In this document: piece by piece, positions 1 to 64,000 of the stretch
How the letters are laid out: each line of letters opens with the position of its first letter
Numbering within the stretch: the first letter of the stretch is position 1
From: Entomortierella parvispora E1425
Taxonomy: Eukaryota > Fungi > Mortierellomycota
Length of the DNA: 64,000 bases
NCBI GenBank assembly: GCA_020891255.1
Contig: BQFW01000014.1
Span: 1,612,001-1,676,000 of the forward strand
Direction: 5' to 3'
Notes under the pieces: model-generated
Told to the model about the DNA's origin: nothing
The model's input: only the letters and a program-made list of their open reading frames with translations
The model's database searches: none
Made by a program: the position numbers and the translations under genes

Positions 1-57
1 ATTATCAACTAGACTTCGGTTCTTACAGCCTTCTTAACCATCGTGTACCAGCCATGA

Positions 58-378
58 CAGAGTTTTGATGCAAGAAAAATAAGTAAATGTAGCCCTAAAA
101 CCAAAGGTGACGAGTATGAAGTCAACATCCGATATGAGGACTTCGACAGGAAGCTGAGTATCACATTTAAAAACCACACCGAGTTCAAAGTTAGGCCCAT
201 CGTTCATTTCGCGTCTCCTTTGGGAAAGCCATTGGTTGTGAGTCCTCCAAGTCTTCTGCGCATGGGGGGGGAAAGCCCTAACTGGGCCACTGGAAGGAGG
301 TGCGCCAAAATCACCAGGGAGCTGACTGCTTCTCTCATTCATTGTGCGGTGTCCTTTGGGGAGTTTGTGCTTGAGTGA
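58..378 (+). other. Possible terminal exon(s) of an unidentified gene entering from the left edge
   Basis: Stop-free frame 58-378 (SFDARKISKCSPKTKGDEYEVNIRYEDFDRKLSITFKNHTEFK...VLE*) preceded by a possible acceptor (catgacag). No recognisable motif. Confidence 0.2.
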
Positions 379-547
379 AAGAGCGAATGCACACCAGGAG
401 AGAAACAAAAAAAAAAAAAAAGACTTTTGACAGAGTAAAACAAAAAAAACCCAACTCTCCTTCCTGTCTTTCCGTGGCATATGCCACGGGCAGACACGCT
501 ATTGTAGTTTTCCTTCGGCGATCAAAACTGCCGTCTCTCAACTAAAA

Positions 548-1215
548 AATCTAACCAATGACTATGTCGTTATGTCGTTTGTTAGTTTTCCACCGACCAT
601 GGGGGGACTTTCCTTTTTGGGCGCCTTATCCGTCGACCTTGACATCTCGTATCCGCCGACCATTAACCACCGACCCCTCTCTAATCCGCCGACCTTCTTG
701 CCCCTCATCCGCCGACCACTCCGTTTCTTGACCACCGACACTTCCGTAGCCGCCGACTTGCGAAATTTTGGGGGGGGTTCAAACTTACCAAAAGTTGCGA
801 AGTAATTACTCTCTCCTGAACTTGTGAAAAGTAGATACCATGGATCTTATACCAATGTGTCTAGCAATATCCAGCTGGGTCCTTGAAACTTCTGCTGTTG
901 GTGACCGGCTGCTCGAAAGGACAGCGGTTGGTGAGAAAGACACCGCCGGTCTATAAGTCACCGATCTAGATTTTTTTTTCGTTGACATGAACAAAGTACT
1001 TTGGTTAGGTCGAGGACTAAGGAAGGGGTCGTCCGCAGATAAGATGAAGACAAGTCGGCGGATACGGCAATGGTTAGGTCGGTGGTTTAGAGAGGGGTCG
1101 GTGGTTAATGGTCGGCGGATACGAGATGTCAAGGTCGACGGATAAGACGCCCAAAAAGGAAAGTCCCCCCATGGTCGGTGAAAAACTAACAAACGACTGA
1201 GTCGTTGGTTAGATT
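548..1215. mobile_element. Non-autonomous foldback/MITE-like element with about 150-bp terminal inverted repeats
   Basis: 548-~700 (aatctaaccaa...gttagttttccaccgaccatggggggactttcctttttgggcg...ccgacccctctctaa) is the reverse complement of ~1085-1215 with few mismatches. Many subterminal CC(G/A)CCGAC motifs in inverted orientation on the two arms. No target-site duplication found. Confidence 0.8.
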
Positions 1216-1274
1216 CTTCGGTCTCTCAGCAACTTGAGAAGGTATCGAGGCAAAAGAGAACTGAAGCAAAAGAA

Positions 1275-1299
1275 TGCGACCTGTGTGGATTGAACACAC

Positions 1300-1340
<41 letters not shown>

Positions 1341-1347
1341 AGGTCGC
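1275..1347 (-). tRNA. tRNA-Phe (anticodon GAA), intronless
   Basis: Minus strand GCGACCT-TA-GCTC-AGTTGGGA-GAGC-G-TCAGA-CTGAAGA-TCTGA-AGGTC-GTGTG-TTCAATC-CACAC-AGGTCGC-A: 73-nt cloverleaf with all four stems paired, followed by a T-run (TTCTTTTG). Confidence 0.97.
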
Positions 1348-1654
1348 TATCTTGATTGATTGCTCTAATTCTGAGAAATCTATATTCTAAAGATAGAGAC
1401 TATCACGTGATCATATCACGTGTACATCATTTCGGTTCGCATTTGTCTCATCCTCTGCATGCATGCATGCATGCATCCCTCCCTCCCTATAACTTTTAAC
1501 CCTCTCCCAAGCACCTTTGCTCACAATGTAAGTTAAGCCTGTTCAGTGTTTTCCAATCCTGTGTATATTCTGGTTCATGCACATTGTTTGTACTTTGAGA
1601 ACCTGTGTCAATGATGTGCTTGTATCGATGGAGTGCCTTTTTTTTTTTGGTTCT

Positions 1655-2220
1655 GCAGCAAGGAGGTGGAAGGAGAAGTCCTTTTCTTTCTATTTTCTTT
1701 ATATACTTCCTCTTTCTCAGCGCATCCTGCTTAGCGTTGCGGCAGGGAGGCGGAAAGAGAAGTCTTTTTCTTTTTCGTATTCTCATTTGAGTGCTTCCTC
1801 TTTCTCAGCGCATCCTGCTTGGCGTTGCGGCAGGGAGGCGGAAGGAGAAGTCTCTTTCTTTCTATTTTCTTTATGTACAGTACTTCCTCGTTCTCAGCGC
1901 ATCCTGCTTGGCGTTGCGGCAGGGAGGCGGAAGGAGAAGTCTCTTTCTTTCTATTTTCTTTATGTACAGTACTTCCTCGTTCTCAGCGCATCCTGCTTGG
2001 CGTTGCGGCAGGGAGGCGGAAGGAGAAGTCTCTTTCTTTCTATTTTCTTTATGTACAGTACTTCCTCGTTCTCAGCGCATCCTGCCTAGCGTTGCGGCAG
2101 GGAGACGGAAGGAGAAGTCCTTTTCTTTCTATTCTCTTTTATGTACCTTGTCTTTCTCAGCGCATCTTGTTTAATTTTGCGGCAAGATGGTGGAAGGAGG
2201 AGTCTTGTTTGTCTTTCTCT
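1655..2220. repeat. Tandem array of ~89-bp units (~6 copies)
   Basis: ctcagcgcatc recurs at 1716, 1804, 1893, 1982, 2071 and 2156. The three central copies are identical and the flanking ones diverged. Confidence 0.95.
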
Positions 2221-2237
2221 CCATCCTCCACCTTATC

Positions 2238-4740
2238 ATGGATACCAATACCATAGAATAATTTACAGATACAGCTCCAATGGCCACTTCCGGGAAAACG
2301 AAGCGACTCTTCTCTCTCGGTTGATGAATCAGCAAAGGTGCAAGTGCAATGACTCGTTTGTCGCGTAAATATAGAGGTAACCATACTTGAAGACGTGATG
2401 TTAGGTCTCCAAGGAGGCAGTCGGTACACCCTCGATGTTATCTGTGATTCCTGTCGGTATATCCCTGATTCTATGCCTTCAATTCCAAAGACCGCTGATG
2501 ACAGGTAAGAACGCTTCTTTTTACTATTTCATCTGATCTTTACAGCAGACTACATATTTTTACCCACTCTCGCTAGCTCTGTCTGCACTATCAGTCGCAT
2601 CCGCCAAGCCTGCGCTTTCTTGTCTTGATGCGGCCTCTAACTACAGTTCATTATTTTGTCAGGCGTCGTCTTTGCCCAATCCCCCTTCTTCATCAGAAAA
2701 TGTAGAGTGCCCTCTTTTTTAAGAAGGTCTGATTGTGAACAGGTATGTCAGGGCTATTCTAATGATATCCGCTACTCTTTGAAATGGACCATAGGTCTCA
2801 ACTGCATTGCGTCAACTCATTAAGTTCAATCTTAACAGGACATCTTAGAGGAGCAAATGGTCGCAGTACAGTGGAGGATCAGACAACCTAGGAGTCGACA
2901 TGTCCCTCCCTACTCAAGGTGAGTAGGTGCAGGAGATGTTGGGTGTTGTCAGTAAAGGCCTTGACGCCATGGATACACCGTAGACGATGGTAGCAGATCT
3001 AAGCATAGACAGGCATAGGCGCGATGGAATTATCGCATCCACAATATTAAACACACAACTTGCACACCATAACTACTCCTGGATATCAGAGCATCTACTA
3101 ATTGTCTTCCATAGAGAGTTTGTATGACTTTTGAGTGTTTTTGGTTCAGCCCATTTGACATTTTTTCGCCTCAAACTTCCTCGAGATGATAGAAATAACG
3201 TAACTTTTAGCACAAGGATGCACGTTAAAAGAGAACTAGAAAGGTACTAAACCCACCGTAGTTTGGCTCTGAGCTTCAAGTGCTCAGCTGTATAAGGAAG
3301 AGCAGGACGCGGCGTAGAATTGTCTCTCGCCACGTAGAGTTCTTCTGCTTCTTCGTTGTCGTTGACACTGAGAAAGGGACATTGGTTCCATCTGTGCAAG
3401 GCGAGGTTCAAGTTAAGAGCGTTCGGAGAGATCACCAGAATACAAGGTTTAGGATACATTCATATCGCATACATGGGAGACACTCAAGACGATAACCAGC
3501 TGGTAGAGCAAGATGAAGATTTCTTCGAAGCGTCAGGTCAAAGCTCAAACACCAGCATCGGCGAATTCATGGCACTATTTTCCGAGGAGGATTGAAACGA
3601 GATAATATCTGATCTCCCATCTTATGAGCACTATGGCGAAGCAGCTGGCGAATACCTGGACAAGTGCATGGAAGTTTCCAGCATGAAGGATATGAGGAAG
3701 ATTCTGGAGGGGCGACAGAATGATCCTGAATGCAAGATCATATACTATTGTATGGATCAGTGGTAGGTTATCCTGGGTAGCTCTCAATCATTTTGTTGTC
3801 GATTGGCATGAACACATTATTTATCGTGTTATTTTGTCCATGATCAAAAACAGGGAGGAGCTACTTAGCATTGAGCCATCGCCTTTCCACTTGGCAGCGC
3901 AGTTGGGGGAGACATGGTGGAAGGATAATGCATGGGGGGTGTGCCGTCGTCTTACCACAGGTATTAAGGACGCCTTTATCATTTTGGGGGAGAAAACTGG
4001 TCACGACTCGGCGGAAAGAAGGAATCAGGATATTGGTACCATTGACCGAAAGAAAATTGGAGTCAAGGCAGATTTTCTATGGCGCACAGTTTCCACTCCT
4101 GATATCGACTGGTCAGCTGGAGAGTCAGCAACATTGTGGGACCCGGCATCTATGAAGTACCGGGACGAAGGTGTCTTCAAGCTACCTCGACAGCTTCATG
4201 ACATTTTAGTTGCAAGAACCGGCGAGGCTGGCGGCGTTGATTCCCTTCGCAAGGAATATGTATGCGGACTATTGACTGGAGGTAAGATTTGCTTTCAACC
4301 GCTTTTCAGTATATAGATCTGACCGTGTACTCATGAGCATTGTTAAAAAATGTGCTAAAAGGACCGGTTATACAACGGGTGCAGATCTGCTGGGGCACCA
4401 AAGGAGTAAATATCACGAGGTTTTTCAGATCGCCAGAGCGTCGTCTTTTCCCAAGCGTACAAGAGCTTGGAGTTAGCCTGATGGCTGTCCATGATCTCCT
4501 CATACTCCGAGTAAGAGATAGACGTACAGTGATGAAAGGAAGACGGGACACAGCTGACTGAGATACATTCTGGTATAATCCTTCCAGGCCACAACTCTCC
4601 GTCTATGCAATACGTACCAGGACTGCCGCCGTCAGCTCTCTGTAGCCTCTGCCAAGTCGAGGCGTCAGGAGCTGCTGCTTCCCTCCATTTCGCCCAGGGA
4701 AAAGAGGAGGAAGTTTAGTTTGCTATGTTCTTCTCCTTGA
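2238..4740 (+). pseudogene. Decayed multi-exon gene for a restriction-endonuclease-fold (PD-(D/E)xK-like) accessory protein
   Basis: The 3' exons splice in frame (3852-4280, 4361-4510, ~4590-4740) and give LGETWWKDNAW...LGEKTGHDSAERR...KKIGVKADFLWR...DWSAGESA...KLPRQLHDIL, ending SPREKRRK...*. Upstream exons carry several in-frame stops, e.g. TGA 3593-3595. The 5' boundary is approximate. Confidence 0.7.
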
Positions 4741-5260
4741 ACCCGGATCCAAGACAATCCACGCCACATCTACGTGGCCCAAGTGATGCTGATCGATACT
4801 TGCTATTAAAATGATAGCGGTTCTGTTGTACTATTGTTCTGCAACTCGTTTGACCTACTCGCTTGCTCTGTCCAATCTGGACGCCAAACACTGGTGCTTG
4901 TCATTAACAGACAAGGCAGGAGGAAGAAGGACAGGAAAGAATTATGGTGAATTGCAGACTGGGGGACAAGACAAGATAGCAAGGAAAACATATTCTAGCG
5001 TGAGGTGAGGGCTTAGGTTACAGATGACCCAGAAAGAAAGAGTACAGAAGTGATACCCAAAGGGATAACATATGAATGCTGGTATAGGGCAGGGCGACGA
5101 AGTCTGAACCCGCGGGGGAGAGAGGGGAGAGTAGAAATGATGGCGAGCGACTCAGAAAGTGAAGTACTCTCCACCTTACATCGGCTTTAGTGAATGTAGG
5201 CATGTAGATTTTTTTCCCCCCTGTATTCACAATTTTAATATCAAAAAGATCGTTCAGTTC

Positions 5261-6203
5261 TCACTGCAGACTTTGAAAGATCTTTGCAGCAAGACTGGCG
5301 ATAATGGCAGCCTTGTGGGCATGCTCCAGTCGACCAAATGCCTCCATGACGCTGACGCCCTTGATGTCTCTGATCTCACCCAACTTTTTTCCACCATATC
5401 CTCCCTAAAAAGAAAGAAAAAATGTAGATATTTGTAACGAAATCGGGTTTCACCAGGTTCAGCAAAGATCCAATCGAGAAATAATAGAAAGTGAAAACAG
5501 GGGAAAGTAAAAACAAGGCACATGATCACATACCATGACGGCTCCAGGGATACCTCCACAAATGAATCCCAGAGCAACACCAGACGCCAATCCAATGGGC
5601 GAATAAAACGAGGTCGGATTCTGAACTTCGGGACGCAGCAGTTCTTCAAAAACGCCTCCAAATACAGTTTCTGCCTCTGCATGGTGTGATGCATTGGTAG
5701 ACCAGGCGTTCTTGGATTCCCGGGATCGTGATCTCCGAGCATTGTCGTATTCCCGACGCCTGTCCTTGTTAGACAAAACATAATAGGCATCTAGAAAAAA
5801 AATGCAAGATATTTAGAACTCCCCGTTTCACTGTCATCGTGCAATATGTGGAAGCTGGGTGCAGTCGGGAGCGACAGGAAGTCATGGATTCACACAGGAG
5901 GCATAACATCAGCTCTTACCCGCAACCTGCTGGAATAACACTGTAGCTTCTTCCTTCGACAATGGCCGCTCTCCATCAGGGCCTCCAATGTTGGTTGTCC
6001 TATCAGGGTGTGTCCTGAGCGCTTCACGCTTGTAAGCCTCTCGGATCTGGTCTGCACTCGCAGTCTCGGGGACTCTGAGGAGTTCTAAGAGTGTCGGTAG
6101 ATTATAAAAAAGTGAACCGAGGGTCAGCCGTTGGTTGCCAGTTAAAGTTGCTTCGGAGGAACTGTCAGAGATACATACCGTAGTAGTCAGGAAAACTGCT
6201 CAT
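5261..6203 (-). CDS. Small J-domain (Hsp40-type) protein with C-terminal glycine-rich hydrophobic segment, 4 exons
   Basis: Spliced: [37 protein letters not shown]...LFQQVADAYYVLSNKDRRREYD (HPD motif)...IGLASGVALGFICGGIPGAVMGGYGGKKLG...FQSLQ*. Confidence 0.9.
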
Positions 6204-6587
6204 GTTCGTTGGTGATTCTCAGCAGGAGAGAAGGAAATGGTATAATGACAGCAAAATGTCGTTAAGAAAGAGGAGAGAGGAAAGTTGGAGAATGAAAGGA
6301 AGGAAGGAATGGGGAATGGGGAATGGGGAAATGGGAGAACGGGAGAATGGGAGAATGGAGAAAGGCTAAGGCGAACGTGGCCCATGCCAAGAGGCCCTTT
6401 TTTGCTCCTCCGCTCCTTGCTGAGCCAATCACGCGCGCGCTTTGCAGGATGCTTCGCCCGTTGGCGAGAAAAGTTGGGCATATTCTGGTTTTATTACGCT
6501 TTGTACTTTGTACAAACGACGGCTATCCTGGTCTTGCTGTCTCTGTCCTATTTGCTTGTAGGCCTCCCTGTCCGCTTGAAGGTCTCC

Positions 6588-7704
6588 TCAGATGGCAAAG
6601 TTGTACTGGTATTCAGATTCGGTGTTCTGGGCAACCCACAGAATCGCCGCACTAGAAAATCAAACAAAAAGGTTTCACAACATAGATGTCAGGAACAGAT
6701 GACGTGAGGACCCCCTGTCAGTATCCTTTCTCTTCTCAGTTTCTGGGTCCTGGTGAAGCCTTACCTTGTCATGATCGCTGCATTCTGGACAACGTTGTAG
6801 ATTCCCCATGAGACGAAAGGTTCACCATATCCTGAAATCAGATACTTGATGCACAAAATCGACTATCAATAAAAAGGTCGAGCCAGAGAGATGAAGTGAA
6901 TTAGAATGATATGTCGTCGCCCTATCTTTGACTCCTTTCATGTGTGCTATTGCTGAATCCCTCCATTAGAATATGGTCTCTGACAGTCAACGCACCACTG
7001 ATCCTGCAAGTCCTCCTGCCATGAATGCAAAGCCGACAAAGAGGAATACGCGAGCCTTCCAGGCTACGCTGGTGCCACCTCCACTTGAAAACGAAAACGA
7101 GTCTCCCCGAAGAGCGGCCTTGTCAATACAATTGATCCTATAAAAAAACAATTCAGAGTTGTTTGTTTGAATGAAAATGTGCACACAGGGGCAGGTCAAA
7201 TGATCCCATCCACGATAGCAATCGGAGTCAGCTAAAGCGTGTCGTCCAGTCCATGCCAACCAACTCAATAAAAAGACATACACAATCATTCCCAAAGTAC
7301 TGCAGATGCCTGGCACCCAATCCACAAACTGAACAGAGGTCTTTTTGTATCCATCGTCATAGTTCCAGTTCTTGGAGCGGATGGCAGCATCGATAAAGAA
7401 CCACCAGCCCAGAGCAAACTATCATTTTTTTTTGTCAAAGAAAAAAAAAGTAAATGGCTGTCAGCAGACATGGAGCAACAGTAGGTGGAATGCAAAGCAC
7501 TTTTGAGTGCATTCGCTGACATTTCAATGCTTCCGATGCATGCGCGCTTTCTTTCTAGAAAGAAAAAGGGAGGGTTTGCTTTACCAATGCCCCAGAGATG
7601 TATACGCCTGCATCGCGAGCCCTGGGACCAAGGCGAGGTATCCTTGGGATGGGGAAGAGGCAAATGCGCTTGTGGTGTTCGTTGAGGTTCCACTGTGATG
7701 ACAT
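6588..7704 (-). CDS. VPS68: Vacuolar protein sorting Vps68 (UPF0220/TMEM50 family), 5 exons
   Basis: Spliced: ...GVYISGALFALGWWFFIDAA...FVDWVPGICSTLGMIVINCIDK...AWKARVFLFVGFAFMAGGLAGS...VQNAAIMTSAAILWVAQNTESEYQYNFAI*. Confidence 0.9.
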
Positions 7705-8864
7705 TGCAAGGTGGTCGTTGGGTTGGTTGCTGGTAGAAAGGTGAAGTTGGTGCAGGGCAGAAGGGAAGGAGGACCGTTGACGTGAGGGCAAGAGAAGTCT
7801 CCCGCGTGACTCGGCTGCATCCCCTTAATCGTCAAACCTTCATTTCCTCTCGCCACCAAAACTTCCGCGCGCGCTGCTTTGCCGCTTTGGAGAGACTGGC
7901 TGATGAGCTTGCTTGGGCGGAAACTGAAGAACAGAGCATGCAGTGGCGAGGCTAGCTCCAGTACTTACGTTAGGCAGACGGTCAGCGCTAGCTTTCTTTC
8001 TCTCTCTACATCGTCTTCCATAGTATTATGGATTTAACATCCGGTGGTTGCATGTATCCCATTGTTCTGTCCTTCTCTGGCTTCGACAACTAGACCTAGA
8101 GTTGGTTCGGGCCTCGCTCTTGCCGCAGCCCTGCCACCGATGGTCACAGCTCTAAATCTACGGCAGACTTCCATGCATGGCTTTGATCGTAGCCAACAAC
8201 CCAATTCGTACGAACGCGATACTCACGCAGGGGTCAACAGAAGGATAGTAAACTCGAGCGGTGGCCGTGATTTTCCCTTACAGGATGATGTTTACAATCA
8301 CCTTCATCGACTGACTTGGAGTTGTAGTCTGCTGACCACTCGCGAGACGCCGTTAGTATTTACCTAACAAATCCTAGTGCTTCTTTTTCAGCGTCGCAAA
8401 CTGAAGAAACTGTCGTTCATCCCTCAGGTTAAATTGAATGAAGACTCAAGCTTGTTGACAGAGCCGTCGAGGATAGGCGAGCACAAAAACTGAGCGGTAA
8501 GGTAAATAGGTTCTCAGCGACCGAGTGTATTTGAAACGCAGGCAAGGTCCGCGAATTGCGATTGCAAAAAAAAAAAAAAAAAAAGAGTAAGAAAATCAAG
8601 CTGGTGACTAGAGTTGTCCAAGATTTCGGCACTGGGCTTTCAGCATTCAAAGAGTTTCTCGATGGTCCCTGGTCTGAGCCCTCTGGTGTTCCATGACAAG
8701 TAGATTAGAGCATTGTATTTCTCAGCAAGGGTCAATTTCATAAAGTTGAAGGACGGTCGATCGACTCAACAGGTTCAAAACATATCAGCGTTGGACTAAG
8801 ATAAAGAAGTTTGTATATTTTGCATAGAACTTGGTCCAGGTCATCTTGATATGTTTGTTCATAC

Positions 8865-10725
8865 TTAAGATCCAGCGGCTATTAAGAGATGGTGGGCGTG
8901 TTAGTACCTGGGTCATGATATAAGAGATCTCTACAGTGTATACAGTATCCTCATAAGCCTTACTATAAAAGTACACAGACTCCCAGAGGGGCTGGTAGTC
9001 GCGAACAATGCCCGCAACAAGGGAAATGAGGGGCTTCTTGCTGGCCGACTCGCAAAACTTGTGCAAGCGCTCCCTATTCAACGAAAACGTAGATGTTTGT
9101 TTGTAAGCCAATCGCCAAATATGAACAATGTCATTCTTCTGTCATGCTCGCTAATCTTTGTCCAAACAGACATAATCTCCTTTCCAAATGGATTCTCAAA
9201 AAAAAAAAAAAAAAAAAGGAGAGACTTACTTTGTGAACCTGTCATAGAAGGGGCTACGAAGAACATAGTACAAGAGGAGCCACAATCGCCTCTTCATCTC
9301 ATCCTTCTCCAGGGCCGTTCCAGAGCTGCCACGACCAGCCGCTGAAGGACCAGACCGGCTGGCCAAAAAGGAGTTGATACTTGTCCTGGAGGCGAGTTCC
9401 AGGGCCAATGATAGGAACCAAGGGTACCAAGATTTTTGACCATACTTGCGCATCGCGAGCACATAGATCAAAGGTCGCAGCACAAAGAGGTATTCGCCGA
9501 AAGCTCCAAGGCCTCTCATCATACCAACCAAGTCACGAGGCTTTCGAACCACATCAGGCGTCAACACCTTGCTCAACAAGAACTCGGTCACGTCCGAGCT
9601 CTTGGAGGACAGTTTGCCGCCGGAGGTGCTCTTTTGCACAGCACTCAATTGCAGTCGAGGGGTTCCTGTCCTGGATCCAGTCCAATGGCTTTCCTTGACA
9701 GACTGCTCGGCTTCTGCCAGATCAGCCAGAGTCGAGGGGTCGACATCGCGTTCAGTGTGGACAGGATACATGATCATCCTCTGGTTTGTCAAATGGAGCA
9801 AACTCAATCGTCCAGCCACCCTATCACGAGGCAATAAAACAACATTTGTCCTTGGTAAGTACACAAAAAAAAAACACGCAGGCAACGGCATTTTTCGTCC
9901 AAAGCGATAATAAAAGCCGATTGCCCAACATTTTCCAATCGCGTGAAGGCAGACGAGCAACTGGTTCACAAAACGTACTTGAATGCTTCCAAGGCTGTGA
10001 TTACGCGCCACTTGTATTGCTGGCCCCACTTCTTTTGCACGCCCATTTCGATCAAAACTTCCGTGTACTGGATCACGGTGAGGACCATAGCAATTCTCTT
10101 GTAAGTCAATGAGTTGCTCTGCCAATCCCGCGTGTATCGGTTCAAGGGCGAAGGTGTGGGGCGATGGGTGGCTGGCAAGCTTGCCACATGTCTGGTGAGG
10201 ATGGTATCATGGTAGATGCCAAGCAGGTTCAGGGTCGAGAACACTAGAAAGTGGTTATCAAAATGTTAGTATCTTTCAATGCAGGGAGGGGAAGGGAGGA
10301 CTGGGGTTCAATTGGCACAACGATCCTTTTTGTATGAGTGAGAAAAAGATAGCGGGTGCTTCTTCAGGGGTGGGACAGTGAGAAGGCAAGCAGAAACGGG
10401 ATCGATTCATATTAGAAAAGAACAGTATATTTTTTCCTTACAAGCTTCCGAAGCGAGATCGGCATCATCGAATCGGCCTATAGTTGGAGAGAACGGGAAC
10501 AGGTGAGCAAAAGGGTTCTCCACGAGTGACAAGGCGGAAAAGGAAGAGGAAGGCAATCGATGCAAGGTAGGAAACTACTAAGACGCCTCTCAAGCCCCTG
10601 GGTGAACACTGATTAAGCACTCTACCTGGCAAGATATAGGTCAATGACCTCAGTGTGCTCTCGATACTGGAGACCTGAGAGGCATTCTTGAAGATGAATG
10701 ACTCGTATTTTTTCAAGAAGTCCAT
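8865..10725 (-). CDS. PEX16: Peroxisomal membrane protein Pex16, multi-exon
   Basis: MDFLKKYESFIFKNASQVSSIESTLRSLTYILPGRFDDADLASEA...GEYLFVLRPLIYVLAMRKYGQKSWYPW...RRLWLLLYYVLRSPFYDRFTK...GIVRDYQPLWESVYFYTAGS*. Confidence 0.92.
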
Positions 10726-12145
10726 TGCACGTTTCTTCGTTCACTCTCCTCCTTTTGTGTGCACGAGAAAAAGGTTTCTGCGGGAGAGCGAATGAGAATG
10801 AGGACGACGATGAGAGGAGAGTTGGATTGGGTGAAAAGACGATGAGAAGAAAGAAAAAGAGATGAGCTGGTGTCAGTCTAAAACGCTTCAAAGGGACATC
10901 AGAACGGAACGAGGTGGAGTCTGCGAGCCGAACATTTGAGTCTCACGAGTGGATGAACACGCAATTTACATTGGGAGCTGATCAGTCAGAGGAGGCAATC
11001 AGACGCCAGTGGGTTTCTTGCAGGTTAGCGATGACGGGAAGAAGGAATGAGGATGAGGTGGAGTGGGGGAAGGCAGTGGCGACGGAGAAAAAGTGGGGAG
11101 CTGAGCAAGTCAAAGAAGCCAAGGCTCAAAGCACCGAACACCCGCACACGACTGGCTGAACAGGTGAACTGGCATTTTGGCTCCCCCGGATCGATCGCGA
11201 GCCAGCATGTCTTTCTGCCGAGTGACACCCTCTGTAAAGAGCACTGTGTCGTTGACACGTGCCACTCTCGCCTAATGCAAACAGCCCTGTTGCAGCTCTT
11301 GCGATCCATATGTCTTCCTGGGTGAAAGGCTTCCCCGCGTTTGCCACTAATCTCTTTCTTTTCAAGAGCGAAAGCTGGCAGGAAGTGGGGACAGCATCGA
11401 ATCGAGGCTGGAGTGGGGTGGCCACATATATGCTGTTTATCCTTGTGTTCTCAAACAAAAGGAATGCCCCGTCCCTTGCAGCCCCCCACTCCATCCCCCT
11501 TTTTTTGATGTCGTGCCCCCACTGTCTGCAACCCCCATCAAAATGAAAATGGACGGTCGATGGCTGGTTGTTGGCTGGTCCTCCAAGGTCTGCGCCGCAT
11601 TTTGATCTTGCCCTTTGCTCTTCAACTCGGAGTTGTTCAACAATTCAACAAGTCGAGACTCGCGCGGGTGCTGAAACAGCTCGTCGAGCCACGGGAGATC
11701 GCGCCCATATTTGGCAGCCAATGCTCACAGGTGTCACGATGGCGACTTGGATGCTGATGGGAACCTGGCCCAGTTGGGGCTCTCATTGGACGACAGTCAG
11801 CAGCGAGGCTGTCTGCTGCTTGTATGCCAGAAGAGTCAAGCACCAATGCAGACGGTGGAACAACACAACACAAGGCAAGGTAGGCGGACAGACCTGTTCT
11901 TTTCTTGGTTCGTCCGTTCCTCTCTTGCTCTTCTTTCCTTCCTTCCTTTCATCCTCGTCCCCCCTTTCCCTTTGACCGCCCCTTCTTTTCCGTTCCTCTT
12001 TTTGTTTTTATTTTGAAAACACCACCCCCTCGCACAAAGCTGCATTCCACCTCTCTTCTCTTCTCTTCTCCTCATCCTCGCCCTCTCTTGCTGTGCATTC
12101 CACCCCGCCTCATTTCCACAACGCACAACAGCCTAACAAAAAACA

Positions 12146-14101
12146 ATGTCCATCAACAGAGGCAATGTCGTCCTGGTCATCGGCATGTTAGCCGCAGGAA
12201 CTGCCAACACGATCATTACAAAGTGTACGTTTACTTTTCCTTGTCGCACTTCCCTTGTCTGCGCCGGCTGTGCTTGTTTTGTTTTCGTTCAGAACTTAGT
12301 CTGTCGATCTCGATACGAGTCCTTGTTAGTGCAGACAACGACAAATCCAATCCGGGTCTAGCCTGCGTTTCGGATTTTTGGATCGTTGAGTAACACGGAC
12401 TGACCATTCTTGTTTTTTTATTATCATCTATTATCTCATATTCCAGACCAGGACAAGGCCTGCGTCAAGAACTGCGATGGCCCTCTCAAGGAGCGAGAAC
12501 ATTTCGAGCAGCCCATCTGGCAGACCCTGAACATGTTTGTCGGTGAGAGTTTGTGTCTCGTTGTCGCCTCGATCTGTGCCTTCCTCGCAGACAAATATGG
12601 ACGTGCCAAGTGGGCGGATCTTGTCTTGGATGATCAAGAGGATGACGCACTCGCTGTGGTCGAATCAGATGGTCTCATTGTGCCTGAAGCCATCCATGGA
12701 CACGGACACGGTCATGGCGCCTCTTCGAAGAAGAAGCTCCAAGGTCCTCTCGTTTTGTTGCTCTGGTTGCCCACTCTCTGTGATATGACTGCCAGCACGG
12801 TAAGGCCAATCCTACGTCGAAGTTGCGTCTCTGTGCAACACGTTTGCGTCATGGGTTGATAGATCTGGAACAGGATCTTGGATGGGTCATAGGAGGCGCG
12901 ATATGAACATCAAAAGAATTATGGCTTGCATTCTCAGGATGCAGGACACAGGGGTGAGATTGTCAATAGGCAGGAACAGGATCAAAGGCTGCACAGCACC
13001 GATTTTTATTTTTTATTTCCTTCAGTCGCGCACGTCGAGTTACAGTGAGGATACGGCCTGAAAGACAAAAGGGTGCCACTGCTGGTCATTAGAGTCCTCA
13101 AAGCCAGCCCCCGCTTTCCTTGATCTTTCCATCCTGCCCCCTGCCACGTTTAGTGGATCATATGAAAACAAAAGAAAAAAAACCAAGGATCGGGAACTTG
13201 GACTTTCAGGAAGGAAGTAGTTTCACCCTCTCTCAAACAGCAGCCTAATCAATCCGTCCATGTTCTTGATTGTTTCCCTATCCAGCTTATGAACGTGGGC
13301 TTGATCTATTGCGCTGCTTCGGTCTACCAGATGCTTCGAGGTGCATTGGTCATTCTCACTGGACTTTTGTCAGTCTTTTTCTTGGGTCGACGTCTCCTGG
13401 CTTTCGAGTGGTTCGCATTGTTCACTATCTCTGCTGGTATTGCCACAGTCGGCCTGTCCTCTGTTATCAATTCAAGGGTTACCCCAGTCGCTGATGGAGG
13501 TGTCGACCCCGATTCGGATGAGGCTATTCAGGCGGCCAAGGCCATCCTCGGAGTCTTTCTCGTCCTCTTTGCTCAGATCTTCACCGCGACACAGTTCGTT
13601 ATTGAAGAAAAGTTCTTGGCTGGATACCAAATTGCCCCTCTTCGTGCTGTTGGATATGAAGGTATCTTTGGTACCATCACCGTCTTGGTCGCCATGCCTA
13701 TCCTCCACTTCACCGTGGGTGCCTCGAACCCTGGATCGTACTTCAATCTCACCACTGGTTGGGAGCAGATCAAGACCTTCCCCCAGATTTGGATCCCTGC
13801 GATCATCATGCTTTTCAGTATCTCGTCTTTCAACTTCTTTGGCATCTCGGTGACAAAGACTGTCAGCGCCACGTCTCGATCCACCATCGACTCTTGCCGT
13901 ACCCTCTTCATCTGGGCCATCTCCCTTTACCTCGGATGGGAGACCTTCAGCGTCCTCCAGGTCGTTGGCTTTGTTATGCTCGTCTATGGAACCTTCGTGT
14001 TCAATGGCGTTATCGCACCCCATGTGTGCGCCCCACCCAAGCCTCTCAACGCTGGCGAAGCCCGCCCTCTGTTGAACAACAACGGCAATGCCTTAGATTA
14101 G
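12146..14101 (+). CDS. SLC35F6: SLC35F6-like drug/metabolite (nucleotide-sugar-type) transporter, 3 exons
   Basis: MLAAGTANTIITK / FEQPIWQTLNMFVGESLCL...LPTLCDMTAST / LMNVGLIYCAASVYQMLRGALVILTGLLS...AQIFTATQFVIEEKFL...SATSRSTIDSCRTLFIW. Confidence 0.88.
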
Positions 14102-14387
14102 AGGCGTTCTACCCTCAAGATGATACCACGCCCCTTGTCTTTCTATCTTTGAACAACACAGTCGCAGCTTACACAAATAAACTGAATACCCAAACCTTTT
14201 GCTCACTAGGAAAATTCACAGATACCATTTCGAACAAAACAAAAGAAATGAAGTACGGCCCAACTTTTCAATCCAAATTTTCTTTCATCCAGATCAGATC
14301 AACGTCCAGACTGCCACCAATCATTACTGTGTTCTTTGCACTTGTCTGTAATGAGTGTTGCAAGCCTGGAAGCCCAATACACGCTTT

Positions 14388-16216
14388 TTATTCACTGTCT
14401 TCCAGATTTTCAAACTGGGGACGCTTTGGAGGCTTAAGAGTGGTATCCACGACTTGCCTGACTTTCTTCTTCTTTGGCGTGAGAATGACTGACTCCTGAA
14501 GTGACTTGGGGGTGGAGAAGATCGGAAATGTCTCATACTCAAGATCAGAAGCAAAAGCAGCCTGACGGTCATTAGATCTGTGTAGATCCATCGCCTCCTT
14601 TGCAATCATAGCCAACTTTTCCAAACGAGCCTAGATATATATAAAGGTGTGGGTTATGGATCAGAGCACACTACAAATCATGCAAAGACATGGGAGTATC
14701 GTACCATCAAATTCATCAAACACGACAATGTTGAGCCATCGAGAAACGATTTCATCGTAGCGCTCGTCGTAGGAAGGATAAGAATATGGTTTGTAACCTT
14801 TCCTGCAACGTATACGTCGTCGAACCGCTTGACAGTCGTAATGATGGCCATATAGCCTACTCAATCACTGATTAATAGCCGAAGACAGAAAAAAATACAG
14901 AGAACTACACAAAATCGTTCTTTACTCACCAGAGGTATCTGCCGCGTAAATTTGTGCATCCTCCACTCCGGCCTTCTCAAGATTTCTCTGGATACAACGC
15001 GCAAGTCGCAGGTTTTTCCTTGACTGTATCGCTCGAGGGGTCGCCTTTTGGTCTGGTGCTTTTAACTCCATGTTCGCTAACTCAATAGCTCCGTATCGAA
15101 ACTTGATGTCCACCTTCCTCACAAAATCACTGGTCTCTAGCCCATACTCGTCAGATAGTTCTTCTAGAATGGCTTTGCTCGATTGCAGTCCTGTTTCACC
15201 GCTAGAGACAATGGCACCAAATGAGGGAGTTAGGATATGGTGAAAACCTGATCACTATCACCTTAATGAGTGAATCCCTACGTGTGCATGGTTATCCCTT
15301 CTGGAAGCAATGGCTTCAAAATGTTCACCCAAGAGGTCAGACAGTCAGTCTCCGACACAAGTGAAGGATCACCAAATGGTCGCTGTAGCACTAGATCGCA
15401 ACTACACGTGGATTTAGACACGGTGACGAAGATGAGTATTCCATACACACCTTACAAACTCATTTGGAAGCTTACTCAACTTACAGTTGCTCCATAATCC
15501 CTAGAAATTTTTCGCGAGGAGTTCTTGCTTCGATTTCTAATCGCCGTCTTGCTCGGATCAACTCAGCCTTCTCGAGACTTGCATCATCACGTAGTTGAGC
15601 GACAGAGCCATGGGCTTCCATACTTTCACGGTACTTGTCAATCCAATGCTTGGCAACAGGATGGTCATCAAAGTCGCTCTCCATGCACTGATCATACCAA
15701 TCCGCGGCGTCTTTTTCGTCGAAGTAGTCAAACGTCGACGAGCAGATGAGATTGACAACGCAGGACATTGCAACCCTGCGTTACCATATATTAGCAAAGA
15801 GTGAGGAGAGCATCACCGAGTTAGTGTATCCCTCGTTGGATGTTAAAATATGACCAATATGACACATATCACGTTGAAATTGTTCATAATTCTTACATGG
15901 CATCCTTTAGCAATACCGAATCCTTCTTCGAGAGGCGTTGATATTCAAGTAGGCGATCTCGAGCAAGATTGAATAGTCCCCGATGATTTTGAGAGAGAGT
16001 CTGAGCGGGCTCTGGGATTACAACATTTTCTTTTCCAAAGTGCTACCGGTGAGAATAAGGTTGTCAAGCCATGGTCAACTCGTGGACTACTGTACAGTAC
16101 TTGGACCCTACAGAGAGATCATTACTTACGAGCTCAGTGTACGCGATATAAAGTTTTCTCCAACAGTCCTCAGACAAGGGTTTCGAAATGGGTCTCCTTT
16201 TCCTGTTGTTATTGTT

Positions 16217-16266
<50 letters not shown>

Positions 16267-16682
16267 CATGTATCCTTCCCGTCGACTTTTTCTTGTCATC
16301 CAAAGTTGTGGGCGTGCTGGTCGATGCGTCCTTTGCTCCTTTTGCAACTATACGGAGAGGGAAAACCGTGTTATTAAACGTGTCTTGTAAGCAACAATTA
16401 TTCGTATTGACAAATCTCACTCTCATGTTGGTCAACAAAGTGGCGGAGGCTTGTTTGAACCATGGTGGAGGTGGCTTTGTCCACGGCCTCTGATATATTC
16501 GGCTCGGGTGCAGCCTCTCATTCATGAAACCATTGACGATGCTGCTCTGCCTTGAGTTGAGGCTTTTTGCGGCCTTTATTGCCACAATAGTCTGTGACAT
16601 AGCGGTGGTAACCGAAAAATGCTTTGCTCCAGGTCATTTCGCTGCCTTGAGCTTGAGAAAGGTAGCCTTTGAAAGAGAGCAT
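14388..16682 (-). pseudogene. Near-intact 8-exon gene (567 codons) for a PD-(D/E)xK nuclease-fold protein, with one in-frame TGA at 16518-16520
   Basis: Exons 16682-16421, 16347-16130, 16042-15897, 15775-15485, 15401-15282, 15201-14930, 14856-14705 and 14630-14388. All introns are GT-AG and phase-compatible. Motifs: SETDC...GETGLQSSK...RKVDIKFR...ELANMELK...QSRKNLRLARCI. An in-frame Met at 16463 lies downstream of the stop. Confidence 0.85.
16205..16264 (-). repeat. (AAC)n microsatellite encoding ~20 Asn in exon 2 of the nuclease-fold gene
   Basis: gttgttattgttattgttgttgtt... on the plus strand. Confidence 0.95.
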
Positions 16683-16935
16683 GTCGGTAAAGAGGTCTCA
16701 TTTGACGACCAGCCCCTTTTTCTTTGACGCGACAAACGCGAAATGAAGGTGGCTTAGAAATAAACGCTTAATGAGTGTGTTTCAACCATTCACTCTCTCT
16801 TCTCCATTCCTCCCAACCTGTAGTTAGTTTACCTAATTCCACCCTCGAAATCTACCAAGGTCAGTGTTGCCATCGTCAGTGTCTTTTCGTGTGTGTTTTT
16901 TTTGGTGATTATTTTCCATTCATCCATTATTTCGC

Positions 16936-17826
16936 AAACTGGTTGCATCGGAGGGTGAGTTGCTCATTAGTTGATGCACTCGCGGATAGAGGGGTCTTTG
17001 ATGTGTCCAGTCTGAGGAGGTCCACACAGCTGGCTTCTGGACTAAATCTATTTGATGCTCTGCGGTGCCACTGTGAACCACGCTCTTTTTGTTCATTTCT
17101 TAAACTGGTTGTATCGTGGGGTGAGTCGCCACAGCTCTTTGAAGCAGTGCACTCGCGGATAGAGGGGTCTTTGATGTGTCCAGTCTGAGGAGGTTCACAC
17201 AGCTGGCTTCTGGACTAAATCTATCTGATGCTCTACGGTACCACCGTGAACCGTCCTCTTATTTTCCCCCGTTTTTTTTGTAATATTTCGTAAACTGGTT
17301 GTATCGTGGGGTGAGTCACCACAGCTCTTTGAAGCAGTGCACTCGCGGGTAGAGGGGTCTTTGATGTGTCCAGTCTGAGGAGGTTCACACAGCTGGCTTC
17401 TGGACTAAATCTATCTGATGCTCGACGGTACCACCGTGAACCATCCTCTTATTTTCCCCCGTTTTTTTTGTAATATTTCGTAAACTGGTTGTATCGTGGG
17501 GTGAGTCGCCACAGCTCTTTGAAGTAGTGCACTCGCGGGTAGAGGGGTCTTTGATGTGTCCAGTCTGAGGAGGTTCACACAGCTGGCTTCTGGACTAAAT
17601 CTATCTGATGCTCTACGGTACCACCGTGAACCGTCCTCTTATTTTCCCCCTTTTTTTTGTAATATTTTCGTAAACTGGTTGTATCGTGGGGTGAGTCGCC
17701 ACAGCTCTTTGAAGCAGTGCACTCGCGGGTAGAGGGGTCTTTGATGTGTCCAGTCTGAGGAGGTTCACACAGCTGGCTTCTGGGCTAAATCTATCTGATG
17801 CTCTACGGTACCACCGTGGACCGTCC
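16936..17826. repeat. Tandem array of ~190-bp units (5 copies, first and last shorter or diverged)
   Basis: aaactggttg starts at 16936, 17102, 17292, 17482 and 17672. Copies 2-4 are nearly identical. Confidence 0.97.
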
Positions 17827-18698
17827 ATTATTAAAGTAGTTTCCATTCATTTGGTTCATTTAGTTTTATTGTTCCTTTTTTCCCTTTTCTTTCCGCCTCT
17901 TAGTATCGCAAGTGATTTCAGCTTTGTGTTCTTACCCTCTTTCGATGCTAGCTGTAATATCATCGCTGTCACCACAAACTACAGAACACAGATAATCAGA
18001 TTTTTATTATATGTACAACTATAGGAACTCAACTTTGGCGCGCGTCCTTGGCGGAACTCGATGGTGGATTTCAAGACCAGGGTAGCCGAGGCGTCTCTCA
18101 GTCAAGACTCTTTTCAACCGCAAAAGATAACAGCTAGCTGCTACAAATACATTACATTTATTTTCAAAGTTCCTGGAATTGTTATCGTGCTGGAGATGTT
18201 CTGCATGGGAAGAGGGATCACTCCTTCAGTTCATGTAAGCCGAAAGTAAGGTGTTACGAGTTTGGAGAGACTGAGAGTCTGAGATATCCGTCCCAATGAA
18301 GGCTGTCCCAGATAATGATCTACAGTTGCGGCAAAGGTGTGAGATGAAGGACTTTCTTTGAAGGGACGCTACATCTGCCGACAAAGGGAATCATGACATT
18401 TCGTCACACAATAGAGGTGGACCTGTTTTTACAACCGGACAAAATATGTGTGGTGGCCATGTGCGAATTCGTTTGTCACACAGATAGGTTCTAGCGTAGA
18501 TTCATTAGGGCAAACTTGACAATACATAGTGGTCCATGACACACCTTGAAAACGATACCCCGGAACTTTTCAATGACAATAACAAGGCTGTTAGATTCTT
18601 TTTTTTATTATGGTCCAGCAAGGTCGACTAGGGGCCTACAAAGGTAGTGCCCGTTCGTTTTCCAATTGTCCAGAGGTCCGTAAAGAAAAGACTTATGT

Positions 18699-19926
18699 TT
18701 ACTCGGCGTGGTGAGCGGGGAACTCGAAGACAACCTCCTTTCCGGTCAAACGCTTGTAGACAGCGCAGAAGGTATCGAGCTTGTACTCCAAAGAGGTAGA
18801 GTCCTTGGCGTCAAGGAAGCTATTAGAAAAGAATAGAAATGGTTGCAAAAAGCATGATAGAGTGAGCGATATGTCCAGTGAGCACATTCAAATAAAAAGA
18901 GCCATATATATCCAGTAACTTACACCTTGATGATGCGCTTCTGGTCAGTCTGGACACGGGTGCGCTTGCCGGTGATCTCGGTGGGGAAAACCAAGTCCTC
19001 CAAGAGCTTCTCGTGAACGGAAGTGAGGGTGCGGGAGCGGGGGCGCATCTGCTTGGCACGGGAAGTGCGGGTGGGCTTGGCCATGATGCGGCGCTGGGCC
19101 AAGAAGACAATGTGGCGGTCAGAGAACTTCTTCTCGAGCTCGCGGGTGAGTCTAAGAGAAAAAAAACGAGACAATGGTTAGATATCAAAACCACATTCAG
19201 TATAATCTTGGACCGATCGCAGATGGTAAGCAAAAGCTATCTGATCTTTACCTCTGCTGGATCTTGTGGAAAGCCTTCAGCTGGGGAACGGGGACGAAGA
19301 TGACAATGGCCTTCTTGCCGTTGCCGGTCTCAACCTGATGGGAGAAAAGATTATAACATGGACTGTTAGGAACTTGTTGCGTCGGTGTGTGTGGTACGAA
19401 AACTCCTGCTAGAGCCTGAAAGGTTGGTGACATTTGTTGCACTAAAGAGTCTGAAAGTCCGCGGTTGTCGTGGTAGAATATTGCAATTTGTCTGTTGTAT
19501 GCGGCTTAGACGTCGTTGATTGCTGATCCATAGACTTGACCATCGACTTTGGTGACAGATCAGACAGGGTACGTTGGGAACCACAAGAGTGCTGACGCCT
19601 CTGACTGACAGCAAACGATCGATTTTGATTCCTGAATCAGTTGCCTCGGACTTTTGATCAGATCCAGTCTACTGATCCTGAAAAAGATGTCACCTTTAAG
19701 TGAGCGATGGGAGAGAGTCGGTCATGATCCACTTCCTGATTGTCCATTGATGTCCTTGTGCTATACTAGGGGATCGTTTTCTCACCTCCTTAGCGCTGGC
19801 AATCTGAAGGGGCTTGAGCTCCTTCTTCAAGTCAGCAACGTTGTTCTCCAAGTCAAAGAGAGCCTGAGCAACAGAGAGCTCGATCTCATCAGCAGCGCCG
19901 TTCTTGGCAATCTTGTGGCTGGCCAT
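18699..19926 (-). CDS. RPS7: 40S ribosomal protein S7 (eS7), 4 exons
   Basis: [27 protein letters not shown] / [22 protein letters not shown] / [22 protein letters not shown]...[28 protein letters not shown] / [22 protein letters not shown]. Confidence 0.98.
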
Positions 19927-22402
19927 TATGTCTGCGTCGAGTCAAGAGTGATGTTTGATCCACAAGTTTGATGTGTCCGAGAGTTCCATTAGATGATGGG
20001 TTCAATATGATCCAGTAAATATAGATTGTCCAAGTGATTTCATCCAAGATGGTTGATGATTATCCCGAAAGAGCGTTCCATGACAACAAATGAAGATGGA
20101 TTCCCCAGCAAAATAACAACGACAATGTCCAGTGGAGAGTAGAAAAGGTCGACAATAGTCCATGCATCGGTTTAGAGTGAATCCATTATGAAAGGTCAAG
20201 ATAAGTCCAAGTCCAGATATGAAAAAAAGCGAAAAAGTCGAATGTCCAGCAGGAGTGATGGTTGAGTCGGATCGATAGTCGAGGTTCAGCAGGGAGCAAG
20301 GGTAACGTAGAAGAAGGCGAGAAGACAGTTAGCGACAGATCGATCATGGGCAGGACAGATGGATGGATGGACGGCCAGGCCAGCGATGGATGTCTCGTTC
20401 CCCGCCATGGGCCGACAATTACCAAAGATTTCGAAAGAAGGGACAGGATAGGCTCGCACCACAGCTATATCGTCGCAGGGCAGGTCTCGGAGCAGCGGAC
20501 CCCTTAATTCATGGCTGGATGGATGGCCCAATTGCTGCCTGACTTTTGCTTTGCTGCAACCATGGACGTGTTTCTTGTCCACTCTTGCTAGATCGCTCCC
20601 ACTATCTTGTCGCTCTTGCCCCTGGACCTTTAGCAGTTTGGCCTGCCAGATCGGGTGCACCAGAGTGGAAGTCCTACACACAACCTTTTCTTGGCCATCC
20701 CAGAGACTCCCCTATGGCGCAATTGATCCCTTGTGCCAAGCTCGGAACTCTGTTGCTACTTGAGGATCGACTGGTCCATACCGTCCCGATCTCACGCATC
20801 AGTGCTGCTGTCATAGTCGCAGGCCCTTCTTCTTTAGAGAGGCCATGAGTGGCTACTCTGGCAAAGGGCCGAAGGAGCGAGCGAGGAACAAAAGCAAGTG
20901 TAGGGGAGAGAAATAGAATAAGAAGCAGACGAACAGGCACGCTGGGACGAGAGAGATCAATTACGGCACAAGAAAACGGACGTACAAAAAAAGTTGAGTA
21001 TTCACTCTTTTTTGTTCAATTGAAAATTGTATATTTGTGTCGCTGCTTCTCTCCTCTCCTTCTCTTCCTCCTCTTTCTTCTCCACTTCGTTTGCCTCGTT
21101 TCTTTGTGCTTCCTTCGCAACCCTCCCGCAGGAACCTGAGCTCGTCCCACATCCGTCAGCCCGTTTCCCTTGGACCTGTAAGTATCCCTGGCCTGAACCT
21201 GTCCAGAACAGACCTCACCTGCCTCCACCACCTCTGCTGCCATGGAGGCCACAGGAAACTGGACCAGAGGACCTGCCTTCCATCGCTTGTCCCTCTCTCG
21301 CACGCTTGGTCCATGCTGCTCATTCCTCATGCACCGACTCAGCATGACCAAACAACACAGGCAGCACTCATGCAGCACAAGCATGCAGACGTAGAAAACT
21401 GAAGCTGGGCCTTTATGAGAGTGAAGCTGAAGTGAACTCGCCGAGACAGCTACAAAAGAGGGTTGAGGGCAAAGGCATGATAGCACCCTGTGCCTGGTTC
21501 GAGTTGACCCGTCCTTGCTGAACGGGTGGGTGATGGGTGTGGCAGGCGGGTGCCCTTGGACCGCCGACCCTTTCTTCCTCTGTCGTTTCTGTTTCGACCA
21601 GCGGTTGACTGGCCACTGCCCTTGACTTTACCTTCTATCAGAGGATGGCCAAGGGAAGCCTCATGTGCATGGCTGAATATGCAGCGATCAAACCATGCTT
21701 GATCAGGCAGCGGCCAAGGGCCAACAGGTGTGAGAGGGGCCGTGGAGTAGAGACACAACAACCTGCATTCATCTTTACGCTTCGTCCTTGCGAGTGACTC
21801 TGGGCTTTGAACGGGGTGGTGGCAAGGCGTGGGTGATGGATGCAGTGGCGGTAGTTATGAGGGTGTTCATGGCGATGCCTCTGGATGGAGGTGGAGGTGG
21901 CGGTGGTGTGGCAGCAGTGTCGCAGTACCTGGAGACGTGGGAAGGCAGGTCCCTGTGGATGGACGGATGGATGGAGACCACCCACTCCCGAAATTGGCTC
22001 TGTCGACCTCCTCTCCCTCTTTCTCTTTCGATCCCCCACCCCGACCGACCGACTGACGAACATACTGCCTGTTTGATCCATGTCCTCTTAGACGAGTCCC
22101 ATTGGCACCTCCTCTAGTCCCTTCTATCTTCTTCCTTGTCCCCTGTCCTCGGCTTTTTGGCTGACAAGCACGAGCACTGGCCACAGACACCACAGTCAAC
22201 AATCCAAACGAAACCATCGACACTTTCCGAGCAAAGCAAAGCCTGTGCCATTCCACGCGAACACTTTGCATACGGCCCTCCCTGAACTGAACTCAACGAC
22301 GGACAAGATCGCATCCAAAGCACCTCGCTCTCTTCACTGCTCTTCCCGAACCTCACCCTGACTGACAAAAGACAGAGTTCTTCCCTCTCAGGATCACCAA
22401 AC

Positions 22403-25289
22403 ATGACGAGAGCTGCTTCAAATCGAAAGCACAGCTCCGGGAGCACTGCCAGCTCCAGACCAGGGCCCGTTTTCCGTGGCCGAGATGTCGTATTCGTGGA
22501 CCCACTTGGTAAGGAGCGGTTCATTGGCAATTGGGTCCTCTCATTGACCATTGGCTGGAATCAGTTGGAATCAGCCGCTGAATGAAGGGTTCAGTGGTTT
22601 CCACGCAGTGGCCTTGGACGGACCTAAACAGTCTTCTGAACACACAGCCCGACAGAATGTTGTCCCGCCCCTGTTCGTCGCTTGGTCCTTGGCTCTCTTC
22701 TGACAATATGCTCTCTGTGATCACGATGCTTCTTAGACGACAAGGAGAGTTACTGGTGGCCCGCCATGGTAAGGAAGCATCAATTGTCTGTGTCGTAGTT
22801 CTTTCCTTTTGTTCTTTTCTGGCTGGGTGGGTTCTCCTTGGGGGGCCGTCCTGGGATCCGCCCGCATTTCCTTATCAAGCTTATGGTTTCCTGAAATGAC
22901 ATGTGCACCAATGCTCTCCCGCCCTCCCTGCTCACTCGCTGCTATGCAAACCTTTGTACCGTGGGATCCGCCGTTTATTTATTGCGCTTCCATTTAGATC
23001 GTACCGGTGGCCGAGATCGACTCCACGATGGACTGCAGAATCCTAAACCCAGGCGAGTGCCTCGTCAAGTACTTTGAAGACAACAAATACTCGGTCGTCC
23101 CTTTCGCTGACCTCCAGCTGTTCGTACCGACCACCATTCCGTTTCTGGAGTTTGAGTTGGCTGCCGGCCAAAAGTTCTTGAAGAACAGCGGGGTCCTGAA
23201 CGCAATGTCGTACCTTGAAACTGGAAAAGTCAAGCGCAAGTTCTCTTGGAATCGCTTTGGCACCGCACAGGATCAAGACTTGAGTCTGGACCTTCACAAG
23301 CACAAAGCCATCGCACTACCCCTGGTATCCGACGAGATTTACAGCCAGTCTTTGGCTGGGTCTTCCTCTACTACCGGCGCTTTGTCTCCCGCTTCCTCAA
23401 GCACCGATCATGAAACTGAAAATGGTGATCCAACCGCCATCAACGTGGCAGACAATGTTAACCAACCGCCGCACCTCGCCAATACCGACACTGCCGTCTC
23501 CAACACCTCTGGATCGACCGCAAAAGCTCCATCAATAGCGACGAGTCCCAGTCGGTCAAACCTCAGCGCCAAGGGTGAGCACCTCAAGAATGGCCTTCAG
23601 CGGCCTCTTGCGACTACGGCATCTGGCCCGGGAGCACTGCCTTCGCCCGTCAGCCTCGAAGATCTGGCTGCGACGACCGGAGGCGATCAGACTGGAACAG
23701 AGTTCAGAGTCCGCAGGGGCAGCAAGAGGGCCGAGGGCGGCCCAGCAGTCACGAGTGCAAAGGACAGTGCCGCCACCAAGACTCAGGCACGGTCTCGCCG
23801 CGGAAGCCGTGACGATGCTCCCAACAACAACAACGGCCAACCATCCCCGACACCTTCTTCTTCTTCGTCTGCATCTGGATTGCGTATCAACACTGCTGAT
23901 TCAGGAGCATCCACAGCCGCTACAAACGGATCGCCTGTCTCTTTGAAGCGAGCATTGAGCGAGACCATGAGAAAGCCAGGATCCACTTCTGGCCGTTCCT
24001 CCCGACAGGGATCTGTCGAGCCAGCCTCGTCACCCCGTTCCACACGTCATTCATCACGAGGCTCAAAAACGACAGAAGATTCCCTACCGCAGTCCGCCTC
24101 AGGAGACAATTTCGACAGCGCAGTCGACGAGAGCTCATCTCTGAGGATAAAGACACAACGCATGTCACGGACACGATCCGCCCCTAAGAATGGCAGCTCT
24201 CTTTCCCCTAGTTCAACGCACTCCCCCACGATAACACAGAATGGCAAAATCTGGGGGACTGCAGGCAATGCAACTCTTGGTCAGACCAATGGATCCGCCA
24301 AAGGATCATCCGGTGCAAAGACAGTCGATACCCCCGAAGGCAAGGACCTGGTTATGGCCTCGACAGCAAACTCGATGGTGAATGGCAAGACTGAAGTCAT
24401 TGAATCGACCGATATGTCTGCGGATCGCTCGTCTTTGTCAAGGCCACCGTCGTCGATTGTTTCGTCCAGTGCTTCATCTACCTCGTCTCCATCATCGATC
24501 GGAGTTGAGGAGACAACGGGTGCGACGAGCATCCTGCATTTCCTGGACCAGGATCGACAGACGGTGATCTACAGTTTCGACAATGTTCTTCCCACCCTTG
24601 CCATTGGATCCAAGGAGCGTGAGGCGATCTACGAGACATGCATGGAACATCTTCAAAAGCTAAGACGGGAGCATCGCCGACTGAAGGAAGTCCTGAAAGG
24701 ATCGGAATTCCTCTTCAAGGGCCGTCGTGCAACACGATCGTCTCCCCACTATGCGACCCTTCAGCAGAACGCTCAGTCACGGGCGGGGAACCAGGATCGA
24801 GTCAACTCCCCAGGTCGTGCCTCCAAAAATGCAAACTCCAACTCTTCGTCATCTCATAGTAATACTCAGCAGGATACTTCCCATTCGACCGCAACGACTG
24901 GCAATGGGTCGGCTTCAGAGAATGGCACAGGAGCGACCAAGACTGAACGAAAGTCATCACCGACTCCTTCTGGTGCAGCAGCTTCGGCGTCCTCACCCCC
25001 AGAAGCCCAGCCCTCTACACCTCCATCGCCACCCCGGCCGCCTGTCTTTACAGGATCGACCCCTTCGTCTGCTATTTTGACCTCCAATATTTCAGCGACG
25101 ACAAGACGATCAGCAGCGGCAGCGGCAGCTATTGCTGTAACGGCGACCATCAACCGGGGGCGAGGCGGGTACAACAAGAATTCGGATTCGGCCTCCAAGA
25201 AACGGAATGCGGCGGCCATGGCTGCAGCATCGTCGACAGCGGCGGGTGAAGGATCAGAAACACGGTCAAAGCGTCGCACGAACAAATAG
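22403..25289 (+). CDS. PWWP-domain chromatin protein with long disordered region and a C-terminal coiled coil, 3 exons
   Basis: Exons 22403-22508, ~22737-22768 and 22998-25289 give DVVFVDPLDDKESYWWPAMIVP...CLVKYFEDNKYSVV (PWWP-like), then a Ser/Thr-rich tract, EHLQKLRREHRRLKEVL, and a basic C-terminus RSKRRTNK. Confidence 0.8.
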
Positions 25290-26028
25290 AGCAAAGGGAA
25301 AATGAAGGAAAGCAAGAAGGCAAAAAAGTCAAAGTCAAGGGAGAGAAAGAGAGAAGTGAAGTTTGGTCAGTTTTGGAAATCAATGGATCGGGCGACACTT
25401 TTTCTCCCTTGGATGAGAAATGAAAGAGCTTTCTTCTTTGGTCGAGATGAATGATAGCACGTAAAAAAAAATCCATTTTTAATACAAAGTGAGAAACACC
25501 AAAAAAAAAAAAAAAAAAAGCAAAATGAGCTGCAGGGTGACTCGATTCAGCGGGAGAGGGGATGCAAGGCATGGCATAGCATGGCATGCTCGGGAAAGGA
25601 AGGAAATGAAAAAAAAAAAGCAAGTCAGCAAGTCAGCAAGTCAGCAAAAGCAAAGCAAGGAGTCAAGCCAAGAGGGAAGAGTGTCCAAAAGGGGCAGGAG
25701 ACAGACAAAGCAAACAAAGCAAAGCGAGAATGAGAGCCACGCGTGCTGATTGGCCATGTGCGGTCGGTACCCCGCACTCGCTTCTCCTCTCAAGATGAAT
25801 CATCGTCTGTTGCGTCTTTTGTCTTTGGTGAGATCGGTGCTTCAACGGAGCGATCCTGGGGAGATAAGAGCTGTTTCCGCTTTGACTCTATCATTCTTCT
25901 ACTGTAGTCATCCTTCTCCTTTCCCTTTTCCTTTTTTTCCCTTTTCCCTTTTTCCCTTTTCCTCTTTCTTCTTCACTCCTTCACCCACCTTCCCCCTTTA
26001 TTTCTGCATTCCCAGATCGAAATCAGTC

Positions 26029-27324
26029 ATGTCAACCACCCATGCTGTCAACCACAAATGGAACTTTGGCGCCGGACCTGCCATGATCCCTCGTCCAGTG
26101 CTCGAGAGGGCCCAGGCCGAGTTCCTCGACTACCAGGGCACAGGTCTCTCCATCATGGAGTTATCGCACCGATCCGCTCCTTATGAACAGCTCAACAACC
26201 GTGCTCAGGACCAGCTCCGGACCCTATTGTCGATCCCTGCCAACTACAAGATCCTGTTCATGCAAGGAGGCGGTCATACCCAGTTTGCCGCGGTCGTCTA
26301 CAACCTCTTGGCCTGGAGACATCGTCAAAACAAGGCAGAGAAGGGCGAGGCCGGCCAGGGCGATTGGAGAGCGATTCCTGTGGATTATGTCGTCTCGGGT
26401 TCCTGGTCCGCCAAGGCCGTCGAGGAGGCTCAACGGTTGGGCGCTAACGTCCGGGTAGTCTGTGATGCCAAGAAGGCCCTCGGAGGGTTCAAGGGCATCC
26501 CTGCGGAATCGACCTGGGTTCGCTCCACGGACCCCACTTTGGACTCCAAACCCGCCTACCTCTACTATTGCGATAACGAGACTGTGAACGGTGTCGAGTT
26601 TCCCTTTGTGCCCTCGTTGCAAGGAAAGGACATTCCTCTGGTCTGTGACATGTCCTCGAACATCCTCTCCCGCAAGGTCGATGTCTCGAAATTCGGCGTG
26701 ATCTATGCAGGCGCTCAAAAGAACATTGGACCCGCCGGTGTCTCGGTCGTGATTGTGAGAGAGGACTTGTTGGAGACGTCAGAGTCCAAGAACGGGTTGG
26801 TGCCCGTGCCGTTGATGTTGGATTACAAGACCATGGCCAAGAACAACTCGTTGTACAATACCCCGCCCATGTTTGGTATCTACATCTCGTCGTTGGTCTT
26901 TGACTGGTTGTTGAATGTGGAGGCGCAGAGGATTCAGGATGGACAGCAGGCGGTGGCGAATGATCAGACGGTCGGCGTGGAGGCCGCAGAGGCCAGGAAC
27001 AAGCGCAAGGCTGAAAAGTTGTACACGGCGCTGGAGGAGTCGCGCTTCTTCCATATCGTGGTCTCGGACAAGGCGGCGCGCTCAAAGATGAACGTCACGT
27101 TTACCATCTCGGCCACGCCCAAGGGATCCGACGCTGCCGTGGACAAGGAGGCGGACAAGGCCATGGAGAAGGCTTTCTTGAGCCAAGCAGAGGAACGCGG
27201 CTTGTTGCAGTTGCCCGGTCATCGCTCCGTGGGTGGGATCCGTGCTTCGATCTACAACGCCATGACCGAGGAAGGCGTCGATGTCTTGATTGCTTTCCTC
27301 AAGGAATTTGAGCAGCAGTATTAG
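26029..27324 (+). CDS. SER1: Phosphoserine aminotransferase (SerC/PSAT1), single exon
   Basis: NFGAGPAMIP, SIMELSHRS, LFMQGGG, CDNETVNGVE, LVCDMSSNI, YAGAQKNIGPAG (PLP lysine), SLYNTPP, GHRSVGGIRASIYNAM. Confidence 0.97.
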   Translation: MSTTHAVNHKWNFGAGPAMIPRPVLERAQAEFLDYQGTGLSIMELSHRSAPYEQLNNRAQDQLRTLLSIPANYKILFMQGGGHTQFAAVVYNLLAWRHRQNKAEKGEAGQGDWRAIPVDYVVSGSWSAKAVEEAQRLGANVRVVCDAKKALGGFKGIPAESTWVRSTDPTLDSKPAYLYYCDNETVNGVEFPFVPSLQGKDIPLVCDMSSNILSRKVDVSKFGVIYAGAQKNIGPAGVSVVIVREDLLETSESKNGLVPVPLMLDYKTMAKNNSLYNTPPMFGIYISSLVFDWLLNVEAQRIQDGQQAVANDQTVGVEAAEARNKRKAEKLYTALEESRFFHIVVSDKAARSKMNVTFTISATPKGSDAAVDKEADKAMEKAFLSQAEERGLLQLPGHRSVGGIRASIYNAMTEEGVDVLIAFLKEFEQQY

Positions 27325-27597
27325 TTTCGTTTTATTCCCCCCCCACAAACATTATTATTAAAAATATGAATCCAGAAACATCTATCTCGAGCTTCCAAAA
27401 AGATAAAAGAAATGGAGGACAAATGTACATGGTCTTTGCTATTTTTTTTATTTCAAAAAAGAACGCAAAAAAGATACAAAAATGAAAGACGGGAAACAAA
27501 AAAAAGAGGAGGATATAAATACAAGAAAGATAGGTTCATAGAAACAGAAAAAAACAAAAATAGAGATGAGCGAAAGGGAGAAGGGATCATGCTGTTT

Positions 27598-30500
27598 TTA
27601 CACCTTCTCCGCATCTCGTTCGGGCGCCACCTTTTCGTCCGCTTGGCTGCGGTAGCTGTGATGGCTGCTGTGCTGACTATGGACACTGTTGCGATTGAGT
27701 TGGCTGCTATGGCGGTGGTGCTTTCGTCGGACCTCGTCTTGCATAGCCTGGACCACCTCCTCGTCCTCGGGTTCCAAATCATCATCATCTTCTTCCTCGT
27801 CGTCGTCCTCCTCTTCGTCGTCATGGTCATGGTCGCCATCCAGAGTCCTACGCGAGTTGGCTTCAAGATCGTGACCGGCGGTAGAAGAGCCTCGACGACG
27901 GCGAGTCGTTGGCTCCATCTCTACCATAGCCTCCTGATCCTCAAAGTCATTGTCAGGGACGCTCTTGCCGGACGCGTTCTTGTTCTTCTTCTTGGAACTG
28001 TCCTTCAGGGCCTTGAGCTGCTGTTGGTGTTTCATCTGGGACAATCGCTGATCCTCCTGAATGATTTGAGCATCCGAGGGGAAGTACTGGCGCATGCAGA
28101 ACGCGATCGTGTAATCGGGCAACAAACAGCCGATGGGGATCACGAGCAAGCTCAGGTAGTACAGGGGCATGGTGTGCAATGTGACAAAGACTCCACTCTC
28201 CAACAGTCCCACAACCTCTAGACCGATAAAGACGACAAGGTATCCAACCATGGAGACTGTCAATGCCAGTGCGATCGGCATGGTCCATCGAGAGATCATG
28301 AGAGACATCTTGAGCGTGACAGTCATCAAAACCAACGATCCGGCATAAAAGCTGAGCACGGACGTATCCATGATCTCTGATTGAGAATCTACAACTCCAT
28401 TGGTCAATGCTCCGTAAATGCTTCCGAAGAGTGCTATATAACAGTAGAAAGTGGGAGGTTAGAACCTATCAGGCACAAAAAAGATGAACATTTTTTTTCC
28501 AAAATTTACCTCCAGAATGCCAGAAGGAGGCAACACCCCATCCGACCATGGTCAATGTGTTCCAATAAAGTCCGTCCTTGACGGCCTTGTAAAGCTTGGG
28601 GTACTTTCCGATCAACTCTTCCTCAACGTCCTTCTCGAAACAGGCGGTCGCAATGGGCATCAACGCCGTAAAGACCATGTTCCAAAGTGTCAAAAAGTTT
28701 TCGTCATAGAGCGATCCTCCCGACCAGGCATTCAAGAAGCCGAACCAGAATTGGACCGTGATCAAACAAATGGACTTGTAGAATGAGAAAAAGATGATCT
28801 TGCTCATTCGCAGGTACGAGTACCGTCCATGGATCGTGAGAAGTCGCTTCAGGTTCTTGAACTGTTTGAAACTGAAATCGGATGATCGAGCGGCCTGGGC
28901 ACCCTCCATTCCCTCAATGCCGACACCGACATGGGCGGCTTGGATCATGGAGATATCGTTGGCACCATCACCGATTGCCAAAGTGACCTTGTGCAATTTT
29001 TTGCGGACCAATTTGACAACCAGAGCCTTTTGAAGAGGGGTAACACGACAGCAGATGACCTATAGTGAAATGAAGACGAAGGAAAAGAGAAATGGTGTTA
29101 GTTCTAAAGAGTCCTTTTGGTAATAGTTTGATCCGCCCATCAAAAAAAAAAAAAAAAAAAAAAAGGCTCTTACCGAGTGACAGTTGGTTCCGATTTTCAA
29201 GAACATGTCCTCAAAGATCTCGTTACCGAGCACAAAGGCCAAACTCTCGCCATTGACGACAAGAGCATATTTGTCCTTCTCGGGAGGTTCCATGCGATCA
29301 TGGGCTCCCTTGTCGTTGCCAGAGGAACTCGAAGATGTGTTCTGTTGCTGATATTCCTGCCAGAATCGTTCCTCGTCGCGTTCCCGCTCCTTGATCTTTT
29401 CCACAAAGTACTCCAAGACCAATCGACAGTCTCTCTCCACCTTGACGTTCAAAACCAAGATCTTCATGGCGGGGGAAATCAAGCGGGAGGAGATACCAAT
29501 GTTGATGGCGGTCTCTTGCTTGTCACCAGTCAACAGCCAAATCTTGATATCGGCGTCCATCAAGTACTCGATCGTCTCGGGTACTTGGTCTTGAAGACGA
29601 TCCTCAATGGCCGTGCAGCCCAACAATCGAAGACGACCCTCGATCGACTCGCAGGCGACTCTGATCATCTCCTCTCGATCATCGCTACCATCCTCGCCGT
29701 CACCAATATGACACTCGGCCTTGGAGTACTTTTCATCAAAGATCCTGTACTCTTCAGGACTGAGAGGTCGCCAGGCCAGCATCAAAGTACGAAGACCAGC
29801 GATCGAGAAGCGTCGTACAGTGCCATCCAGCTGACGCATCAGCAAGGGGTCGTTTTCCATATTGTCCGCACGGGCCAAGATGACGTTGTCAGCACCCTTG
29901 CAGAAAAGCTGAATGCCCTGAGGCGTGTCAATGATGACAGACATGCACTTGCGATCCGACGTAAACTCGAGCACCTTCAGAACAGTGTACGTCTCAGTGA
30001 TCAATCCAAAGATTTCGACCGTGACCGAGTCCTTGGTCTTGGCCTTCAAGACCACACCATTGTCTCTGAGAGCCTCCAAGAGTGCAGACTCATCGGGCGA
30101 CTGGGCTTCATACAAAAGTTCTCCTGTCCTGGCATCCTCGCAGGGCAAGACGGCATGGCAGACGGCAATGTTTCTGCAGAACGCCATCAACAAATCATAC
30201 TCTTCATCGCTGATGGAGGGATCCCGCATCCGTTGTCCAAGACTTCCAGGTTGTTGAAGCTCATGAAAAGTGCGACCGCCGATATGCCACTTGGACAACT
30301 TCATGACGTTCCGGGTCAAAGTTCCAGTCTTGTCCGAAAAGATGTACTGAACCGATCCCAGATCCTCGTTCAAGTTGGAGTTGCGAACGTGCATCCTGGT
30401 CCAGTTCTTGGGCGACTTTTTCTTTTTCTTGAGCATGGCACCAAGCTTGCCTCGACGCCAGAACTTGTTGTTGGTGGGCTTGTTCTTTTTGAGACTGATG

Positions 30501-33500
30501 GCAGTTGAAGTCGAGGTGTTGATGCGGGCAAGGCGTTGACGAGCATGAAGGGCAGCCTTGGCTTCGTCATCGAGATCACCTTGTTCCAATGCAATCTCTT
30601 CCTGCTCGGCCTGACTGAGAGGTCCGTCGTTGTAACTTCGCATTTCCTCATCCCAAATCATCCACAGGGCTTGAACCACGCGACAAAGTTCGACCGAGAT
30701 AAAGACCGAGATGGGAATCACGAACGTGTAGATGACATAAAAGTTCATCAACTGACCGACAAACACACTGGCATCCGAATCCGCGGGCACAAACTCGGGC
30801 CCCACTTCAGTCGTATACCAAGCCACAGGTGCACGCAGGTATTCGGAATGTGTACCAACATAGGCAAAGCACATGGACGCCACCAACAGGAAGGCATTGA
30901 AGACAAAAATAGCGACAATCATCCTGTTGAGTTTGGTTTCCATGGTTGAGAACTTGAGACCGGTGTTCTTGAGGTTCCGCATCATCTTTGTATCAACACC
31001 CGCATAGAGAACGACACCATACGCCCAGTCTGTGTTCTTGAGCCAGCATCCACGAAGGGCAACATTGGACATGGTCACGGGTGCGACTTCGTCGATCTTT
31101 GAGCGTGGAACAGAGCCGGCGATGGACTTTAGACTGTTGTAGCTGAGGTCCTTGGCCATGCTTGAGGATGAAGACGAAGAAGGGGATGGGCCTCCTTCCT
31201 GGTCTCCCTTTTCCATCATGTCCTCCTTCTCGCTGACTTGGTTAGGAGCGCTTGAAGTCGAGGCCGATTGCTCGTGCAGGGTCTCGTAGTTAAAGTCCGA
31301 GCCATCGTAAAGGATCTTGACACGTCCATCCAATCTCGACAGTCTCTCATTGGGCATCTCGGTCGTGAAGGTTCCCCTCAATCGTGTGACCTGTTCCAAG
31401 CTTGTTAGATCTGCGGTCAAACTCAGGGCAGCCTTGCGTTTCAAATTCGTCTCTCCATCCAGTTCGGATGTTTCGACAAAACAGGCACCCTCGTCCATGG
31501 ACGTGGAGATGAGGACAACATCGGCGGGGATCTTGTCATTCTTGCAAATTTTGAGCACATCACCCGGTCGAATGTCTTTGCTCTTAATGGGGATCAATTC
31601 GCCTTGGCGGACCAGAGTGCATTCGAGAGAATTTGAGCGTTTGTCTTGCTGGTATCGGCGCTATGATATTTACAGGGGCAAGGTTTTAGTTTTCAGTCGC
31701 TGGATGACAGCAACTACAAGAATAGAAGGCTGCGGAGGAAATTAACATACGTAGTCCTCGAGAGCATCTTTGATGGCGGTGATGGTGAGGACCATTGTCA
31801 GAGGCAGGATCTCGGTAACGGGTGAAAGCGATGGTTCTGCGCAGACAAAGATAGCCGCGCATAAAAAGTAAATGTTGTAAAAGCGCTTGAACTGGTTTGA
31901 TTGGGCCCAGACAGAATCAGAAAAGGGTCAAAGTTTCGATTGTTTGTCCCAGTGTAACCATGGTCGTCATCGTCGAGGATCGATCGGCCGTTGATGGGAA
32001 GGTCGCGTGTGTGTCGACAACAGGAACAGAGTGACCATGCAGAGAAAGCGGTGAACAAAAAAAAATGGACCGGGTGAATATTTCACACCAAATGCGAGAG
32101 AAAAAAGAGAGAGTTGGTTTTTAGTTAGTGCACAGATCCCGATCACAAAGTTGTAAAAGGCCAAGATGCATCCCCACGTCCCCATGCAATTGGCGCTGAT
32201 GTTGTAGCTCAACCATATCAAACAGGTTATCAAAAAAATGGACTTTCCAGGTAGATGACCAATTTTCAGACCTCTGTCCCCCCAACTCACTCAAAGTTTA
32301 TGACGCGCGTAATCAATGTTCCGATGTTTTCTCTTTTTGTCTTCCGCAGGCCGTTATCCCCTCCACCCCTGATCCAATTGTTGTCGGTCATTCATCATTG
32401 CCTCCAGGGCAGGACGTTGGCTCACTTTACCTGGAAGAGGAGGTTGACGGGTAAAAATGTCACAAGGGTATACTTGGTCGTCTTGATGTTGTTGGTAGGG
32501 TACTTGTACCGAGGTTTCCGTGTCTTTGGATCCAGATCTCGTCCCGGAAAGCCTGATCGCAGCACCTTGCGCAATCGACCCCAGGCCGTGTGATCCAGTC
32601 TCCTAGCCTCCTCTTGGGCCGGGTCTGGGGGTGCATTGAACTCGACCTCATAAAACTCTTGCCTCGACTCTCCATCGCCTCCTTCACTATTATTCCGGTT
32701 CAGGTCAAACGACCGGATACTTGGTGCTATGCTCGAGCCTGCAAATTGCAAAAGATTTGTCAGGCGGTAATCGAAAAAGGAGGATCGGATACCAGAACCG
32801 TTATTCGTTGTGCTCGACATTTGAAGCGGGTTGTTGATGCCGAGCAGTCCTTCCGACCCCCTGTACTCGCCCGTTGTCCCTGCTCCTCCAGCGGCTGCTT
32901 GCTGTTGATTCGCCTGATGAACAGATGTTGGTCTGGAGGGTGGCACGAATGCCCTTGAAGAGAACGGGAGTCGGAAGCGTTGAGCCAGAGTTGCAGGCGG
33001 TGTGTTTCCGTTAAGAGCGAGGTTTGTGGTGGAGGATCCTGCAGGTGCAGGCAAAGGGGTTCCTGGTCGTGTCGATGAGTGTGACAGTGAAGGAGGAATG
33101 AACCCAGAGCTGAGGCCTAGAGAGGTGGCGGCCAGGTAGTCGGTCGCACCGTTGAGGTTCGCCTTGAGATAGTCGGTCATTGTCATTTCAGAGCCATTGC
33201 CGGCGCCACTGCCATTAGAGCCTGCCTGATCCGCTGATCCGACAGTTATGGCTACTGTTGTTGGTGGCGTGGTTTGGTTAGAGTCCTGTTCACTCTCTAA
33301 CTGTTGTTGTTGCTGCTCTAGCTCAAGTTGTTCAGCAGCTTCGGCGGCAGCAGCGGCTTCAGAGATGTCCGGGATGATCAAGTTTAGGATATGGTAGGCA
33401 GAGACTATCTTTTCTTCTTCTTCGTCATGGTGATGATCCCCGTCGTGCATATCGTCGTTTGCGTTGTCGCCCATGGATTCGATTTGATCCTCGTCGTGGA

Positions 33501-34392
33501 CAAGGATGTCGGGAATGACAGGATCCCAAGTATCCGTACTCTGGGGTGGACCCTTGTCGACACTGAGATTGAGCTGTGCCTGAACCAGATCGGAATCTTC
33601 TTGACTGATCGGTCCACTCTTTCTCTGGAACTGGTTGCTCGACAACACCGGAGCTGCACTCCCACTACGAGGTCGTCGTGTTGTAGTAGAGTGTGAACCT
33701 GTCACCGATAGTGAAGTGGATGAAGATGAAGGAATAAGGCTGGGGGATGGAGGGATCAACAGTGATAGGTTGGCAGGTCTGGGTGATGTAATGGACCCAC
33801 TTCTGGATCGACCACCTGCTGACGAAGACGACGAGGCAAGCGTGGATTGTGAAGTGACATGTCGTAGTTTGGAGGAAGGCCCCGAAAGGGTTCCTGTTGC
33901 CGCCCTGGGTGTTAATGAGGAGGAGAGGGAGGAGGATGTGGGTCTGGATGGGAGATCATCTGGTAAGACTTCGAGTCGAAGAGACGAGGACGTGGTGGGG
34001 GTTCTGCTGGTGTTATGAGCCATTGGCAACGAGCCGCTTCTGGGACGAGTGAGGAATTTGTTGGCGGTTGCGGGCGACAGCGATCGGTTGATGGAGGATG
34101 AAGGGGAGGGGTTCAGGGTGGAACTGGCCAGGCCGGAGGATGGTGGTGGGGTGGAAGGAGACAATAAGGCAGAGGATGGCGGGGCCTGATATGAGGAGGC
34201 GAGTGAAGACGAGGACGAGAAGGTGGAGGACGATCTAAGAGGTTGCTGAAGGTGATGTGAACGAGGTGGGGAGGAAGCCAGGTCTGGTTGTGGAAGAGAG
34301 AGAGACGAGACGGAGGAAGAGGTGGAGAGAGAGGAGGGGTTGTTGGGAGGGGAGCCAGGCACGGGCGGGTGCGGTGGACCCGATGAAGTCAT
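27598..34392 (-). CDS. P4-type ATPase (phospholipid flippase, Drs2/Dnf/ATP8 class), multi-exon
   Basis: NNIKTTKYT...NLLFQ, VETSELDGETNLK, IPISVFISVE, FSDKTGTLT (phosphorylation Asp), CKGAD, LLTGDKQETA, LAIGDGANDISMIQAAHVGVGI, HGRYSYLR. The start is placed at the first in-frame ATG. Confidence 0.95.
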
Positions 34393-34971
34393 GGCTGGCG
34401 ATATGTCAGAGTCAGGGCCAGAGAGCGATGACGAGAGGAAGGATGGAGAAAGAGAAGAAGGGTGTTGGTGGGACAAAGAAAAGAAGGAAGGGAGGAAGGG
34501 AAGACAGGGTAAAGGTACAAGAAAGAGGAAAGAAAGAACCTTGACCTGGAGAGGAGAGGAGAGCGGACAAATGAAAAGAACTGTCTCGAGAGCAAATCAA
34601 TAAGAGGAAAGAATAGATTGCGTTGCGATGGGACGGTCAGGTCGGGGCAGATAGCGGTGCGTGTGAGGTGTGAGGGACAGGAACAGGAACGGGGCAGAAA
34701 CTATACTATCGTGGAAGCACCTTGACTGAGAGCTGAACTGGATTTGAGTTGGGCACTCAGGCACAGAGACACAGAGACAGAGACGCAGGCAACAGCCTGG
34801 AACAGGGGCGACAGAGGGCGGAGAGAATAAAGTAGGCACACGAGCTGTGGATCCGAGTTTGACGCCGTCTGTGGGGCGGCGGTGGTGGTGGGAGAGCAGG
34901 GGAGAGAGACAGCACAGGGGGCAGGGCGTAAATGCAACTTTGTCGATGCGAATCAGGGACGGATGAGTTGC

Positions 34972-34996
34972 TGTCTGTCTGTCGGTCTGTCTGTCG

Positions 34997-35035
<39 letters not shown>

Positions 35036-35330
35036 GGTCTGTTTCTGGACAAATGCCAAGTCGAATGAGGCGGTGATGGCGAATGAAGAAGAGGGAAGGG
35101 GGGTTGGCCGAGGGATGAGGAATGAATGAAGAGCAGAAGAAAGAGAGAGAGAGAGAGAGCGAGGGACACGGCCAAGGCGACAGTGGGGGATGATAGATGA
35201 TGGGGGGGCGGGCACAAAAGGGGGTCCGTCCTGTCCAGTCGTGTTTATTTGTCTGCCTGCCTGCCTGTCTGTCTGTCTGCCTGCCTGTCTGTACTGTCTG
35301 CCTGCCTGTCTGTACTGTCTGCCTGCCTGT
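34972..35330. repeat. Two imperfect (GTCT/GCCT)n tetranucleotide tracts
   Basis: ctgtctgtctgtcggtctgtctgtcgg... at ~34972-35043 and ctgcctgcctgcctgtctgtctgtc... at ~35250-35330. A (GACA)n tract also occurs at ~40421-40451. Confidence 0.9.
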
Positions 35331-36525
35331 CGGTCCGTTTCGCTCCCTTTTGTTGTTCCCTGAGACTCGATTCGACTCCAGTAAAAGAGGACATCCAGCA
35401 CATGGACACGGGCGCATCTCTGCCTCTGCCGGCCTGCCGCTTCGTGAGTGGTGCGACACTGCTATTCTCGACTGCATCCTCTCTTCCGGACGAAAAGAAG
35501 ACAACGACAAACAGCCCACCCGTGGGGAGAATGGGCGAAATCAGAAATCAGTGAGCGGGTACCCTTTTGGTTTTTTGTGTAGGTTGTTGTTGTTGTTGTT
35601 CCGTGGTCTGTGTCCCTGTGTCGAATTTGTTTCCCTTTTCTAGCCTTTTTATTCTTTTATTTTATTTTATTTATTTTATTTTTCTCTCTCTTGTTCTGGC
35701 CTGTTCTCTTTCGCGGGCTGCCCTGCCCTGCCTGCCCTGGCCTTGTTCTACCTTTTTCTTGTTGTTTTCTCATTCAACCTCCCTCCCACGGATCTCTTTC
35801 TCTTTCTTGACTGCATCAAGATCGAAAGCCAAATGACAGATCCACAGCCACGTTTTCGTCCTTTGCTCCGTCTTCGCCCAAGGCCAATTTAAGCTTTTCG
35901 CCCATTGTTGATCAGTGATCACTCCTTCTTGTCCACACACGCACTTTCTTTGGGCTGCTTTTCAGTCCATCGCCACACAACGCGTTTGATGCCTTCACGT
36001 TGGTGTCCTGTGCTCACCCTGTTGACCCCGCCAACAAGCTCGTGCGCACGGAGGTAGACATTTGTTTTCCCTCTGGGTCAGTTCATGTCGTCAGCATCGT
36101 GCCAAAGTCTTGCTCGGAAACAAAAATAAAGGAGATCGACCTGTCCTCTCACGGAAAAAAGGCCGCCAACGTGATGATAGACCAAGGTGAACAACTGAGC
36201 TTGTTACGCTCCTTTGTTCTCGGGGGGCAGGTTGGTAGGAAGGTAGGGGTTTATTTCGTTCATTCAGGCGGCACGGAGTTGTGAACGCCCATCACTTTTT
36301 TTGTTCTCGTGGAAACCACGGAAGAGCTGAAAAAAAGGAGAGACGCGTCCAGCGGACCAACACACGCACATACACCACGTCGTATCCTGTCGTTCAGTGC
36401 GGCCATGTTGAAGGGAAACCCCCCGATGAGCGATGAGCCTGCAAAGCCAAAAAAAAAAAAAAAAGGGGGGGAGTGGAGGGAGGGGAACCACAACGCAGAG
36501 GAACTTTCAATCCTCTCTCTCTTTA

Positions 36526-37496
36526 TTACTTTTGTTTCCTGGTTCGACTCTCCTGAAGTTGTGCTCTTTTAACCTTGATCAACAGGCCGATCGTCGCTCG
36601 AAGGAGTAGCACCTACCACGGTTCCACGGCAATCAAAGATAACAGAAAGGAGATATCAGAGTCAGATCAAACTCGAACTGAAAAAAAAAAGGCAAACACA
36701 GACTCACCACAGCCAACATGGCGTTGATCAGGTGAGGAAGGGCCCACACAAGACCCATAAAGACACCATATGAATCAAAGTAATTGTCATCAGAAAAGAG
36801 CTGCCAGTGGCGGTGACCGATCCCGTTCAGTGGCTCTGAAAGGGCAGCCAGGACGACTTTATGTTTTGTTTATGCAAAAAAATGGTCAGAGAATATGTTA
36901 AATGGTTAGAGAACGGGCAGTGATTCACAAATCCAGGTAAAAATAGCAACATACTGGTACAAAATAGCATAGCCCCAAGAGCATTAGGGTTGTTACGGAG
37001 CAGGATGATCGTGATGAAGATGATCAGGTGCAACGCCAGGATGATCTGGATCCATGTTTGTTCCCACTCGACCTATTTTCAATGATATATTCGGAACTGA
37101 GTCAGCGCGGGATCGTCGTCCAAACGACGATGGATGGCGCAGGCAACAACAGTAATATCTCCTTACGGAGGAAATGAATCCGAAAGCAGCGGTTTTCATG
37201 TCTGTCCACGCGAACTGGATATGCTCCATGGCTGTTGTTGGTGCAGATCCTTGGTGTCCATGTTGCAGCTGCCGCCAGAATTTTTCAAACGAGGCCATGT
37301 CTGAAAACTGCTTCTTTTGACCGTGCTGTGGTGGTTGTTCCTGTTTTACTGGTGGTACTGACGAGTCTGACGCAGTGGAGGAGCCGTCCATGAGCGAGTC
37401 AAAGAATGTAGAGGAGAAAGGATGGGTGAACTGGTAGAGCGTGTTCCAGAAGTCGTCCCAGAACTGGGCCGAGGATGTTGACTCTGAGGATGCCAT
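36526..37496 (-). CDS. TMEM18: Transmembrane protein 18 homolog, 4 exons
   Basis: Spliced: ...FISSVEWEQTWIQIILALHLIIFITII...LSEPLNGIGHRHWQLFSDDNYFDSYGVFMGLVWALPHLINAMLAV...KVKRAQLQESRTRKQK*. This matches the TMEM18 W-x-x-F-S-x-x-x-Y-F-D-S-x-G-x-F signature. Confidence 0.85.
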
Positions 37497-37869
37497 GAGG
37501 GGCCAGCAATGATCTGCTACGGGGTGCTGATGGGGCGCGTTGTGAAGATGTTTTTGCCACAGTGAGACGCAATTTGGGCTAATGGAGATGCGGCGGAGAG
37601 AGAGAGGGAGAGAGGGAGAGACAAAAGGGGTGCCACCAAAAAGAAAGTCTGGAGAGAAAAGAGAGCATATGAAAGACCTCTGTGTGCCGTGCCACGCTGC
37701 GTGGAACACACCAGACCTCGCCAGCCCGCCAGTGTGACGTGGGAACTGAGAATGGCGGGTCGGAGGAACCAGCGAGAAGGCACCCCACACGTCCTCTGTT
37801 TGTGTTTTCTCTTTCCTTCTTTTCCTTCTTCCCCTCACTCTTTCCTTCTTCCCCTCCCACACCCCCACC

Positions 37870-39855
37870 ATGGACGCCCAGCTCAACCAGTTCTTTGCCC
37901 AGGTCGACAAGGACCAGAACCTCTACGTCGAACGCCTCCGCGAGGTCGTCGCCATCCCCAGGTAGCCAATCTCTTCTTTGCTCTTCCTTCCTGTCCCTCA
38001 TTCTCGCAATCGAACCGTGGGAAACAAGTCGATAGATTCTCCGAGTGGTCATGGGAACTTGCACTCCCGGAGCTGAATCCTCTCTTCTTTACATCAAGTA
38101 CATTACATTCATACAATGTACCTGTCTTCTCTGTTGCACCTTTTATTCCGTGTCCTTCGGACATTGTCATTCTCTGGCGATCAAAAGCACGCCTTAGTGT
38201 TGTCCAAGCACGAAGACTGACTCGATTCTTTCCCCGTTCAATTTAGTGTCTCCTCCGATGTCGCTCTCCGCCCTCAGGTTTTCCGCATGGGCGAGTGGAT
38301 CCAGAAGGAGCTTACCCGTCTCGGTGTCGAGTAAGTGCACAGTCGTTTGTTATCTCTGCGCAAACACATGGATTACGTGCAGCTCAATTGACGTTAACAT
38401 TCTTGCTCTAGATTCGTTACCCGTGATCCCGGCACCCACGAGATGGACGGCCACACTCTCCAGCTTCCCCCTATTGTTTTGGGTGCTTATGGCCGTGACC
38501 CCGCCAAGAAGACCATCTTGGTCTATGGCCATTACGATGTCCAGCCCGCCCTCAAGGAGGATGGTTGGGCCACCGAGCCCTTCGAGTTGATTGAAAACGA
38601 GAAGGGTGAGCTCGTTGGACGTGGTTCCACCGATGACAAGGGCCCTATTCTCGGATGGTTGAACGCCATCGATGCCCACCAGAAGCTTGGTCTTGAGCTC
38701 CCCGTCAACCTCCGCATGTGCTTTGAGGGTATGTGAAGGGATTCTTTTTTCATGAATTCGCAGAATGTTGGGGCAGTATCTAAACGATTTTTAAAATCTA
38801 TCTTACTTCCTTAGGTATGGAGGAGAACGGATCCGAGGGTCTTGATGATGTTATTATTGCCGAGGCTAAGGGCTGGTTCAAGGATGTCGATGCCGTCTGC
38901 ATCAGTGACAACTACTGGTTGGGTGACAGCAAGCCCTGCATCACCTACGGTCTCCGTGGAATCTCTTACTACAAGGTTGCCATCAAGGGACCTGGCCGTG
39001 ATCTTCACTCTGGTGTCTTTGGTGGTACCGTCCACGAGCCCATGACCGACTTGGCCTACATCTTCTCTAAGCTCGTCACTCCCCAGGGCAAGATCCTTAT
39101 CCCCGGCATCATGGACGATGTTGCTCCCTCCACCGGTATGTTTTTTTTGTTAACGGAAACCTTTCCTCCTGGAACGAGAATATGTTTCTGTCGGATTTAA
39201 AGAAACTGACATTGTTCCACGAATATTTGAAAAAATAGCTGCTGAGGAGGCTTCCTACCCTCCTTTGGACTTCAACTTGCAGACCCTCCACAACGCCATT
39301 GATGCCACCAACACCATCCATGACAACCACATTGATGCTCTGAAGGGTCGCTGGCGTTACCCCTCCCTCTCCCTCCACGGAATTGAGGGAGCTTTCTCCG
39401 CCGCTGGAGCCAAGACTGTGATCCCTGCCAAGGTCATTGGAAAGTTCTCGATCCGCTCCGTCCCCAACATGGTTCCCGAGAGAATCAACGAGCACGTTAT
39501 CAAGTACATCAACGCCGAATTTGCCAAGCTCGGATCCAAGAACACCATCGAGATCGAGTGCCTCCATGCTGGTAAGCCTTGGGTTGCTTCCTTCGAGCAC
39601 CCCAACTACGTTGCCGCCGCCAAGGCTGTTGAGCGCGTCTTCAAGGTCAAGCCCGACTTGACCCGTGAGGGAGGTTCCATCCCTGTGACCTTGACCTTCC
39701 AGGATGCCTTGAACAAGAACGTTCTCTTGTTGCCCATGGGCCGCTCCTCGGATGGTGCTCACTCGATCAACGAGAAGTTGGACCGCTCCAACTACATTGA
39801 GGGTACCAAGTTGCTCGGTGCCTACCTCTGGGAGCTCTCTGGCCTCCAGTTCTAA
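37870..39855 (+). CDS. DUG1: Cys-Gly metallodipeptidase / CNDP2 (M20 family), 5 exons
   Basis: [74 protein letters not shown]. Confidence 0.96.
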
Positions 39856-40949
39856 GAAGTGGATGCGAACGCGTCCTTTTTCTTTGCCTATTATCGTTAT
39901 TGAGAGTTCATCTACCAGATCAGTTATGTGTCGTTGAAGGGAGGAGTTAAAAAAAAAAAAAAAGTGAATAGTCTTTTACACGCTGTCCCCTCGATGGCAT
40001 GGCACATGTACCATAAAAAAATTTTTGCATTTCTCCTTGAGCCCTTCCGAGAATCTCTTTTTTTTTTCTGTGCCCGCCAACCTTGATTTTGCCCTGCCAC
40101 ATCTTTGATCGAGTTTTTCAACCACACAGAAAGAAAAAAGAAGGAATCAAAAAGCACGGAGCACCTGTCGTGCTGTGGATCCCCTCGTCCGCGTGGGCAG
40201 GGGCAGGAACGAGGGACAAGGAGGCAAAAACAAAGGCAGGGACAACAACATGCGGCAGATGACATAAAGCAGGGCAACACAAGCAACTGTCGGGAAGGCA
40301 CTTCAGTGGTGGGTGTGATGCATGTTCTGTGCTCTGGTATCCAAGGGGGAAGCCGTTTAGAGATTATTGACAGTGGCAAAGGGACAAGAGACAGAGATTG
40401 AGAGAAAGATAGACAAGGAGGCAGACAGACAGACAGACAGACAGACAGACAGCAGGGGAAGATTGGAGAAAGAAAAGCGAAATGGGCGCAGGAAGACAGG
40501 AACAAGCAGCCAGCCACACGAGACGAGGGGCAGCACGACAAGAAGCGGCGACAGTGCCATGGCAGCAAGAAGTCCCCACTAGACTAGCTTGCGCGATGCT
40601 CCATGACGGACAGTCAGACCGGGAGGCACTGCAGCGTGTCTTGCTTGCTCCCTGGTGTTCGTCCCCTTTGGTGCTTTCCGTCTGGCCATTATCTTCTTTT
40701 CTCTCTCTCTCTTTTGCTCTCTTGTATCCCATCTCCATCCCCCTCTTCCATGCATTGCATTGAGCAAAGAGAAGAAGATAGAAAACACAGTAGCCTTCTT
40801 TCTCCCCTTTTTTGAATCCTTTTGCCCTCGGTCGCATTCATTCCTTCTCACCTTGCTCTCTCTCGCTCACTCTTCTTCACCCACACATCTCGCTTCTACC
40901 CCTCTTTTTCCATCCTTCCCTCCATTGTCGTTGACGCGTCTGCTCTTTT

Positions 40950-43900
40950 ATGGCCGACAGTCTCTTCACGGCAGCCCTACAACAGGCCCAGGCCATCAAT
41001 GAGGCCGCAAAAACGGCCCAGGCCAACAAAGTCTCATGCCAGGCCATGAACCATCGAATTCAGATTGCCAACGAGATCATCAGGACTGCATATGAGCGAC
41101 AGCAGGCCAATCCCAAAACCCCTGTCTTTGCCATCAATCCTTTCAAAACCTATGTCGCCCTCCTGGAGCGAATGCGAGATTTTGTACTCGAGATTAGCAA
41201 GAGAAAGACCTTCTCAAAGGTATGGTACAGAAAGGCAAAGCTGGATGGCGATAAGAGCCCCTCGCACGTTTGTTTTCTTTTTACACACCATTGAGCTCAG
41301 AGAGCAAAGAACAGGAGAGAAGGTGTGAGAGGGGAGAGAAAAAAGGAACAAAGACCAGACTCTTCTGGCTAACTCCATTTTTTTTTTCTTGTCCGAAACA
41401 GCTTTTTTACGCGTTAAGGTACCGCGACGAGTTCGATGCGCTGCTGCGTGAATTTGACAACTGTGTCTTGGAGGTGAGTTTGAATCTACCCGTTTCGAAA
41501 AAAGGGCTGTTGGACAACTTGTGGATGATTTCAACTGCGGCCACGACTGAGCTCATGCAGGCAGTCGTTTGTGTACGTTCGTGTGAAGGCTGCAGGGGGG
41601 GAAACACACCACTAACCTCGCCTCGTTCGATCTCTTTCCCCCTATCATTTATTCTCGTTTCAATCAAGCTTAATCTCGGTATTGCCCTGAGAACGCAGGC
41701 TCAATTGGAGACTGACAGGAACGCGCTAGAAGAGGACATGGTTGAGCTCAAAGATTTCCGGAAGGACCTGCAAAACGGTTTGGAAAGTCTTGGTGGCCAA
41801 CTCGTTGGCATTCGTCAAATGATTGCAACCAATCGACCCATGGATGATATCCTGGCCCAAGTGGAGCTAGACTACACTCAGGTTGTGCCCATCTCTCCTG
41901 CAGAAACTCGACGAGGAAGAACGTTTCCCGTTCATAAGCGATCTTGGCTGGCTCAAGAGGTGGCAGAGAAACCTCTGGGCTACTTTGGATCTCAGGACAT
42001 GTTGGACATGCTGAAAAGTGAGGTCGCAATCCTGAAGAAACTGGACCGATGTAACTACATTACAAAGTTCATGGGCGTGACCAACAAGAACAACCAGATC
42101 AGCATTATCATGGAATGGCTTCCTAATGGCGATCTGGCGTCATATTTGGCCAAGGTACAGGCACTGATTGTCATTTCAGAGGATTCAATGGCAGCAAACC
42201 GTTGAAAAATGGGCTTGGCTGATGGTAAATCATTTCTTTGTTACTAGGACGAAATGGATTGGGAGCAAAAGCTGTTTATTGCTGCTGATATTGCCAGGGG
42301 TCTTCAATTCTTGCACGAGGTAAAATGCTGGAAATTTCTTCATTCCCACTAACGCCGCTTGAGGACCGATGGCCTAATAACTATACTATTTATAATGTTC
42401 TTAGGTCGGAATTATCCACAAGACACTGCGTGCAAAAAACATTTTGTTGACGAGGTTCAATCAAGCAAAGATTACCAACTTTCGACAAAGTCGTTTGGAT
42501 ACTGCGCAGACGCGACCCATGTCAGACCCATTCAGTTTTGTCCGCTGGCTGGCACCAGAGAAGATGACACCGAAGGAGGTCAGATACGGTGCCGAGTGCG
42601 ACATTTACAGTTTTGGTATGCTACTCTTTGAGATTGCGTCGAACAGAATCCCGTTTTTGGGTCGAAGTGACCGGGAGTTGCCAGAGTTGATTGTCCTCAA
42701 GGATTTCTATGAGACTGTTCCAGCAGGCACACCCGTTGAATTCGCCAACATCATGTCTGCTTGTTGGTCTCATGATCCTCGACTTCGACCAACTGTATCT
42801 CAGGTCTTGTTGATTTTGAGAGATGCCTGTGTCAAGTTTGAGAATGGTCAGCACAATTTTGGAGGGTTGCCTGCCGACCTAAAGGAACCAGCCCCACTTT
42901 TTGCCATCATGCCCCCAGAGGAGAGTGAAGTATATCCGATTTCGCCACCCATGACACCTATTGGATCCAGTAATGGTCTTTTGACTCCCGATGTGTGGAA
43001 CAATCCTTATGTGAACAAGCGCTATGTTGAGGAATCACTTGAGGAGTTGAGGCAGTCGCAACAGCAGATCAGCCAGCAGGTGCCTACCGCAATGCCACCG
43101 CAGATTCAATCTAAGCCTCAAACTCTACCTACACCCCAGCCTTTAAAGCCACTGACACCGTCGCCACAACCATCGCAGGCGACTCAAACCCAGAGACCCC
43201 TGCAACCTCCGCCTCACCCCCATCCCCATGTCCATACTCCATCTCAGCAAAGGCAGGGAAGTTCATTAGGGGTGCCCACCACCATGACGACAAATGTGCC
43301 ACCAGTGCAAACGCAATCACTGCAGACCCCGCAGGTTCAAACGCAGCAGAGCTACCCCACAAATTCCGTTCTAGCGCCTGTTCCTCCACTTCAGATCCGG
43401 TCACCGGTAACCCAGAATGTTCAGCAACAACATTTACAGCAACAGCAACAGCAACAGCAGCAACAACAACAGCAACAACAACAGCAACAGCAACAGCGAC
43501 AGAACTCAGTGTCGCCTGTCCAGTTCCGTTCAAATAATGACTCAAAGCAAGAGTATTCGGAGACTGAGCTCAAAGTGGAAGTTCCCAGTACCCCAAGACA
43601 ACAACCGCCGCAAACGCAATCTCGACAATCAACGCCCTTTTCCAATGGCAGTTCTGCCCCTCGACCGGCTACTATCGCCCATCCTATCATGAGCAGTCAA
43701 GCCTCTTCGCCGAGCCTAACAGCCATTCCAATCCCATCTTCATCAGCGCCAGCACACAGTCACCAAGGCAGTCTGGATAGTCCACCTCTTGTGAACAGAG
43801 ATACTCGTCCTGGCATCAAGAACAAGAGGATCATTCGACCCCCAGAAGTCAGCATGAATAGACTCTCACTCCAAGAAGGACCTGCCTCCTCGTCATCGGC

Positions 43901-44960
43901 ATCGACTACACATCGACCTACAATGCACGATCGTGAGTCGTCCTTATCCTCGTCCTCGTCTTCATCATCCTTGCCCACACCTGGTGGCATGAACTCTGGC
44001 TTTAATAATCACCAAACCAACGGTGGCTTTAGCAACGCGGGACCCATGTCTCCTCCAGGAGCTAACGGTGGCTATAACAACACGGCGCCCATGTCTCCTC
44101 CAGTATCCAACGGTGGCTACAACACAGCACCCATATCTCCTCCAGTATCCAACGGTGGCTACAACACAGCACCCATGTCTCCTCCAGTATCCAACGGTGG
44201 CTACAACACAGCACCCATGTCTCCTCCAGCAGCCAGTGGAGGCTATAACAATACAGCACCCATGTCTCCTCCAGTAGCCTTTCCATCCTCGTCGTCTCAT
44301 CAGTCCCTTCATTCAGCCATGGGAGGACCTGCTCCATTAAGGCCAGTCAACCAGAATCACAACAGCACCAACTTGCTGGTCGGTCGGCCGGTTTCGCCTA
44401 ACCCTCACAACAGCCCCTATACTATGTCCCGTGCATTGCGTCTCCACGAGAATCAGGAGCGAGACAAAGCGTGGGCGATCTTCAAAATGTTTAACGACCA
44501 AGGAAATGTCGAGGGCATGTACTGGACAGCCTACTACCTTTTCCATGGTGAAGGTGGACAGGCTCAGGATCGAAAGCGGGCGTTTGAGATCTTTTTGACG
44601 GTGACGCGAATGGAGTTGTTGCAGCCGCCGACGACGGCGTTTGATTCCATGACGCAGCATCAACAGATGCAGCAGTTGCATTTCCAGCGACTTGCCGCGA
44701 ACGCCAATTTCTACACGGCCGTCTGTTATTTGGAGGGACAGGGTGTGGAAAGGAACCATTTGATGGGATTTGGACACATGGAAATGGCGGCCGATTCAGG
44801 GAACGCGTTTGCTCAGTACCTGGTGGGAGACGCGTACCATAAAGGCAGTGCAGTCGTCCAGGCGAATATTCAGAGGCGGAATCATTACTGGCAATTGGCT
44901 GCGAGACAGAGGGAGCAAAGAGCCATTGACCAATGTCGAAAGTTTGGTATACCTATTTGA
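40950..44960 (+). CDS. MLKL-like protein: N-terminal helical bundle + brace + pseudokinase + Q/P-rich linker + Sel1-like repeats, 5 exons
   Basis: Helical N-terminus (AQAINEAAKTAQANKVSCQAMNHRIQIANEII...LLERMRDFVLEISK...FDALLREFDNCVLELNLGI). Kinase fold with VAEK, SEVAIL, IIHKTLRAKNILL (HRD to HKT), KITNFR (DFG to NFR), WLAPE, DIYSFGMLLFEI. C-terminal GNVEGMYWTAYYLFHGEG / ANFYTAVCYLEGQGV / GNAFAQYLVGDAYHKG. Confidence 0.85.
44019..44280 (+). repeat. Coding tandem repeat, six 14-16-aa units (NGGYNTAPMSPPVS consensus)
   Basis: 42-bp core unit aacggtggctacaacacagcacccatgtctcctccagtatcc repeated in frame. Confidence 0.95.
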
Positions 44961-45197
44961 TCATGAAAAGCATTTGGAGAAGAAGCAAAGAGGAATGAGA
45001 ATATATTGAAGTAAAAAAAAAAAAACGACGAATGTTTTATTTACAAGATCTGAAGGCTATCGTTCGAGCTGAACATTGAATGAGAAAGCAAGGGGGGGAA
45101 TAACAGGGGAGAATATGTAAATGTTTGTTTTATCCACCTTTTATGTAATCCAAGGGGAGAGTGGAAAGGAAAGGAGAAAAAAAGGGCCAGATCATGA

Positions 45198-46591
45198 TCA
45201 TGATCGATGTGTGGAGCAGGGCCACTTTGAGTTGGTCGTGCACGCGTAGCAGAATTGGTGGCCGCATCTGCAAGTCATATGGTTGCATCCTGTTTTGAAG
45301 TTAAAAAAAAAATCAGTCGATGACCAAGCCGACGCCAAGAAATGAAAAGAGGCGGTGTTTCTCGTCGTGTTTTTTTTTTTTTACCTTGAGTTTTCTCGAC
45401 CATGTGCTTACAACCAGGACATGTTTTCCATTTGTGTTCTGCACACAGTTTCTCAAACGCAAGATCGGCCTCTTTGATATTCTTGCTAGCCTTGAGAGCT
45501 TCACAGGTCATTCCTTTTTTTTTTTTTTGTATTGGAGGAAAAAAGTTGTGAGTTATTGGGTGACATCGTCCATTCTGAAAGAAACAAAAAGACATGCACA
45601 TCAGCACTATACCTGGGTGACTCTTGTCCGAGCAGAGGGCACAGAACTGATAGTCGCAATAAGGACAGTTCACTTCCCGCAGATGATCTTGTGAATGGTC
45701 CCCGCCTCCGTCAATGAGTCGGCCACAGGTTGTTTGAGGACAGTAGATCTACTCAGAAGGGGAAAAAAGAAACCCTTGTTAGCGTGTGTTTTTGTCTGAT
45801 TTCGAGTCACTTTCAGTGGAGAGAGAGAGAGAGAGAGAGAAAGAAAGAGAAAAAGAAAAAGATAATTACCTTATCCTTGACAGCATACTCCATCGCCGTC
45901 GAGTGCCAGAGGTTGGCTTCTCCGCCCAGGAACATCTCGATCAGGAACGGGTCCTCAATCGCCTCACGGCAATTCTCGGCAGGACAGAGCACGGGCCAAG
46001 CACGGGCCTGGACTTGAGTCGCCACATGTCTCGACAGACATTCAAAGCAAAACAAATGATCCTGTCCACAAGGCAAAGACCCACCCAGCTTCATCGCCTC
46101 GGGCGTCTTGGAAGGAGGCGAGGGTGGTGGCGACGATGCAGGCGAGAGTGGGAATGTGCTTGCACGGAGCGTGACCGAGAACTCTGGGGTGGGAGGACGA
46201 GGAGACGGATCAGGACGACCGACGCGGAAGGCGCTGTACTTGAAGATGGGTAAATCAACAACACTTCGCGAGTGACCGGAAGGGCTGCTGCTGTAATAGA
46301 TACCAAGGGGGTTGTTCCCCCCACTTGACCGGTTCTTGTATCGAGTGAACAACGAGGCGAGCGGGTGTCGAGACTTTGTGCCCCCAGCTGTCGAATGTTG
46401 ATGCGACGAGGAGGATGTTGGTGGTGCAATGGATGAGAGTGGTGGCAAAGTAGATAGGGGCCGAGGAAGGGAGGAGGACGAGAACGAAGAGGGGGAGCTT
46501 GTTTCGTCCCAGGATGAAGTATGAGAGGACAGAGATGAAGAAGAGGAGGTCGTCGACAATGATATGGATGGAGGGTCGAGTGGGGGTTGAC

Positions 46592-46623
<32 letters not shown>

Positions 46624-47228
46624 TGTCGCTGTTGCTGTCGTTGTTGCTGAATCTCTTGGAGTATCACTTGCTGTTCTGCAAGATCAAACTCGATCGACCC
46701 CAAGTCTACTGCATCGTCTTCGACGACCTCAGGCGACGTGGGGGGTGAGGGAGGCAAAGGAGGGGCTTCTTCGGGGTGTTGGAGGTGCAAGAGGGAGATC
46801 CACTCGAACTCCTCAAAGCAAATTTTGCACTCTTTAACCTCCTTCCGTGTCAAAGGTTGCACTGTTATCGCCAGGGAAGTGGCGGTGGTAGCAGTGGCGT
46901 CAGTGTCGGTGGCGAGGGTTGCCACCAAAGTAGGGCTCTGCGGGTTCAAGGAGGGAGTCTGCTCTTGTGTGTTGATCAACAGAGCGTCGGGCCTTGCCAA
47001 GGATCTGGGAGGGATTGCAGGAGGTGAGGCCGGAGGCAAAGTTGAACGATGCCTTCGATAGGGGTCCTTGACGGGTGGTACCATTGTCGGCCGAGGACTA
47101 GATGCTCGAGGGACTCGAGGAACCCGAGAGAGCGTGCATGTTGGAAAGGGCGCAGTACTGCTGCTGCTGCTGCTGCTGCTAGCTTTGTGGTCATTGTCGA
47201 TAATGATCCTGTAGGATGGATGCTGCAT
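45198..47228 (-). CDS. RBR (RING-IBR-RING) E3 ubiquitin ligase, 4 exons
   Basis: CKIC...CGQDHLFCFEC...CPAENC (RING1); IYCPQTTC...CPYCDYQFCALCSDKSHPGMTC (IBR); [31 protein letters not shown] (RING2 with catalytic Cys). The start codon is uncertain. Confidence 0.9.
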
Positions 47229-48216
47229 GGAAGAGCAATTTAAAGGTGCGAGGTACAGAAGAAAGACAAAGGTGACAAGAAAGAAGGCAAAGACCGAGTC
47301 ATGCAAGATGGTGAATAAGGACGTGGGGTCATCCACCATGGAAGCGGTCGAGACGGATGAAGGAAGAGAGGGCGGGAAGGAGCAGTCGGTGAGGCAGTTG
47401 GAAGGGTCAGCCGGGGAAACAGAGGAGAAGAGAGAAGGAGGAAAAAGAGACGAAAAGAAGATGCGCTGATGATGGTCAGAGGGAGAGGGTGACCGACACG
47501 TTGACCGTGCGAGATTTCATTGTTCCCTTCTTTTTGTCCTTTTGTGTTTTTGCCTTTGGCCGAGTGGTGTTGGCTCGCATGCAAGCTCGCTCTGCAGTGC
47601 AACCGTGCATGATTGCACCTAGAGAATGCACTTGCCCAGCTCAAGGTCTCTTTGCCTTTCCTCCTGCCTCTGGCATTGTGCAAGAGAGGCGCATCAAACA
47701 TCATCCTTCCCTCCCTCTTCTCACTTTATTCGTGCACTGTTTGTTCGTCCCGAGGCGGACTGCGGTATCTTTTTTCCTTCCATTTATCCATCAGTTGCAG
47801 GTCCAGAGTAGAAACACACATATTTTTGGATCCACTAATACACATGTCGACCTTCACAGTCGAAATAATTCCGTTATTTTAATTTCTTACTCGGTGTTGT
47901 CGACTCGAATCCAGAGGAAGAAATCACCTGCAGAAAAGAATGGGCGGTGCAAAATGTCAACGAGAGAGAAAGAGAAATGGGAATTTTTTTAACGTCTACT
48001 CCATGGAGGCGTTCCCTTCATCGCATCGCCTCATCGCTTCATCCAAAAGGGGGGCAATTCACGAAAGAGACGCGTCGGGGCCATTGCATGCACCATGCAC
48101 CACAAAAGCGCCAAACTCTGTTAAAAAAAGAGTGCCTGCACTTCTATTTTCTACATTCTGAAGGAGCTCTTGTTTTTTTTTCTCTATGTTTTGTCCCACA
48201 TCGCTCTTGTTCTGTA

Positions 48217-50181
48217 TCACCAATCTTGGTCATAGTAAGTCTGCGGCATCGGTCCAAGCTCACTTTCCATCTCAATCGCATTCTGGTTCTCAAAGCCCAA
48301 ATTCTTGCTCATCGTCAAGGACATCATACCCATCTTTAGATTCTTGGTCGCCTTTGTCCTTCGCGACAAGTCTTCCAGTTGGTCCAACATCCTCCGGATC
48401 TCACTCTCATCCCCGCCCAACATCTCCCGGGTGATCCTCCCCGCTGCTGCATCCCTAAAGTTCAAGCCACGACTCTTCAGGATCAGCGAGCACGGGTTTT
48501 GTTCGTTCGCCAGCTTCAAATGCCTCGTCACTGCATCCTGACGCGCAAATCGACCCAGACACACAACACAGCTATGAGCCTTCTCCACCAGATGGCCCTT
48601 CCGATGTCGATCCCGATCGTGGATCCGAGCAAAGGACTTCGAGCACAGACCACAGCCGTGTGGTCGTTCTGTTTCGTGGGTGAGGCCATGGGATTTGAGG
48701 TTGAAGGGGCGAGAGAAGGTGCGCTGACAGTTGGGAATCTGGCAGACGAAACGGGCCTTGTTCTTCTTCATCGATGCCGGCGGAAACGATGAGGAGTAGG
48801 AGGAGTCGAGGGTGGTCTTGGTAAATGCAGACGTAGTGGATGCATTGCTGCCGAGAGGAATAGGGGCAGACCTACGGCCGTGTCTGTTTCCGTTTTTGTT
48901 CTTATGGAGAGAGGAAGAGGTGGCAGGGGACGATCGTGTGAGCGTCCTGGATTGGAAAGGGCCGGTGACGAGTTCCAACATTGGGCTTGCGGGTAATGAA
49001 GAAGCAGGAGAAGCTGATGAATAAGAGCAGTTGGATGAAAAGGATGATGGGAGCGATGCTGAGGATGGTGTATGTTGCCTCATTGCTAAAGCCTCGCGCC
49101 TTTGATGATAATACTCTTGGGCATTGGGTGGGGATGGGGGTGGTGGTGATGGGGCCATAAGGTCCATATCCAAGTCAAACGAGTCGACATTGCTCATCTC
49201 GGAGGAAGAGAGGTGTCGAGTGCAGCCGGTGCCGTTGTTCTGGGCCAATGGCGTGAGGTAGTCCAGTTGATGAAGCATGGGCGGAGCATGGTCTGAGGCT
49301 GGAAGAGTAGTAAAAATCAAAGGGCTGCTTGGTGTCGACGAGACGAAGGATTCTGCGCTGTTGACGCGTCTTAACAGGAGCTGCGGCGGTTGGAGATGAT
49401 GGGACGGGTGACAGACTATCGATCCTGGCGAGGAGTACCGGTTCTCGTGATTTGCTTGTGGTGTTACTGCATGTTCAGTTGGACTGGATGCGAGTGATAA
49501 GACCCTGTTCGTGGCCTCATGCATCATTTGCATGCACTGTTGCGAGTCGATATGTTGAGACGTGTCAGCGAGGGTATTAATTGCTGTGGTAACACCCGAC
49601 GAAGATTCAGTGGAAGGCGAAACAAAGTCAAAGAGAGCGAGTGGCTGGCAGTGGCGGCGCGGAGACGACTGTTGCGTCAACCCCAAGAGGTGCGCTGTAT
49701 ATGAAAGTGTATTCAGATCCTGGGTGTTCTGTTGTTGCTTTTCGCCATAGAGTAAGCTCTCTTCGTCTGATATGTCCATGGACCTTAATTCTGGAGGGGT
49801 TAACAGCCCATGCTGTTGCGATGGAGGTTCGGAAGAGGGATACGCGTGGCATCTGGCTTGGTTGTCCCGATCCTGGAGAGCACAGAGCCTCTGTTGATCA
49901 GGAACAGAGCCATGGTTCTCGACGGTGGGTTCGATCGACAGTTCTTCATACATCCAAGGCTCAGGCGTCCTCAATACGCGAGACCTTCCTGTCACAGTTG
50001 CAACTGCAAGGTTATTGTCCGAAACATCGGTGCTTCCAAATGGGAGCTGGAATTGTACTAACGCTTGTTGTGCCGCGGCGGTCGATGACGAGAAAGAATG
50101 GCCCGAGTGCAGGAATGTTGAGGCAGACATGACAGTTGATGACGGATCGTCTATAGCTCGCGATCTCCAAGATGGCTCCAT
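48217..50181 (-). CDS. C2H2 zinc-finger transcription factor, Crz1/CrzA-like finger array, single exon
   Basis: FVCQIPNCQRTFSRPFNLKSHGLTH-ETERPHGCGLCSKSFARIHDRDRHRKGH-LVEKAHSCVVCLGRFARQDAVTRH, after a long Ser/Pro-rich N-terminus. Confidence 0.85.
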   Translation of the reverse strand: MEPSWRSRAIDDPSSTVMSASTFLHSGHSFSSSTAAAQQALVQFQLPFGSTDVSDNNLAVATVTGRSRVLRTPEPWMYEELSIEPTVENHGSVPDQQRLCALQDRDNQARCHAYPSSEPPSQQHGLLTPPELRSMDISDEESLLYGEKQQQNTQDLNTLSYTAHLLGLTQQSSPRRHCQPLALFDFVSPSTESSSGVTTAINTLADTSQHIDSQQCMQMMHEATNRVLSLASSPTEHAVTPQANHENRYSSPGSIVCHPSHHLQPPQLLLRRVNSAESFVSSTPSSPLIFTTLPASDHAPPMLHQLDYLTPLAQNNGTGCTRHLSSSEMSNVDSFDLDMDLMAPSPPPPSPPNAQEYYHQRREALAMRQHTPSSASLPSSFSSNCSYSSASPASSLPASPMLELVTGPFQSRTLTRSSPATSSSLHKNKNGNRHGRRSAPIPLGSNASTTSAFTKTTLDSSYSSSFPPASMKKNKARFVCQIPNCQRTFSRPFNLKSHGLTHETERPHGCGLCSKSFARIHDRDRHRKGHLVEKAHSCVVCLGRFARQDAVTRHLKLANEQNPCSLILKSRGLNFRDAAAGRITREMLGGDESEIRRMLDQLEDLSRRTKATKNLKMGMMSLTMSKNLGFENQNAIEMESELGPMPQTYYDQDW

Positions 50182-51427
50182 TCTGTTGTTGAGACGACGA
50201 AGAGGCAACGGATGTGAAGTGAAAATGAGCTAAAAAGGAAGGTCTTTCTAACTGATATGCAGGGAGAAGTGGAGGAAATGAAAAGGAAATGAAAAAAAAA
50301 GAGATGGTTGACGTGCGCGTGGTTATGACCAAAAGAGAGAAAAAAAAACGGGTGTCTTTTTATGAAAGGACACTGACCTCGTCATTTCATTTTACTTTCT
50401 CGCTGAGCCTGTTTGCCGTGCCATGCATGAAAGCCCACCTACCTTCTTTGAACCTGACATGCCTCGCTTGAGTGTTTTCTCAATTAACGTTAACGTTGTA
50501 ACAAAAGCGCGCCTGCACGTATTCGAAACAGAGGCGCAAAAGTGGGCGTGTGTTTTTGTCGCACAATCGAAATACAGTTTATTTTCCTATTGTTTCCCTT
50601 GTGCTCGGACATGTCACAGGTTAGATAGCGCCTTTGAGAACAGGGATGATCAACCTGCCACCCTCTCGTTCTGATCTTCGCCCTCGTATTCATTTCAGCA
50701 CTCTAGTGGAGGGGCTTGGTTGAAGCAATTTCAAAAAAAAAGGCTCTTAAGTTTCGTGTGGAGAGAAAGAAGATAGCGAGGAAAGGAATGGGAGTAAAGG
50801 AAGAGAGAGCATCTTGACCCATCCTGCAAAGAAGCAAGAGCTTGAATGTTCTGTAGAGGTGAACACAGAAATAGCTATCATACATCGACTATGGATCGTT
50901 GGCCCTGTTTGAGATCACAAGGAGTCAGGCAAGGTGCTTTTCCTAAACCTACCCAGCCGCCTCCCTTAAAAGTCCTTGATACCGACCCGTGGTCAGACTA
51001 CTGTAGCCCCGAGCATATAGCCATTACCAGGGGGCGCCTACTCTTCCAATTGGTGGCGTCATGACGCAGTGGTATGAGAAGACGGGGATAATTAACGCAG
51101 TTAGGCCAGTCGCAGTCACATGCACCGACCTCTGCAAAAGGAAACACAAGAAAGGAAAAGTTGCGTCCAGCGAGGTCGCACTGTTTCCGGCCTTTTCGAT
51201 TTCCTTCGCTCGGCGTCCTTTTGGGCTCGGTCGCAGACACTTCACCAGCTCTAGTCTTTTCTCTGTCTTTCTTTGTTCTTCTCTCCTCGACTCGACAGGG
51301 ACGCATCCATTACCCTTTCCCTTCCTTCTCCTCCTCCTCCTTCTCCTTGCTTGCATTCCCCCCCTCGTCCTGCCATTTCGCACCCTCGCACAGAATAGAA
51401 TATTGGCCGCATAGTCGAATCTCTACA

Positions 51428-53865
51428 ATGTCTTCCAGCTCCGTACTCCGCATCGGATCCCGATGCACATCGACCACCTCCAGAACTTCTCTGAACCTTG
51501 CCTCGGGGTCGCTTGGTGTCCCTAGACGGTTCTCAGCCCTTGGAGCCAAGAGAGTGGGCCTACATGCCCCTCAGATCACCCAGACACTCAAGGGTGAGAA
51601 AGACACAGTTGTTTCTTTCCAACAAAACGCCAAATAATCCGATCCAGATCAGATCTTAATGCTTTTCTTGTTCGTGCTCCTTTCACCGGATCTGTAGGCT
51701 ACGGTCAAGCTGTCAGATGTGCACCTTCAGTCTTTGCTCAGCAGGTACGCATTATAACCTCTTCCGAGGTTCTCCATGATCTATGCTCAATTTATGACTC
51801 TTTGATCTGTTGCCTGGGAATGGAAATTGAGAGATCGTGCGACCGAGCCATCAACTTACCATGCCTCATATTACTTTCTCTTCTCCACAGCGTCATTTTC
51901 ATGCTTCAGGTATTGTTCATGGATCTAGGATGAACATGGCGTGGGCTTCAGTTGTGGATATACATAGGGCACTTGACAAAGGTCGCCTCCTTGAAAAACA
52001 GGAATCTCATCTATTTCCGTGTCATTGCGTGATATCATTCTCTCATTTTAGCCCCAACATCCGCTACCCAGCAAGATCCTTATACTTTGCTTGGAGTGAA
52101 GAAGAGTGCCTCGCAGTCCGAGATTAAGAAAGCATATTATCAGGTAAATACAAATCACAGAATTCCCACGGACGACTGTCAGGCAGAGGAGCCTTATCTG
52201 GCAAATGAGCGCATGGTTTCTTTATTTATCTAACGTGGACCATTTTGACTCTTCGTAGCTCGCTAAGCAGTACCATCCCGACACGAACAAGGACCCAGCA
52301 GCACGTGAAAAGTTTGTTCAGATCCAAGAGGCATACGAGATTCTTTCGGATGAACAAAAGAAGGCCCAATACGATGAGTTTGGCCATGCTGGTTTCAATG
52401 GTAAACTATCGACAGGGTCTTTTCGGGCTCTCTTGAGTTTTGCAGCGCAGGAGCAAAATGTTAAACAACTAGGGAGGATTATTAACATGGACCATTTTGG
52501 TCGTGTTTTTCTATTATTCAATTTTATTATAGGTAACTCCCCTCATGGAGCAGGAGGATTCCCTGGTGGATTCCCTGGTGGATTCCCTGGAGGAGCAGGG
52601 GGCTTTGGAAACTTTGAGGACGTGTTTGATTTCTTTGGTGGTGGATTCGGAGGTCCCCGTGGATCGCGCACGTCAGGATTCTCTAGCGTCGGGGAAGATC
52701 TGGAGGTAGGCAGCACGAAATCCCGATGACTTTGATAGTTTACGTGGTGGACTTATTTTCAATGTTACTAACCCAATTACGTTCGTCGTTCATTTCCTCC
52801 CCCCCGTGTAGGTGCCATTGGTGATTGACTTTATGGATGCAGTTAAGGGAGCGTCCAAAAGGGTGATTGTAGACCCTATCCGCACTTGTGACCCTTGTCA
52901 CGGATTCGGTACCAAGAGCGGAAAGGCGCCCGAGACTTGCAAAGTTTGTCACGGAACCGGTCAACAGCAGATTTCTCTTCAGGGATTCCACATGTCTACT
53001 CCATGCCAGGCTTGCGGTGGAGTCGGTACCAAGTTGCAACCGGGCAAGGAGTGCACTACTTGTGGAGGAGTGGGTCGCGTGCGTGTACACGAATCGGTGG
53101 ATGTTCACGTTCCTCCAGGTATAAAAACAACGGACAGAGTGCCACTTAGTATCTCCCCCGAAGTTTATTAACAGGAGATGAACCAGATCGACTGACTTTT
53201 TTTATTTCATTTTATTTCATTTTATTTCATTTTATTTTCTTTGATAATACTATGTAGGTGCTGACGAGGGTGTTCGTATTCGCTTGGGAGGCAAAGGTAA
53301 CGCACCAGTGCAAGGAGTGGGCAAGCCAGGAGATTTGTTTGTCCGTCTGAGGGTGAAGCCTTCACCCTTGTTCAAGCGTCAAGGAGCAGACGTATATACC
53401 GAGACTACGATCCCCTTCACGACGGCTGTTCTTGGAGGTAGCGTCAAGATTCCCACGGTCGATGGTGATGTGGAGCTCAAGGTGCCTTCGGGCACTCAGC
53501 CCAACGATGTGAGTCGATTGGCCAAGAGGGGTATCCAGCGTCTGAACAGATCTGATAAGGGAGATCAGTTTGTGACCCTCAAGGTTGCCCTGCCCAGATC
53601 TCTCTCCAAGACTCAGCGTGAGATCTTGGAAAAGTACGCAGAGGTGACCAACCCTGGATCAACTTCCTCCAAGTCTTCGTCTTCATCGTCCTCTTCCTCC
53701 TCCTCCTCGTCTTCGACCTCATCATCCGCAAGTTCTACAAAGGATACCAAGAAGGATGAGTCCTCAGGAGGATTCTTCAAGTCGACGTTCGATAGACTGA
53801 AGGACAAGTTGAATCACGACGACAAGAAGGATGATACCAAGAAGGACGATACCAAGAAGGAGTAA
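51428..53865 (+). CDS. MDJ1: Mitochondrial type I DnaJ chaperone, multi-exon
   Basis: Arg/Ser-rich presequence, [14 protein letters not shown] region ([14 protein letters not shown]), four CxxCxGxG motifs, and [10 protein letters not shown]...[13 protein letters not shown]-terminal domain. Confidence 0.92.
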
Positions 53866-54164
53866 ATTATGGAAAAAAAGTTTTGACATCCCTTCTCAAC
53901 AGGGGCAATCCTCACATCCAAAAAAAACAACAAAAAAAAAAAAAAAAAAAAAGCAAAAAAGTTAGAGCGCACAAAACGGAGAGAGAGGTGGACCCATCGG
54001 TGCCTGATTTCATCCGCGTGCAAAAAAACCATTTTCTGGCATTCTCATCTTCTCATAGTCATAATTAAACCTCGTCAAAGAGTGTTAAAAGGACGGACGG
54101 AATGCTGTGCTGAATATCTTCTTGGAAAAGATTGTATATTAAGAATTAAGAGTTTTAGTAAGAT

Positions 54165-56737
54165 CTACCAACTGCGATCTCCAGTATCGATGCCATTTTG
54201 TGCGAACCAGCCCATACTTGTATCGTGGTTCAGGGGATTGGATAATGACGCTGATGACGAAGAGACGCGGGGCTGAGGAGAGGGGTGTCGGACCTCCATT
54301 TCTGTCGCTCCTCCTTGCCGTGAAGATCCCGAAGAGTTTGTCCGCTGAAGGGTTGCGGGATGAAGTTGGTAGGGTGGAAGTGGACTGCGGTTACCAATAA
54401 AGTTGTCGTCATCCCCTCCTCTTTCCATGTCGCTCACGTCGTCATCATCATAGTCGTCCAGATAATCTGACTCTTCTGAATCTGTTCCATATTCCAAATG
54501 CGCATGAGGATGGGCATTCATTTGAAACGACGGAGACGTGGGCGATCGGGCCGCAGAATGGGTGCCTGACCGACCCTGCCGTCCTCCTTGCACCAATGCT
54601 TGGTCCTCTGCCACATCCTCCTCATCTCGATAGTTTTGATTCGTGAAAAGAGTCGCCCCTCCGACAAAATCTGATTCCATGGCTGCTCCAGCAGTATTAT
54701 GGCCGTGATGTTGCTGCATGCTGTTGAGCAGTTGATCTCCCGACCCTATCCTGGCCACCATCTGACTTTGATGGTGAAGATGGGAGCCATTGACGGCAGT
54801 TGCCACAGCGTTCGCATTGGCTCTGGCAAACAAACGACTCTGACGCATGCTCTCTCTCCTCTTACGACGCCTTTCGATCCGGATCCCTTCACTTGCCTCT
54901 ATCTCTCTCTTGGCCACCAACCAGACATAGGCTCCGACAGCGATGCCAAGGGTCATACTGATGACCATGACTACGATTTTGAGGTTCCTGCCATGCGAGT
55001 CTCCTTCTGTTCCTGGTAATGCTGTTTCTGGTGTGTTCTCTCCTTGATCTCCATCCATAGGAGGGAGTGATGGCAGCGCGGGTGGTAGCGCCGCAAGAGA
55101 TGAGAGTGTTGATCCAATGTAGACATGAAGCGCCAGCTTGGATAGTGACAATGCTGTGGCGAGAGTATATGTCGAAAGTGGAATATGGGTTGTGGAGAGA
55201 AGTGCATTCATAACGTTGAACGGATACGGTGCAAGGCGGATCAAGATCATCAACTAGACGAGTCCGAATTCGTTAAAATGGATCGCATTAGGCAGTGCAT
55301 TGTGATCATGCATCGGTCCATACGCAGCGAACAAGGCTCTTACCCTGAATCCTCTCTTTTCAACAGCCTTCACAACAGACTTCATGCTCGGTTTCTTGGC
55401 CATCAAGGCGCGGACCTGAACCTTGAACCACTTTCGACAGAGATAGAAGCAGGCAATGGATCCCAGCAGCGCCGACGTGTACGCGATGAACAGCCCAAAT
55501 TTGAATCCATACACGTAGCCTATGAGCCGATCCAATTGGCATGTTCAAATACGATTAGGGCTCTATCCTTGAGATGCAAATGTCTCCGCCTCTTTTGAGG
55601 CCAACAGCCTGTCTGTCGCCCTGCTGCTGTGCTCTCCCGCAGGAATTGCATCCTCGGAGTAGGTCTTATTATATTTGTTTCCCAGCAGGGAAATTTCTTT
55701 TCCTAAACGTGTCCACATGTCGCTCGGCGCCATTTCCATGTTGAGCAATAAGCGTTGGGCTGTCGCGCGAGTTCCCGCTCCTGCACCTGTTTCTAACCCA
55801 CTCTTCCTGCCTTCAAAGATGTTCTTACCAGACATGGTTACTAGAGAAGAGTACCCAAAGATGGGCGGGAATGCTGTGAAGAACAAACACACCATGATGA
55901 TCGGCGGTCCACTAAACAGAGAGAGGAGTAAAATGGGGAGCAAGAGATTAGACGTGTTTCTTGCTGATCTGCAGCTCTTCCCGGGACTTTCTCGATATCG
56001 GCCCCGACTAAATGGTTTTCCAAAGCCAGAAAGGAGTTTCATGAAATTGCAATGTAGCTTCACCGGTTGGTCTTTTTCCCAAGAGCTGAGAGTTTTACCG
56101 AGCTCGTTTTACGCCATCAAAAAACAATTTTTTTTTTTTTTTTTTTTTTTGCACAAGCCCACCCAAGCGGTTGTCAAAGTAACAAATCAAAGTGCTTTCC
56201 ACACAAGAAAACAATAACAAGAAACACATACGCTCGCCCAAGGTTCTTGATGAATGTTGCCATGGTCTCCAGGAGCTCAAAGATCCTTGTGTGGAACCCT
56301 GCAAAGACGGCCACTGAGACCATTGCAAACATGAACCAGAGTCCCACCCAAAACCATGGCCGGACCGGGGCTGGCAGTCGCGCTCGGATCCGGAGAAGGA
56401 TCGCTAGACCATATTGGATCACTCGCAAGGGAATCGCACTGAATCCCGTACCTGCGGCGGCGGCAGTCCCTGAAGAGGTAGAGGTAGAGGAAGAAGGGGA
56501 CGGAAGTGAGGGAGAGTTGGCAAGTGCCATGGCAGCGGCCGTTCCAGTCACTCCTCCCTGCGCAGTGTGGGCGGAAGTGGCTGTCGAGGGCCGGGCGGAG
56601 CGATGCCCGTGGCTAAGACTTTGGTTGCGGCTGTGGCTATGGCTTTGACGAGAAGGGGTGGTTGGACTGGTTGGGAGCAACGGAGATGCAGTCATGGTGC
56701 TACTGCTTCCACCAAGGATCGGAAGAGAGATGTTCAT
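54165..56737 (-). CDS. TVP38: Tvp38/TMEM64-type (VTT/DedA, SNARE-associated Golgi) membrane protein, multi-exon
   Basis: FTAFPPIFGYSSLVTM / GYVYGFKFGLFIAYTSALLGSIACFYLCRKW...AVEKRGFR / LMILIRLAPYPFNVMNALLSTTHI...KLALHVYIGSTL. Confidence 0.9.
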
Positions 56738-57747
56738 GTCTGCGAATGTCGAATCCTCGAGGGGAGAGAGAGAGAAAGAGGAGATTGTTGTCTCGTGGGG
56801 GGCGTTGGATTCGGTGTGTTATTCGTTGACGAATGACCAAAGGAGAGGAGAGAGAAGAAGAGATCGTGTGGTGCTGGTGTCAGTGCGCAAGAGTTGTTCG
56901 CTTCCTGGAATGAGAACACACTCGAGGGAGGAGAGGCAGTTGCCCAGATGGGAATGGAGGAATGGGGGGAAAACGAGAGGAGGGCGAGGGGGGACGGAAC
57001 AGCAAAGTAGACGAGATAGAAAGTGAGAGTGAAGAAGAATGACGAGAAGGAAAGAGGAAAGAGAAGAGAACAAAGGCCAGACAGACGAACACGTCTTACC
57101 AGCTGAAGAAAGAGAGAGAGCCGCGAGGACAGGGAGGACAGGCCACGAAGGTTCTTGTCATTGTCGACAGCGAGGGGTTCTTGTGCGACCAAGGTCTTTG
57201 GTCTGTTCTGCCCTGTCTCTCTCCATTGCCCTCCCCTGTTTCTCGGTGCAAGAGAAGGAAGGAGACGGGTCCCCTTCTGTTTCGTTTAGTCTGCGCGCAA
57301 CAGACAGATAGAGAGGCATGGCAGACGGAACAACTCCTGCGTCGACACGCACACAGGTCCCCGGATAGACCCATCTTTTCGCCCTCGCCCTCGCCCTCGC
57401 CCTTGCAGGGTTGTCTGTTCGAGACAGGACAGGATTTGAGAAGTGGTGAAGTAAAGTATTCTTTTTCCTCGGGCCAGCACTCTAGCGAGAGTAGAGAAGG
57501 ATGAAAGAGAGAGAACAGCAAAATGACAACAAGAGAGGAGAGGAGAGAAAGAGACGCGTCTGTCTGTTGTCCCTTGTCCCCCTTTCTCTACATGCACGCG
57601 TCGACAGAGCGCATAAAGGCAAAGATAGACCCTTAAGAACACCTCGCCATATGTTTTTGTGTCAATGCCAACCCTGATCACAATCAGACTTCATTCTTCC
57701 ATCCCTTCATCCCCCTTCATCCCCTCCATCCCCACCTTCCTCGCCTC

Positions 57748-60700
57748 ATGACGCTCGTCACGGAATTCAGGCCTGTCGCCCACGAGTTCTACCCCGAGGA
57801 CTACCATGGCGCCGCATTCGTTGGCGCAAAGGCCGCCGACGCATTGTGGTTTTATCGATTCGATGCCTCATTCATTGAAGTTCGCGATGTCTTTACGTGT
57901 CAGGACAAGGTCTTTGCCTCCCTCTCTACCTCAGACATCAAGCAGCGCTTCAAGAACCTTCTTCGCGGAGAGGAGGTAAGCGATTGAGAGAGGAGGATAC
58001 GACCTTCATGCATAACTCGTGCATCAAAGGTCCCGACGAGGTGTATCCATTGAAGCTCACCTTTCTTTACTTTACTGATAGATCCACATCGTTAATGTCC
58101 AGGACGCGTATGTGGGCGAATACCATACCCTCGTCTTTGTCGTCAGGGAAATGCAGGAAGACCGGGACCATGTCTTTATCTGGAATCTTTTGACCCTCCA
58201 TCTGCAGTTGCTTGTGTCTGCTCATCGTCTCTTAACCGCCGCGACCGTCACTGCCCAGCAAGCAATCATGGTGAGACATCGTTTAGTAAAGTCTTGGGGT
58301 AGCTTCAGCTCCTCCTCCTCCTCCTCGACGACCCATGCCAACCCGTCACTCGCAGGATCCTCCTCCTCCTTCTCCTTCTCTCCTCCTCCAACGCCTACAT
58401 ACCCCTCTCATCAATACACTGGACGACCACTAACCAGAAACGGATCTCATTCTCGATCATCGTTATCCCACCACGCACAGAAAAACAATGTCAGCAACAC
58501 GAACGGACCCGCGGGACGAGCCTCGACGTCTTCGATTGACCTGGACGATGATGAGGAGGAGATCCACCATCACGAGGACGAGGATTCTTCTCCAAGCAGA
58601 GTGAGCATCCAGGGAAACCGGAGGCAGCTTCTGGTGTTGGGTCATCGAAATGGATGGGTAACCATCTACAAGTTTACTGTCTCGTTGACAGGACAAGTGA
58701 CATGCGCTCAGGTAATCAAGAGCAATTTCGTTTCCCGGTGTATTTTATTTTGAGAAAGTGCAGTTGCAGAAGCTAACCAGACTTACCATTCTCTTCTTTC
58801 AGGACCCAGAGCACGAGATCTGTCTCCACAATGGATCGGTAGGTGCCACGATTTGGATTTTAATATGTACGAGGAATGGATAGCATCAATCTTTCGCGAC
58901 ATTAACAGACTATCTGCCATCCCGAAACATTAGGTCACTTCATTTGCCACCATGTCAAATCAGAGTGCTGGATCCATTCCCGTAATTGTCGCGGGTACAT
59001 CGGAAGGAAAAGTGTTTGTGATCAAATACGATGGCGCACAGGAGAGCCAGGGTCTTCAGGTTCTCATGGCACTGGAAGATTTGCATTCCAAGAACCTTCC
59101 CATCACCAGCATCACACTCGAGCCCACCAAGGATGAAGCTTTGGCCTTGTTAGCCGTAGGACAGGGATTTTTGCCCGGCGCACAGGATTGTGGCGAATGT
59201 CCGACAATTTCGATTTATTATCTTCGACTCCAGAAATCAGACTACCGACTTTTGGGCCATGTTCAGCCACCAATGATGGAAGGCGAGGTTGCGACAGGAG
59301 GAAAGACCCTTGCGGCTACCATCTCGGAAGATGCAAACGGACTTCGGATTCACTGCGCCTTTTCGATTCAGGTGGATGATGCCCCTTTGAGATCCAACTT
59401 GACCACAGTCCAGATCAACCATAAGGACGTACAAAAGTTGGATGTCGTCGAGATGACAGCCATCGAAGGAGGAACGCTTTTGGATATCAGTCCACTCACC
59501 AACTCTTACGAGCTTATGGTCCTTTATTTGAGCAAGCTTGTCAGCTACGTTCATGCGGCTGATATCGAATGGAACCGAAGAGAGTCTGAATGGGCCGAGG
59601 AGAGCAGCGCTGCCGCCACCGCTGCTCAGGAAAATCAGAGAGACTCGAGTTTGAACAGGGACTTGATACCTCAGTACGGCGATTACTTCCAGGACAGAGC
59701 CAAATTTGATTATAGCGACTCTGAGCTGGCAGAGATTGAGCAACGAAGAGGATTGTTGGGTGGCAAGCTGTTTTATGACCGACTTTTGGAATTCGTCGGT
59801 CTTGATGGTAAGATATCAGGAACTTCTATGAGCGCATCATGGTTGGAATGTGTCATCTTTTGCTGACTACTTTAACTTCCTTTTTCTGATTATTCCATAT
59901 CTAGTTGGCGTATTATACCCTCCCAGGAACCACGCCCAGCAAAAGAACCTCTGGACCAACATTTACTTTAATGGCGATCTGGGATCAGACAACCGCAATT
60001 GTCTGGCCTATTATTTACTCAAAAGCCAGCATGGGGATACAAGTGAGCAATTCCTGAAGGAGTTTATGATTCCATCAAAGTTTGTGGACCTCATGAACGG
60101 ATTCTGGGCATTGGATCACTTTGAGTTCAAGGTAATGGAGAACCTATGATTTATTTTTTTACTATGAAGGAAGGTTGTTAGTGAACTGTTGTTGACAAGT
60201 CCTGAATGAAATCTGTTTGGACTAGAACGCGGTGCTTTACTTGTCACGTCCAGGATTGACGGTGGACTGGATTGAGGAGGTTGTGGAGACGATTTTTGAG
60301 CATGGATCGCCCATATTAGCACGACAGTTCATTATCGCAGCCAACCTGGATTTGCAAACAGAAAAGTTTGTGCAATTGAAGATGAAGACATTGCTGGCCT
60401 CGGATTTCTCAGAGGCGTTTTATTTCCAAAGAGCCAAAAGAACATCGGATATCGCTGGACTGTACGAACGTTTATTCACCTCTTTGTTGGACTATTGCTT
60501 CCTTGGTAAGGAACAAGACTGTTCGACTCTATGATTCAACTGACAATGTTTTTTATAGAGAAGCGTGGCTAACATTTGAGTCTTTTCACCATTTTCTAAC
60601 CAGGTAAACCCAATCGGAAAGCCATCTCGGTACTCTCTTTGCTGACGCTTACAAGACAGGAGGAGGACATATTTGTTCGTTACTGTGAGGGGCACTCTGG

Positions 60701-61397
60701 ACTGACGAGAGAAATCGGTCAAGAATACTTGATCATGTACTATATCAACCACTCTCGCTACATGGAGGCTGTCCGGATGCACCGAAAGTTGTTGGCGGTC
60801 GAGATAGAGAAGGAGGATGCCGAGCAATTCCATCGGGATGCCATTGAGCGACGTAATTCTAGGCAACAGCAAAGCAGCCCGGGTACACATCAACAACAAC
60901 AATCTCAACAGCATCTGAACAAGAGCCAGAAGCGACAGCTCTTGATTGAGAACCTGTTGATGATCCTGCCAGAGACCCAACGCACCATCTTGGAACTGGA
61001 GCAGAAGCAAGTCCAAGAGTCGTCATTGAGTTCGCATGACAAACCTTTCTCGACCCTTGTCTCGCGTTCTACCGCGCAAGAGACAATTGCTCGGGATGAT
61101 ACTGTCAAGACAGGCAAAGGAGGTGCTCGGATGGATGTGGATCGTGTCGCCTCCCACGGAGACCATGCGGTCTTGATGTCGTTACTTCAAGTGACAGATG
61201 CGCCAAAGAAGAGTCTTCAAGGTCTGGATCTCGACTGGTTCCTCTTTGGGGATACGGGAGATGAAGACCATGGCTCAATGGAAGCCCCCAAAGAGTCACT
61301 AGAGACCACTGGCAGTGACAGCATAGACGCCCGTGCTAATGGATCCAAGGTGTCCGAGGTCGAGGTGACACTCATAGATGATGACGAAGATCTTTGA
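57748..61397 (+). CDS. ELYS: ELYS/MEL-28-like nucleoporin (beta-rich N-terminus + helical ELYS domain), 7 exons
   Basis: LYPPRN...CLAYYLLK...FLKEFMIPSKFVDLMNGFWALDH...AVLYL...DFSEAFYFQR...LLTLTRQEEDIFVRYC...YLIMYYINHSRYMEA. The N-terminal half has beta-strand-like segments (LLVLGHRNGWVTIYKF, IVAGTSEGKVFVIKY). Confidence 0.8.
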
Positions 61398-61797
61398 AGA
61401 AATTGAAATGCACCGGTAAAATAAAAGAACGACGGGAAATTGTTCCCAGCCCTATATCTATCATCCTTCAAAGCCCTTCCCTCTCTCCCATAACCTGTTT
61501 CGTACCTTTGTCCTACGTTCGCACTCCAAACCAAACCTATTGATGTGGTGTGTTTCCATTTTTTTTTCTTTTTTATTTACAAGAGTGTGCACAGATGTCA
61601 ATTGCTCTGTTTTTTTGTATTCTTCCCTCGAGCAAGGGGAAAGAAAAGAAAGAGAGGGAGGAAAGTCCGTTCTCTTTTTCTTTTCTTTCCAGTTCACCCC
61701 ACATAAACCTCTCCCTTTAAGGGGAGGAAGAGGAGGACTGAAGAACCGTTGGGACAATGCATTTTCACTGTTTTTTTTCTTCTTTTTGCCAGCCTCC

Positions 61798-62622
61798 TTA
61801 AGGCGCAACAAGGGAGCAGCCGTTGTGGTCGGGCAATCTGCCGAGGATGATGAGCAAAATGTCGACAATGTACCAGATACCAAATCCGCCAGCTAAAAAA
61901 ACACAAGAGCAAATTCATCCTTCGTTAGCACAAATTACGGAAGAAAGTAAAAATCATGCAAAAAAAAAAAAAAAAAGCGGTATGCAGGAAAACAGGAAAT
62001 GAAAAGTTCCCACACAAGGATGAATCCAGCACCACTTTTGTTGGGAAAGAAGACATCTTTTTTTTTTTTTTTTTTTCGTTCTGATGCCTCTCTTTTACTT
62101 TGAAACAAAAAGAAGGCGGAGGAGCAGAGGGAAGGAGGAAAAGGTGGGAAGAACAGGAAGAAAGAAACTCCTGTGCAACTTACCAGTGGCGAGCTTGAGA
62201 AGGGCCGAGATGACATAACCGAGGTAGAAGCGGTCGACACCGACGTATCCAAAGAAGATGGAGAGGAGGATGGCGATGGGGTAGCTGCGGTCTGATTGGC
62301 AGACGTCGGGGTGGTGGGCACCAGTCTTCAAGAGGACCTCGGACATGAAGCCAGCCTCACCACCGTCGGGGGTTCCTGGACCGGGAGTGGGAGTAGGAGT
62401 GGGCGTGGTGTCCTTGTCGTGGAGATGGTAGTAGTGCAGTCCGACGACAGCAGAGATGGCGACGACGGCGGCAAAGAGCCAGAGAGCAAAGTAGCGCTTG
62501 CGGTGGTGGTGCACATGGCGGAAGGTCCTGCCAACGAGGGTGACCTGGACTTGGTCGTCGTTGTTGTTCAAGAGACCGCGCGACTCGTCGTCAGTTCGCT
62601 GGGTGGTACCGTAGTGGGCCAT
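61798..62622 (-). CDS. TM2-domain membrane protein, 2 exons
   Basis: CQSDRSYPIAILLSIFFGYVGVDRFYLGYVISALLKLATAGGFGIWYIVDILLIILGRLPDHNG (TM2 signature DRFYLG...GG.GIW...D). Confidence 0.9.
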
Positions 62623-63545
62623 AGTTGGATGTTGAAGGGTTGATGAGAGTGATGGGAAGGAGGAGAGCGGTGGAGAACAAGGAGTGGAAGAAGAGAAGAG
62701 AAGGGAAGGTGAAGAGAGGAGAGAAAAAGAAGAGCGGGACAGGGACGGAAAGAGAGAGAAATGGGCGAGCACGCGACAAACACGAATAAATTATAAATGA
62801 TTTCATCTTGATATAGGATATGGAATAATTTAATCGCATTTCCATCCTGCAATCCCCGCTCGTCCCTTTCTCCCTTCCCGCCCTTCTCTTTCTCTCTCTC
62901 TGTCTCTCTTTTTTTTTTTTTTTTTTCCTTTTCTTGACTCTCATCTCAATCCCTTCATCTCTTCCCTCCATCTCTTTCTTTCTCCATCCCTGTCCATCCC
63001 CTTCTCTCTCTTCCCTCCCGCCTCTTTCCCCCCCTCTTTCTTCTCCCTTCCCTCGCTAACGATCCCTTCCTGCATTGATATGACACCTCCATATCGCATT
63101 CTTTAATGACCTTTGACCATCACTCTCTATCGACCTCTATCTCTTTCTGAACCACCAACTCGCTCTCTACAACCACCGCCATTCACCATCATTGTCTGAT
63201 TCATTCCGTTCATTCCGCTGAATCATTCATTCTTCTCTTCTTTTTGGCAGTGCTTGTCTATTGAAGCTTATCTTGTGTTGCTTGCTCCACCTCCCAATCC
63301 TCTTGACCATCGTGCTAGCGCAAACTAGTTCAGCCGGACCACACTTACCCTCACCCTTCTCTCTTTGTGGGCATTTTGTCTCTTTGACCCTACCACCCTA
63401 CCTTCTGTCTCTTCGACGCCCTCTTCTTTCCTCTACCCTTCCATACCCTCTTTCTTCTCTGCAAGAAGAAAGAACAAAACTACACAGCTTTTTCTTTTTC
63501 TTTTTTTTTTTTTTTCCCTTTTTTTGGGTATTCCTTGTCGCCGAC

Positions 63546-64000
63546 ATGGGAAACTTTCTCTCTCAATTCAACGAGCTCGTCAACCGGGATGCAGACTCGA
63601 AGGTACCTGACGTCAACCTTGACTTTGAAGGTAAAGCCGGGAATACTCCATCCATCCATCCATTCATCGATCCATCCCCGACGCGTCATGCTGAGACATG
63701 GATTGTCTCCGTCTTGGAATCATACATTCCTAGCCCTGTCTGTTTAACATGCGCGACGCCCACCTTCTTTTTGTCTTGCCTTGGTTGATCTCTAGATTCA
63801 ACCATGTCCGAGGAGAATCTCGAGCCGTTCGAAGCCTTGGGACCAACGGCCGAACTGCTAGACATGCTGCGAAACTACGAGGGGTGTGGCGAATATATCC
63901 GTCAGGTAAGGAATTCTTTGCCCAGGACACCGGATCGGCTTTCTAGCAGGAGCGGGAACAGGACTCCTCGACATCGCCATGGTGGATCGTGCCATTAGTA
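63546..64000 (+). CDS. CYRI: CYRI/FAM49 (DUF1394) Rac1-binding regulator, 5' part only
   Basis: MGNFLSQF...DVNLDFE / DSTMSEENLEPFEALGPTAELLDMLRNYEGCGEYIRQ (exons 63546-63630 and ~63796-63905). This parallels the animal MGNLLKVL...FFLDFE...L..Y.G.G.EIR pattern and keeps Gly2. Confidence 0.8.

Follow-up and report, generated by a model that had tools for sequence, protein, structure and literature searches.

Long-period tandem arrays recur on the 5′ side of genes that belong to a large nuclease-fold superfamily of Mortierellaceae: among 28 independent family loci from several species, such arrays were found in eight of the 2.5-kb upstream zones and in none of the downstream zones. The reading that best accounts for these data, which we give about an even chance of being right, is that the arrays are young, locus-specific tandem duplications of the promoter region that prefer the 5′ side of the genes of a fast-turning-over superfamily, and that they are not an obligatory partner of its genes. 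The statistical link between the superfamily and young upstream minisatellites with units of 89-231 bp is undescribed in the literature searched, where nothing was found on the superfamily or on a pairing of array and gene. The pairing had been proposed in an initial annotation of two loci, A and B, in the 64,000-nucleotide stretch of Entomortierella parvispora DNA analysed here (the window), and its recurrence holds, whereas the functions suggested for the arrays are not supported.

Two loci in the window

Genes A and B are two members of one large Mortierellaceae-specific superfamily without Pfam match, and the two arrays ahead of them, of about 89-bp and 190-bp units and each 5′ of a gene of matching strand, were both confirmed by Tandem Repeats Finder. 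Array A (1654..2205, no strand assigned) comprises about 6.3 copies of an 89-bp unit with 87-90% matches at that period, the central copies being identical and the outer ones 85-91% identical. Array B (16928..17826, no strand assigned) holds 4.6 to 5 copies of a 190-bp unit as judged by the same program together with an alignment of the copies: the program delimits 16975-17826 (period 190, 4.6 copies, 91-97% matches), and a further degenerate copy on the gene side extends the array to 16928. Its four distal copies are 96-100% identical, and the gene-proximal copy is only about 84% identical and carries a deletion, in agreement with the homogenised copies and diverged end described before. Each unit occurs at a single place in the 38.9-Mb E. 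parvispora genome. The arrays had also been called structured, a description that is not sustained by folding, as single units fold no better than their dinucleotide shuffles (z from -0.7 to -0.8 for array A, and +0.1 on either strand for array B).

Gene A is a decayed, 5′-truncated copy of family A. It had been placed at 2238-4740, directly behind its array, yet the ATG at 2238 meets a stop after seven codons and homology to the family becomes detectable only from 3515. What is left is a remnant on the plus strand (3473..4719), with coding pieces at 3473-3592, 3596-3763, 3852-4283, 4361-4510 and 4588-4716 plus the stop codon, in which the conserved N-terminal exons are absent and an in-frame TGA (3593-3595) replaces a Trp that is conserved in all the homologues covering the site. 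Array A is thus the neighbour of a gene remnant at a distance of 1.3 kb. The intervening plus-strand spacer (2206..3472) is single copy, resembles neither the family proteins nor the N-terminal module described below, and shows no unusual fold; the array-to-gene spacers fold no better than shuffles. The segment 3571-4740 is 79% identical to a Mortierella alpina copy, the flanks of which are unrelated. The residues invariant in family A alignments (D74, D86-W87, E91, W96 and K102 of the main exon) map to 4071..4157 on the plus strand; an Asp and a Glu are kept in this family and the canonical Lys two residues past the Glu is missing, so that the (Asp/Glu)-x-Lys feature is lacking.

Gene B, a member of family B, is apparently intact. 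It had been taken for a broken gene starting at ATG 16682 and encoding a protein in need of repair, but that ATG opens a 54-codon upstream ORF on the minus strand (16518..16682) which ends in TGA, is out of frame with the main ORF and does not match the N-terminal module profile. From ATG 16600, about 330 bp from the end of array B, seven exons joined at GT-AG junctions (16600-16130, 16042-15897, 15775-15485, 15401-15282, 15201-14930, 14856-14705 and 14630-14388) run without any stop through 564 codons plus the terminal one (14388..16600, minus strand), a model that was checked for frame and splice sites and against homologue matches. The first exon includes a (TGT)21 repeat encoding a poly-Asn tract (16204..16266, minus strand), and the predicted active-site stretch, RKVD ... 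IELANMELK ... IQSRKN, lies at 15012..15110 of the minus strand according to conservation and the structure model.

The neighbours are housekeeping genes, and no association with tRNA genes was found. A transposon reading of the loci was tried and rejected: there are no terminal inverted repeats, the flanks are single copy, paralogues are alike in their coding sequence only and introns are kept. As a separate observation, the genome has 85 Fanzor/TnpB matches. Of the roughly 40 family places, about four have such a match within 10 kb where about 1.8 would be expected, an excess too weak to be given weight.

Architecture and fold of the superfamily

Full-length members of the superfamily start with an N-terminal module of about 100 amino acids, which a disordered linker joins to a helical domain containing the PD-(D/E)xK core; a basic tail follows. 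The N-terminal module matches 32 places in the E. parvispora genome, and in the protein library family B alone counts 368 cluster representatives. Families A and B are connected solely through the N-terminal module and at the level of the families: searches with the module of an A member reach a B locus at 1e-8, and searches starting from a B member reach A loci at 7e-11 and 4e-9. Its profile was not detected in either of the two genes of the window, and the string MLSFKGY, picked by eye as a possible match to the module, was dropped. As to the motif-for-motif alignment of the two proteins made by eye, hhalign reproduces it without significance (probability 1.5-3%).

Family B is built on a PD-(D/E)xK core in which a D...ExK...Q signature is conserved, and is a predicted nuclease, as indicated by a confident AlphaFold2 model (pLDDT 94, pTM 0.92). 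In VIA-align, residues 112-283 match REase-fold structures with Z scores of 6-9.2, headed by BpuSI (Z 9.2) and DrdV (Z 9.1; rmsd 2.8 over 138 residues), and followed by 9y1l (Z 8.0), TT1808 (Z 7.6), HsdR, NgoMIV, Can2, McrC and NucC; Foldseek matches are weak and mostly to PD-(D/E)xK nucleases. Seven positions are near-invariant in 62 family B homologues (D167, E176, E181, K183, Q195, K198 and N199 in P0057 numbering), of which D167, E181 and K183 reach 90% conservation or more and are all retained in gene B, and the conserved residues sit on strands 2 and 3 and the next helix of the model. The REase fold that had been claimed for both proteins is therefore upheld for family B; the model of family A (pLDDT 50) is too poor for fold assignment.

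At the sequence level, a Pfam scan of six full-length B and two A proteins at E values up to 0.1 gave no match, and a PDB search with the family B profile gave none either. Two family members weakly match Pfam HSDR_N (E 0.008), and PF20516 is absent among the 25 Pfam families listed for 62 members at E values up to 10. The copies are dispersed and non-syntenic between species, and many of them contain stop codons or frameshifts. Such a profile fits a fast-turning-over nuclease family, possibly selfish or related to conflict.

Arrays upstream of family loci

In terms of sequence length, the eight upstream arrays fall in 65.4 kb, compared with no array in 68.6 kb downstream and four in a small background of about 351 kb, drawn from 30 kinase loci, from the remainder of the window and from whatever lies outside the upstream zones at the family loci. 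The upstream excess over this background is about 9-fold (P ~1e-3), and persists at 8.7-fold (P = 0.0012) when the discovery pair A and B is left aside; a comparison of upstream and background frequencies had been proposed as a check of the pairing, which it does not refute. The asymmetry between upstream and downstream zones, of 8:0 (P = 0.004), becomes 6:0 (P = 0.016) without the same pair. The pairing is seen in both subfamilies and in other genera, two of the eight arrays coming from other genomes, L049 (Linnemannia hyalina) and L054, whose contig terminates within the array. Five family B loci on metagenome contigs have no arrays and were left out of the count, as short-read contigs would break at such repeats.

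Apart from their position, the arrays have little in common. Their periods range from 89 to 231 bp and are different at each locus, and their unrelatedness in sequence, noted before for A and B, extends to the different loci of the sample, with no motif or k-mer shared among units beyond chance; a marginal 12-mer common to L010 and L015 is the sole exception. At L002 and L049, the array amounts to a simple and very young duplication (1.9 copies, 99% identical). Around 70% of the family loci (20/28) have no array, including L055 and L057 with their annotated and apparently full-length genes. The arrays thus vary independently of the gene, which is half of one of the outcomes that the initial annotation had named as speaking against a functional cassette.

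How the arrays may have arisen

The favoured interpretation would start with the tandem duplication of local DNA of the 5′ flank, probably the promoter region, to give a young minisatellite specific to each locus. These arrays would arise or persist preferentially ahead of family members, and not as a conserved and obligatory partner, so that their clustering would probably reflect a mutational or selective bias linked to the family. At most, they may act in cis on the promoter through copy number, spacing or chromatin.

The first alternative is coincidence or a regional bias, by which the arrays would be nothing more than the usual minisatellites found in long intergenic DNA under little constraint, without any special link to the family. 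The arrayless majority of loci and the mutual unrelatedness of the arrays would be expected under this explanation, and so would the more modest excess, of about 4-fold (P = 0.04), that is obtained with a conservative background of non-coding DNA only, as well as the case of L055, where a 257-bp array sits 2.7 kb downstream of the gene. The last two points, together with the small number of loci sampled, also tell against the favoured interpretation. The strict upstream bias, which holds without the discovery pair, and the repetition of the pairing across subfamilies and genera argue against it, and we consider coincidence unlikely, if the strongest of the competitors.

A second alternative, which is pure inference and which we hold to be rather improbable, regards the arrays as scars, left either by the nuclease itself or by a hot spot of breakage or recombination at the 5′ ends of the family; for instance, staggered nicks would be filled in, rejoined and expanded by successive cycles. 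Several very young simple duplications, periods that are never the same between two loci, a bias strictly to the 5′ side and the predicted active site of family B, which looks intact from its sequence, are all consistent with such scars. On the other hand, no shared motif fit to be a recognition site exists, and dead copies such as gene A and L002, which has a TAG codon, have arrays too. A related and more ambitious proposal, to which we likewise attach a low probability, is that of a new eukaryotic selfish or defence nuclease with its activity or regulation tied to its own 5′ flank, either by self-made staggered breaks that would be repaired into expanding duplications, or by fresh repeats through which the host or the element would silence a toxic nuclease in cis or switch its dosage. 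If this were true, array and nuclease gene would form a functional module without conserved array sequence.

The weakest alternative is the one first suggested, in which the array would act as antitoxin or guide RNA, as a common set of binding sites or as the mobilisation end of a selfish cassette. It has in its favour the recurrence of a nuclease-fold gene with a 5′ array and is nonetheless very improbable, given arrays with no conserved sequence, motif or stable fold, no match in Rfam and no presence at most loci, copies that follow each other head-to-tail without the unique spacers of CRISPR-like repeats, the lack of terminal inverted repeats, single-copy flanks among housekeeping genes, and a PD-(D/E)xK fold different from the ToxN-type RNase fold. 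In particular, the nuclease is unlikely to have an RNA partner in the arrays, because these share neither sequence nor motif nor RNA fold.

Comparison with known systems and biological meaning

Among named families, the predicted structures of PDDEXK_12 (PF20516) and DUF7924 (PF25545), uncharacterised proteins of Ascomycota, come closest to the family B model, with a TM score of 0.57 over 240 residues for the former, found as a cluster in an Atlas structure search, and of 0.55 for the latter. They come from another phylum and match the family in sequence at no threshold tried, and family B differs further by an N-terminal module and a helical domain of its own. To our knowledge, no upstream arrays have been reported for these two families, and literature searches for them found none. 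The nuclease domains of type IIG, IIL and I restriction enzymes (BpuSI, DrdV and the N-terminal part of HsdR) and REase-like proteins of DUF820/Uma2 type have the same alpha-beta core as family B (Z 7.6-9.2), in which strand 2 carries the Asp and strand 3 the Glu-x-Lys, whereas the family genes are eukaryotic, intron-bearing and stand-alone, without methylase or helicase, and sequence identity is about 10%.

The type III toxin-antitoxin system ToxIN resembles the present loci in having a tandem array directly 5′ of the gene for a nuclease-like protein. ToxIN arrays consist of conserved folding repeats of about 36 nt that an endoRNase with a different fold processes, and such loci are not known to lack them. 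In contrast, the units described here, in a eukaryotic host, are of 89-231 bp, unrelated between loci, unstructured (z -0.8 to +0.1) and usually absent, being found at 8/28 loci. The variable promoter repeats of yeast are mostly short-unit, whereas these units are about the size of a nucleosome and their enrichment is bound to one gene superfamily. Both have in common that the repeats of the 5′ flank are unstable and that their copy number might be used for tuning, and variable tandem repeats in the promoters of fast-evolving yeast genes are a topic of a review (PMC3899988). Finally, Crinkler (CR) effectors and Spok-type killers are likewise lineage-expanded eukaryotic genes with REase-fold domains and a suspected role in conflict; the comparison with Crinklers made in the initial annotation finds no backing in the six full-length B and two A proteins, where neither the Crinkler header (PF20147) nor a kinase domain is present.

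These results define a large nuclease-fold superfamily of Mortierellaceae that lies outside all Pfam models, and put at hand a confident structural model of family B together with an intact candidate, gene B. They also remove, as unsupported, the attractive analogy with bacterial RNA-antitoxin or guide arrays. If the link between superfamily and upstream minisatellites holds genome-wide, it would indicate either that a nuclease family brings with it a local mutational process or that repeats control potentially toxic genes; both can be tested in a culturable fungus.

The arrays of the window and their genes

Both tandem arrays reported in the initial annotation were recovered by Tandem Repeats Finder, array A at 1654-2205 (period 89, 6.3 copies) and array B at 16975-17826 (period 190, 4.6 copies), the latter with an extra degenerate copy that extends to 16928. 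A search of the 38.9-Mb, 20-contig assembly, in which the window occupies 1,612,001-1,676,000 of contig 14, placed the units of each array at a single site in the genome. In array B identity is 96-100% for the four distal copies but drops to about 84% for the copy nearest the gene, which also has a deletion. Around array A (1577-2256) all three forward frames are open (ORFs 1577-2089, 1791-2174 and 1819-2256), likely because the unit is pyrimidine-rich and A-poor. A tRNA-Phe gene on the minus strand (1275-1347), the sole Rfam match, lies some 300 bp from array A, and a further tandem repeat of the window (42 bp x6, score 340) maps to 44017-44276.

Gene B reads from an ATG at 16600 through seven stop-free GT-AG exons totalling 564 codons, a spliced model that was checked one exon at a time. 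The start previously placed at ATG 16682 opens a 54-codon ORF in a different frame, and the supposed stop after ITMHT is an intron. The core exon (14928-15203) has six to seven paralogues in the genome, and a profile built from them retrieved 368 cluster representatives from the protein library; those looked up were all Mortierellaceae hypothetical proteins. The main exon of gene A (3852-4283) has about nine paralogues, and its relatives were found only in Mortierellaceae, every one annotated as a hypothetical protein. Locus tags of Entomortierella parvispora appear among the protein matches. No exon of either gene matched Pfam.

The start assigned to gene A, ATG 2238, is followed by a stop 7 codons later. 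Homology, as aligned with longer homologues, begins no earlier than 3515, the conserved N-terminal exons are missing, and a TGA at 3593-3595 replaces a Trp present in every homologue covering the site (LFSE.DWKEI). Gene A is therefore a remnant, 1.3 kb away from array A. The intervening spacer occurs once in the genome and matched nothing among the sequences searched, and the closest Mortierella alpina copy is common to the window only over 3571-4740, with unrelated flanks.

Fold and relationship of the two families

The restriction endonuclease (REase) fold proposed from the sequence was borne out for family B, to which gene B belongs. Its model is confident (pLDDT 94, pTM 0.92, from a 62-sequence alignment), and residues 112-283 match many REase-fold nucleases among the 48,161 chains compared with VIA-align, including BpuSI (Z 9.2), DrdV (Z 9.1, rmsd 2.8 over 138 residues), 9y1l (Z 8.0) and TT1808 (Z 7.6), as well as HsdR, NgoMIV, Can2, McrC and NucC. 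The best matches (Z 10.6 and 10.1) were human mitoribosomal protein chains, which have a REase-like fold. Foldseek searches of PDB and BFVD gave weak matches, among which PD-(D/E)xK nucleases recur, and the ESM Atlas yielded an ascomycete cluster with PF20516 (PDDEXK_12) at TM 0.57. Residues D167, E181, K183 and Q195 (numbering of the family B protein P0057), conserved in at least 90% of the 62-sequence alignment, map to strands 2 and 3 of the model and to the helix that follows, and all are retained in gene B. The family A model is poor (pLDDT 50), and this family has no Lys two residues past its conserved Glu.

The motif order of the by-eye alignment of the two window proteins (SE, GE, GxKxD) came back in profile-profile comparison, but with a non-significant probability of just 1.5-3%. 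Full-length members of both families have in common a module of about 100 residues at the N terminus (pattern ISF..FVR.F ... FW.E, 32 matching places in the genome), with E = 1e-9 between P0015 of family A and P0026 of family B, and cross-family tblastn matches from 1e-8 down to 7e-11. This shared module places families A and B in one superfamily. It was not detected in gene A or gene B of the window.

Recurrence of arrays upstream of the family genes

The pairing of an array with a nuclease-fold gene recurs beyond the window. Arrays with a period of at least 75 bp and a TRF score of at least 300 were counted at 28 independent family loci, of which 17 are in this genome and 11 lie on contigs from other Mortierellaceae assemblies; gene spans were set by tblastn matches. 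Eight such arrays fall within the upstream zones (2.5 kb per locus, 65.4 kb in all), and none within the 68.6 kb of downstream zones. Those of this genome are the two of the window and four more at loci L002 (166 bp), L009 (130 bp), L010 (138 bp) and L015 (173 bp); the remaining two belong to L049 of Linnemannia hyalina (176 bp) and L054 (231 bp). Each subfamily contributes four. For background, 30 kinase loci were pooled with what was left of the window and of the family loci, about 351 kb that contains 4 arrays. Leaving out the two discovery loci, the upstream to downstream ratio is 6:0 and the excess over background is 8.7-fold (conditional binomial, P = 0.0012). Against a deliberately conservative background of non-coding DNA only, the excess is about 4-fold (P = 0.04). 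The contigs of L017, L052, L053 and L054, from other Mortierellaceae assemblies, stop 0.3-2 kb upstream of the family genes, that of L053 in (CT)n and that of L054 inside its array. Such ends are consistent with assemblies breaking at repeats, and the number of arrays counted may thus be too low.

Other repeats were seen further out. A 257-bp x3.5 array lies at 10435-11317 of L055 (Linnemannia hyalina, family B), 2.7 kb downstream of the gene, with no called gene and no detectable family homology around it. On the downstream side of family genes, beyond the counted zones, L005 (1506-1689) and L007 (2794-3008) have a common 76/77-bp repeat of about 81% identity, and L007 an 82-bp array (483-884) close to the end of contig 1.

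Nature and possible origin of the arrays

A conserved RNA or binding partner, as the initial annotation had suggested for the arrays, was rejected: units from different loci are unrelated in sequence and share k-mers no more than by chance, and neither single units nor the array-to-gene spacers fold more stably than their dinucleotide-shuffled versions. There are no spacers between array copies, and neither terminal inverted repeats nor a tRNA link of the arrays was found. The flanks of the window loci are not repeated, the neighbouring genes encode Pex16 and a nucleotide-sugar transporter, and the paralogues have only coding sequence in common.

Several family copies are decaying through stops and frameshifts. 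L001 and L002 carry a TAG within the N-terminal module, L006 an in-frame TGA, and the near-identical pair L003/L005 a different frame break in each. This pair lies in a 7.6-kb segmental duplication (L003 2436-10000, L005 2432-10000) that is present on contig 16 (125 kb) and contig 5 at 99.8% identity and takes in the family A gene with its 29/39-bp upstream repeats. Fanzor/TnpB-like ORFs (PF07282) adjoin two family A loci of Linnemannia hyalina (L049 1-234 and L050 3893-4524); the genome of the window has 85 such hits, whose proximity to family loci, among the listed places compared, is only about twice that expected.

We read the arrays as tandem duplications of the nearby 5'-flanking DNA that are young and arose independently, enriched ahead of a fast-evolving and often decaying nuclease-fold family. 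This enrichment could be due to a break or recombination hot spot, to the action of the nuclease itself, or to selection on promoter copy number.
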